Shown: positions 1 through 64,000 of the stretch, in pieces | Layout: each line of letters starts with the position of its first letter | Position numbering within the stretch: position 1 is the first letter of the stretch | NCBI GenBank assembly: GCA_951406725.2 | Contig: OX597816.1 | Location: 179,366,001-179,430,000 of the forward strand | Direction of reading: 5' to 3' | Source: Octopus vulgaris | Lineage: Eukaryota | Length of the DNA stretch: 64,000 nt | Made by a program: the position numbers and the translations under genes | The notes under the pieces: model-generated | Databases searched by the model: none | What the model saw: the letters and a program-made list of their open reading frames with translations, nothing else | What the model was told of the DNA's origin: nothing

Positions 1-219
1 AGGTAAATATAAATATACACAGCTTTATATTAATCATCATTGCTTAGTGCATCTATAATTGGCTGAGAATTTAAAATTTAAATTTACTGTAAATCTACAT
101 GAAACATGAGACTCTGAGTAGTGCCTGTGTAAACTAGAAGAGAATGTATTAACTATGCATGCATGCATGTATTTATGTATTTATGTTTGTGTGTGTGTAT
201 GTATGTATGTATGTATGTA

Positions 220-261
<42 letters not shown>

Positions 262-2964
262 CAATATTAAAAAATAAGAATTGAAAGGGTTTTGAGTAAG
301 GACCATTTTCTGTTTAATCTAGAGTAGATCTATCAATATTTGAACAAGTATATTTACTACCATGCAGCAGATTTGATTGGCAGATAGTAGTTGAGCTGAA
401 AACTAGATCTAATCAATCTGCAATTAGCATTAATATAATCGGACAAATTACAAATGATAGAAAATTGCAATAATAATGAAAATCATTAGTCGACTTTACT
501 AAAGACAAAAGAATTCCTTCAACTTTAAGAAAAGACAGACTGTTTAGTTGCTTCAATTATTAACATTTTGCTTTTACTTCAAGTGATGAAAACATTGATT
601 AACTATCCTATTTGCAAATATTTTTGATTTCTTTTTAATAGAAATCTAGTGATGAATATCTTTTGTTTAATATCAAAAACTTATGGTACTTGGTATAGTG
701 AAACTATAATGAAAACCAAGATATTAGCTCACTCTTTCACAACATCTAGCACAAAAATCTCCTACTTTTTAGTTATGTTGTATAACTAAGTTGAACTTCC
801 ATGCACATATTTGAAAACTTGTAAGAGAAGGAGTGGTACCTATGACTGGTGAGATACTTGTGACTGATACCCAGCTTGAAAATCTGTCAGGTAAAGCCGG
901 CAGAGAAATTGCACAGGAAGTAAGAACAGATCAGCGTTGCAAACCTGACAAACTTGCTGCACTCTAAGACATCACTGACAGAAGTCTAGTTGTAAAACAC
1001 AGTCCAATTACAAGTCATTTTATAATTATCTGTTGATACCAGTAGAAACATTAGCTTTAGATTTTGGTGAAGATCTTATAAGCATATAATATCACGACGA
1101 TTAAGTTTCTTAGGTTGAGAATAGTTTCAAGTTTCATTTCTTTATACATCCAGTAATCCAATAGCTTTAAGTGTAGATTAAATTGTTCAAGAAGAATTTG
1201 AATATGTTTTGAAGATTAAAAGAATATGTCAGTCATATGGACAAGGATTCTTCAATTTTTATATTAAAATCATCACTATCATTTTATGTCCACTTTCCCA
1301 TGCTTGCATGGAATTCATTAATGCCTTTCCTGTTGCCAACCCTAACATTTTTCTGAGCAAGGTTATGTTTTCATATTGCTGGACAGGTTTCCATGGAAAA
1401 CTAGAAATGAAGAACACTGTATTATGGTGAAGCTCATTGTACAACTATCATACAATGTCAAGACAAGGAGACACACACATGCATATATCATCATCATCAT
1501 CATAGTTTAGCGTCCGCTTTCCATGCTAGCATGGGTTGGACTATGTGTTAATAAAATAAACATATTACATGTAAAACTTCTCTAGTGGAGAAAAGCAATT
1601 GTAATATAATCCAGAAATGTGTTTTATTCATTTGAGTAATGGATACAATAAATAGGTAGATCTTTGGAATAAAGGTTATACTGTATCTCAATTGGTGCTT
1701 CATTTTACAACACTCTTTCTCATCTCAAGTAAAAAATAAACCAATGCTTAGTATTTCTACAGCATCTATAATGTTATTCTTATTATCAGTACTGTATGGC
1801 CATGCATACAAGGGTTGGTCCTATCAGGTCAGAAATGAGTACTATTATGATTGATACAGAATTTATAATTATACTGTGCTGGTGACATGTCCGTGCCAGT
1901 GACACTTAAAGGCACCCATGCTGGTGACACTTAAAGGCACCCACTACACTCTGTGGAGTAGTTGGCATCAGGAAGGGCATCCAGCCATAGAAACCATGCC
2001 AAATTAGACGGGATACAGCTTTCTGGCTAACCAGCCCCAGTCAAACTGTCGAACCTATGCCAGCATGAAAAGCGGATGCTATATGATGATGACTGTAACA
2101 CTAAATTTCATAATTATAAGCATGGAAAAGAACAGAACTGCTCTGTTAGCAGGATTATTTGAGTGAAGGATATAGTGTAAGGGAGTGAAAATACAGTTTT
2201 AGTTTCCTTCTTGCACATTTATATATGAATAATTACAAGGTTTGGAACCCAAAATAGTTAAAACAATTGTGATTTGTAGAGTTGAAATAATATCACAATA
2301 TGTTCAAAAATGATTGAAAACTTGTACATATACCATGTAAATGTGTAAACAACATATTACACAATAAATAGTTTTTTTCCTTCAAATATAGAATGAGTAA
2401 ACATATAAAGAGATAACTCAGACTTAAGGTCACTTTGCGAATCTTTTTATGTGGTTCATCTTCATAGTTCAGACAATTTGCTAAGTTCAAAATCTCAAAT
2501 ACATATATACACAAGCAGGAACTGTTACAAGTCTAGCATACACAGGACTGATGAATTAAAACAATTCAATCATTATACTATAAACTTTTAATAAATTCTC
2601 TGTTTTGTAAGTATCCTCCCATATCAATATTCCCTCACCTCAAATATTACTCATGACCAACATTTAACACCCATGTTAAAGTCTTTTGTTCTTCCTACTC
2701 CAAAAGAAAGGGCATTTCCAAATACAAGAATTTCTAAAGTATCAAAGATATAATTATCTCTAGGGAAATCTAATCATTTGACTATTGAATTTCTTGTTGT
2801 CTTGGGCCAAACTTAGTCCATGAGGCTTAACCCACACAAACAATGATCAATCTTTTATAATACATATATGAGAAATGTGCAGAACATATAAAAAAAGTGA
2901 AATGCTTAAGTGTCCTTGCCCATTAAATTTTAATAAGAAACCTTCATATTTACAGAATTGTTCT

Positions 2965-3613
2965 TCAGCACCAGTCACTATTCAGTCCAAAAAAAAAGGT
3001 TCATTTGTGAGACATAACAACAAAGAAGAACACACATTCACTCACTACACATGATTAGACTTGGAAAGTTTGTGAAGAACCCATTGACCCATTTTGCTGA
3101 CTTTTCTGATGGCACACAGGTGTTGATGAATAGTTGAATGACCAAATCCAAACTTCTCTGCTAGTTCCTCAACAGTTATGATGGGATTTTGTTCTACCTG
3201 GGTTTGTAGGGTGTCCTCAATGAGCTCTACATATCTTTCAGGATGAGGCTTGTCTTCTAGGCTGTAGTTTCCGACTCAGAATTTCTGGAATCACTGCTGA
3301 CAGTGGCTTACGCTTATTGCCTAATCCCCATATACTGCATTAATATTCCTTGCACTTTCCATTGCTTTGTTGCCATTATTGAACTCATAAAGCAAAATAT
3401 GCCGAATATGCTCCTTTGTCACTTCCATTATAGCTTTGAAAAAATAACTGTTAAAATTGAACTGCACTCTTCAAAACTTGCACTAAGAATAAGTACAAAG
3501 TAAAATTACTACCTGTTTTTATAGCAAGTTGACGTAGGTAGTTTATCCTGTCCCTCTCCGACTTTTAGTTCATGCAATTGAAAAAAACGTATTATTTATG
3601 GGATGACCCAATA
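2965..3613 (-). mobile_element. Degenerate mariner (Tc1/mariner) transposon, 5' half
   Basis: Manual minus-strand translation gives ...CQQ*FQKF*VGNYSLEDKPHPER...NPIITVEELAEKFGFGHSTIHQHLCAIRKVSKMGQWVLHKLS...FLD*IVTG (HTH, WVPHEL-like and IVTGDE-like motifs). TA + TIR-like tattgggtcatcccataaataa at 3613. Confidence 0.85.
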
Positions 3614-4424
3614 TAAGAATGAAAATTCGTTTGATTTCACTTGAAAATAACTAGGGAAAGCTGAGACCCCTTGAAGACCGATAAGCCTTGCTACAAGTAA
3701 AACTGCCCCTGGAATATGGGATAAGGGAGATTAAAGCCAGGAGATTAAAGATTGCTCATTTGAGATTCTGCCCTGTATTCATTCAAATATACACCTTTTG
3801 GAGGTGTCTTTGCCCTAGCAACTGTTAATTTATCATAGTCACCTCATTCAATGTCATCACCAGTAGTTATACAAACGATAATAATAATAAGAAGAAGAGC
3901 AAGCATTGAAAAATACTGTGAGAGATTAAAATGATTCAAATTACATGGTCATCTATAATCCACTCTAATGATCTGAATTTATCCTTTTTAGCTTCATTTG
4001 AGAAGTCTATGTTGATGTTTTTTATTTGTAAAAACATTTAGTTGTTCTTTTCAGTTTATTAGGGATACACTTTAATAATTTTAGTTATATAACTAATGTT
4101 TACTTAGTGATGCATACATACATCAAGTGTGTGTGTGTGTGTGTGTGTGTACTTGATGATTTCTATTAAGATCATAAATAATACTAAAGAAAATATTAAA
4201 TATTTTGTCTAAAATGAAATGTTTTTCAATTGCTATATTTTCTCATGTACCACTCATAAAATGTAATTCTGTAGAAATAATTTGGCATCTTTCCACAATT
4301 TCCTGATACACCAACACATTCATTACAAATCATTCTGGTACGAAACATTTCTTTTACCCAAGTTAACGTGGCATGTTTGCCAACATTTTACTTCCTTCAT
4401 GGCTATAATCCAACTAGAGTATAA

Positions 4425-4557
4425 TTAATAACAGTTAAGTTCCGTCATTCTTTCCATCTGATTGCTGCTTAGCTGTAAGAATCTAAGCATGTAATACTTT
4501 CCGGTATGGACCCCACTAAGTGAACTATAGATAAAATGACAGTATGTTTTTCTCCAC
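4425..4557 (-). CDS. Candidate terminal coding exon of a hypothetical 4-exon gene
   Basis: Acceptor tttctgttatag|G, then WRKTYCHFIY...ELNCY*. Phase fits the candidate exon at 9864-10015. No recognised homology. Confidence 0.25.
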
Positions 4558-5159
4558 CTATAACAGAAATTTGAAAACATCATTTTGATTACTAATGTGA
4601 TATTTTTTGTAATGGGAGTAAAATATACTCCTACCTTCTGCATTTTTCTGCTAATATCAAAATGGAGTGGGTGTAAGTGAATAAATAAATGATTTATAGT
4701 TTTATTTAATTATTCAGTTTTTGTTAAACAAGATATGAAACCTCATACCAGAAAACTGGACCCATATAAACAATACCACTTGTGTAATCTTAAAATGTTA
4801 AAAATATATAATTGATATAGGATTTTAAGCTTGATTATAATCATATTCATAATTAAGCAAATTATGAAACTTTTAGTTCTTTAATGAGTAAATAATTAAG
4901 TAAAAATGCATATTGGTTAATTAAAAAGTTATTATAAGATTATATTAAAACCATAATAAAAAGTATCATGGAGTGGCATATTAAATGCTTTGTGATATTA
5001 AGTTACATTCTTTTAGTTTCTGATTTCAAACCCTGCGAATTTCAATTTTGCCATTTACCATTTTGGAATTCAATAAAATAAGTACCAATTAAGTATTGAT
5101 GTAGATTTAAATGACTATGTCCTCTCTTCTACAAATTTGTGATAAATTAAAAAAAATGA

Positions 5160-5382
5160 CAATACCAATTCTTTCCACTATAGGAACAAGGCCTGCAATT
5201 GTGGGGAAAAGAGCAGTTGATTACATTGAGCCCATTGCTCAACTGGTTCTTATTTTATTGACTGCAAAAGGATGAAAGGTAAAGTTGATCTCAGCAGAAT
5301 TTGAACTCAGAATGTAAAGTCAAAAGAAATGCCACTAAGCATTCTGTCCAACACACTAATGATTCTGCCAGCTCACTGCCTT
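5160..5382 (-). mobile_element. SINE family B (tRNA-like head, central GCCTTTCATCCTTT...GATAAAATAAGTACCA domain)
   Basis: Matches other copies in the window (19462, 56725, 9095, 11930). Lies tail-to-tail with a decayed + copy at about 4970-5140. Confidence 0.8.
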
Positions 5383-5389
5383 TGAATGG

Positions 5390-6590
5390 TTTCACTTTTG
5401 GCACTGATGCCAAAACAAACGAGAAAGGGAAATGAAGGCATCCATGATGAATTGTGCATTCTATGCTGTACAATTCTGAAAGCTTGCTGTTTAGTTTGAC
5501 AAATGAACAGATGCAGCTGTACACTGTAGCAATTCCACTTCTAGAGACAGAACAGAAACTGACTGCTCTTAGGACAGTCATCAAGTATCATGATTGACTC
5601 CGTCAGACTGATCCAAACTGATCAACCCCACCAAAACCATATTTATTCCTGACCACTCTATGATGCGTTGCTTGAGGTGAAGTTTGTTGTGGACAGATCT
5701 GTCAGAGATGACACAAATTTGCACTTCTCCAGTTACACTACCAAGGACAAGTGCCAGCCTATTGGCAAGCACCATTGCCAAACTCTTTAACTCTGTGTTG
5801 AGCAGAGTTATGGGCCTGAAATTTTCAATCACATCCCCTTGTTCACATCCTTTCTCAAAACATCACCACTTCTCAACTAATTCAATTGGAAATGCTCGCA
5901 GTCTGATACCAGCTGCTGTAGATAGTTGTCAAGACAGGAGCAAATAAGTCTGGCATGTAGAAATAAAGTTCACAGGGCAGGTCATCCAATCCCGGTGATC
6001 TATGCTTTGTACAGTATATCTGCAACTCATTCTGCTGAAAATTGTTTTCTCTTTTTTCTTTTTATTCAGCACTCTACTTCCCTGCTCCATAGTGGCAGAA
6101 AACCATCAAGGTGGGCATCACTATCCCTTCTCTCCAACTATCTCTGGTCCACTGTTCATTGAAAACAGTTTGGCAGGGTGCTACTGGAAAATCATACTCA
6201 TTTGAAATTGGAGAGCATGAGCCCATCACAGTCCATCATAGACTGAATTCTGGCTTTGTTACTATGCTGTGCTTCCACATGGCCCATCATTGTCCTTACT
6301 GTTGCTCATGTCCAGAACCATCAACTTACCATCTTGGTCTCCGAAAAATTATATTTACCTCTAGGTCCTTTGTGAAAGAGTATCACTATACTCAGCAATC
6401 AATCTAAATTGACTGGAGGAGACATAGGCTGAATAGTCTTTCAGAAGGAGATCAAGTGATTTCATCTTGGTTTCACTTATGACTACAATGTCATGGTACA
6501 ATAATCTGGGGTCATGAAGCAGGTATTCTTGCTTCCATACTAACTCCATGTCTTGCATTTTAATGCCACTCACTTTTAATAAAGCCATTT
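5390..6590 (-). mobile_element. Degenerate L1/Tx1-like LINE ORF2 (APE endonuclease and RT fragments)
   Basis: ORF pieces: DIVVISETK (APE), ENFRPITLLNTELKSLAMVLANRL (RT domain 1-2), HGCLHFPFSFVLA (decayed QGCPLSPLLF). Many stops and deletions. Confidence 0.85.
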
Positions 6591-8249
6591 AAGTAGAAGA
6601 AGGAAACAAAAAACAAAAGTGGTGTAGAAAGTCACTTACTCTGGTCTTGTGTTTTCGAATCTCTGTCTCATATTTAAAAAATTCTCTACATCATATAGAA
6701 GAAGTTTCCTGAAGGAGTGGCACACTTCCACTGTGGTTCTTACCTGAAGTCTTCTTCATGAGGTTTTGGATATCGTTACCTCATCAAGGCCATCACATGA
6801 TGCAAAATTTTTATCTATTGGAGTCCATCAACTCTTTGATGGTAATCTTTAGAGAACTGTGTAATTGAGAGGTTTGCAAATGAGTTGATTGTAGCTTTCT
6901 CAGTTTTTGTGGCTACTGTTGTTTCTGTTCTCAAGAATTCAACCATGACAACCCTATATTTTTTGTTAGCAAAGTTTACCTCGAACTACAGTGCCTTATG
7001 TATTCTTTATTTTCTAAGTCAACAGGGTATGGTTTGAGGGCAATTTGGCTGCCTTTTCTACTAGGTTATAAAAGAACTACAAATGAGCCCGCAATAACTC
7101 ACACTTAAAGATATTAATGACAAAGATAATCATGAACATTGATGACAATAGTATTTAGAGAGTTGGAAATTTGTAGCACCCAGAGATAAAGATATGTGAG
7201 TTTTTATTATGATACATATAGCTTTTTACAGTTATGCATATAGTTTGTACTAGAGGTCATAATACCTTCAGCATATAAGGACTGATTGGATAATGTAGTG
7301 TTGGGATCCCTGCATACAGGAAAACAAAGAGGATGGTCAGGTCTGGAATGATTTTCATTATTGGTCTGATTTGGGATTAAACAACAATGCTTCTGACTAT
7401 TATGCACCCTCCAGCACTGTTGAGCAGTATTGACACTTCCAAGAAGTGTCTGGGCTTTTTGAACCTGCCCGGAGGCACACTTTATTTCTCCATTATTTAA
7501 ACAGTCACTAAACATGCATACACACACATGTATATGTACAAGAGCAAGTCAAAAATAGAATCACATGTACTTCACAGGACACACCTTAGTACATGTAAAT
7601 GAAGTATTTATTACTAAGAGTGGTCAGTAAAAATTAAAGCTATGACAAAAGTCAATGTGAAAAAAAAGGAGGGGAGAATCCAGGAAATAATGATACAAAA
7701 AAAACAACAAAATGTGTGTGTGTGTGGTATGTATGAATGAATTATGCATGTATGAGTACGGTAAAATTGTGTTTTATGACTGGATATCTATATTTGACAG
7801 AGAAAACAAGGTTCTCTGTTATAACACTATCTAGGGAAGAACGATAGTAGTGAGATAGGCATGAGAAGTTAGTAGTGTTGGAATAGAGCCAGCAACTTTT
7901 GAGAAGCAGAGCCCATTGAAGCAATGTCAGAAGAAGCAGGGGTAGAATATTTTGAGAGTAAGCCAAAACCTGAAGGTTGTTGGTGAAGGGAGGTTGGATG
8001 TTTTTCTCAATGAAATATCTTTGTTCTGAATACTATCAGTTACTGTTGTTTAGCCCCAGGTCAGCCCTGATTAAGCTGACTTATAATCAAAAGCATTCCA
8101 GCCATGAACAACCTATCTTTTTCCCTAGGTGCAGAGATCTCAGGACTGCATTATCTAATCTGTCTTTTTCTTAGACATTAGGATGTGATTTGAAAGAGAT
8201 TTAGCTGCTATTTGCAGTAGGTCAGGCTCAAATGCTTTATTTTTAAAAT

Positions 8250-8630
8250 CTTTTACTTGTTTCAGTAATTTTATTGTGGCCATGATAGTGATTGCCTCAA
8301 AGGGTTTAGTTGAACAAATTAACCCCAATACTTATTTTTTTTAAGGTCTGGTCTCTATTGGTCTCTTTTGCTGAAATACTAAGTTATTAGGACATAAACA
8401 AAGCAACTCCATCTTTCATATGGTATGGAGACAACACAAAGACACACACCCAAATATATATGTGCATGGCAGGCTTCAGCACAGTTTCCATCTACCAAAT
8501 TCACTCACAAGGCATTGATCAACCTGGGACTATAGCATAAGACACTGGCCCAAGGTGCCATGCTGGGGACTGAACCTCAAACCATGTAAATGTGAGGCAA
8601 GTTTCGTAACCACACAGTTAATGCCTGTGC
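8250..8630 (-). mobile_element. SINE family A (tRNA-like head), decayed
   Basis: Homologous to the full copies at 30767 and 59460 (ttttacttgtttcagt...cacacag). Confidence 0.75.
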
Positions 8631-8832
8631 CAGCTTGAAAAAACATTAAAGTAAATGATCCAACTTTTATAAAATGAAGTGAATAAAATGTTTCTTTGTT
8701 GCTCAGAATGAACAAATTATTGATCTCATCATTTAAGAATTTGCCAAGCCATAATTTACTATATTTACAGGTGAAAGTATGGTAAACACAAGTTTATATA
8801 ATTTCTTCTTATGTATGTTGCACCATTGTGGT

Positions 8833-8940
8833 TGCTTCGGCCGTTCCAAGTGCAAATGGATGCTAATGTTTCTGCAGCATAATGCAGTTAAGTGTTCCTC
8901 CGATGATTTGCATCTAACTGCACTTGGAACATCCAATGCA
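8833..8940. repeat. Imperfect inverted repeat (about 30-bp stem)
   Basis: gttccaagtgcaaatggatgc (8843) pairs with gcatctaactgcacttggaac (to 8930). The stem extends with GU pairs on the minus strand. Confidence 0.75.
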
Positions 8941-9094
8941 GAGTTTCAAAGAATCACAATAGTTAAGTATATGTGGAGACAGGGCCATCTTAAGGCATGG
9001 GTACACTGGGCAAATGCCCAGGGGCCTTACATATCTGGGGGCCAGATTCTAATGTATGTATGTTGTTGCTTGCTGTCAATAAATAAATGCAACA

Positions 9095-9310
9095 TGGTGG
9101 TGAGCTGGCAGAATTGTTTGCTTGCCAGGCAAAATGCTTAGTAGCATTTTGTTCATCTTTATGTTCTGAGTTCAAATTCCATTGAGGTCAACTTTGCCTT
9201 TCATCCTTTTGGGGGTAGATAAAATAAGTTCCAGTTGAGCATTGGTGCTGATGTAATTGACTTACTTCCTCCCCTGAACTTGTTGGTCTTGTACCTAAAT
9301 TTGAGACCAA
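9095..9310 (+). mobile_element. SINE family B
   Basis: ggtggtgagctggcagaa...ttcaaattcc...gcctttcatccttt, with an (aaat)n tail. Confidence 0.85.
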
Positions 9311-9863
9311 TAAACAAATAAATAAATAAATAGAGCCCAGTGCATCCATTTATCAGGGGGTGGGATGGTTACAATGCTGCTAAGAGGGCCCAGCATAGGG
9401 AACAAATGATATAAACTTGTGTTTATCACAAGATCTCCTCCAACACCTGCTCTGTATATCATAACCAGTAATACTACTAAGTACAGTACTAGCCAAAGTA
9501 CTACACTGAAAGCAGATTGGATGATAATACTCTCTATGTGGAACTCTAAACTCAACAGTAGCAATCTAATTGTTCACAAGATTTACTATATAAATAAATA
9601 AAAGAAATAAGGCAGTGAGGTGGTAAAACTATTGGCAGGCTGGGCAAAATGCTTAACAGCATTTTTTCTGTCTTTACGTTCTGTAAAATACGTACCAGTT
9701 GAACTCTAGGGTTAATGTAATTGACTTAACCCCCTGCCTTGAACTTGCTGGCCTTGTGCCAAAATTTGAAAACAATAAATAAAGGAAATGTATGATTTAT
9801 AGACACAGTAAACTATATACAGTTAATAAGACAAACAATATAAACATCCACTTGTAATTTTAC

Positions 9864-10015
9864 TTTGGTTCAGAAGAATTGATAATCTTCAAAAAAGTTA
9901 TTAGAATTTGGCAGTTAAGATTTGAAACTTTGGAGTATGAATAGAAATATTCCCTCATATCTGAAGCCATCTTAAGAGCATCACACTCCCCAGCAAAGAA
10001 ATGCACAGGTATTAC
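9864..10015 (-). CDS. Candidate internal coding exon (hypothetical gene)
   Basis: 50 open codons (VIPVHFFAGECDALKMASDMREYF...SEP) + AA|gtaaaa. Weak acceptor gtatgtag. Confidence 0.25.
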
Positions 10016-10154
10016 CTACATACACAATCACTGCATGGATTAGCATCTGTCAAGTGTGTGCATACCCACACAGATTTTAGAAGTAACAGCTGTGGGAAGT
10101 TTCTCTTTGCCTTCTGCCTCTCCCTCTCTCTCTCTCTCACACAAACATGCTATT

Positions 10155-10444
10155 CTTTTACTTGTTTCAGTCATTGAACCATGGCTATGATGGGTGGGGC
10201 ATCATCTTGAAGGGTTTAGTTGAACAAACTGACTCCAGGACATAGTTTTAAGTCTGGTACTTATTCAGTTTTTTTCTCTTTTGTTGAACTTCTAAGTTAC
10301 AAGAACATAAACAGACAGGCGCAGGTGTGGCTGTGAGGTAAGAAGATTGCTGCCCATCCACATGGTTCCAGGTGAGTGGATTTCGTAGGCAGAAACTGAA
10401 AGAAGCTCATCATATATATATATATATATATATATAATGTGTGC

Positions 10445-10500
<56 letters not shown>

Positions 10501-10930
10501 ATGTATGTATGTATGTATGTGTGTATGTATGTATTTATATGCTGGTGTGTTTATGTCCCCATAACTTAGAGGTTTGGGAAAGGAAACAGTTGGAATAAGT
10601 ACAGGGCTTACAAAAATAAGTCCTGGGGTTGATTTCTTCAATTTAAAAATCTTTTAAGGTGGTGCTCCAGCATGGTAGCGGTCAAATGACTGAAACAAAT
10701 AAAAGAATAAACTAAACAACAATTGCTACTCGGTGGAAAGGTGGAGAGGCAAATAAAGAGTCACACACACATAAGGGGCTTCCACAGAGTTTACATCTAC
10801 CGAATTCATTCACAAGATATTTGTTGGCCCAGGGCTATATTAGAAGATATTTACCTCAGATGCTGTACAGAGTGGCAGAAGCCAAAACCATGAAATAGTG
10901 AAGCAAACTTCTTCCTCGCACAGTCATACC
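10155..10930. mobile_element. Nested SINE family A: a + copy (about 10318-10710) inside a - copy
   Basis: Minus copy 3' part at 10155-10315 and 5' part at 10770-10930, flanking a + copy with an internal (TA)/(TG)/(TATG) tract. Confidence 0.7.
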
Positions 10931-11241
10931 TTTCTCTATATACTACCATTCCATCATCATCATGTTTTATACATTTTCCATGTTTGTATGGGTTGGACAG
11001 GTCCACCATATGACTGTTTTGTCTTAATCTCTACTTATCTATTTTAGAAAACTGGAGTTCGTTCTTCCGTTGGTTGAAAAAGACTACCTTGCTCATATGT
11101 TCTATTTTTGGAATGGTTTCTATGGCTGGATGCCTTTTCTATTATGTCACTGGTTTAACTGTGTCACTGGTGCATTGCTGTCTTTTGTCACATAGGTGAC
11201 GGACTGGGGAAAGAGTGAGAGAAGAGAAACATACTGATAGG

Positions 11242-11294
<53 letters not shown>

Positions 11295-11929
11295 TGGATG
11301 AAAGGGAGAAGAGGAGTTAGAAGAAAGAGAGATGGGGATAGAAAGTGTCAGAATGAAAGGGGTTAATGCAGATGGTAATAAAGATGATAAAAGAGAGTGA
11401 TAGGAGGAGGGAACCAAGGTGGTGAAAGAGGAGGTATTGGAAGTAAAGAAAGAGAAAAAGAAGGAAAAAGAGAGAAAGCATGTGTGAGTGTGTGTGTGTG
11501 AGTGTGTGTGTTTGGTAGTGAGTAATAGATGAAAGTGTAATTGAAGATAGTAGTTGATAGTAACATGATAGTTGGTGGCAGAGAGACCTAATATGAACAT
11601 AGTTAATGAGGGATCCAATATAGGTACCAAACAGATCAAACTCCCGACCAATGCCATCATCATCATCATCAACATCATAACTTTTTACAACTGTTCTTTT
11701 GTTTCCTATTCATGGGTTTTTTTCCAACAATTTTACATTTTGTTACAATTTTTTGTCATCTTTCTTGTGAGGTTCAGCCTCTTGAAATATGAAATCTGTC
11801 TTTACTGTTTCTAAGAAGCTTTTCAAACACCAGAAAGAATCTCTTTTTATGTGTACAGAAAAAAATCCACCAATATTCAGCAAAAGTATTCTCTATTACC
11901 TGTATTGTCCACAGGCCAGAAAATATTCT

Positions 11930-12140
11930 TTTCTACTCTAGGCACAAGGCCCAAAATTTTGGGGCAGGGGTCCAGTCGATTAGATTGACCCCAGTATACA
12001 ACTGGTACTTAATTTATCGGCCCCGAAAGGACGAAAGGCAAAGTTGGCCTTGGCTGAATTTGAACTCAGAATGTAAAGACAGACAAAACACTGCTAAGCA
12101 TTTCACCTGGTCTGCTAATGCTTCTGTCAGCTCCCCCCGC
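11930..12140 (-). mobile_element. SINE family B
   Basis: Close match to the 19462 copy. Flanking direct repeat caggccagaaaatatt at about 11912 and 12143 (likely TSD). Confidence 0.85.
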
Positions 12141-13049
12141 CTCAGGCCAGAAAATATTATTCAAAATATTGTTCGACTGAAACAAAATATTTTATTAAAA
12201 CTCAGAATATATTAAAATGAATCAGTAAGACATCAATTACAGCATTTTTCATAAGTTGAAGGCAATTATATCGTTTTGGTTATTGCTAACGAGTCTTATA
12301 TTTATAAAAACAGTGTGACCTGTTATGATTTAGATATGCATCAATAATTTAATACCTAAATGAATTGTCTTTATATTTAAGCACACACACATGTACCTGC
12401 AGAGTTCCAAAAATATAAAAACACCTTTTTAGCTTTACTTTATATGTTATAAATTTATTTATGTTTAAAAAATAACAAATAGATGCCAAACAAACGGATT
12501 AAAACCTAAGCTTTATCAAGGGTGTATTAATTACACACCACTAATCCAGAATTCCACAAATTCTAAAATCAATATTTAAAACACATGTGGTTTACTGGGG
12601 ACTGCTTTTTAAGGGTAGAGAGTGATACTTTAAAGGCAGACAATTACTTGTAGGTTTATTTTTCTTATGTTGAAGAATCATTATTGAAGAGTGAAGAGCA
12701 TACTATATTTCCATATAATACTTTTAAATATTTATTTCTCATTTCCAAAATTTGCATATAAGTACAATTATGAATGGCCGTATTATTTCTTGCTACCCAC
12801 TACTTGTTCTCTTGCTTCTCAAAGGTTTTGCTCTGGCACTCCACCATCTCCCAAGATACTCTCGCCCACCCTTATATAAATGTCGGGTAGCCATATATCT
12901 TCTCTATAGCAAAACATTGCTTATCCTTGGCATAAAATCACCCTTCCACTCTCTCAACCCTAACCCCATACTTAATTGTAAGAAATTTTCCCTTTTTTTG
13001 TTCTTTCCTATCTTGCAAGTTACTTGGCAACCTCCTCGCCCACACCATC

Positions 13050-13260
13050 ACTAGTGCTGGTGGCACAAAAAAAAAAGTACCCAGTACACTCTGTAAAGTG
13101 GCTGGTATTAGGAAAAGCATCCAGGTGTAGAAACCTTACTAAAACTGACATGAATTACGATGCAGCCCTGTGGCTCACTTGATCCTCTCAAACTATCCAG
13201 ACCATGCTGCTAGCATGGAAAACAGAATTAAACGATGATGATGATGATGATGATGAATGA
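13050..13260 (+). mobile_element. RTE-related 3' tail fragment ending in (GAT)n
   Basis: aaaaagtacccagtacactctgtaaagtgg...catgc..tagcatggaaaac...gatgatgat, same tail as the RTE at 49797. Similar pieces at about 1880-2092, 16605-16730, 23480-23600 and 60720-60955. Confidence 0.75.
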
Positions 13261-14270
13261 GGGAGAAGAACATTATTGTTAAAATTCACAGTGGCTGAAA
13301 GAAGGCATTAACACTAAAGTAGAAAAGTAATAAATATATCCTGACTAGGATAATATATCATGCTATGGTGATGACACTGAACATCTGAATTTCCACTTGA
13401 CCTTTCTTTTTCTGTTGCTTTCGAGGATTCCCATGACTCTCTGTCACCATCCAGTTTCATTATTATGAATTTGAATTGGGAGCTTGATTGAGTCATAATG
13501 AATCTTTCATTAGCTGATTACACAACCATGGATGCCATTCCTAGGGATGCATTGCAGTTGCTCTCTTGATAGTGTTTGGTGATCTTGACTGTTGATCATC
13601 TCGGATTCCTCTGCTCAGAATCAATGTAAGAAACACAATTGGATCAGTTGAGCTCTTCTGCTATCTCTTCCCAATTCACTATGTTGCAGTCCCATGACTT
13701 TACCACATCCTGGGAAGGGTGGCTGAATAGGTGCTATGCCTTGCCAAAAGGCAGCCCATAACTATGCACAGGATAAATAACAATGTTGAGTGAGGGAGGA
13801 ATTTTGTATGTAATAGTTCAGTCTGTAAATGCACTCTTTTAAAGAGAATTATATATTTTCATCTCTAAATCTTATAACTGTGTGCTCACTATAAAATACC
13901 TATCATACAAGTAGTTTGATTTAAATTTATGAATAGGCTAGTTAGTTTATAATTGCATATCAAGAGTACTAAACCTATTGCATGCTTTTTGCATGCCACT
14001 GCCAGCCTCATTCCTTATAAGTCTGCTCAATTATAATATGATCCAGGTTACTCATTAATAGCTGCAAAAAAGATTATTAACTAGCAGACAGCCACCACTT
14101 TTTGTATTTAACTTAGCTGATCATTCCATTGACCTTGGGAGGATGAAAGACAAAGTGACCCTGGCAGATTTGAACATACAATGTAAAAGAATTTAAAAGT
14201 TATCACACAGCAGTCATGTTCAAAGTCATATTAATGTGTTGCATTGTGTGTATTTGTGTATGTGCATGTC

Positions 14271-14301
<31 letters not shown>

Positions 14302-14804
14302 AAGAAAGAGAGACAGAGACAGACAGAGAAAGAATGAGAGAAAGAATAAGAGAACGAGAGAGATATGGAGAGCGACTAGTGAAATTTCTTCCTCATGCAC
14401 AAAAATAAATGAACAAACTAATACTAATTATCTACTGACTATTTCTAATTTTATGTAATCAAAAACGATTTATTAATTTTCTTCTCTGAAATGATTTTCT
14501 TTGTTCAAGAATGAGTATTAATAAAGCAGACAAAATATATTTTAAAGTGAAAAGTAAGCAGTATCAGACTTATATGTATTTATTATATAAGCTACTGAGT
14601 GTGGACTCCTCTTTCACTAAATACCTCTGCTATAATATCTTTTATCTTTTACTTGTTTCAGTCATTTGACTGTGGCCATATTGAGGCACTGCCTTGAAGG
14701 GTTTTAGTGAAACAAATTGACATCAGAACCTATTTTTTTTTAAAGCCTAATAATTATTCTATCAATATCTTTTGCCGAACTGCTAAGTTACAGGGATGTG
14801 CGTA

Positions 14805-14844
<40 letters not shown>

Positions 14845-15866
14845 TATATAGTTGAAATTTATAGAAAAACAAGACAAAGTCAGGTGTTTTAGTTTGAAAG
14901 GAATAAGAGAAAATAAACAGAGAGAGAATGAAAAAAAACCCCTGTAGCCTTAGCAGCCAAGCGTGGTGAATGATTAGAAACAAAGTTTGAAAGAAGAGGT
15001 TAGAAGAAGAAAGGGAGATAATAAAGTGCTGGTGATCCCAAATGAAGATGCACATGCATGTGTGTGTATGTGCGAATGGTGTGTGTGTGAATAGGGGCTA
15101 CTGACTTTGACGTGTGTGGGTGTGTAAGTCTATAATGTGTGGCTGCTCATATAGTGGTATATATATATATATATATATATATATTGTATATAGGACAGGC
15201 TTCTTTCAGTTTCCATACACTAAATCTACTCATAAGGTTTTGGTCAGCCCAAGGCTATAGTAGAAGACACTTGCCCATGGTGCCATATGGTGGGACTGAA
15301 CCTGGAGCCATGTGGTTGGAGAAAGCAAGCTTCTAACCACATAGCCATGCATGTGCCTACGGTTAAATGCTCTCATTAATATGCAAGGCTAAGGTTAATT
15401 GTTCTCAGAAAACGGTTGACTTTTCTGGTTCTCATAGCAACCAAATTATTGGTTTCAAATTTGGCACAAGGTCAGTAATTTAGGGAATAAATCGATTTCA
15501 TTGAGACTCCAGTACTCAACTAGCACTTATTTCATCAAACTCGAAAGAATGAAAAGCAAAGTCAACCTTGATGTAGTTTGTACTCAGATTGTACAAAGGG
15601 ACAAAATGCCAATAAGCGTCTTGCCCAGCCTGCTAACAATTCTGCCAGCTTGCCACCTTAAATAGCAACTAAATTACTGATATTCAATAAACTCTTCTGG
15701 GTTAACCATTCCCACTGTGAGTGTAGGCATGGCTGTGTGCTAAGAAGTTTCCTTCCAAACAATGTGGTTCAGGTTCAATCCAACTCTGTGCCAAGTGTCT
15801 TTTTATAGCTCTAGGGTCACCAGGGCTTTCTGAGTGGATATGGGAACAAAAACTGAAAGAAACCTG

Positions 15867-15914
<48 letters not shown>

Positions 15915-17269
15915 ATAGATGTATATGTTGTACCTTATGGAGGAGATGACAAAGGACCAAGTTGTGCGATGCATTGGTGTACTCAAGAAGGCCCACTCAC
16001 CACAACAGAATTAAGATCCTAAAACCAAGGTGCCACATAAAAAAAAACATTGGTGTGGCTGCTGGTACCATATGAAAAGCATTGTTGATGGTGCCACGTA
16101 AAAGCATCCAGTACACTCGGTAAAGAAGATGGTGTTAGGGAGGGCATCTGTGGAAACTACATTTCATTTTCCTGGCTGATGAGCTGACAATCAGCAGAGA
16201 GAGACCAGATAGATAACTACAGACCTTGCAGAGCAATTGAGGTACAGAGACAACACAGTAGAAGCGATGGGTGAATGCACAGACAGACACAAAGTATGTC
16301 TTTGTACTGCCTTGTCCCATCAACATTCTTTTTCCTCCTTTTTACTTTGCACATTTTTCTGCGTACACAGTTTTGCCAACTCAAAGTAGCTGGCTGCATT
16401 ATGTAGGCGCATATTTGTTCATATTTCAAATCAAGCTTTCAGTATCCAACATGTGAATGCAGCTATGGCCAAAGAAATAATGCAAACTACATTCCTATTC
16501 TTTCTTCATTGTTTTTCATCAATACCGGTTCAACACGAGAAACATCATCTACTACACCTGAAAACTTACATTGATTCCTCAACATACCATTCCACTACAA
16601 ATCCAGCGGTAGAAACCATGCTTAAACAGACTATGGAATGTGGTGCAACACTTGGCTTTGCTGCCTCCTGTCACGCATCCAACCTGTACTAGCATGGAAA
16701 ATGGATATTAAATGAAGATGATGATGATGTCTATATGTCTATTGTACATGTCTTTGTGTGTGCATGTTACTGTCTCTTTGATATGGTGTGATAGTCGAAA
16801 ATGACTTTCACTGTAATGCTAGTGCTGTCCTACATTTCCAATATTCTGTGGTATTCTTGTCACAAGGAAATATTAGCTTATTTCTGTTGCATTGCAACAG
16901 AAAAGGCATTCAGCCATTGAAAATCCACCTCAGCAAATTCCATCAGACCTGTGCAAGCATGGAAAAGAGTACATTAAAACACTGATGTTGCTGATGATTG
17001 TTGTAGACACAGACCAAGTTGCTTAGACTCTTCATTTTACACTCATAGACATATAACTATATATAGTTCATGCAGTAAAAGAACATTTTTCTTTAAAGAT
17101 TCTTAGAAAATACAAGCAAGTACTGTTGACCTTTGCAAGTTCTCTTAGACACATAATTGATATTCAACCTGAATACCTGCATTTGCATATCTGTAGCAAA
17201 GCATTGGTAGGATGATTACATCAATATTTGAGTGTAGAGTTTGAGATCAAAAGAATATCAGATCTCAAC

Positions 17270-17319
17270 CATCTGTTCCTGTGAGGAAGCATGCAGGTAT
17301 AGTGATGATCTGTATTGGT
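17270..17319 (-). CDS. Candidate internal coding exon (hypothetical gene)
   Basis: Good acceptor ttctctcttgtgctatttag|AC, encoding (D)QYRSSLYLHASSQEQM. Weak donor gttgag. Confidence 0.25.
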
Positions 17320-17353
17320 CTAAATAGCACAAGAGAGAATTATAAACATCATA

Positions 17354-18037
17354 TCTATAAAAGACATGATGTGTGTGTGCGTGTTTGTGTGTGATTGTAA
17401 TTTATGCACATCCACAAATTAGCACGCATGTCGCTCAAAATTTAGGAGGACATTCGTCAACATCCAATCTGGGTTTTGTCAACTTATTTTTTCCCTGAGG
17501 CACCCGCGGATAGCGGTAAAATTCTATTTTCAGCCATAGCTTTTAGCCATAAAAAATATCAGCCATAGCTTTTTGATGGCATCTAACAAAAAAAAGATAA
17601 AGAAAAGTGGAAGAAGGAGGCAGAGAGTTTCACGGGAAAGACAAAGTGAGAGAGGGAGAGAGAGAGAGTAAATGATGACGTTCATAAAAAATAAAATGTA
17701 AAATGTTTTGTTTTTTCTTAAACACGAGATATAGTGTTCAAATTCAGGATGTTTTTGAAAGACACTATATTTATAATCATAGTATATATACTTTCTCACA
17801 CAACAATTATAATATATTTATTTTAAATCATTTATTTATTTTAAATCGTTCATCTTTCTCCCCACTCTTTCTCTTACACACATTACTTTGGGTGCGAAAG
17901 AGTTTTGTTTTTATTTTACGCCGAGTAAAAAAGTGTTTTGTTGAGAGTCGATATTACTTAGTTTGGTTTGAAATAAAGAACTTGATTAGCTTAATAATCG
18001 TAACTTAATCCTGGGCAAGGCCGGGTTATACTGCTAG
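17354..18037 (+). mobile_element. Non-autonomous Helitron
   Basis: 5' A|TCTATAAAAG followed by (GT)n. 3' GC-rich hairpin cctgggcaaggccggg, then CTAG|T. Inserted at an AT dinucleotide. Confidence 0.75.
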
Positions 18038-19461
18038 TATTAAATATTTTTCTTCTGACATTATATTTAATATATTCAGAACTTCCCATATGTCAATGAG
18101 GTTTATAGAGTCATCTACATAAGGAAGTCGTTATTGTCTTGAAATACATGTCAGTATTTTCTTTAATAATGTTGACTCATATATTTACTCAACATAAAAT
18201 ATGATAAAAATATGTAATTAGTTGCTCTAAATATAAGTGGTCTGAAATTGATACAATTACTGGTTATTCTGGAAAAAATATTCTTCAGGGCTATAGCAAC
18301 CATTTATATTTATTTCATGCTTGAAATCATGTAAAAATTTATAATGTGCATACTTAGAAGCGTTAAGCTTTAAGTAGAGAATAGCTTAACTAAATAGTGT
18401 AATTTAAAAAATTCATGAAAAATGATGTTCTTAAGTTTAGCATTTTGTAAAAGTATGATTTAATTAACCTCTAACATAAAAATTACATTAGTTGCAAGTG
18501 TTTTGTATAACCAAATATAATCCCTTTATATAGTGTAACCGTGTTATGAAAAAGGATGGCTACTTTAATTAAAAAACAAAAAAAACAAAAGGTAAATTAA
18601 AGGTGAATCACAGGCTACAATTTCTTAGAAAAAGTAGGTAATCAAACATCTATGGAGAGTATGATGAAGTGATGTTCATGCCTCAGGTAATAATAAACTA
18701 AATGGAAATTTATGAAAATTAAAGTAATTCTAATAATTGTTACATTACAAAAAACAAAATCAAGATTTTAATTTAAATATATTTTCAATACTTACTCATT
18801 TGAAATCGCAATAATGGTTTATTAACGTGATTCTAATTTGTCATTATTACTTACATAAAATGTCAAACAGACTAAATATGTGGCCAATCTGGCTAAAAAG
18901 TTTGTTTTGCAATATGAAGTCTTGTGTTTGATGTTGGTCAAAGGTCTTTCACCGTGGTTTTGGGTCACTCTAAGCCTTGTGAGTGAAATTGAATAGATGT
19001 AAACTGAGTTGACACCTCTTGGATAAACTGTACCAGTAATTCAAAGGTACAGTCTTGATACACACTGTGCCATACTGATTCTGCCAGAGAATTATGTTAA
19101 GGTTACATGTATTTGAGAAATATGCAACTATTTACATGTTAATACAGGGAACAGGTAACACAGATGACCAAATAATTGGATTATTCATCATTGAAACAAA
19201 CAAACAAAAAAAAAAATATCCATTTACGATACTCACACACACACATATACATGCACAGATACACACTTAACCAAATTTAGTTCATGAATATACAGACAGC
19301 ACACATTTTAAGAAAATAGCAACTACTCAACTATGACTTTGCTATTTTGGAACAAGACTTACAAAAACTAGGATTACCTTTGACAGGAACCATATATTTT
19401 TTTTACAGAGGCAAGATTTCATCATAAAAGTTAAGTTTTCATTTCAGAGCAACGAAATACC

Positions 19462-19685
19462 TATTTCTTTATTACCCACAAGGGGCTAAACACAGAGGGG
19501 ACAAACAAGGACAGACATAGGTATTAAGTCGATTACATCGACCCCAGTGCGTAACTGGTACTTAATTTATCGACCCCGAAAGGATGAAAGGCAAAGTCGA
19601 CCTCGGCGGAATTTGAACTCACAACGTAACGGCAGCCGAAATACTGCTAAGCATTTCGCCCGACGTGCTAACGTTTCTGCCAGCT
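19462..19685 (-). mobile_element. Young SINE family B copy with TSD
   Basis: CpG-rich and near-consensus. Direct repeat cgaaatacc at 19453-19461 and 19686-19694. Confidence 0.9.
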
Positions 19686-19899
19686 CGAAATACCGAAGTC
19701 CTAAGTCCTCAGCTTTATTTCCTTCTGTTCTGTAATTATAATGTTTTTTACTTCATTGAATTTATTTACTCAAACTATGTTTATCTAAACTCACTTGATA
19801 CATCTATCCTTACATCCTCTCATCAGTCCCAATGCATCTTGATCCCCAAACCTTATACTAAATAATACCTAATCATTCTTTTCTAGCACTACTCATTTA

Positions 19900-20973
19900 T
19901 TGAATAAACAGGCTGAATCCCATTCGAAGTCTCCTATTGACGCACAGCCACCCTTGATTTCTTCCCTAAAGACTTCCAAACTGAAGGGATCAAAATCGAA
20001 GCGGCCAAAGAAGGCGAAAGGACTGGCGGTTGTTTCCACTCATGATCGTATCTGTGTGGATTCTTCCTCATCTGCCATTTCGGTCCCGGAGGTTCCCCAA
20101 CCTGAATTGAAGAGCGTAGACTCAAACCCACCTGAAGACCATTGTTCTCCCAAAAAGAAGAAACGTAGTCAAAACTCCAGTGGCGCAGATTTAGCTGCGA
20201 AACCTGCTCAAGATAAAATCTGTTTGGATTCTCCCTCATTTGTCCTTCCCATCAATGCCATTGCTCAACCAATTCTGAATGATCTTGATGTGAGTTCATC
20301 TGGGGAGTGGTGCTCCTCCAAAACGAAGAAGTGGCAGTGCAGTTCCATACCAGGCCGGAAAGTTATGACCACTAAACCCATTCTGATCGACCCCAAATGC
20401 CTACATAAGTCTGATGGCTACAAAACCGCCCTTTCTAAATTATCCGATGAAGAATCGAATGCTGCAGTTCACAGTAGAGAACAGAAAGACCATTTTGCCC
20501 ACTCAAGATCAGCAATCATTTATGGTAAAGCTGAATCCACTGGTGATACAGGCATAAACCACCTAAAAGATGGCATAAATTTTGTTTCTGTTTTAGTTGG
20601 AGAATTGTTCTCTGTCAACAAAAATGTCAGTATCCATAAGGTCGCTTGCCTAGGAAGATTCCAAGTGAACTCAACCTCTGACACTAGACCACACCCAATA
20701 AGAGTAATCTTTTCTTCCGATCAGGAGGCTTCAACCTTTCTGAACAGAGCTCAGAAGCATGCCTGGGAGGACCCCAATATGGGTTTTCGCGAGGAATACT
20801 CACTGAGAGAGAGAATTCGCCGGAGAAACCTAATATCCGAACTGAAGATGAGAAAACAGATGGGAGAGAAGGGTTTACACATCCAAGATGGACAAATAAT
20901 CAAGTCCTACCTCTGGTCGATTGCTGTAGTGCTGACAGGGAAAGTGAATCAAGGGCGAATCGAAGTAAAGTAG
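19900..20973 (+). CDS. CR1-like LINE ORF1 (uninterrupted, probably 5'-truncated)
   Basis: 357-codon ORF with a typical CR1/L2 ORF1 C-terminus (SAIIYGKAES...LGR...RPHPIRVIF...ERIRRRNLISELK), directly upstream of ORF2. Confidence 0.8.
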   Translation: MNKQAESHSKSPIDAQPPLISSLKTSKLKGSKSKRPKKAKGLAVVSTHDRICVDSSSSAISVPEVPQPELKSVDSNPPEDHCSPKKKKRSQNSSGADLAAKPAQDKICLDSPSFVLPINAIAQPILNDLDVSSSGEWCSSKTKKWQCSSIPGRKVMTTKPILIDPKCLHKSDGYKTALSKLSDEESNAAVHSREQKDHFAHSRSAIIYGKAESTGDTGINHLKDGINFVSVLVGELFSVNKNVSIHKVACLGRFQVNSTSDTRPHPIRVIFSSDQEASTFLNRAQKHAWEDPNMGFREEYSLRERIRRRNLISELKMRKQMGEKGLHIQDGQIIKSYLWSIAVVLTGKVNQGRIEVK

Positions 20974-22900
20974 ATACCCCCGACAACGATGCTATCTCTG
21001 ATACCCCTTATTCTGCTTGTTCCCTCATTCCCGCCTCTCAAACTTCACAGCTCAGCATCGTCTATACCAACTAATGCTCCTTATTTCCAAAGTTCAGCAA
21101 ATTATTTACACTGGCCATGCGTGATTCCCCAGATGTGATAGCTATCACTGAGACTTGGCTGACTCCAGCAGTAAAGGACTCGGAAATCCACCTACAGGGC
21201 TACACCCTCTTCAGATGTGACAGAGAAAAAAGGTGAGGTGGAGGTGTTGCTGTGTATGTTAAATCTGATCTCAAACTGTCCAGCAATATTCTACCCACTA
21301 ATGCTCAACCTACAACAAAATTCGATGCCGTCTATTGCAAGCTGAGCCTATCCGGGTTTTGCCTGCCCGTGTTAGCTGTCTACAGGCCGCCTCTTGCCGA
21401 TCCCCAGGACGATACTCATTTACTCGAAGCGATAAGATTCGTTTCAGCTTCTCTTGACTGTTTGATATTAGGAGATTTCAACGCTCCCACGATCGACTGG
21501 CCCACATCAATTTGTACATCATCTTCCAGGCCCTTCTTGACATGGCTGAAGATTGTTTGCTATCGCAACATGTTGAATATCCGACAAGGCATCAGTCTGG
21601 GCAGCAGCCATCTATGCGGGATCTGGTATTCTCCCGCTATCCAAGATCAGTGTCAGGCTTATCTGTGTACGCCCCTCTTGCCAAGAGTGACCACATGGTC
21701 CTGAAGTTCGCCATGCACACAACTTTTTCTACGCCCACGACTACTGCGCTGCCACGTAGAGTCTTCTCTGCAATCAATCTTGAAATTCTAACCGAGGCTT
21801 CCGCGCTTCTGGACAGGCGATCCCTAATGACGATGTCCTCAGTTGACGAACTATGGTCGTCCCTCAAAGCATATGTAATCTGGTTGACTGACCAAGCAGT
21901 TCCCGTTGGGCTTCCCAAGAAGAAGAAACACAAGCCCTGGGTGATGAAGAAGGTTAAACAAGAACTTCGACTCAGAGATATTGCTTGGGCTGAATTCAAA
22001 AATCTAGATTCGACTGCAGCTTTTGAGGTGTACAAAACTCAACGAGACCGAGCCGTGAAAATTGAAAAGGAAGAACGCTTCAGATATGAATACAGAATCG
22101 CGGCAAACGCCAGTTGCAATCCAAAAACCTTCTTTGCCCATGTCCAATGGAATTCCCATTTGAACAACCAAATTGCAATGTTGGTAGACTCAACAGGCAT
22201 ATCGATTGAGGACCCTTATCAGCAGAGTCAGTTATTTGCTGAGGCTTTTTCAACTATTTTCAAACAAGATGATGGTTGTGAACCCCCTCCATTTGATAGC
22301 TCGGTACCTCCAATGCCTAGATTGGTCATCAATCAGGATAAAGTCGAACGTGTTATTCAAGGCCTCAATGTCAACAAGGGTCATGGCCCTGACGGCATAC
22401 ACCCACAGCTTATCAAAGCGTTGGCTCCGGTCATCTGCGAACCTTTAACACTTCTATTCAATGTCATTGGCGATGGGTGTTATACCTGCAGACTGGAGAA
22501 CAGCGTTAATCTGCCCAATTTTCAAGAAAGGGAGCCGTGAAGACCTGCTTAACTACCGACCGGTTTCCCTTACTTCAATAATCAGCAAGATGTTCAAAAC
22601 CATTCTTAAGAAAAGTATGTTGCTCCACCTCCAAAACACAGCCTCTATCTCTGATTCCCAAGACAGCTTCGTGCTGAAGAGATCATGCTTGACCAACTTA
22701 CTGGTAATGGAAGAATTGGTGACGCATATCCTGGATGATGGTGATGCTGTTGACATCGTTTTATTGGACTTTGCCAAAGCTTTTGACTCGGTAAACCACC
22801 GCCTATTACATGTCAAGCTTCAAGCATATAGTTTCCATCCAGATATTGTATGATGGGTTGGTGCCTTCCTCTCAGATCGCTCCTTCCAAGTCCAAGTCCA
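19901..22900 (+). mobile_element. CR1-clade LINE, truncated at both ends, ORF2 pseudogenised
   Basis: APE motifs (DVIAITETWL, GGGVAVYVK, VYRPP, LGDFN, SDH) and RT motifs (GPDGIHP, NYRPVSLTS, LDFAKAFDSVNH). Stops and frameshifts present. GC-richer than the flanks. tcatttat direct repeat at 19893 and 22901. Confidence 0.95.
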
Positions 22901-23142
22901 TCATTTATATATCTAAGCACACACACACACACACACAGAATTATTAATGACAGGCAAAATAAGCTCTCTGTTAATACAAATATGTGGCTAACATAATTTT
23001 TAGATTAGTAAAGAACTTCATGTATGCTTATAGCAGGGTCCAAGGTTATAGTACATCACTATTCTATATTGTAAATCCATGGTTGTATTCCCAGTCAGAC
23101 TGGTCTTTTACACAAAGTGATATACAAGACAAAATATAAGTA

Positions 23143-23455
23143 GTGGTCATTACATATTCTTTTATTGTAGTAAATTTGACTTACAGCCGTTTCTGATAGT
23201 CATTGTTGGTTCCTTCATTGATTGGTTTACTCAACTGGCCTATTGATTGGTTGAGAAAAGTTGAATGACCTTAAAGAACTAATACTATCTTCGCCAGAGT
23301 CAAAGTATTCTGACTGATGAAGGTAGCATTAGTTCAACTTTTCTCAACTAATCATTGGACCAATTTAGTAAGCTGATCAAGGAACAAATGAACAACAACT
23401 CTGACAAAGAGTTGTAAATCATATTAACAACAATAAAGTGATATATATTGACCAT
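23143..23455. mobile_element. Fold-back non-autonomous element made of two inverted hammerhead-containing units
   Basis: The two arms pair imperfectly over their whole length (e.g. gttgagaaaagttgaa / ttcaacttttctcaac). The left arm folds as a hammerhead on the minus strand. Confidence 0.7.
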
Positions 23456-23700
23456 TGTTTATACCTTGTCTCAAATGTTGCCAGATAAGACTGGAGCCTG
23501 GTGCAGCCTTCTGGCTTCCCAGATCCCCGGTCGAACCGTCCAACCCATGCTAGCATGAGAACGGACGTTAAACGATGATGATGATGATGATGATGATGAT
23601 GTGTGTGTGTGTGTATATGTGTGTGTGTATATACAGGAGTAAACATACAAATGTGAAACAAGGTGGAAAAAAGAGTACTCAAATACCAGTGGTAGAGTAA

Positions 23701-23841
23701 TATGCTTTATTTAAAGCAGCAGAAAATTCAACAAAACCTGTTACTCTGAGTTTCCCGTTGCCGTTCATCGGACAGTTTTTGCAACGGGAAACTCAGAGTA
23801 ACAGGTTTTGTTGAATTTTCTGCTGCTTTAAATAAAGTATA
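23701..23841. repeat. Near-perfect palindrome (57-bp perfect arms, 19-nt spacer) beside (TA)n
   Basis: 23705-23761 is the exact reverse complement of 23781-23837. Confidence 0.95.
23733..23780 (-). ncRNA. Minimal type I hammerhead ribozyme motif (U4C variant)
   Basis: aaaaactgt CCGATGA acg-gcaa-cgg GAAA ctcagag TA acaggtttt: stem I ctgt/acag plus aaaa/tttt, GNRA-capped short stem II, near-palindromic stem III, GUA site. Confidence 0.65.
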
Positions 23842-23949
23842 TATGTATATATATATATACACACACATAAATACATTCATATATATATATATATACAGAC
23901 ACACATACATACATTCATATATATATATATACAGACACACATAGATACA

Positions 23950-24005
<56 letters not shown>

Positions 24006-24032
24006 TACATACATACATATGTATATACACAC

Positions 24033-24064
<32 letters not shown>

Positions 24065-24653
24065 ATATATATTTACACAGAATTTGAGGAAGCAATATCC
24101 ACGTAAGGGATTGTTAGAAACAATCCTGATGCCAACTGGGTTTAACCAAATATATTGATAGGAAGATCATCAATATATGAGTATAAACAGTCTCATAAAA
24201 TTTAAAAAGTCAATAAAAGAAAATGGAGAAGAAAAATTAAAAAGATGCTTGTTTTATTTAGTTGTATTACCATTGGAAAAGCAATGCGAATTAAAAGATG
24301 CAAAAATATACCTATATGAATATAAAAGGAACCACCTCAACCAACAAAATACCCCCAAAGTATCCAAAACTAGATATTCTACATATATTTGTTTCGATAT
24401 AACAATATTTAAGAATCATCAATAATTTTAAAAGATGCAATAATCTGTATATTGTTAGATCTCTTCAGGAAAAATAAGTATATTTTAGTCTTGAGCCATG
24501 AAATTACTTATTTGACTCATTTGAGGATAATGTTAGATATTTTCAAATGTAAACAAACTTACTTTAAAAGATGCGTAGTTCATGTGCTTAGAAATTTATC
24601 ATTTAAAATTTAGCCAATACTGAAAGCCAAAGCGCTACTCAAACATCAAATCC

Positions 24654-24707
<54 letters not shown>

Positions 24708-24779
24708 ACAAACTAAGGAAAGGAATTCCTTCAAAGGGGTTTGTAAAACATCCAATTCATGAGTATGTGCAGAATTCGA

Positions 24780-25264
24780 AGTGTTGGTTTACTGACTATC
24801 TTCAAAAGGGCCACACTATCAATGGAGACCACTATGTCAACTTGATGAGGCTGTTATGAAAGGCTATCAAGACCAAATGCCCAGAAAAACTTACAAAAGG
24901 GGTCTTGTTTAATCAAGATAATTCTTCAGTCCACAAGTTTTTACCTTTAATCATTGCTGTGCATGACTGTTGATCACCCTCCCTATTCTCCTTATTTCTC
25001 TCCATCTGACTATCATCTGTTCCCCATCATGAAAAAAAGAACTTGGCTGGGAACCAGTATAGCAGTGGTAATGATGTTATATCTACTGTTTTTCAACCAA
25101 TATGATGAAAGCTTTTTCACCAGTGGGACACATGCACTGCAACACTGATGGAAGAAGTATGTGGATTGCAAGGAGGGGGGACCCTGTTGAAAAATAAAAC
25201 TTATTTGGTCACATCACATGAGAATATCTTGATTAGCCAATGAACTTTTTATCTGATCCTTGTA
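24780..25264 (+). mobile_element. Degenerate mariner transposon, 3' half
   Basis: DYLQKGHTINGDHY...VLFNQDN...HPPYSPYFSPSDYHLFP (YSPDLAPSD motif). TIR-like end at about 25236-25264. Confidence 0.88.
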
Positions 25265-25276
25265 TATGTATGTATG

Positions 25277-25310
<34 letters not shown>

Positions 25311-25517
25311 TGTATGTATGTATGTATGTATGTATGTATGTATGTATGTATGTATGTATGTATGTATGTATGTATGTATGTATGTATGTATGTATGTATG
25401 TATGTATGTATGTATGTATGTATGTATGTATGTATGTATGTATGTATGTATGTATGTATGTATGTATGTATGTATGTATGCATGTATGTATGTATTGTAT
25501 TGTATTGTATTGTATTG

Positions 25518-25550
<33 letters not shown>
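25262..25550. repeat. (TATG)n/(TATTG)n/(TA)n compound microsatellite
   Basis: Seen directly in the sequence. Confidence 0.98.
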
Positions 25551-25556
<6 letters not shown>

Positions 25557-25638
25557 TGTAAAAGAACATAAATCTGAAAGAAGAAGCACACTCTAAGATG
25601 TAGAGTAGTATATATTAAAAATAGGGCAGGCCAGTTTA

Positions 25639-25702
25639 TGGGATTACTTTAAGTTTCCTGTCCATAAAGGGTTTAGCTTTATGACATATCGTCAGATTCC
25701 CA
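25639..25702 (-). ncRNA. Type I hammerhead ribozyme motif with canonical core
   Basis: tgggaat CTGACGA ta-tgtc-ataaag ctaaacc ctttat-g-gaca-g GAAA cttaaag TA atccca. Confidence 0.6.
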
Positions 25703-27579
25703 AATCCTGTTGGCCCAAGACCTCTTAAAAAATGCTTTTTTAAGAGGTCTTGGGCCATACACACACACACACACAGTTATATAGTAGAATAGGAAATAGA
25801 AAGTCCTTGGTACAACATAATATATTTGAAAAAATTAATAGAAATGGCTTTTCTAATAATTTTTCCACTTTAATAATTAGATGTTTATAAGTTATTAAGT
25901 GTTCACACACACACACACACACACACATTTTCTTTGATATATCAGTGAGTTGGCAGTGTGAGAAACAACATAGCAACTGTGGAATATTTTCAGTTTTGGA
26001 AAACAATTTCTAAGAAATGATGTGTGGGTGCAGAATTATAACTTCTCCCTGAAGTTTACTTTGACTGGGTATCTCAAAGAGATTTATTTGAATTATATTC
26101 AAAATGGATAGTTTCTATGATTATACTTGAATTTCATGCAATAACAGAATAGATGAAAAAGGGTGGATCTAAAAAAAATGATGGAAGTTCTTCACAGGAG
26201 GTAATAAAATGGTACCCCAAGTAGCTCATCCTCAAATTTGTTAGATAAGATATTTCAGAAATCTAGATTTACTTCAAAAATATCATAGATGCTATTTAAA
26301 TTAGACCTCTCAGTGAGAGCCTTCAAGTGGTTTCAAAAAGCCATTTATTAACTTTAATTTGAAATACCTGGAGAAATTAAGAAAACTGTTTTCTGCTTTT
26401 TTTTAATGTTTTTTTTAATAATGAAATTAGAGAATAACATGTAACAACTAATAAATTTGTAGGATAACGAGGAAACTAGAAGAAAAGAACAAAAAATTTA
26501 ATAAAAGAAAGCAAAAGAGATGAAAAGTTTGGCATGCGGTTTTAGTTTTACGAAGATAAGGTATCTGGTTTTTTGTTGTTTTTTTTCTAGGAAGGTTAGA
26601 ATGTTGTTATGATATTTGGTTAAAAGAAGATAAAAGTTCATTCTTATATGTTTAATTTAGATCCTGTTTACATGATTTCAGTGACTTTATATAAAAAAAA
26701 AAATAGAAAAGTGACTGGATTATAATGAAAGCTAGCAGAGCACTTGTCAAAATAGATTATTTAAGTATGGAATATATAATGGAAACATAAATTTTAGATA
26801 AAATTTAGAGATATAGATAGCATTCCTTGCCACACAATGGTAAAAAAGTACCAGCATTAAAAATATTACTCTATCTTTCTCAATTATCTCTCATTATACA
26901 TTTTTACTTTCTTTCTCTGATTACAACTCTTTCTCACTCATCAATCACAAAATACGTTCTGAATTTCTCTTTTCTTCTTTCTCCTTACTCTATCTTCCTC
27001 ACTCATATCCCTCTCAAAATATGTTCTCATCTTCTCTATTTCTTCCTAGCATCTCTCCTGGTTATTCTCTTTCTCTCTCTCTCTTTCACTGTAACTTCTC
27101 TTATCTAAACACTTCCTTATTCTCATGTTCATTCCTGTCTTCCCAATGGCTTTTCCTGCGTTCTCTCTTTCCTTTTCCCTTACAGTCATGCAGTCTCTCT
27201 TTCTTTGTTGCTTTCATTTCTTCCCCCTTCTCTCTGTTACTGTCTGTCTCCACTTTTTCATTAGTAATTTTCTGTTCATACATCAATGCATACACACTTT
27301 ATTATTCACATACTCTCTTCTGCATTTTCTTGATTCTTTATTTTTTCCTTGCACTTTCATTTTTGTCCTTTGTCAACTCTCAGTTTGCATCATCCCTTTC
27401 TATTTTTGTCCCACCAGATATTTTAATATATTACCTTTCAAATTGCCCTTCTCTACTGTAGAGTTCTATCTTTTTTTTGTTCCAGTTTTCCTTCCTTATT
27501 TTCTTACTTAACCATGTAATATCTTCCTCTCTATATCTTTCACCCTTCCCTATATTTCACTACCTGCTCACCTAATTAC

Positions 27580-27642
27580 CTGTCTTTCTTGCATACTGGA
27601 AAAAATACTTGTAGCTTTTCATGAATTGATTAATTTGTCACT
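27580..27642 (-). CDS. Candidate first coding exon (hypothetical gene; ATG at 27622)
   Basis: Acceptor gtagtttctttag|AG and donor ACAG|gtaatt. Encodes MKSYKYFFQYARKT + G, phase-compatible with 17270-17319. Confidence 0.3.
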
Positions 27643-27967
27643 CTAAAGAAACTACAAACTACTATAGAATAATATATTTGTTTCATCTTGCCTGAATTTC
27701 ATTGAAGGCGAAATCATGCATGATTAATGGCTTTAGAATGGTTATTGGTGTTGTTGAATATACCTCATCAGTTGTAATTGCTATATAGTACAAAGACAGA
27801 TGATTGAATAAAACATGTGAATGAATTGTTAGCGATGGTTATCTTGTCTTCTATATTAAGTATGATGTCTCCAGAGATAAAGTTTTAGAATATGTAGTTC
27901 CCATTTTAAAAAAAGATAAGGAGATTATTAGAGGGATATTTGGTGACTATGCTGATTAAGTTGAGAG

Positions 27968-28051
27968 GCTCTTTGGAAGAGCTGATACTTGACTCATCAA
28001 CTATCAACTGATAGCTCTTTGGAAGAGTTGATAGTTGACTCATCAACTATC
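27968..28051. repeat. 46-bp tandem duplication with internal hairpins
   Basis: gctctttggaagag(c/t)tgata(c/g)ttgactcatcaactatc occurs twice. Confidence 0.85.
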
Positions 28052-28312
28052 GATTTAGATATAATCTAATTGATAATTAATTAAAATAACTGTGCCAGTA
28101 TATCAGAGTCAGATTCACTGTTTTTGATTTCTGAAATATCTTTTCATAGATGAGAATTATAACTTTAACAGGTTTGCTGCCCAAACTGCCCAGCACAATC
28201 AACTGATTCTAGCCTCTTGGATAAGCATTAATATGTACGTAATATTAAAGCATATTCTGAAGTGTAACCCAAATCCTGGGAAATCTAAAATAACAAACTT
28301 ATAAATAATGTG

Positions 28313-28375
<63 letters not shown>

Positions 28376-29929
28376 ATATGTCTGTAGTGTGAATTTGTGA
28401 TTAATTTCATGAAAAGATAGAAATGTTATTTGTGGAGAGAACTACCAGTAGATGATATACACAGCTCCATTTATAGTCCCTGGAAAATGGTTAAGAAGAC
28501 AAAGCCATTTCTTATGAGATAAAAAAACAATAAGGATGCCTTAAAATTCTGCAAAAAATGTTTGAATCATAATAGACAAAAAAAAAAATGTACAGGTATT
28601 ATTGATGAGATGCAACCTGTCTTCTTTTTAATAAAAAAAATGATGGATCTGATTGTCTTTTAAGGGTTAGAAAGCCTTACACCATAGATTAAATCAAAAC
28701 ACTGCTGATTAAATAGGGATGTTGTTCAGTAAAAAGTTTTAAACAAGATTCAATTAAAGATACTTTTTACACCCAAGTTTGATATAAAGTAATAATTTGT
28801 TTACTTGTATTCTATAATCTCAGCCAAATACTCTCTTAATGATTGTAAAAATAACATATTTTGGACACAGCAGTAGTATAATTAACAGAAAAAAAAAACA
28901 TTATGCTAAGGTGAGAATTTTCGTCAAGTTAAGAAAATAAATTATTTAATAACAACCATACAAAAAGAAAGACAAAAATAAATTAAATTACAATAGTTCA
29001 TTAGTGATTCTAAATTCTGAGCTATTGTTTGAGAAATAAACAAAACGTCAAATCACAGAAAAAGTTATACTTAAATTCTTGGTATAACTTGACTGACTCA
29101 CAGACTTTAAGTGGAGACTGTTTTTACAGGAAATAAGTTATTTAGTGCAACTTGACAGTTGTATCTGTGCAACTAGTGCTAGTAGCTGAGTTTTTGGAGC
29201 TTGTCACTTCACAAAACAATTCTTGTATTTAACAATTTTTATCAAAATAACTAGTCTTTGCTATCACTAAAATCTTCTTGCATCCTTAATAAGATATTAA
29301 TCTTGTTTAACTTTAATTCTAATTTTAGCTACTTTATCAAGTCAAATGAATCAAGTTAAGAACAATTTAGCTAAAAATTCAAGATAAAATTAGAATTTTA
29401 TCAATTGCAGGCTCACAAGCAGAAACATATGTTAGCTCTTTATTGTTCGTGAATCACAAGTTTTTCATTTTCATTTGTAACATACCACTCTCTTATATTT
29501 GGCAAACCAATTTTTATAATGTGCATGAGACTTTTTATCTTTGAGAAATATTTGTATATGTTAAAGAAATGAGAAGAAACAGGGTGGTAGTATGTTTAGG
29601 TAACAAATACTGATTGAAAAATTTGCTGTGGCTATAATACATTTTGAGAAAAATAAATAAAAAAGTGATCAGCATGAAGTGTGATAGTTATTCCAACATG
29701 CTTGCAGGAACTTAGCCAGTCTATACAATTTTGAAATTACATAACATCTATAATTCTCTATTTCTTGTTCATCACCCTACATCTTTCTGCTTAGGCACCA
29801 TGCTAAATTCTGAGCAGACTTTTATTTAAGGTTTGCAGTTGCTGAATGGATACTGATACTAATGTTTTGGTTAAAGAAAATCTTGAGTTGTATCTCATAA
29901 CTAGCACAAGGTCATATGCCAGGAAATAT

Positions 29930-30560
29930 ATGAAACATTAAATGTTTGTATGAGTCATTAAAAATGATTAGAATTTTTGTTGGGATCATATGAAGTATTA
30001 TAGTTCTCAGAACAAGATAAGAAAAAAACAGCTCCACAAATACACTAAAATGCCAAATGATAGGATGATGGAGATGTTAACAACATACCTAAGAATGACT
30101 AATTTCCAAAGCAATAATGAGATTTGCCAACAATTAAGAAGGATGACTATGGGCACAACATTATTAGTAGCAATAGCAAATATCTAGACTAGCTGTACTA
30201 AAGTACAATACTGAAACCTGCAGCTTTGTTAACTTATAGGAAACATTAAAAGGATAGCCACATTTTTGTAAACCCCATGAACTCACTATGCACATCAGTA
30301 CAATTTACCCAAGGAAAACAACAGCAACAAATAGAAGCAAGACTTACTATATCAGAACAATGGTACTAACTACAACATTCTTTATGCAGTTATTTAAGCA
30401 ACTATACCTCTCAAGTCATACCCTACACCTTAAAAAGCAACTAATACATTACATGATGTGGTTCTAGATGCATACAGCCTGAAAAAACTATGGAACAGTT
30501 AAAGGTGGAACATCTTTGATTATAGTTCTGTGCAATGAGGACTGACTAAGGAGATAAACA
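29930..30560 (+). mobile_element. Decayed Penelope-like element RT fragment
   Basis: LRMTNFQSNNEICQQLRRMTMGTTLLVAIANI resembles the PLE RT motif F.F....Y.Q..G.AMGSPLS...ANI. Confidence 0.65.
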
Positions 30561-30766
30561 ATAACAACTTAAACTATGAATCTTAACAGCCATAAGCTGT
30601 TAAAAGAAAAAAAAATTGTCAAATGCCAATGACACTGGCTAAACACCAATATATCTGTACCAACATATTAGCTTATACAGAAAAAAATGAGTTACCTAAA
30701 AAGTGCATCCCTCCTTATTGAAAGAGATTGTCTGAAAAAATTTAGAGAGTTAAATTTAAAAATTTA

Positions 30767-31160
30767 GGCGAAGGAGTGGCTGTGTGGTAAGTAGCTTGCC
30801 TACCAACCACATGGTTCTGGGTTCAGTCCCACTGCGTGGCATCTTGGGCAAGTGTCTTCTGCTATAGCCTCGGGCCGACCAAAGCCTTGTGAGTGGATTT
30901 GGTAGACGGAAACTGAAAGAAGCCTGTCGTATATATGTATATATATATAAGTGTATGTGTTTGTTCCCCTAGCATTGCTTGACAACCGATGCTGGTGTGT
31001 TTACGTCCCCATCACTTAGCGGTTCGGCAAAAGAGACCGATAGAATAAGTATTGGGCTTACAAAGAATAAGTCCCAGGGTCGATTTGCTCGACTAAAGGC
31101 GGTGCTCCAGCATGGCCGCAGTCATATGACTGAAACAAGTAAAAAGAGAAAAAGAGAAAG
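30767..31160 (+). mobile_element. Full-length young SINE family A
   Basis: tRNA-like head with A box (tggctgtgtggtaag) and B box (gggttcagtccc), internal (TA)/(TG) tract, A-rich tail. Near-identical segment at 61515-61745. Confidence 0.92.
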
Positions 31161-32504
31161 AGTATGTAACACCACATTTTTCAGATTCCCTACCAAAGTT
31201 AAATTTACCCAGGAACAGCTAGAACATAAGAAATGCATAAAGAACATTCATTCATTTGTAGCAGGTCATTTAAGAAACTGGGAATTGCAGGAGGTCAGAA
31301 TAGAGAAACTTAGTGAAACCTTAATGAAAGAAGAAATATCTAAGTAAGGAGTGACCAAACATATATAGGGCAAAAAACGAAATCATGTGCTGTTACATGG
31401 TTACCCTTGTTGGAAAAGGAGAGAGAAAGGAGATTGAAAGAGAAAGGGGAGTGAAGATGTGTCTAAGTTAAAGATAAATTGGTTTCAAATTTTGGCACAA
31501 GACCAGCTGGTGAAAGGTAAATTAAAATGTTCTGGTATCAAGTGCAGGATTTTAACGTTGTACATTCAATTTTAAGGATGAATTTATTTCAAGTCTTGTC
31601 TTAAATTTTTAAACAGATTTCAGACACTTTTAATTTTAATCTTCACCAGGTAGTCAGTTAAACATTAAAAGTGTCCCAGTTACCATAAAGCTGAGGGCAG
31701 CATTATCTTCTTTCATCTTCCTATTCAAATGGTTTTCAAAGTTGTCTCCATTGACTTTATTTATCAGAATTAATTTTTAAAACAAACGATTTTCCTCTTT
31801 ATACAGGTGAAGAGATCAAACATTTTCTTTTTGTTTTCAATAACAATATTATGTTATTCTTCACTTAACAATATGTTCTTTGTTTGGAAGACAACCCTAA
31901 GACATTTTATCCAGTTATTATTTTAAGTTGTGCAATCAGCCAGAGCTTATTTACTCAAAATCTTTATATCTTGCAATAACCTAGAGCACATAACTATGTA
32001 TGTTGTGTTGTGAAAGTCTAGTAATAAAGGAACATGTTTGGAGTTATCAACATACTTACAACCTTATTTAATTTTTAATTAATTTGGATGATCATAATTG
32101 ATCATAAAAAAATAATAATTTTTATATTACAGATATTTAATTGATTAAATTTTTTTATTTTCTTTTTTGTTCACTATATTAAATATCTTTCCCACCACCC
32201 ATTTAATTTTATCTTCCAACTTTTTTCTTGAGGATGGGATGTCCTGACTTCAGCTATATTTTGGCAGAGGTTGCCTTTGATCCTATGAAGGATGATGGTT
32301 ATTATCAATAACTAATTTTAGACATAAAAAAAATTGGATATGATTTGTTAGTAAAACAACTTAAACTAGTCAACAAGGTATATAAACAGATGTTTAACTA
32401 CACACAACACATGTATGGATATAAAACATTACATTACACCTTATAAGTACCAATTTCAGATTATGAAAAGTTCATTTAGTTGCTAATAGATGTTTCTATA
32501 GCAT

Positions 32505-32873
<369 letters not shown>

Positions 32874-34099
32874 TAATCAGGAATATGGCCACACACCAAC
32901 TGACATATGCATAGTTGAGTCCTGTTGGTGAATTTTTGTTTTACATATCAAATTAATGTTCCGGTTGTTTTCAAATTTGGTACATGGATTAAGTTTTATA
33001 TATTAATTATGAAAAGGAAATTAATTTTTCCTATAAATCCATAATTAAAAAGTTATTAGCCTTTAATATTTGCAAAATTTGGGTATTTTAGCCAATCAGA
33101 AGTGAGCATTTTACACATCACCGTGGCGAAAAGTTCTGTTTCCATAGTAACCAAAGATGCTGCACATGCACACAAGGAGGGGAAGTAGATACGAGAAAGA
33201 TAATCTTCTTACTATAATAATACTCTTGTGTTTTTCTCTGTCACAACATATGAATGAGAAAGGAAGGGGTGATAGATGAATGAGAAAGGAAGGAAGGAAG
33301 GAGTGATGGCAAACTGGTAATGGGAGCATTTCAATTCTGTGTGAGTATGTGTGTGTATGTAAAAGGGCAATATGTGATTGTTTGTGTGTGTGTGTGTGTG
33401 TGTGTGTGCAATGAAAGTGGGATGGTGAACAGTCAACACTGAAAAAGAAAAATCAGCGTTTCAACTCTGTGTGAGTATCTGTGTGTATATGTGTGTGTGT
33501 ACCAGGGAAGTAGTAATGCTTTGATACCCCCCCACCCTACCAGACGATGGAATAGGCAGTGAATGCAGTTTTCTGATTGGCTGCAAATTCTGAACTTTGT
33601 CAAACTTTGAATAACTGTAACATTTTTGAAAAAGTTTTCTGGAATAAATGAATAACAAATTTGGATCCAGCATCAAAAATTACATCTATATGATACAGTA
33701 AAAATTTTTTTTAAGAGAATTGTAAACAGTGACGAAAACCCCAAAGATCCAAATGTAAAAATAATAGCTCAACTTGCTTTAAATAACAGTCAAAACTCCT
33801 TCAAATTATAACTTACCTTCTTTAAATCGACCAATTTGTAATACTTTCAAAGAGCATTTTAAGATTGCTTTATTAATTATTGATTAATTAAAGAATATAT
33901 TTTATATGCATAGCCAGTAACAAATGTAGTCTCTTGGGATGTCTTAGCACATCCCTTTGCTGCATTCACTGGATGGGATGGTTGCAGCTGGAATACTTGT
34001 CATAATCGGTCTACTTGATCAAGGCTGATCTGTGGTTAAACAATGACTGGAAAGATTATCTTGACAGGATCACTATGCCAATAATAAACATAAGCATCA

Positions 34100-34392
34100 A
34101 TTATTCAATTCCACTTCTGTATCACTAGTCAATTGCATAGTTATTTAAGCAACTAACTAATCTATTGTTGGTTTTATCACTTGGTTAATCAATGAATCCT
34201 TTGTTTGTGAAAGTCCTTTCATAGCCAGCAAATCAGGAGGTGACAAGGGCATGTCATTGATAGAATTACAAATGGCAATGAAAGGACTTTGACAAACAAT
34301 GAATTGATTGATTAACTGAGTTAACAAGTTAATTGCTTAAATAAATTAGTTAAATAACCAATGGAGTAGTATTAAAGGAATGAAATTGAACC
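34100..34392. mobile_element. Fold-back (MITE-like) element
   Basis: ttatttaagcaactaact pairs with agttaattgcttaaataa, and gtttgtgaaagtcctttcatagcca pairs with tggcaatgaaaggactttgacaaac. Confidence 0.7.
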
Positions 34393-34448
34393 AGTGCATA
34401 TGACTATTAATGGACTAATGGCCTTCCCACGATACAACAAAATTTGTT

Positions 34449-34645
34449 TTAACCCTTTAGTATTTAAACCAGACCCAAATTTTCTACTTGTTTTATGTTC
34501 AAACAGTCCTGATCTGGCCTCTCACACCTACTTAACAATGTCATTGTAAAAATCAACAATTTTCATCATTGAAATCTGAAAGCTACAGATTAATTCGAAA
34601 GCATGATTAATTCAAATCAATATGAATGAATATGTATTACATATT
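34449..34645 (+). mobile_element. piggyBac-like MITE fragment
   Basis: Starts TTAA|CCCTTTAG. No intact opposite end is seen. Confidence 0.45.
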
Positions 34646-35699
34646 GTTTGAGAATTTGAAAGAAAGGAAAATGAGAATTTATGAAATTCATACTTTTCCA
34701 AAAGAGAATTGAGGACAAATTTGAAGGAAAGTGGTTACACTCAGGAAATCAATCTCTGCCACAGATGCAACACTGTGTGAATTTACTGTGGTCCCATCAC
34801 ACATATTTATAAGTTATTCCAGTTATGTAAAATATACAAGATTTTAAAAGCCAATGAATTAGCTAAATCTATGTTTAATAAAAAAAAAAACAAGATAGCA
34901 AAACAAAAAGGTATGTTTGAATAAATAAACCTTCAGAAATATTCAAACAAAAGTTAAACAACCACAAGTGATTGAAATTATTTAAAAACTAATCTGCATT
35001 AATTTATGTTGTATCTTTCATTTGTTTCACTCATTTAACTGTGGCCATGTTGGGACAACACCTTGAAGGTTTTCTGGTTGAGCAAATTGACCTTAGGACT
35101 TATTTTCTTAATTAGAAAATCACTAATTTTAAATCTCACATGAGATATTCAGCAACAGTACTTGAGACATTGTCTCCAGCTGGCTATATGACACGATCTT
35201 GTGTCCTTATATTTTCAAACAAGGGAATCTAGCACCCCAACTCAGCTCAAAACAATATCTGTGTATCGCGATTTCTGGGTTATTTCTCTTCATTATTATT
35301 TTCTTAAGCCTAGTACTTATTCTGTCTTGTCAAACCACTTAGTTACAAGGACGTAAACACATCAACACCGGTTGTCAAGTGGTGGGACACACACACACGC
35401 ATATATATATATGTACACACACAACAGGCTTCTTTTAGTTTCCCGCTACCAAATCCACTCACAGGGCTTTGGTCAGCCTGAGACTATAGTAGAAGACACT
35501 TGCTCAAGGTGCCACGTAATGGGACTGAACCTGGAACCATGTAGTTGGGAAACAAGCTTGTTATCATACAGCCACGTCTGTAATTATTTTCTATATTACC
35601 TTTAATATAAACTAAAACAATATTTATTTTTAGGTATTTCATTAAAATATTGTAAACTTTGAAAGCTCAGAATTTGGTAAATTTTGATCTTTTCACCTG

Positions 35700-36220
35700 C
35701 ACAATTTTCACTAAATAAAAAAAAAAAAAAAACTTGGATTTTTTGCATAGAATCATGTACCCTGACCTCCTAATATGCTGCAAGCCCCTTATTTTTGTTC
35801 AGAAAAAAGGAGGGGGACACCCCCCCCATCCTGGAATCATTGGATATTTTTTTATTTTCATTGAATGAATTCCAGTGACCTCCTAATATATTCTACAAAA
35901 ACCCTTTTTGGGCTCCAGGAAACAGTGTGGGGTGAGGTGGAAGTCTCGGAAATTTCACCCTGATTTTCACTAAGAAAAAAAAAACCTTGGATTTTTTTGT
36001 GTGGAATCATTTGACCTCCTAATATATAGCAAACCCATTATTTTTGTTCAGAAAAAAAAAGGTGCGGGGTAAACCGGACCCCCTCTCCCCACATTCATGG
36101 GAAACTTTTTTTTTCATTGAATTCCCTGTGACCTCCTAATATGTCACAAAACCCTTTTTTTTTATCTGGAAAACGGGGTGAGGTGGGGTGGAACCCTCGG
36201 ACCCCCCCTATTTTCAAATA
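35700..36220. repeat. Minisatellite, about 120-bp unit x4 with about 255-bp higher-order dimer
   Basis: tgacctcctaatat at about 35763, 35876, 36012 and 36129; attttcactaa...cttggattttt at 35704 and 35963. Confidence 0.85.
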
Positions 36221-36799
36221 TTTTTTGCTATTTCTTTCTTTACCCATAATTTTAGATAACATTTTGCAGAAATACGTTTTTTTTTTTCTTGGTGAAAATC
36301 GTATGGGTGAAAGGATCGAATAATACCCCGAATTTTATAACAGTGCCTTTCAGTCAAACTTAGCTAGTGGTATATATTAGTCTCGAGATAGGTCAAAGAA
36401 ATCTAGAGCAGTAGTACCCAATCCCGAGGTCACGACCCCATTTGATCATTTAATATGGGACATGAAAGACCCATCTTTTTTTTTGAAAGGAGAAAAGCAA
36501 AACTAAAAACGAAAAAGGAAAAAAACAAAAAACCCCAAACAAAAAATATTTTAATGTAAACTAAATAGTTATCATATCTTTTAAAATCATTTGGCAACAA
36601 AATTTGACATCTTTGTGTTAATATCAAGTGAAAAAATCTTATTTTTCTATTGTGCATATTTTATTAAAAACGTATTATTTAATGATCGAAGCACACGGTG
36701 TTATTACAACTGAAAAACTGAAAGAGATCGTCATAGAGAGATAGAGAAAATAAATAAATACATATGAAAAAAAGGGTCCACTGGGTGGAGAATAGGAAA

Positions 36800-38431
36800 G
36801 GGTAAGATGAACAAAAGAACCGAGTTAATATCATTGCAATTAACTGAAAGCAGAATTCCGAATGCTAACTGAATCGGAGTCTCACACAAGGCTGTCCATG
36901 TGTGAGTCGGGTCTGTACACAAGCGATACAAAAATTGTAAAACTGCTACTATAACGAACACGTGTTTTCACGTATGACAGCTGATGATGTTCCCACGTTA
37001 TTCTCATAGGTGTAGTAGAAATAAGTGGTTTGGAGGGATGGTTGTCTAACTAGAAAATTTATGCCAATAATAAATAAAAAAAGAAAAAACTAAATCAACA
37101 AACTTGCTCAACAATTACTTTTAGTATTAACATTATTTACATTCTGTGTTCAAATCCCACCCAAGTTGTGTTAAACTTAGAATTCTTCTATAGGTCGATA
37201 AAATAAATACTAATCGAGAATTGATTAAATCAATTGTACTCCACCCGACAAAACTGAGACTTTGTGACTAAATCATTATTTACTAAAAATAACTTCTTAG
37301 TCGTGTCTCCCAAATTTTTATTTTACCTATCCTGTTCAAGTGCATATTAATTATAATTTCATAATAAAAATGTCCGGAAGTATTGAAATTAGCTTAGAGC
37401 TTGGGTATAGCTTCTATACTTATCGGCGGCACATACCCCCACACACAAGAACAAACTTCTGGTTGATTTGTAAACAGAGTCTATGTACACACATACCGTG
37501 TTTCTTAGTTAAATACACAAGTGGTTGGTGACTATCCATTCTCATGTAAATCAAAATATATTTAACTTCCACAGTCAATCATCTTAAATGTTTTCTCTGA
37601 AGATACTGAAAACTGTCCAAAATTTTCGAGCGGTTTGTTAGCCTGTTCGAATGAGTAAGCACTACCTATAAGCGCTGAAATAGAATCTTCGATTGAAAGG
37701 GACAGTAACCCGAGATAAACAGGTATTCTATCCTAGAATGTAAAAGATGGAACGAGCCATACGGAGTCTCTAGGTGGTTGCTCAACTTGCAAGAAATAGT
37801 AACCAAATCTCTCTTAAACCAGACCCTATTGTCTTAAAAAAGGAAGAACATAGGTTTGTGTAGTCTGAGATAAACTGTCTAAAAAGACGAGGTAGCCACG
37901 GCTAGAATGCTTTTCAACATAGGTTTTCTGAAGGCTAAATAATTGTAATGATGGGATAAACAACGCCTCGCCTAATTCATAAAAACCAAAAAACCCCCGC
38001 ATTTTTAGATATGTCAACGTCTTTGGTGAAACGATCATGTTAGGTTCGATGAGGTAATTCCAGAGCTTAAACACACATTCTCTAAATAGGTTTTCATTGA
38101 ATCACAAAAATGAATGAATTACAGAAGTAACTGGCTTTACGCCAAAGAAAAATCACGTTTTTTACTCCTTTCTTCATTTCTTTCCGAATAGTTATTGTTA
38201 TTATTTTTTATAAGAAGTTTGTTGGTGGGACGGATTGTTATTGGCGCCTTGTTAAGTCACACCCCGAACGGTAAGGTTAACTGACCGAAAGGAACATGAA
38301 TATTAAACAGGTCATGTGATCGAGTCTGTTGCTGACATAATTCATCTGCCTCACAAGTGTTATTAAATCTACCGACAGCTGCTAAGGCAGCAACAAGCGG
38401 TTTTCTCGCTTCGCTGTATATCCTAGTGAGT
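36800..38431. promoter_or_regulatory. CpG-enriched candidate promoter, possibly bidirectional, with a non-coding first-exon donor
   Basis: CpGs appear more frequent than in the flanks (visual estimate). ATTGGCGCC at about 38240, GTCATGTGAT E/M-box at 38311, donor-like cta|GTGAGT at 38426. Confidence 0.45.
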
Positions 38432-39196
38432 ATATATTTTTGTTTACTTCATTCATTACAAATACATTCACACGACTTTACATATTTATAAGAAGGAGTC
38501 GGGATGTTGTAACATCCTATATGTCTCATAGCGTTTTACCGAATCAATGTGGAACTCGAAATCGAAACCAGGACGCGAACTCTGTTCGTGTGGATCTTAC
38601 CTCTGCAACTGCGATATTCACACGCAGATTTCCATTATTGAAAAGATATGAGTTTAAGATGAGTAAGTGTATACATGCATTTCCACGTACGTACGTATAC
38701 ACGCACAACTACGCATCTTGTATATTATTCTGATTTGTGTGTATATATCTATATACTCACGTACACACACACATAAATTCATTAAAGAGTAACATTTAAG
38801 ATCGAGGTGTCTATCAAAGTGAAGCACACCGCATTAATGGCTATACGGTAAAACACAAATCAACAGGTAAACAATCCAGTGTCTCCACTGGTGTTTGGTA
38901 ATCCGCAACTTTGAGCTAACTTCAGCGTGGAGTAAAATAACAATAAAAACAAACCAATTGATCATACTGTATCACTGCAATCGATTCGTTCACAGATTTT
39001 GTATTGTAACACCGTACGAATATGTGTGAAGCGAAACATCTCTGTGTTGTAGTATCTTATAAATGTTGTACTTCTTGCATACCTGCCTGTAAGGTGTTAG
39101 TTGCACAGCAATGAAATTTCTAAATGAAACTATTGTAGCGATACCGTATTATTTATTCGATCGTTTTTAATGTGATTATATATATATACATACGTA

Positions 39197-39238
<42 letters not shown>

Positions 39239-39294
39239 CAGACACACATACACATATCTCTCTCTCTCTTTATCTATCTATCCATCTATCTATC

Positions 39295-39357
<63 letters not shown>

Positions 39358-39372
39358 ATCCATCTATCTATC

Positions 39373-39433
<61 letters not shown>

Positions 39434-40731
39434 AAACTACATGCACACACACACACATACATACACACCATTGTTTGTATCTTATTTGTTTTGTTTTTTG
39501 TTGTTTTTTTGTTTTGCTTTTTGTAGTAAAGTGATTTATAGTTTTGAAAACAACTATAATTGAGGAGCGACTCGCTCTGAATTAATCTGGTCCGCGCGAA
39601 TGTTTACATAAACTGCCAAAACTAACAACGGATTTCTGAAACTCTCATTGGTCGCTTCCTTTGATTCCGACAGTCTTATTTCTTCTGGTCTGGTTCAGGA
39701 AGTTGACATTATTTTTTGCACTAAATGCCGTCTCAAGGAACGGGTACATTGTCCACGAGCCTCACCGGTCTAGAGGCTCAATGCTAATCTTATGTATGCA
39801 GTGTTTTGCTATCAATAAACAAATACTACAAAGCCAGAGTGCACGGCTTTGTTCGCGGGTTTTATAATGTTATTTAGACGGTTCTGTTTGTACTCGTACC
39901 ACCTTAGATGGGGGTTCATCACTTTCACAGACTTTCTCTTACTTGTTTTAGTCATTAGACTGCGGCCATGCTAGAGCATCGCAAATAACTGTCTTGTCTA
40001 ACTGGTCTTTTGTGAGGTTGGTGTTTTCAAGTCCGCATTCATTTTTACGGGTTGTGCACCGCTTAGTCTGCCTATAAGGCACTGGAGAACCTCGAATGAT
40101 GTAGGCCCTTACAAAGCAGAGAAGTAGTCGCGAAAAAAAGAAGAAAAAAAGAGAATCGGATATCAAAACGGCTAATAGTATTACTTCACATTGACTGCTT
40201 CATCTCCTTAACTATTTCCCCCTCTTCCATCGGCCCCTCTTCCTTGCACCAGGTACAATAAGGCTGAGCTCACTGCGTGAAGGAAGAATGAAATTCTTAA
40301 TGTTGAAAGAGCTTGAAAAAATCAGTTTGTCTTTTGGTGGGTGCGCCTTAGCAAACTGATGACCTGCTGTTTAAGTGATGGGAAATGTTGGTGGATATCA
40401 AATCACACACACACACCCTTTATCAGTCAACGGATTGCAGCCAAGCTGGTGCAGTCCTTGAAGGGTTTAGTCGCACAAACCCACCCTAGTACTCATCTCT
40501 TTAAAATAAGTCTGGCACTTATTATATCGGTCTCTTTTGCCTAAACCGTAAGTTTACGGGGTTGTCAAGCGCTGGGGAGGGACTTACACACACACATATA
40601 TATATATTATAATAAGAGATACGATGGTCTTTCACACAGTTTCCATCAACCAAATTCATTAGTTGGGTAGAAACAATGTGGTTGCAAGGCGAGCTTCTTA
40701 ATCACGCATCCATGTGTGTGTTTGTGTACAA

Positions 40732-40777
<46 letters not shown>

Positions 40778-41373
40778 CTATATATGTACACGCAGAAACA
40801 CTCATCAACGCTTATCATATGTTTCGTTTTGTAAAAGAAAAAGTAACGTGTTTATGGCAAAATAGAATAAATAAGTAAATAAGTAAATATTGAGATCCAG
40901 TTCAGTGTGAAATGCCCTCGCTCGTGTGAATGTTTACATAAGCTGCCAAAACCAACAACAGATTTCCTAAAATCTCATTGGTTACTTTCTCTGATTCCGA
41001 TGAACTTCTTAGGTTTTCTTTTTTCATTTCTTCCTCTTCTCATCGTGTCTAATATTCTTATGTGAAGACATGGAATGAAGTGAAAGTTGACACAGAATAT
41101 CTCGCAGAATTAAGTGGCTTCCTCTTTTGGTTGGTATGTGAATGTTTGGAAAATACGCACAAACACCTACATACATACACACACACACGTGAGGGAGCAG
41201 GTACGAGGAGTCACCTATATTTCTAAGAGCATTACAGGTGCAAAACCAATGGTTAGTTCTTGACCAGCCATAACCAACGGCTATATTATATATATGTACA
41301 CACATATAATAGGTGCAGGCGCGACTGTGTGGTAGAAGCTTGCTTCCCAACAACATGGTTTCGGGTTCAATCG

Positions 41374-41532
41374 AAGGAGAGGAGCTGCCAGACGAGATGG
41401 TGAAGATGCCGACGACCGCTTTGTTCAAAGCCTCCCTGGACCTCAAGTGGCCTGAACTCTTTACATGAACACCACCCTGTACTTAACTCCATGTCCCCCT
41501 ACATGGCCTTGCTATTTGCTTTTGAGCCAAAT

Positions 41533-41568
<36 letters not shown>
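41374..41568 (+). mobile_element. 3' end of a CR1-type LINE with (CTAA)n tail
   Basis: ELPDEMVKMPTTALFKASLDLKWPELFT* resembles the CR1 ORF2 C-terminus (LP..VV.A.S...FK..LD), followed by a short UTR and (ctaa)n. Confidence 0.75.
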
Positions 41569-41569
<1 letters not shown>

Positions 41570-41647
41570 TTGGGCAAGTGGCTTCTACTATAGCTAGGGC
41601 CGACCAAAGCCTTGTGAGTGAATTTGGTTGACAGAAACTGAAAAAAG

Positions 41648-42066
41648 AGATCTTTTCGGTTTGAACGGCAGTTTTTAACATAATTTCTAGGTAACTAAAA
41701 AATTTAAAACTTCGTATACTGGTAGAATGTGTTTATAAAACATCTTTTTCTCTTGGCTTTATTGAGAAAATTCTATAGTTTGTAAGATATTTGTTGTTTT
41801 TTTTCTTCAATTTCTGCAATTTCAACCAATCGCTGACGTCTATTGAGGTAAAAAACATTCTGTGCCGAATGAATATGTCCATGTTTAGGAAACAGATTGG
41901 GTTTATTTACATTTGTGAAGAAAAAAAAAAGATACCCTTCCCCCCACCCCTAACCCTAACCCTAAAAGATATTGAAATGCAATAGATCGATACTAGGGTC
42001 ATAATTATGGGTGACAATTTCATATGGCACCACTAGAAAAAACTGCTGTTCAAACCGAAAAGTTCC
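41648..42066. mobile_element. MITE with about 29-bp TIRs and 8-bp TSD (Merlin-like)
   Basis: TIR (ggaa/agat)cttttcggtttgaac(g/a)gcagttttt. TSD gaaaaaag at 41640-41647 and 42067-42074. Internal (CCCTAA)3. Confidence 0.8.
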
Positions 42067-42247
42067 GAAAAAAGTCCATCGTATGTATATGTTTGTCTCC
42101 CCACCATCGCTTGACAATCGATGTTGGTGTGTTTACGTACCCACTACTTAGTGGTTCGGCAAAAGAGACCAATAGAAGAAGTACTAGGCTTGCAAAGAAT
42201 AAGTCCTAGGGGCGATTTGTTTGACTAAATGACTGAAACAAGTAAAA

Positions 42248-42294
<47 letters not shown>

Positions 42295-42390
42295 TAATCC
42301 AAACATGAAAACACAAAGAGAAAACACAACACGAGGACATGGAACAAATATAGTATTATTGGACGCTCAGGAAGGAAGGGAAGAAGGAGG

Positions 42391-42425
42391 GTTTTACGTT
42401 TCGAGTGGAGCTCTTTGTCAGAAAC
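42391..42425 (-). ncRNA. Minimal hammerhead motif, core mutated (G8A)
   Basis: gttt CTGACAA a gag ctcca ctc GAAA cg TA aaac, with a palindromic ACGT stem III. Confidence 0.6.
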
Positions 42426-42508
42426 ATAGGACAAGGTAAGATCCAGAGAAGAGAAGACGGAGGAGAAAAAATCGCCAACAGTACACACGTGGTCACATTT
42501 TGAATGAC

Positions 42509-42556
<48 letters not shown>

Positions 42557-42607
42557 AGATGTACTTGCATAGCAAGTGACCTGATCTGAGATAGTGTGCT
42601 GAAACGA

Positions 42608-42841
42608 AAACAATTGCAGCGTGGAAGGTGTTTATAAGCCATTTAAGAAACACACAAAAACCGTTAGATTCACTTCATCATTTAAATTTAATTTGCCAAA
42701 ATATTTTCGTCGCTTTGAGACCGCGACATGTTCACTAACAAAATTAAATCTAAATGGCAAATTAGATTTAAATGATGAAGTGAATCTAATGGTTTTTGTG
42801 TGTTTCTTAAATGGCTTATAAACACCTTCCATGCTACAATT

Positions 42842-42845
<4 letters not shown>
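42608..42845. mobile_element. Palindromic non-autonomous element (91-bp arms) next to (TA)n; extra arm copy at 42905-42950
   Basis: 42608-42698 is nearly the reverse complement of 42755-42845. Confidence 0.9.
42692..42742 (-). ncRNA. Minimal type I hammerhead motif with G3-C8 covariation
   Basis: tttgtta GTGAACA t gtcgc ggtctcaaa gcgac GAAA atat TT tggcaaa: 7-bp stem I, 5-bp stem II, palindromic AATATT stem III. Confidence 0.7.
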
Positions 42846-42903
<58 letters not shown>

Positions 42904-42947
42904 ATGTGTTTCTTAAATGGCTTATAAACACATTCCCCGCTGCAATT

Positions 42948-43006
<59 letters not shown>

Positions 43007-46000
43007 CATACATACATACATACATACATACATAGGTGCACACACATACACACAGAAATATATGCATATTTTATAGATATACACAATATTAATAATTGTA
43101 CATAGTTTTATCTGATTGAATGAATAAATGAAATTAAAGCATTAGCCTGATAGAATAGAGTTATATTATTTCATAGGATTATTTCATCAGATTATTTTGT
43201 TATATATATTTATAAAGATAGGATGATTATACTGAAGAATGAAGGATAAAATAAAGTTGAATGAAATTTACAGCTTGACTGTAGTAGCTTGGCAAATGGT
43301 AATTTTTTTTTCTTTTAGAGGCTGCTGGCTGAGAAAATCTATTGCATCAGTCCTCAAAATAATGCTGGTATTCGTTTTATCAACCCAGCAGGGATGAAGC
43401 AAAGTTGATCGGTTCAGGTTTTGATGACATTGAACATATAATGCTAATTTCGCAATTAAACATGTTTTGATGAAAGGGTATGAGGAGTAATGACACTTAC
43501 CCCTGCCTAATAAGTCTAATAATGCAAAGTAAATGAACTAGTTCAAACTGGGAATTCAGATATGCTCACCAATAACTTACTGTCACCTTTTTAATGAAAG
43601 GAGTGAATGGGCCTAATTTTGTAAAGTAAAAAGACTATGAAGTGAGAGCAATTGAATTGATATTTTTATTTACATGGGTGGGCTGGTTAACTTGTTGAAA
43701 CAAATGTTTTTGCAGCTAAATACTCTTCCTACTGTGAAGTACAGACGACTTGTTCTGGGACCCAACACAATGGCAGTAATAACAGACCATATGCTCTGTT
43801 AAAGTAATGGACCACTGACCAATGTTATAAAACCAGGTCTTATTACAGTTATAGTAGGAAGTATCAAAGTGAAAAATATTTTATTTTGCTTGCTCCAGTT
43901 TACCTGAAAATGTACACAATTACGTGTAAAACAGGTTTTTTTTTAAAATCAACTGTTTCCTTTTTCTTACAAAATAGTTCTTGAAGAAAATTGACTGATA
44001 CAGTTTGTAGGTATCAACTAATTTATTGACCCCCTTTTTAGTCAATATTTTAGTATTTCTCGTCTATGCTGCACTGAGTCCTGAACCAAGACTAAACTCT
44101 TTTTAAATTGACCTGTTTAACTGTGTGTAGTTCAAGGTTACTATTGTAACAAACATAAATATACACAGGGTACAAATGAATGTTTAAAATTTTATATTGT
44201 AAAACTCTAATTTATATCAACTTCACTTTACAATTCAAAATGTGCAACTGATTAAAACCAACATATATCTCTAAAACATTTAATTCAATGGCAATTATAT
44301 GAAGAGACATTCAGCAACAACATATTTGAATTTTTGAAAATATAGGGAAAAACACTTTAAAAAAAGTGTTTGAAATGAAATTAAAGAAAAGGTACATATC
44401 GTAATTAATGTCAAAACAAACATTTTATTTTTTCATGTCACTATGGTTATCAACGAGCAAAAGCAGATAAAGCCCATACAATATAATAATTTGAGAGTGT
44501 ATTCATGAAATGTCAAATGTTTTTAAACTGAGCTAAGATAGGTTAAAAGGAACTGCACATTTTCTCTTCAAATAGATGAACTTTGCTAGTTGAGTAGTTT
44601 TGCTTGTGTTGGTACACTAAACTTATGAATGTAGTGCTGAAGAAAACTTATCAATCTCTCAGCTATGAGGAAAGTAATATTTAATTTAATTAATCTATTG
44701 TAGAAATATAAAATTTCCGAATAACTGTTCAAATATTTGGGTATGGGAAATTTCTGATCCTGTTGCAAAAATTAAAAAGTAAAATGTTTGATGCTGTTAA
44801 ACGAGTTGATTTTTAATACATCAAAGCCACTAAAGGCAACAATCTTCCATCTATGTTCAAGATATGGTAAGCCTGCATCCTTATCTCTATATACTCTAGT
44901 TATTGCTGATAAGTGTTGGCACAGTTTTATGAAGTATTTGAAGAACTTGGGTTATTTCTAAGAAAACCTTTTTAGACTTTCAACTAAACTAAAAGATTGA
45001 TTTGAAAGGGAGAAAATGATATAACTTTTTGATAGGATACCAATACAACATGGTGCAAAGTACAAAATATAATTAATCAACTTAAGTGTAAACAAAAACT
45101 GTTGTAGTGAGTTTGTAGCTATGGTTGATATTTAATGTTTTGAAAACTTTAAACATACCACTTCCACAGTGCATTCATAAAATGTCTAATTTTTATGAAA
45201 CTGAGCTAAGACATGTTATATATGAGCTCAGCATTCTCTCTTCAAATAGATGAGTCAACAGGCTAAGTCAGGATACAACAGGCTTAATTTTGCAACAATT
45301 GTGTTGTGTGTGTGTGTGTGAATCAGTAACAGGTAATTGTCTGATTGAAATTGAATATAATTTCAAATAGGTTTACAATTTTGGTTAAACTTAAGCAAAA
45401 AGACATCACAACAAATTTTACCTTAAAATCAAAAATCCAACTAGTAGAAATTACAAAAATTTGGTTCGCATTATTAATGAACTGTCAACCATAAATGCAA
45501 AAACTTAAACAGTATTAATGTGATTTCTAACTTCATATTTATGTGAAGGAACATTTTCGCTGTATTCAAAGACAAAAATAAATTTAGGGAAACTGATTTA
45601 AGGTTGCAAGTAACATCTATAATTCCAACATCGGGACTCTCTGTGATGAGAAACAGGCTTAATGAAGTTACTAACTTTTATCTTAATTGCAAAGTTTAAT
45701 TTTTCAAACCATTTAGGTAAGCAAAGTTACTAATTTATATTGGCACAGTGTTATTTTAAAGCTTATTTACTGCATGACAATATTTTTTAGAGCTATTTTA
45801 GGTTCTAAAAATTTTCTAATCTTCAAGATTACATAAATATAAAAAGTTTGAAAAACCTCAACACAGACTACTGAAAGTAGAGATAGCTAGGTGGATAGAG
45901 CATTAGATAACCAACAAAGAGGTTCATATCCTGTTCTGGCAATTCAGTGTGTTTGTGGTTAGAAGACATAACTCTGAAATTATTCAGTATACTAAACTGA

Positions 46001-47574
46001 AAATTATTACTCTACAGGTAGGAACATGTCACAAGTTTAAATAACAACAGTAGTTTTTTATAGTTGCAATGTTGAATTCAGTTTTATCAGTTTTTTTTTT
46101 TTATATATATTGTAAGTTAAGAGGAAGTGCTCTAGACAAATGATTTCATCTTGAATTTCCTGATAGATAACTACAGGGAAGATTTGAGCAAAATATTTAA
46201 TTAAGAGTTTTCTGGGGTGAGACACATAAAGATGATGAAAGAAGAACATGAGCCAATGTAGCAGTAGAAGAGATAAAAGGAGAACACAGTGTAGCAATAT
46301 CATAATGATTATTTGTATATACACCAACATTTTTTTCATTTGCTCGACAATTAGAATGCTGGTCAATATAGCAACTACTTGTTTCAGATGCATGAGCAGT
46401 GTGTAGTGCGTGGTATACATGTAGTCTATATAAAGTTAACAAGTGTTCAGAATTGAAGTAATTTCTAGCTCTGGAGAGAAAGCAATTTTAGTTCTTTTAC
46501 AAATGATGCCACCATGGGAGGCTTAAATTTTGCAAACTAGTGAAAGTTTTACTTGCAAATTGTTTGTATGTATGTGTGCATGCATGCATGGATGTACACC
46601 TGCATGTGTGTATGTGTGTCTGTACATGTATGTATGTAATTATACACACAGGCATACTACCTTGGATCTAGATGAACCATCCAAGCCATGCTAGCATGAC
46701 AAACAGACTGAACCACTCCATCATCGTCACCACTTTATTCCTCTCCCCTTCTTTTTCATGCTTATCCCTGACATTACTCTTCCCCTTTCTCTCTCCATTA
46801 CTCCCACCCAACCATTCTCCCTTCTTTATTCTTTCCTCACAATAAATCTGCTCCATCCATAATGCTTGGCAGAGTGGTGGAGGCTTTCTTTTTCATTGCA
46901 TGCTGCTAAGTAAAATGCTGGTGTGACAAAACATAGCCAGTGCACTTTGTGTAAGTGGAGGGTAATTGATTCAAGCAGTAACAATGCAAGGCTTGAGAAG
47001 GGTCTTTAGTCTTAGTAGCAGCAAAGCAACCTCTATAGAGCTGGTACTACAAAAAAGAAAAAGCATCTGGTACACTCTGATTGGTATTAGGAAGGGCATC
47101 AGCCTGTAGAAATTGTCAAAAATGAGACACTGAAGCAAGATGGGACATTAAGACTTGTTGGATCCTGTGTAAGCATTCAGCCTCTGCATGGAAATTGGAC
47201 ATAAACTGATGAGGACTTACATCTATTCATTTATTTATTTTACATCCATTTTTCTATGCTACTGTAAATTAGATGAATATATTATTGAAGCATTGTTTTA
47301 CAGACAAATGCTGTCCCAGTTGCTAACCCTTACCTATTTTTCAAGCAAAGGCATGAAGTGATTGCATAAGTTATTGAGAGGAAAAGTGCCAACAACAACA
47401 CTACTCAAACTTGTAACTTTTGAATAAGCTGTTACAGTTGCAAACAAACATGCAGACATACAACTACACACACACACACACACACACACGTGTATGTATC
47501 GATATTACATATACAGGACATAAAATGTCTTTAATTCAAAACAGATCCAGAAATTAATGCAAGCATTTGTCAGC

Positions 47575-48025
47575 ATTTCTGTGAACTGGTGGAATGTTAA
47601 GGCATTCAAGAAAATGTCTTGCAGTCTTTAGTCACATCCCTTTACATACTGAATTCAAATCCTGCTGAAGCAACTTGCTTTTCCTCCTTTCATAGTCAAT
47701 CAAATAAGTATTGTCAATCAGTCAATCAATTTGACTGTTCCTCCACACAAAATTTCTAACCAAGCACCAGTGTTACAAATTGATATTTATGATCTTTTGA
47801 TGTGGTTATTATTATTTTTATTCCTTTCTATTATAAGCACAAGGTCTGAAATTTGGTCTAGTCCATTATACTGATCCCAGTGCTTGGCTAGTACTTATTT
47901 TATCAACCCCCAAAAAGATGAAAGGCAAAATCAATCATGGCAGAATTTGAAATCAGAATGTAAAGACACATGAAATGCTACTAAGCATTTTACCCAGTGT
48001 GCTAATAATTTTGTCAGCTCACCAT
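47575..48025. mobile_element. Tail-to-tail inverted pair of SINE family B copies
   Basis: + copy at about 47575-47780 and - copy at about 47820-48025. Confidence 0.7.
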
Positions 48026-48366
48026 TTGGCTTTTATAATAAATATTAACAATTAACATATTACAAACATTATAAGCTTTGATAAGATAATAATTAACATT
48101 TGTATATTGGTTATGATTGTACAAACAACATTTTCCTTTCTTGTCTCCCAGATATACACTCCCAAAAACTCATGTATAGATATCAAGTTTATTTGTCATT
48201 TTGTCAAAATATAATTTAGAATTAGTCAAGCAGACTAGAAAAGAGAGTAAAAATATGTTACTGTAACTGCAATTTCTTATTTTATCTCTGGAATGAAAGT
48301 AAATATTTAAGCAAGAAAAGATATCAATTGGACAATATTTGCCATTGATTTACAGTTTAGATTTTT

Positions 48367-48679
48367 TTTAATGTGTGTTTTTCTTTGTAAATATTCCTAT
48401 GTCTAATAAAAGGATAAAAAAAAATAAAAGAACAGTTTTTTACAGATGTAGAAAATTTCCCAAAATTTTGATGAGCTCATTTGCTTTTGCACAACTTAGT
48501 AAACTGGATACACATTTATTGATTTTGTAGTCCCTGTAAGACAGTAATGTTATAATTTTTTTTGATAACAAAAAATTTGGTTTTTGAAGTGTGTTTTTCT
48601 TTGCAAATATTCCTATTTCTATTAAAAAGGATTTTAAAAAAATTAAAGAACAGTCTTTTACAGATGTAAAAAAATTTTC
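48367..48679. repeat. About 95-bp diverged direct repeat (period about 217 bp)
   Basis: gtgtgtttttctttg(t/c)aaatattcctat...aaagaacagt.ttttacagatgta occurs twice. Confidence 0.85.
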
Positions 48680-49443
48680 GTTCCATGGTGTCATTTCAAT
48701 TAAAGTAAAGGGTCTTATTGAAATCAATATACAATACTTGGGGCCTGCAGTTTATTAGTTTTGAATCTTCCCAAACGATGAATCATATTTCAATTATGTC
48801 ACTGAGAGTACTGGAGCACTCAGCTAACAGTTGCAAAAGTAATAAATAAATAAAACATACAGGATTTGTATCCATATGTATAAAACTGAGAATGTGTGTG
48901 TGAGTGCATGTGTATGTATGCATCACTAGAACTCAAGAACTAACCAACTGATTTCATTCAAGGTTTACACATGCATTACTTAGGCTCCATGGAGTGTCAT
49001 GGGCAAAAAAAAAATGTTCAACTTCTTGCCTAATGTGAGCCCAGATAAAATCTCTTAGACTGTTTCAGTATTATGTGTCAAAGCAGAAACAATGACATCT
49101 CTATTGTAACGTGATATAAAAGTTTCACATTTAGAAATTCAATATTTCTAATTTCGGTGATCAGTAAATAAATTTTACTGATAATATGATATATTTGCAA
49201 AGGGGTTGCAGTCATCTCAGCGAGCGAGACTGGCTGCCCTGGACCGACAACGAGCAATAGACTCAGAAACATAAGTCTTCAGGTGCTTAGTCCAAGCTGG
49301 CGGGGGTGATTGCCTCCCCTTTGCAAATATAAGGACACAGAAAATATGTCAAAGCTGACAGGAGACGTCGATGTTTCCTAGGGTTAAATGGCAGTGGTGT
49401 AATTCCCTTACAAGACTGTCACATTGAGTTGACAGTATACGAC

Positions 49444-49446
<3 letters not shown>

Positions 49447-49503
<57 letters not shown>

Positions 49504-49532
49504 ATATATATATATGTATATATATGTATAAA

Positions 49533-49563
<31 letters not shown>

Positions 49564-49593
49564 GTATTATATATGTATATATATATCTATATA

Positions 49594-49644
<51 letters not shown>

Positions 49645-49785
49645 GTATATATATGCATGTATATATATATGCATATATATATACATATATGTATATATAT
49701 ATGCATATATATATACATGCATATATATACATACACACATGTGTATATACACATGAGTATATATATTTATGTATAAATATATAAA
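49447..49785. repeat. Degenerate (TA)n/(TATG)n tract
   Basis: Seen directly in the sequence. Confidence 0.95.
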
Positions 49786-49796
49786 TAATGATATAT

Positions 49797-52100
49797 CATC
49801 ATCATCATTTAATGTCCATTCTCCATGCTAGCATGGGTTGGACTGTTCGACAGGGGATCTGGGAAGCCAGAAGGCTGCCCCAGGCTCCAGTCTGATCTGG
49901 CAGTGTTTCTACAGCTGGATGCCCTTCCTAACGCCAACCACTCCGAGAGTGTAGTGGGTGCTTTTTACGTGCCAGGTGAGGCTGGCAACGGCCACGATTG
50001 GATTGGTGCTTTTTACGTGCCACCGGCACAGAAGCCAGTCTAGGTGCCGCTGGCATTGGCCACGTTTGGATGGTACTTTTTACATGCCAGTGGCACGGAA
50101 GCCAGTCTAGGCGGCGCTGGCATCGGCCACGTTCAGATGGTGCTTTTTATGTGCCACCGGCACAGGGACCACAACTGCAGTTTCCATTGATCTTTGATGT
50201 TGGTGTCCTTGACTCAATGGATCTCTTCAAGCACAGGGTCAAAACAGTGTTTCTTTACTTGCCACCTGCACAGGAGTCAGTCCAGCAGCCCTGGAAACTG
50301 CCGGGTGCCAGTCATAGGATTGTCTCAACAGGTCTTCGTGTGTCCAAGGAAGGAAAGGCATGCATAAGTGGGCTGGCTACATCCCTGGCAAGGGACACAG
50401 GATGGACTCACTTGTTCTGCCGGGTCTTCTCACGTACAGCATATTTCCAAAGGTCTCGGGCACTAGTCATTGCCTCGGTGAGGCCTAATGTTCGAAGGTC
50501 GTGCTTCACCACCTCGTCCCAGGTTTTCCTGGGTCTGCCTCTTCCACGGGTTCCCTCAACTGCTAGGGATTGGCACTTTTTCACACACCTATCTTCATCC
50601 ATTCTTGCCACATGACCATACCAGTATAGCCCTCTCTCTTGCACACCACAACTGATGCTTCTTAGGTCCAACTTCTCTCTCAAGGTACTTACACTCTGTC
50701 GAATATGAACACTGACATTACACATCCATCGGAGCATACTGGCTTCATTCCTCATGATGTTACGCATGTCCTCAGCAGTCAGGCCCATGTTTCACTGCCA
50801 TGTAGCATGGCTGTTTGTACACATGCATCATACAGTCTGCCTTTTACTCTGAGCGAGAGGCCTTTTGTCACCAGCAGGGGTAAGAGCTCTCTGAACTTTG
50901 CCCAGGCTATTCTTACTCTAGCAGTTACACTTTCAGCACACCCACCCCCGCTACTGACTTGGTCACCTAGGTAACGGAAGCTATCAACTACTTCTAGTTT
51001 TTCCCCCTGGAAAGTGACGGAAGATGTTTTCTGCAGATTTTCAGTGTTTATTGCTCCTGAGCATCTGCCTCATACAATAACTATCTTCCCAGTTCGCCTT
51101 CCTTTGACATTGCTGCACCTCTTAAGTGTCCATAGCTTACACTGGGTACATCTTATAGAGTTTCTACCTACGCCTTTTCTATAGATCGAGCAGGTGTTTG
51201 TGGTTTGTCTACCTTCCTACTTATTAGGACTTTTGTTTTAGTTAGGTTGGTTTGTCTACCTTCCTACTTATTAGGACTTTTGTTTTAGTTAGGTTGACTC
51301 TAAGACCCTTCGATTCTAATCCTTCCTTCCACACCTGAAACTTCTCCTCCTGTTCTGATAGTGACTCAGCAATTAGAGCAAGATCGTCAGCGTAGAGGAG
51401 CTCCCAGAGACATCCTGTCTTGAATTCCTCTGTAATTGCCTGGAGGACTATGATAAATAGGAGGGGGCTGAGGACTGAACCCTGGTGGACCCCAACCTCT
51501 ACCTTGAATTCTTCAGTGTACATGTTGCCAACCCTTACCTTACTTACAGCGTACCTGTACATGGCTTGCACAGCTCTCACTAGCCATTCATCTATCCCTA
51601 ATTTCCTCATTGACCACCAGATAAGGGATCGGGGGACCCTGTCAAAGGCTTTCTCCATGTCAACAAAAGCCAGGTACAGGGGCTTATCTTTGGCTAGGTA
51701 TTTTTCCTGCAGCTGTCTCACCAGGAATATGGCATCAGTGGTGCTTTTCCCTGGCACGAACCCAAACTGCATCTCGTCCAAGTTGACTCTCTCCCTAATC
51801 AATTGGGCTATGACCCTCTCCGTAACCTTCATTACCTGATCCAACAGCTTCATACCTCTGTAATTATTTGTATCTAGGGCGTCACCTTTACCTTTGTTGA
51901 CTATTATGTCACCTTTACCAGTTGACTATTATGCTGCTACACCAGTCATTGGGTATGACTCCTTCGTGTATCACCTGGTTAACTATACAAGTGACTAGGC
52001 TATAGCTGACACTGCTAGATATTTTGAGCATCTCTGCAGTAATTCCTGATGGGCCTGGGGCTTTCCCTATCTTCATGCTTCTAATTGCCTTTACTACCAA
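49797..52100 (-). mobile_element. 5'-truncated RTE-clade LINE (RT, 3'UTR with tandem repeats, (GAT)n tail)
   Basis: KAPGPSGI, QFGFVPGKSTTDAIF, AFVDMEKAFDRV, GVHQGSVLSPLLF, LYADD, WYGHVARM, GRGRPRKTW. Frameshifts arise from small duplications. Confidence 0.97.
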
Positions 52101-52151
52101 AGAATATATATATATTTATGCTTAAATATTGCTTAACCATATTCTCGCACC

Positions 52152-52344
52152 ATCTCCGATGACAGGACATATAAAATATCCCGGAAGCAGCTGTAAGACC
52201 TTCTCTTTATAAATGTTCAGGAATCTTTCACAGCCTTGGATTTTTATCTCATTCTGTTAATTTATATATATATATAGGGAGATTTTACGAAAAAAACAAA
52301 GGACAAAGAGAGGTGGTGTATTAGTATAACGCTCAAGAATAGAA

Positions 52345-52414
<70 letters not shown>

Positions 52415-52556
52415 TAATTGCTAAATAGGATAGTAAACATTAAGGCAAGGCAAGTATCTCAAGTTGTATACAATATCATTGTTGGAAGAAATTCAAAACC
52501 TTACAGCTGTTTCTGGGATATCCCTGAGTATGTGATATTCCGTTTTCAGAGACAAA
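52152..52556. ncRNA. Two degenerate hammerhead motifs in opposite orientation (52152-52200 +; 52497-52556 -)
   Basis: tct CCGATGA cagga...tcccg GAAG cagctg TA aga, and gtct CTGAAAA cggaatatc...gatatccca GAAA cagctg TA agg. Both share the palindromic CAGCTG stem III. Confidence 0.5.
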
Positions 52557-52814
52557 TAGGGAAAATGAGAATGGTATACATTAATAAAATGATGTTGTAG
52601 CACTTACCTAGCACTCCTAATTGTTTAGATCACCTGTGAACTAAACCCCCATACTTTGTATATATATATACACACACACATATATACATATATATATGTA
52701 TATATATATAATAAAAATAAATTCATTAATTAATTCATAAAAATGTATAAATTTTGATTGATTTTTGTTTCTTCCTTTCTTTTTTCTTCAACAGAGCTGC
52801 TGTAAAACATCAAT

Positions 52815-53612
52815 ATGAAGCTTGAATATTTCTATGATAAAAAACTTATTCCACTTTCTGACAAAAACAAATTAACCAAATGTAACCAAATCACTACTCG
52901 GGTAATCTTTATCTTCATCCTCTTTGCTGGATTATCACAAATTGGTCTTGGAATAGGACTCTTACTCTCATGCCGCAGCAATCTAGAAAATATATCCTGT
53001 GCCTTCTCTTTAAAGGCCCATCCATGCACTGGATTAGTGATACCAACCTACCTTGGTTGTTTGGTTATTTGTATTGCTCTATTTGGATTTGGATTTCTTG
53101 GACGCCGAGCTACTGCTATCTTACTAGCTATTGCTATGACTGCAGAAATCTACTTTGGTTTAATGTCAATCTATGCTGAACCAGTTTTATTTACTGACTA
53201 TTTTCGAGTTTTTAATTCAGTCCAAATATGCCCCCAGAATTCCTCCAGCCCAGATAATCTTATAAAGTGCTGGAATGGCATCACACAATTATACCCATAT
53301 TGTTTTATCTACAGAAATTTAATAAGGACAGACTGTATGCAAGGATATGATCTTTATTTCACACAATTTAATGAAACTTTATCATCAACAAACATTGAAC
53401 CATGTGTCACTGATATTAGCATGGCTGTGAGTTCCATTTATACAGGTTATCGATATTTTGCAGGTCCTCTTATGTTGCTAAATGCCACGCTCTGTCTTTT
53501 ACTAGTTCCAGGTTTAGATTTCTTATACCAACAAAATATAGAACTGAATGAATCTCATGTGGTTTCAGGACCAAAAGAACTTCAAAGACAAAATATTTCT
53601 TCATCTGTATGA
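52815..53612 (+). CDS. Divergent tetraspanin-like four-pass membrane protein, single coding exon (265 aa)
   Basis: Three N-terminal TM helices (G-rich TM2 LGCLVICIALFGF; Glu in TM3 AEI), a Cys-rich large loop (CWNGITQLYPYC...EPC) and TM4. Strong acceptor tttttcttcaacag at 52794; AATAAA at 53671. Confidence 0.8.
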   Translation: MKLEYFYDKKLIPLSDKNKLTKCNQITTRVIFIFILFAGLSQIGLGIGLLLSCRSNLENISCAFSLKAHPCTGLVIPTYLGCLVICIALFGFGFLGRRATAILLAIAMTAEIYFGLMSIYAEPVLFTDYFRVFNSVQICPQNSSSPDNLIKCWNGITQLYPYCFIYRNLIRTDCMQGYDLYFTQFNETLSSTNIEPCVTDISMAVSSIYTGYRYFAGPLMLLNATLCLLLVPGLDFLYQQNIELNESHVVSGPKELQRQNISSSV

Positions 53613-54356
53613 TCCTCTTTCTACATTTGTAAATTATCGTTTGAATATGGAAAGAAAATTTACATTTCACAATAAAAATGGTCTCATCTAGCAGACAAAA
53701 TTAAACAGAGAAGTACTGGAAATATATCTCATTAAAATATTTAGTACTCTCTTCTAAATATCCTTGTTCCCAGCTGTTATGAAAAGACTCTCTCTCTCTT
53801 TTGGAATGGGAGCCAATATAAGGGTGATCTTATATTATATAAACACTAAGAAAATATATCAGTTTTCAGATGACATCAGCATATTAATAGCTGAAGCTAA
53901 CAACAAACTGGTCTGATATAGAGAACATATTATTTATTTCACATCATGCATGTTCTGGATTTACATACTGTTAAACTAAATCAGAATGTGCAAAAGTCAA
54001 GTGACTTCAGATCTATGTCAAATTTATATATCCTATAATAACTAAGGGAAAATAGCTTATTTGTTGAAATTAAATTCTTGAAAAGAAAGCATCTACTTTA
54101 TTGGTCTCTAGTACTAATTAATGAAGTACTGATGTTGAGGTAATCATTGATTCATTATGTGTCGCATGTCATATATAATAAGTTGATACAGTTCAGAATG
54201 TCTACATATAAACTATATCTACATACTTAAAGTTGTCAGTTACTACCTCCATTATATGTAGTAGCATTGCCTTTGCTTCAAACTGGCCTGGTTTTGCGGA
54301 TTATTTGATACATTTTAGGAAGATTCCTTCTGAGGTATCAATGTCACTATTACTGA

Positions 54357-54722
54357 CTAGCAGTATCGCCCGGCGTTGCTCAGGTTTGTAAGGGAAATAA
54401 CTATAAAGCATTTTTAGAGAGTTATAGCCAAAAAATGGAAAAAAATGATGGTAAATTTTTTTTGAGAGTAAAAAAAGGTGGAGTTGCGTCCCCTAGACGG
54501 TTTATGTTTCTGATTCTCGACCCCATGTCGAATTTATCGATTTTTTTCAGAACTGAGGGAACTTTTCAAAATTTTCGCTGCGTTAGTTTTGAATTATGAC
54601 ATTGGGCTATGTGTGTGTCAAGTTTCATCAGAATCGGTTGAAAGCCGTGGTCAGGGTGAGGGTACAAGCAAACAGACACACAGAAACACGCACAGACAAA
54701 CTGCCGTTTATATAGAGAGAGA
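54357..54722 (-). mobile_element. Non-autonomous Helitron
   Basis: Minus strand starts TCTCTCTCTATATAAACGGCAG and ends cctgagcaacgccgggcgatactgCTAG|T, the same 3' end type as 17354-18037. Confidence 0.8.
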
Positions 54723-56724
54723 TAATCAAAACTGGATAATTTATTGTCAAATGAATATTCTTTCACAAACCCACCATTATCTGATTGGACTTTAAAACTG
54801 ATTTATTAAAATAATATTTCATTTATATTTCAAATGTTCTGAAATTGAAATTATTATTGCTCTCTCTCCCCCCCCCTCTCTCTCTTTCTCTGCCAGTGGT
54901 AAAGTGACAGAATCATTAAAGCATTAGACAAAATGCTTTGTGGTATTAGTGTAAGCACTTAGTATCCTGAGTTCAAATCTTGCTGAGGTCAACTTTGCCT
55001 TTCATCTGGGGTTGATAAAATAAAGTACCAACCAAGCACTGAAGTTGATATAATTGATCCATTAACCCAAAGTTTCAGGCCTTTTATCTGTGTTAGAAAC
55101 AGCTCTAAAGACAAAAGAACTCAGTGATCAGAAGAATGAATAAAAGTTGTAGGAATTACTAATATAATGGAAGGGAAGATAGATTGATGGTAGAAACAGA
55201 TATTGTTTAGCTCTTCCGCTTCCTCCTCTTCCTATATGCACCATCAACTGGATGATCAATTCCTGATCACTTTTTTTTAATAAACTCTTGCTACTGTGAT
55301 CAGTTTTGGATAGTTCCTTACTGTTGGTGTAAAGATTGGTTGCTTTTCTGCTGTTTTACATCATTTATTAAGCTCGTCTTACATCTCAAAATAGATAATG
55401 CCTTTCATTCTTCTTGAGGGTTGATAACGAAGCTGTGTCTTATGAAAGAAAACATCAATTCAAATGGTATTCCTAAAACTTTTGTTTTCAGCCATGATTC
55501 AACAAAGAAAAGGTTTAGCTTAAGCATTTGCCATTTGCAATAAATAACATATATATATTATTTTTGTTGATACCATCAAACCTTATTATTCACACCAGAA
55601 ATGCCTTAACACTTCAACATTGCAATATGAAAATATTTCCTTTTCTATTTGGTATTTTGTGTATAACCAAATTGATAAGAAAGCAACTTATTTTGTAAGT
55701 ATATTGAAAGACAACATTGATGATGATGATACAATGACTGTGTTGGTAAGAAAGCAAAGAAAATAATAATTTACTTGTACTGAGAAGGACTGTGTAAAAT
55801 TTGTTAGAAAAGCCATAACAGCTTTAAAACTGATCATCTATCCATCAATCCATTCACCCATCCATCCATCCTTCCATCCATCCATCCATCCTTCCATCCA
55901 TCCATCCATCCATCCATCCATCCAAAAAATTTGAGGGAACTTCGATGTGGTCACTTTAATCTGCTAGGAATAGCAGCCAAATCTCTATCAAGTATAATTT
56001 CACCATCTTAAGGATGGACACATTAAATAATGTAGTTCTAGATAAAATACACCAGAAATAAAGGTGGGATGGTCATGGCTGCAATGTTTTTTATAATAAG
56101 TTTGCTCAATTAAGGTTGACCTGGGTTAAACAGCAACTCCATCAACAATTGCATTTATCTCAACATGTCATTTTGAGTAAACTATGACATTAACAGATCA
56201 TATCTATTGTTACATTTTTCTAATTGATGATTTTTGAATCAAAATGTTTTGTAATAAAATATGTTGAAAGACATTTTGTGTTATTTTCATTTGTTAATAG
56301 TCATCATCAAAATTCTTTGTGATTGGAAAATAATTAGTTTAAATATAATATAATTAAACATTGCGTAAAGAAAAATATAGATGATAACTGTTATGTTTAT
56401 GAATTGTTTTGCAAGATTCCTGATGTGAATTTGTGTGTTGAAGCAGATATTATATTTCGGGATAGTCATTTTTTTTCTTGCCAATTAAACACATACACTA
56501 TATATTTGTTCTTCACTCAATTATTATTGGTCTACTAAACAGATCAGGAGGATACATGTAGATGGAAAAGTTGCTGAAGAGGTCACAGATGTATAACGAA
56601 AGATTTTCAGACAATGGACATAAGATAAAATAAGAAGACTAATAAATAAGTGAAGAATGAATATATAGTGTGGTTGTTGATCTGGCAAGAAAATAAAATG
56701 ACCATCTTGAAATATGATAATATA

Positions 56725-56959
56725 TATTTCTTTACTACCCACAAGGGGCTAAACACAGAGGGGACAAACAAGGACAGACAGAGGGATTAAGTCGATTACA
56801 TCGACCCCAGTGCGTAACTGGTACTTATTTAATTGACCCTGAAAGGATGAAAGGCAAGTCGACCTCGGCGGAATTTGAGCTCAGAATGTAGTGGCAGATG
56901 AAATACCGCTTAGCATTTCACCCGGCATGCTAACATTTCTGCCTGTTCACCGTCTTTAT
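56725..56959 (-). mobile_element. SINE family B with 14-bp TSD
   Basis: aatatgataatata at 56711-56724 and 56960-56973. Confidence 0.9.
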
Positions 56960-57289
56960 AATATGATAATATAAATTATAATCCTTCTTTAGGTATGTGA
57001 TGAGACATCAAGAAGTTATGGTATTCATAATTTTCTCTGGGACAAACATTTTTGAATTAGAAATGAAAAATATAACTCTTTGACTTAAGTTTGTCATTCA
57101 ATATAATTTCTGACAAAAAGTGTTTGTTAATTAGACTAAAAAGCTACGTATGAAGAGCAGTGTTGAATATCTTGCTTAATATCTCATTAAAGGTAATGGG
57201 TCATGAGACTTGATCTTTAGTCAAAATTATTAACAAATAAGAAAGAAAAAGAATAATAGTAACTTTTTACATAGGAATGGAGATTTTTT

Positions 57290-57830
57290 GTTTGGAAAAT
57301 GGGATCTGTGACATTAATGTTTTTTTTCAAGGGTACAAATGATACAAGTAAATTAATTGAAGTGGTTTCCAACTTGAGATATTTGGTTACACTTGGTTCC
57401 TCAAGAACCAACAGCAACATTACAAAGGTGGTTGAAGATAGTAATGATAATGGTAAGCGGATGTATAGAAACAGAACAGTTCTAAAAGAAACGAAAACAA
57501 TATTAAGAAACCATTCACATACAAACACTTTACTAATAGCTAAAGTTCCTTCATATGCAGTTGCAGGTGACATAAATTTATGAATAATTGATATTCTGTA
57601 TGATTTGAGGTGTAGTTCAACTTTGATAAGAGATCATACATGAGATAAAAAAATAAGAGATGGGTAACATTTCCACACAGAAAAGGATAAGATCACTAGG
57701 GGAAATGTAAATATGCCATTCACCTTTATCTCCTAAAAAGCCATTTAGGTGGGAAAAGCAGAACTGAAGAAGAATATAAGAGGATGGTCAGGAATATCAT
57801 AGAACTAAATAGAAAGAGTAGGATTAGAAA
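57290..57830 (+). mobile_element. Highly decayed RTE-like LINE fragment
   Basis: IEVVSNLRYLVTL resembles the RT7 motif (IE.V..F.YLGS); KETKTIL follows. Confidence 0.45.
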
Positions 57831-59459
57831 GAGCTTCATCTAGACAATACATAAACAGTTTCTTCCCTGTCTTTTTTGGATTGTTTAAGGAATCAGTATA
57901 CCCCAAACCACAAAGCACAATGATCTCTATATGCAAGTGAGAGAGAGAGGTAGAAGATTTATCAATGCGAATGACAGATTATGTTCTGGGTTGAATTTTG
58001 AAAATGTATGTTAACTTATTTTTACCCTGGAAACAGAAAAATATACGTATCTCTAGTTCCAGAAATATCAATCTGTCTATTTATGTTCACTTTCTCATCT
58101 TACCCTTTTCTCTGTATATCCCCTTTCCACACAGAATATTGCATTTTGTTAATAGAAAGTATTCACAAGTATTTTTTTAAACTTTTGCTTTTCTAAATTA
58201 CATACCTCTATCCATTGTGGCCCATTAGAACTTGTCATACTTTCTGTCATCCATATTGTTCAACTACTAAATTTTGCAGAAAGAGCTGTGTTCAATAATT
58301 TCTTTCCTGAACTGCAGTACTCTCTGCTAACATTTCCCCTGCATTTCAACTTACAGAAGTTCAAACTAAACATCAACCACATTGCTCCAGTCTGGGATGG
58401 CCAGCAACTATCATAGATAGTTACTTATATATATGGGTACAGGATGTCACCAACAGTAAACAACATGAAATATGAAAACAAATAAGTTCAATACACAAAC
58501 AACGGGCGAAACAAATGGAAAACAGGACAAGTAACACAAAGAACAACCCTTCATCAGTTGTCGGCTGTCTATCTACTCCTCATTTTGAGCATTGAAAGAC
58601 AATATGAGTCTTTGAAGACAGTTGCTCTCATAAATTCTAAAATAAAATTTTATCATATAATTGTGTATATGCATGTGTGTGTGTGTATTAATTATTACTG
58701 GACCATATTTGAAATTTAATGTTATTAGGTATTTGATAACACCATAATAATTTTAAGGAATTTGCCTTGAAGGCAGCCAATGATTCTTCTTTTTCTTTTA
58801 ATCTTTATTTTCAGTCTGTTGAGGAATCTCTGTTAATAATTCACTCCAAATTTCCAGAAGAGAGAGTGTATTTGTGGCTCACTAATGATCTAGTTAATTC
58901 CATGTCCAAAGAATGACTTAACCAAATCAATGTAGAGAAAATGAATTGAAACTGGGTCGAGTAGAATTAAGTCTGTAGTGATGAGAAACAAGCACACATC
59001 TTAGCTGGGAGAATAACTTATTTACAAGATCATTGTGATTAAGCCACATACTCTTGGGTTATATATTTAGTGTGTACTACTAATACATTACTAGACTATT
59101 TACATTTCACATTTTCTTTGCTATTTATAAATATAACATACTGTTTCATGTGTGACAGCATATGTTTAGTTATAGGTTTCTGTAATGAAGCTTTATAAGA
59201 CTGGATTTCTAGATATGACCATTTCAGTTTTTTTGTCTGGTATTGAAAATTAAGTTATTCAATATATTTAACCGTTTTAAAGACAGTAGAGTGACATTTT
59301 ACAGAGACATGGTTCCTATTTTTAGTAGAGTGAGTAACTGTGTGGACACATCAACAACATTGCAACAGAACATTGTCTCTCCAGCTCAGTTTGGACCAAA
59401 AAACATACATAGCAGCATCGTGAGTAGCATTGTTAACCTTAAGCAGCACTAGGTTACTC

Positions 59460-59867
59460 TTTATACTCTTTTAGTTGTTTCAGTTATTTGACTGTGGCCA
59501 TGCTGGAGCACCGCCTTTAATCGAGCAAATTGACCCCAGTACTTTTTCTTTGTAAGCCTAGTACTTATTCTATCGGTCTATTTTGCCGAACCGCTAAGTT
59601 ATGGGGATGTAAACACACCAGCATCAGTTGTCAAGTGATGTTGGGGGGACAAACACAGACACACAAACATATACACACACATACATATATATATATACAT
59701 ATATACAACGGGCTTCTTTCAGTTTCCCTCTACCAAATCCACTCACAAGGCTTTGGTCGGCTTGAGGCTATAGTAGAAGACACTTACCCAAGGTGCCGCG
59801 CAGTGGAACTGAACCCGGAACCATGTGGTTCGTAAGCAAGCTACTTACCACACAGCCACTCCTACCT
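59460..59867 (-). mobile_element. Full-length SINE family A
   Basis: Reverse complement matches 30767-31160. Confidence 0.92.
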
Positions 59868-61537
59868 TGATAGGTTGCTGAACAGGAATAAATGCAGAGG
59901 AAACAACAGGTGTCATGTTTGGACTAAGTTCACCTCTGACTTCTATTTTAGTCTTCTCAAGAACTCTAGACTCTATAGGTATACAGAATCAGAAAGGATT
60001 GATAGAGAGATTGTTCCATTACACCGCATACAGTCAATCTATGCATACCAAAATGTGCATTGTGATCCTTAATCATATAGAAATATGGTATATCTGGGGC
60101 TATTAATCTGTGGATCACAACTAGTCATTCACTCAACTACCTACATGGCAGATATCTGAGTAATCAAGGCTGATCTAGGGCCAGTCAGCATCAATATCAC
60201 ATACTGCAATTTAAACATATGGTAGTAGTCCTGATATATTACCTGATCCTAGGTTATTTTTTATTCTGTTGTAAGTATTCTGACCAGCTCACATTTTCCC
60301 CAAAGATATTGACATAGATGTTCAAGCTGGACATGCACCACATCAATTACACCAGACTGGAAGGACCTAGATAGGAGCTCATAGCCATTGCTTTAATTCT
60401 TTGACTAAGAAAAACATACAAATTTCAAGTTCACCTTAGTATGCACTGCCTTTTATAATATCAACAATATGCCAAAGGTTGGAGTAACCAAACAATCAGT
60501 TATACTGAGCTGTATAACTGGTTATAAATACAATATATGTATAGCACAGATGTAACAGTGTAGTAAGAAGTTTGCTTCTTAACCACATGGATCTGAGTTC
60601 AGACCCACTGCATGGTACTTTGGGCAAGCGTCTTGTGGAAGCATATTTGGAAGACAGTACCTGAAAGAAGCCCATCATATATGTGTGTGTGTGTGTGTAT
60701 GCATGTGTGTGTTTGTGACTCCTTGTCTTGACATTGTATTTTGGTTATAAAATGATTGTCACTGTCATACAGGTAGCATCATTCATTTTCAATATGTTGT
60801 GAGAACATGTCTGGTCATGGGGATATTACCTTGCTTTAAAATCAGTAAGGGTTGGTGACAGGAAGGGCATCTTACTGTACAAAATCTGCCTCAATGAATT
60901 TTGTTCAATCCATGCAAGCAAGAAAAAGCAGACATTAAAATGAGGATGATGAAGATTGTATAACCAAAATGGTTGCCTGTAACAACTACTATTTTTGGAC
61001 CCTTACAAATTAGCTCTATTTGCCAGTAAGCAAAGCCTTCTATATACTTTAAAAAATCAGTAATGTCAATAATGAATATAGAAATGTAGACCAGAAATAT
61101 AAAGTGGTTCCATAATGTTTTAAGACATATTGGATAAATACAGTATAGAAAAGCACTGGTAACCCCCCCCCCCCTAAATCAGAGTTCCACACAACACTTG
61201 TTTACTCAAGATATTTTATACAAACAAATATCTGATTATTTTGATACATGACTCACAGAATAGGGTTAAATATGCAACTATATCACTCTATATTGCTAGT
61301 GCTATTCACTTTCTACACATTTATTTTGAAGAACATCAATAGAAGACATATCAACAAAATCTCAGCCCCAATCAAGACAATCAAAAGAAATGTCAGCAAC
61401 TGCAAAACAAAAACATTTGATCATCATTAAACATTATAAAGTAGAGCTTAATAATTGGGCTGTTGATAATTAAAATTTATTTCACTATGACAATGTATGT
61501 ATTTATGATTTGTAGAAAGAAGCCTGTCGTATATATG

Positions 61538-61570
<33 letters not shown>

Positions 61571-63474
61571 GTGTCTGTGTTTGTCCCCCTAGCATTGCTT
61601 GACAACCGATGCTAGTGTGTTTACATCCCCATCACTTAGCGGTTCGGCAAAAGAGACCGATAGAATAAGTACTGGGCTTACAAAGAATAACTCCCAGGGT
61701 TGATTTGCTCGACTAAAGGTGGTGCTCCAGCATGGCCGCAGTCTAGATGTGGTTTGATGTGCAAAGGTATGAAAGTATCTAATTTAAAACAGACGCAAGG
61801 CTGGTATCAAGATGGGAATCCAACCTGTAAAGCATGGAATCTGTAACAATGATGGTGATGATGAGGGTGATATGACAATGATGTACACACACACACACAT
61901 ATATATGCACTTTACTTAATGCTGGACAAATGAGAAAAGAGTGCTAAATACCAGTAGAGAATACATATTTTTTAATTAAAAGCTGTGAGTGTCCCATGAG
62001 TTTCACACCAGTGCAAGCATCAGGCAAAACATGTGCACACACACACTAAATCAGAAAAGTGCCACTCAGAATAAAGAAAAACTATATGCAGGATAAAGTA
62101 AGAAACAAAACTGCTGACTGATTTTTGGTAAAGATCAAAGTAGAACCTAATACTCTTTAATCTCAATAATTCTTTTTCTTTCTTATAGCTATATTTGTGT
62201 ATGTGTATATATTTATTTCTTTAAAGAATAAAGGAAGACACATTGGGTCTCCCTTCCCTGATGTATGTGCTTATGTGTGTGTGTGTGAATATATACACAT
62301 ACACAAATATAGTGCAGCAAGTCATAAAAGGCAGCAATATGACGTAATGGTCGTTTGCCCGAACAAGCATAATTGTTGGTATTCCACTGGTTAAAATTAC
62401 TGCCCATATACGAATTCTAAACTTTCGTCAAAGAAATGTTACACGAAATACAGTTCTTAGAATTCGGATATGAGTATTTATAAAAACCCTGATTTTTGGG
62501 AAATTACTCAGTGTTTGTTGGGTGTTACTAAGATCCACGACACTCACTCATTGAGATATTGGCTACTTTTTATGCCATGTCTATGATAAAAATCCAACAA
62601 GACTTATTTGAAATGTTGTGAACTCTAGTAGTTAGTATGAAAGATTAGCTAGTGTGAATTTTGAGTCGTGATTCTCTATGACAAAATGACTTTACTTTAA
62701 ATGACTGTACTATAAATGCTAATTGTACATAAATAAAATAATGTAGCAATTATTTTCTCTTTCTTCACGTTCTTCAACTTGTTAATGAAATTTATATCTA
62801 CAATTTTGAAATTGTGTATTTTTTTATAGCAGTTAAAAGAACACGAAATTATTTATCTTCAACATACATGCATGTATAAAATGTCCGTTAGCATTTCGGA
62901 GTATATATTTCTCACTATGGCGTTTATGTAGCTGGAGTCAGGATCTATGTATAATGATAATGCTTATAAGTAAGTTATAAGTGATGGGTTTCTCAAAAAA
63001 TATTCCTACTTCAAAAATAAAATATATTCATTATCTATTTCCAAATAGGAAACATATAAAAATAGTGTTGCACAAACGGTAACAAAATGCGGCTATAAAA
63101 AGTGGTGACCGGCTATAAAAATAGCTTTAAGAAGGAAAATGAATTGTTGAAATTAAAGAGTATTAGATTCTACTTTGATCTTTACTCATTAGATTCTACT
63201 TTGATCTTTGCCAAAATTCAATCAGCATTTTTGTTTCTTACTTTATTCCGCATTATAAAGTCAATTAAGTGTTTCTTTATTCTGAGTAAGACTTTTCTGA
63301 TTTAGTGACCAAAAAATTTCATGTGTTTGAATCGTGTTCTCTCAGTTACCTTTGCTATGAAACACACACTTGCCTTATTACTACAGCTGACTGGTGAGTT
63401 AGTGGAAGATAAATTTATTTTCAAAATTTATTTCACCCAAGCTAAAAATATTTAAAAAATAGATGATCATGACT

Positions 63475-63780
63475 AGGCACAAGCATAGATGTGTGACTTC
63501 AGGCTCAATCCTACTGCATGGTACCTTGAGCAAGTGTCTTCTACTATAGCTTAGTGAATGGATTTAGTAGAATGATGTGTGTGTGTGTGCATGTGTATTT
63601 GTTCCCCACCACCACTGTTTGACAACTAATGTTGGTTTATTTACATTCCTGTCATGTAATGATTCAGCAACAGAGACCAGTAGCATAAATACTGGAATCG
63701 ATATGTTCGACTAAAACTTTGCAAGATAGTGGCTCCACATGGCCGCAGTTCAATGACTGAAACAAGTAACAGATAAAAGA
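63475..63780 (+). mobile_element. SINE family A, decayed
   Basis: Collinear with the 30767 copy, with deletions. Confidence 0.75.
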
Positions 63781-64000
63781 TATAGGATAAAAAAATAAAA
63801 AAAAAACATTCATGAAAAAAACAAAACAAAGCTGATATTTATTTTAATTAATCTTTACAAGCATTTAAGACAGCTCAACACAAGCAAGATTTGAAGGCAA
63901 TGAATTTGAATAATGTAGTTTGTACTGACTGAAACCTTATCCCTGTTCCTACTTTAATTACAACAACTTATTAATCTAATTTATGATTGTAATATAGATT

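Follow-up and report, generated by a model that had tools for sequence, protein, structure and literature searches.

We analysed a 64,000-nt stretch of the Octopus vulgaris genome (the window), in which a hammerhead ribozyme motif lies across one arm of an inverted repeat. We favour, with somewhat more confidence than doubt, a reading in which the 3' pseudo-LTR of a Penelope-like element (PLE), truncated at its 5' end, was inserted head to head into a TA microsatellite, and in which the short arm of the locus probably ends at the predicted cleavage site because the reverse transcriptase (RT) ran off a self-cleaved RNA. Positions in the repeat are numbered from that site, +1 being the first base after H17 and -1 being H17 itself. 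The anatomy of such elements is already known; judged from the sequence, what is unusual here is the G3-C8 core of the ribozyme together with a small but specific cleavage signal.

A G3-C8 hammerhead motif on the minus strand

The first-pass annotation had reported a GUGAACA core in which the C3-G8 pair is swapped for G3-C8, and exactly this core is present on the minus strand at 42735-42729, within a type I hammerhead. The elements of the motif are:

42692 to 42742, minus strand: type I hammerhead motif, assigned from the sequence and from G3 in 43/46 and C8 in 45/49 sampled arms of the family
42742-42736 with 42698-42692, minus strand: stem I, 7 bp, including two G-U pairs
42728, minus strand: extra unpaired base U, directly after the core G3..A9 (42735-42729)
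42727-42723 with 42713-42709, minus strand: stem II, 5 bp
42708-42705, minus strand: G12-A15.1 (GAAA)
42705-42700, minus strand: stem III, the palindrome AAUAUU
42699, minus strand: U17
Between 42699 and 42698, minus strand: predicted self-cleavage site, placed by numbering the sequence as a hammerhead; the 3' product would begin at 42698

At the level of the motif, three stems surround the core boxes, positions 3 and 8 form a Watson-Crick pair and the site is of the NUH type. The 75-nt fold has a z-score of -3.79, with part of a stem supplied by the neighbouring linker, which is itself element sequence. An Rfam scan gave no hammerhead match at E <= 1. A PDB sequence search gave 0 matches. In a read-through RNA of the window copy, native stem I has a predicted pair probability of 0.0; because native stem I is predicted not to form, a window copy transcribed through both arms is unlikely to be an active ribozyme.

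The inverted arms and their junction

The two arms are separated by a short linker and lie between TA runs, with a third fragment further to the right:

42510 to 42553: (TA)n target microsatellite, left flank
42552 to 42745, minus strand: long arm, a 5'-truncated pseudo-LTR copy (-47..+147), ribozyme uncleaved, tailed; from blastn to a family copy and the linkage of the family to a PLE open reading frame (ORF)
42552 to 42607, minus strand: tail (+92..+147), absent from the short arm; in the family, the 3' ends of arms fall into two clusters, at about +81..+96 and +143..+148
42744 to 42754: junction linker, 11 nt, made up of a re-copied +8..+17 palindrome, in which the private base of the short arm is mirrored, and one further base
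42755 to 42845, plus strand: short inverted arm (+1..+91), tail-less, with a rare +21 base in common with the long arm
42845 to 42892: (TA)n target microsatellite, right flank
42905 to 42951, plus strand: third fragment (+45..+91), between TA runs

The inverted repeat (42608-42698 with 42755-42845) is 91 nt long and 96% complementary, and the long arm extends 56 nt past it, to 42552. Gap-free homology ends at 42755, which bears out the earlier claim that the 91-bp inverted arm starts at the predicted cleavage nucleotide, with the break at +1..+3 or at +1/+2 depending on the reading. The wider interval follows from a 2-nt overlap at the junction, since bases 1 and 2 of the short arm match the linker end, read as +19/+20, as well; the narrower interval applies if the linker is read as a snap-back. 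The linker at 42744-42753 is the exact inverse of +8..+17 of the short arm and includes a base found in 1/61 family arms; the two private bases, one in the linker and one in the short arm, each have that frequency. The rare +21 base common to both arms fits a single insertion event. On the simplest reading of the junction, synthesis of the short-arm cDNA stopped at +1/+2; this cDNA then folded back, was extended by 10 copied nt and became attached to the long arm at the stem I strand.

A second reading, which we consider clearly less probable although it deserves to be taken seriously, keeps the PLE origin and dispenses with cleavage: uncleaved RNA would have been copied, with a strand switch through stem I and an 18-nt slip via the shared dinucleotide giving an apparent +1 start, and the ribozyme may be inactive or irrelevant. 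The 2-nt overlap at the junction is in its favour, but it needs either two independent rare changes at mirror positions (each 1/61) or a later hairpin repair.

A high-copy family with a conserved core

There are at least 4,076 exact 29-mer matches of the repeat, with 0 for the reversed control. The repeat is ~209 nt (-61..+148) and its copies are single or head to head; 40/64 sampled arms have an inverted partner, the 3' ends of family arms cluster near +91 and at +148, and in the head-to-head pairs among the loci mapped the tail is on one arm only. The G3-C8 core is family-wide, and the extra base after the core is usually G. When lineages were compared by their majority letters, 0/42 ribozyme structural positions differed, as against 5/9 in loop II (p = 5e-5); the comparison with the whole rest of the repeat (14/166 changed, of which 9/157 outside loop II) is non-significant (p = 0.078).

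Most short copies end at -61..-57. Thirteen loci (L065, L073, L165, L167, L179, L259, L269 and six more) reach upstream of -59, where a microsatellite-rich stretch is followed by a branch-point-like motif, a pyrimidine tract and an AG at -59. The stretch before -59 looks like a retained intron end that would set the usual 5' boundary.

Some variation surrounds the cleavage site. One subfamily (L254-L283) has a 2-nt insertion after +4 and makes up most of 198 matches; its stem I stays at 7 bp or falls to ~5. At L305 (C4:109037895) there are three adjacent A>G changes just past the site, possibly from RNA editing of the template. A sequencing-run search using the 3' half of the repeat only returned no RNA run among the holders listed; contigs that cover the repeat are present in four sequencing runs presumed to be RNA, and these contigs show neither ends nor strand.

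Linkage to a Penelope-like coding region

At two loci (L331 and L337) the end of a GIY-YIG ORF is joined to the repeat via a microsatellite-rich stretch; the Pfam match (E = 0.00065) is below the curated cut-off. Searching with the GIY-YIG coding-end protein yielded 4,050 candidates, 150 of them as scored matches. In a sister lineage, with 78% identity over 138 aa and open frames of up to 1,025 aa, Pfam places GIY-YIG above the cut-off at L359 (E = 1.8e-5); it assigns no family at L360 and no RT family at either locus. Assignment of the RT rests on motifs judged by eye plus Atlas clusters, the look-alike clusters for the sister-lineage ORF being RVT_1/GIY-YIG at 0.96. The G3-C8 motif also occurs ~1.1 kb downstream of the sister-lineage ORF. 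The PLE ORF carries C-x3-C-x2-C before the nuclease, and this cysteine linker suggests the Neptune clade. The long copies that were read for direct pseudo-LTRs on both sides of a full-length ORF are all 5'-truncated. Taking together the anatomy, the ORF linkage and the core shared with coding copies, we assign the window locus, on sequence grounds, to an endonuclease-bearing PLE (RT plus GIY-YIG), of which it is a pair of truncated pseudo-LTRs.

Two further candidates for a coding or complete element were set aside. A PLE ORF adjoining L267 is from another family: it has a canonical C3-G8 core of its own at the 3' end, where this repeat is absent. This ORF (466 aa, no Pfam match; L267:3-1400 on the minus strand, and L325) is separated from a copy by a TA run. 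At L169, what resembled a pseudo-LTR-ORF-pseudo-LTR unit is actually a local duplication.

An origin at the DNA level, in which the inverted repeat would be a MITE-like element or a later duplication made with no reverse transcription, is so improbable that we regard it as refuted. What suggested it is a composite -54/-34 head-to-head pair that has spread to ~29 of the first 85 loci (L038, L050-L055, L064 and ~22 more, on contig 1). However, those copies share flanks and ride inside another repeat, and we do not regard the pair as mobile in its own right; the insertion sits in this other, younger repeat and was amplified with it. Each of the remaining pairs has a junction of its own, and they show 5' truncation, an asymmetric tail and an upstream PLE ORF.

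Arm starts across the family

Arm starts were scored in a sample of 87 distinct arms from 100 listed places, reduced to 64 by dropping 23 composite arms. If, as the strong form of the earlier claim has it, the inverted arm were routinely copied from an RNA end made by self-cleavage, starts should gather at the site. They scatter: 53/64 begin at least 38 nt upstream (-38 or beyond) with the ribozyme intact, and 1/64 begins at -1..+3, this one being a stem I fold-back. The joins are also denser upstream of the site (141, 56 and 92 matches in three intervals, the middle one without the young lineage). The start of the window arm at +1 and a minor +1 class (below) speak for the routine use of a cleaved end, but as a general rule it is refuted and we give it very little credence. 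The claim of a cleavage footprint thus fails as a family rule; it is plausible for the window copy and for a small minority with blunt +1 junctions. Since most arms keep an uncleaved ribozyme and an inverted copy is usual for Penelope-like elements, the inverted repeat as such needs no cleavage.

Junctions near the site were then collected by pattern search, and the rows were sorted by eye from listings or printed loci. In the old lineage, double-mismatch patterns gave 35 matches at +1 genome-wide: 10 stem I fold-backs, 15 other inverted joins, 1 solo copy, 2 restarts, 2 deletions, 4 mutants and 1 unclear. Without stem I fold-backs there were 16 joins at +1, 18 at +8 (of 24 matches), 6 at +2 (of 10), 6 at -1 (of 9) and 5 at +19 (of 8). 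In the young lineage, 16 of 22 loci remained at +1 after 5 fold-backs and 1 mutant were dropped, against 9 joins of 15 matches at +2 and 14 loci of 18 matches at +8. The control at +3 (198 matches) was unused, being swamped by the 2-nt insertion subfamily. Plain truncations occur no more often at +1 than at +8.

Where the partner arm was near full length, 5/55 joins fell at +1 and 7/55 at +3 (Poisson p = 0.057); 4 of the 5 at +1 use a 2-nt microhomology, and in the youngest lineage 0/9 such joins were at +1. Microhomology and stems explain the junction hot spots. Stem I fold-backs (11 exact matches, and 10/35 of the matches at +1) yield +1 starts by construction, and stem II acts likewise, with fold-backs in 23/50 joins in the core. 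This behaviour of the stems, with the +8 joins being as frequent as those at +1, speaks for the copying of uncleaved RNA with a switch at stem I.

A minor junction class at +1

Thirty loci have both arms starting near the site. Thirteen are centred on +3 with 4 nt of microhomology, and these were not counted as evidence of cleavage because, although they fit a cleaved end, they carry that microhomology; 9 are centred on the stem III palindrome, a blunt join is centred on +1 in 4 and lies at -2 in 1, and the last 3 are of other kinds. The excess of blunt palindromes on +1 (4 against 1 at -2) has a binomial p of 0.0025, for a class defined after the data were seen. A fifth blunt +1 palindrome was found among 50 of 73 loci listed. 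All five are independent, as their flanks differ, and both lineages are represented. For comparison, one control set contained 1 blunt one-base-centre palindrome in 35 loci, and another, of 50 joins, contained 1 that was blunt and symmetric; the base of stem II had none, although there were 23 stem II fold-backs.

Tandem re-copying gave a similar picture. Among 16 tandem re-copies, 3 loci restart bluntly at +1 after +11; 7 more fit -3..+3, and 6 restart at -7 or upstream, one of these 6 being no true repeat. At L436 (C29:9192309) the +1..+11 unit occurs four times in tandem at the junction. At L420 (C7:24901928) at least one arm, and on one reading both, ends at +1, and the 11-nt unit is present two extra times, with two restarts at +1. 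At a further three loci (L223, L419 and L465) the arm ends at +1 and a short downstream stretch is then re-copied via 2-3 nt of microhomology. The tandem 11-nt units of L436 and L420 resemble repeat addition at a template end.

Both the blunt-palindrome and the blunt-restart class were set after the data had been seen and the numbers are small; the site itself was fixed beforehand. With that proviso, the rare junctions expected of a hard template end concentrate at +1, which suggests that this minor class arises from cleavage and that the motif sometimes cuts RNA during copying. A strand switch on uncleaved RNA leaves both the blunt palindromes and the repeated blunt restarts at +1 unexplained, and they have no stem II counterpart. 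The junction of the window copy resembles these rare junctions, and a cleaved template is for this reason plausible there too, by a narrow preference on our part.

Proposed mechanism

In the mechanism that we favour, run-off from a self-cleaved RNA, the element protein would nick both DNA strands and prime two cDNAs, the first at +148, where the tail ends, and the second at +91. Uncleaved RNA would be the template of the first cDNA, which would reach -47; the second would stop at +1/+2, fold back or realign, and re-copy ~10 nt before being linked, at the stem I strand, to the first. Across the family, uncleaved RNA would be the source of most insertions, with copying stopping near the splice-acceptor-like boundary at -59, and cleavage would be rare. 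Since stem III is a 6-nt palindrome, cleavage would need two RNAs (a dimer) or help from a protein, as has been considered for short stem III hammerheads (PMC4209133).

Several points weigh against a cleaved template. The long arm in the window crosses the site uncleaved, so that a cleaved template requires either two RNAs or an RNA cut between the two passes. The +1 position is also the inner edge of stem I and thus a structural boundary; the plain truncation counts have no unique +1 peak; and the conservation of structural positions relative to the rest of the repeat is non-significant, as given above. In the anole PLE, moreover, cleavage is reported to be dispensable in vitro, and no RNA-seq read is reported to have begun at the site (PMC11167929). 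A more elaborate version, which we put forward as speculation and think rather unlikely, is that the natural G3-C8 hammerhead acts on Penelope RNA in germ-line cells, cleaving it within the integration complex and possibly in trans between two RNAs. The RT, once at the cut end, would re-copy the terminal 11 nt repeatedly in a telomerase-like manner, and the genomic repeats would be fossils of this addition.

Comparison with known elements

Tailed and tail-less head-to-head pairs match the PLE anatomy described in PMC8557442, PMC3846280 and PMC11167929. Endonuclease-bearing PLEs (Penelope/Poseidon, Neptune and Nematis; PMC8557442, PMC3846280) share with the octopus family an RT followed by a C-terminal GIY-YIG domain, a hammerhead in the pseudo-LTR, an inverted, 5'-truncated head-to-head copy, a tail on one arm, microsatellite targets and an intron-like acceptor in the repeat. 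The octopus tail is 57 nt, whereas theirs are 30-40 nt, and the octopus core is G3-C8. Likewise, the minimal type I hammerheads of metazoan PLEs (PMC4209133) have the unpaired base between 9 and 10.1, the G10.1-C11.1 pair, a small palindromic helix III, and many solo and opposite-strand pairs. They differ in that a natural U3-A8 swap is found there (natural U3-A8 cores are also given in PMC3088659) and G3-C8 here, where in addition H17 is U, helix I is 7 bp and helix II is 5 bp.

The statement in the first-pass annotation that the double change preserves catalysis was too strong, as the literature reports partial rescue. In the papers that our searches returned, an engineered variant that gives partial rescue is the only form in which G3-C8 appears (PMC3884650, PMC8495972, PMC11167929), the last being the C3G/G8C change in the anole Poseidon element PAc; a natural case could be listed in Lunse et al. 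2017. The PAc in vitro system resembles what is proposed for the octopus family in that two RT start sites define the tail, and both strands are nicked and extended (PMC11167929). The dominant substrate there is uncleaved RNA, with no read reported to begin at the site, whereas a genomic minority appears to end there in octopus.

Metazoan non-LTR retrozymes (PMC7229834; bioRxiv 10.64898/2026.07.22.740005) likewise carry a type I hammerhead, within a short repeat that PLE enzymes mobilise. In contrast to these, the octopus repeat is the end of a coding element, with no separate non-autonomous unit, and none of the loci mapped has retrozyme-like head-to-tail monomer arrays bounded by cleavage sites.

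Our literature search returned no study of genomic junctions at the hammerhead sites of PLEs. With a pre-specified site and thousands of junctions, the family makes the cutting of PLE hammerheads in vivo, and its role in transposition, testable (cf. PMC8557442 and PMC11167929). It also supplies a high-copy natural G3-C8 core and, possibly, traces of template-end repeat addition by the closest retroelement relatives of telomerase.

Other features of the window

Elsewhere in the window, a degraded LINE at 19873-22853 has ORF1-like, AP-endonuclease-like and RT-like frames, and RTE-like reverse transcriptase fragments lie at 50408-51925, both judged by eye. On the plus strand at 52806-53612, a 268-aa open frame with several hydrophobic stretches is possibly a single-exon membrane protein gene. 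Finally, opposite-strand open frames of 102 and 138 aa at 57275-57633 are non-repetitive and may be an exon.
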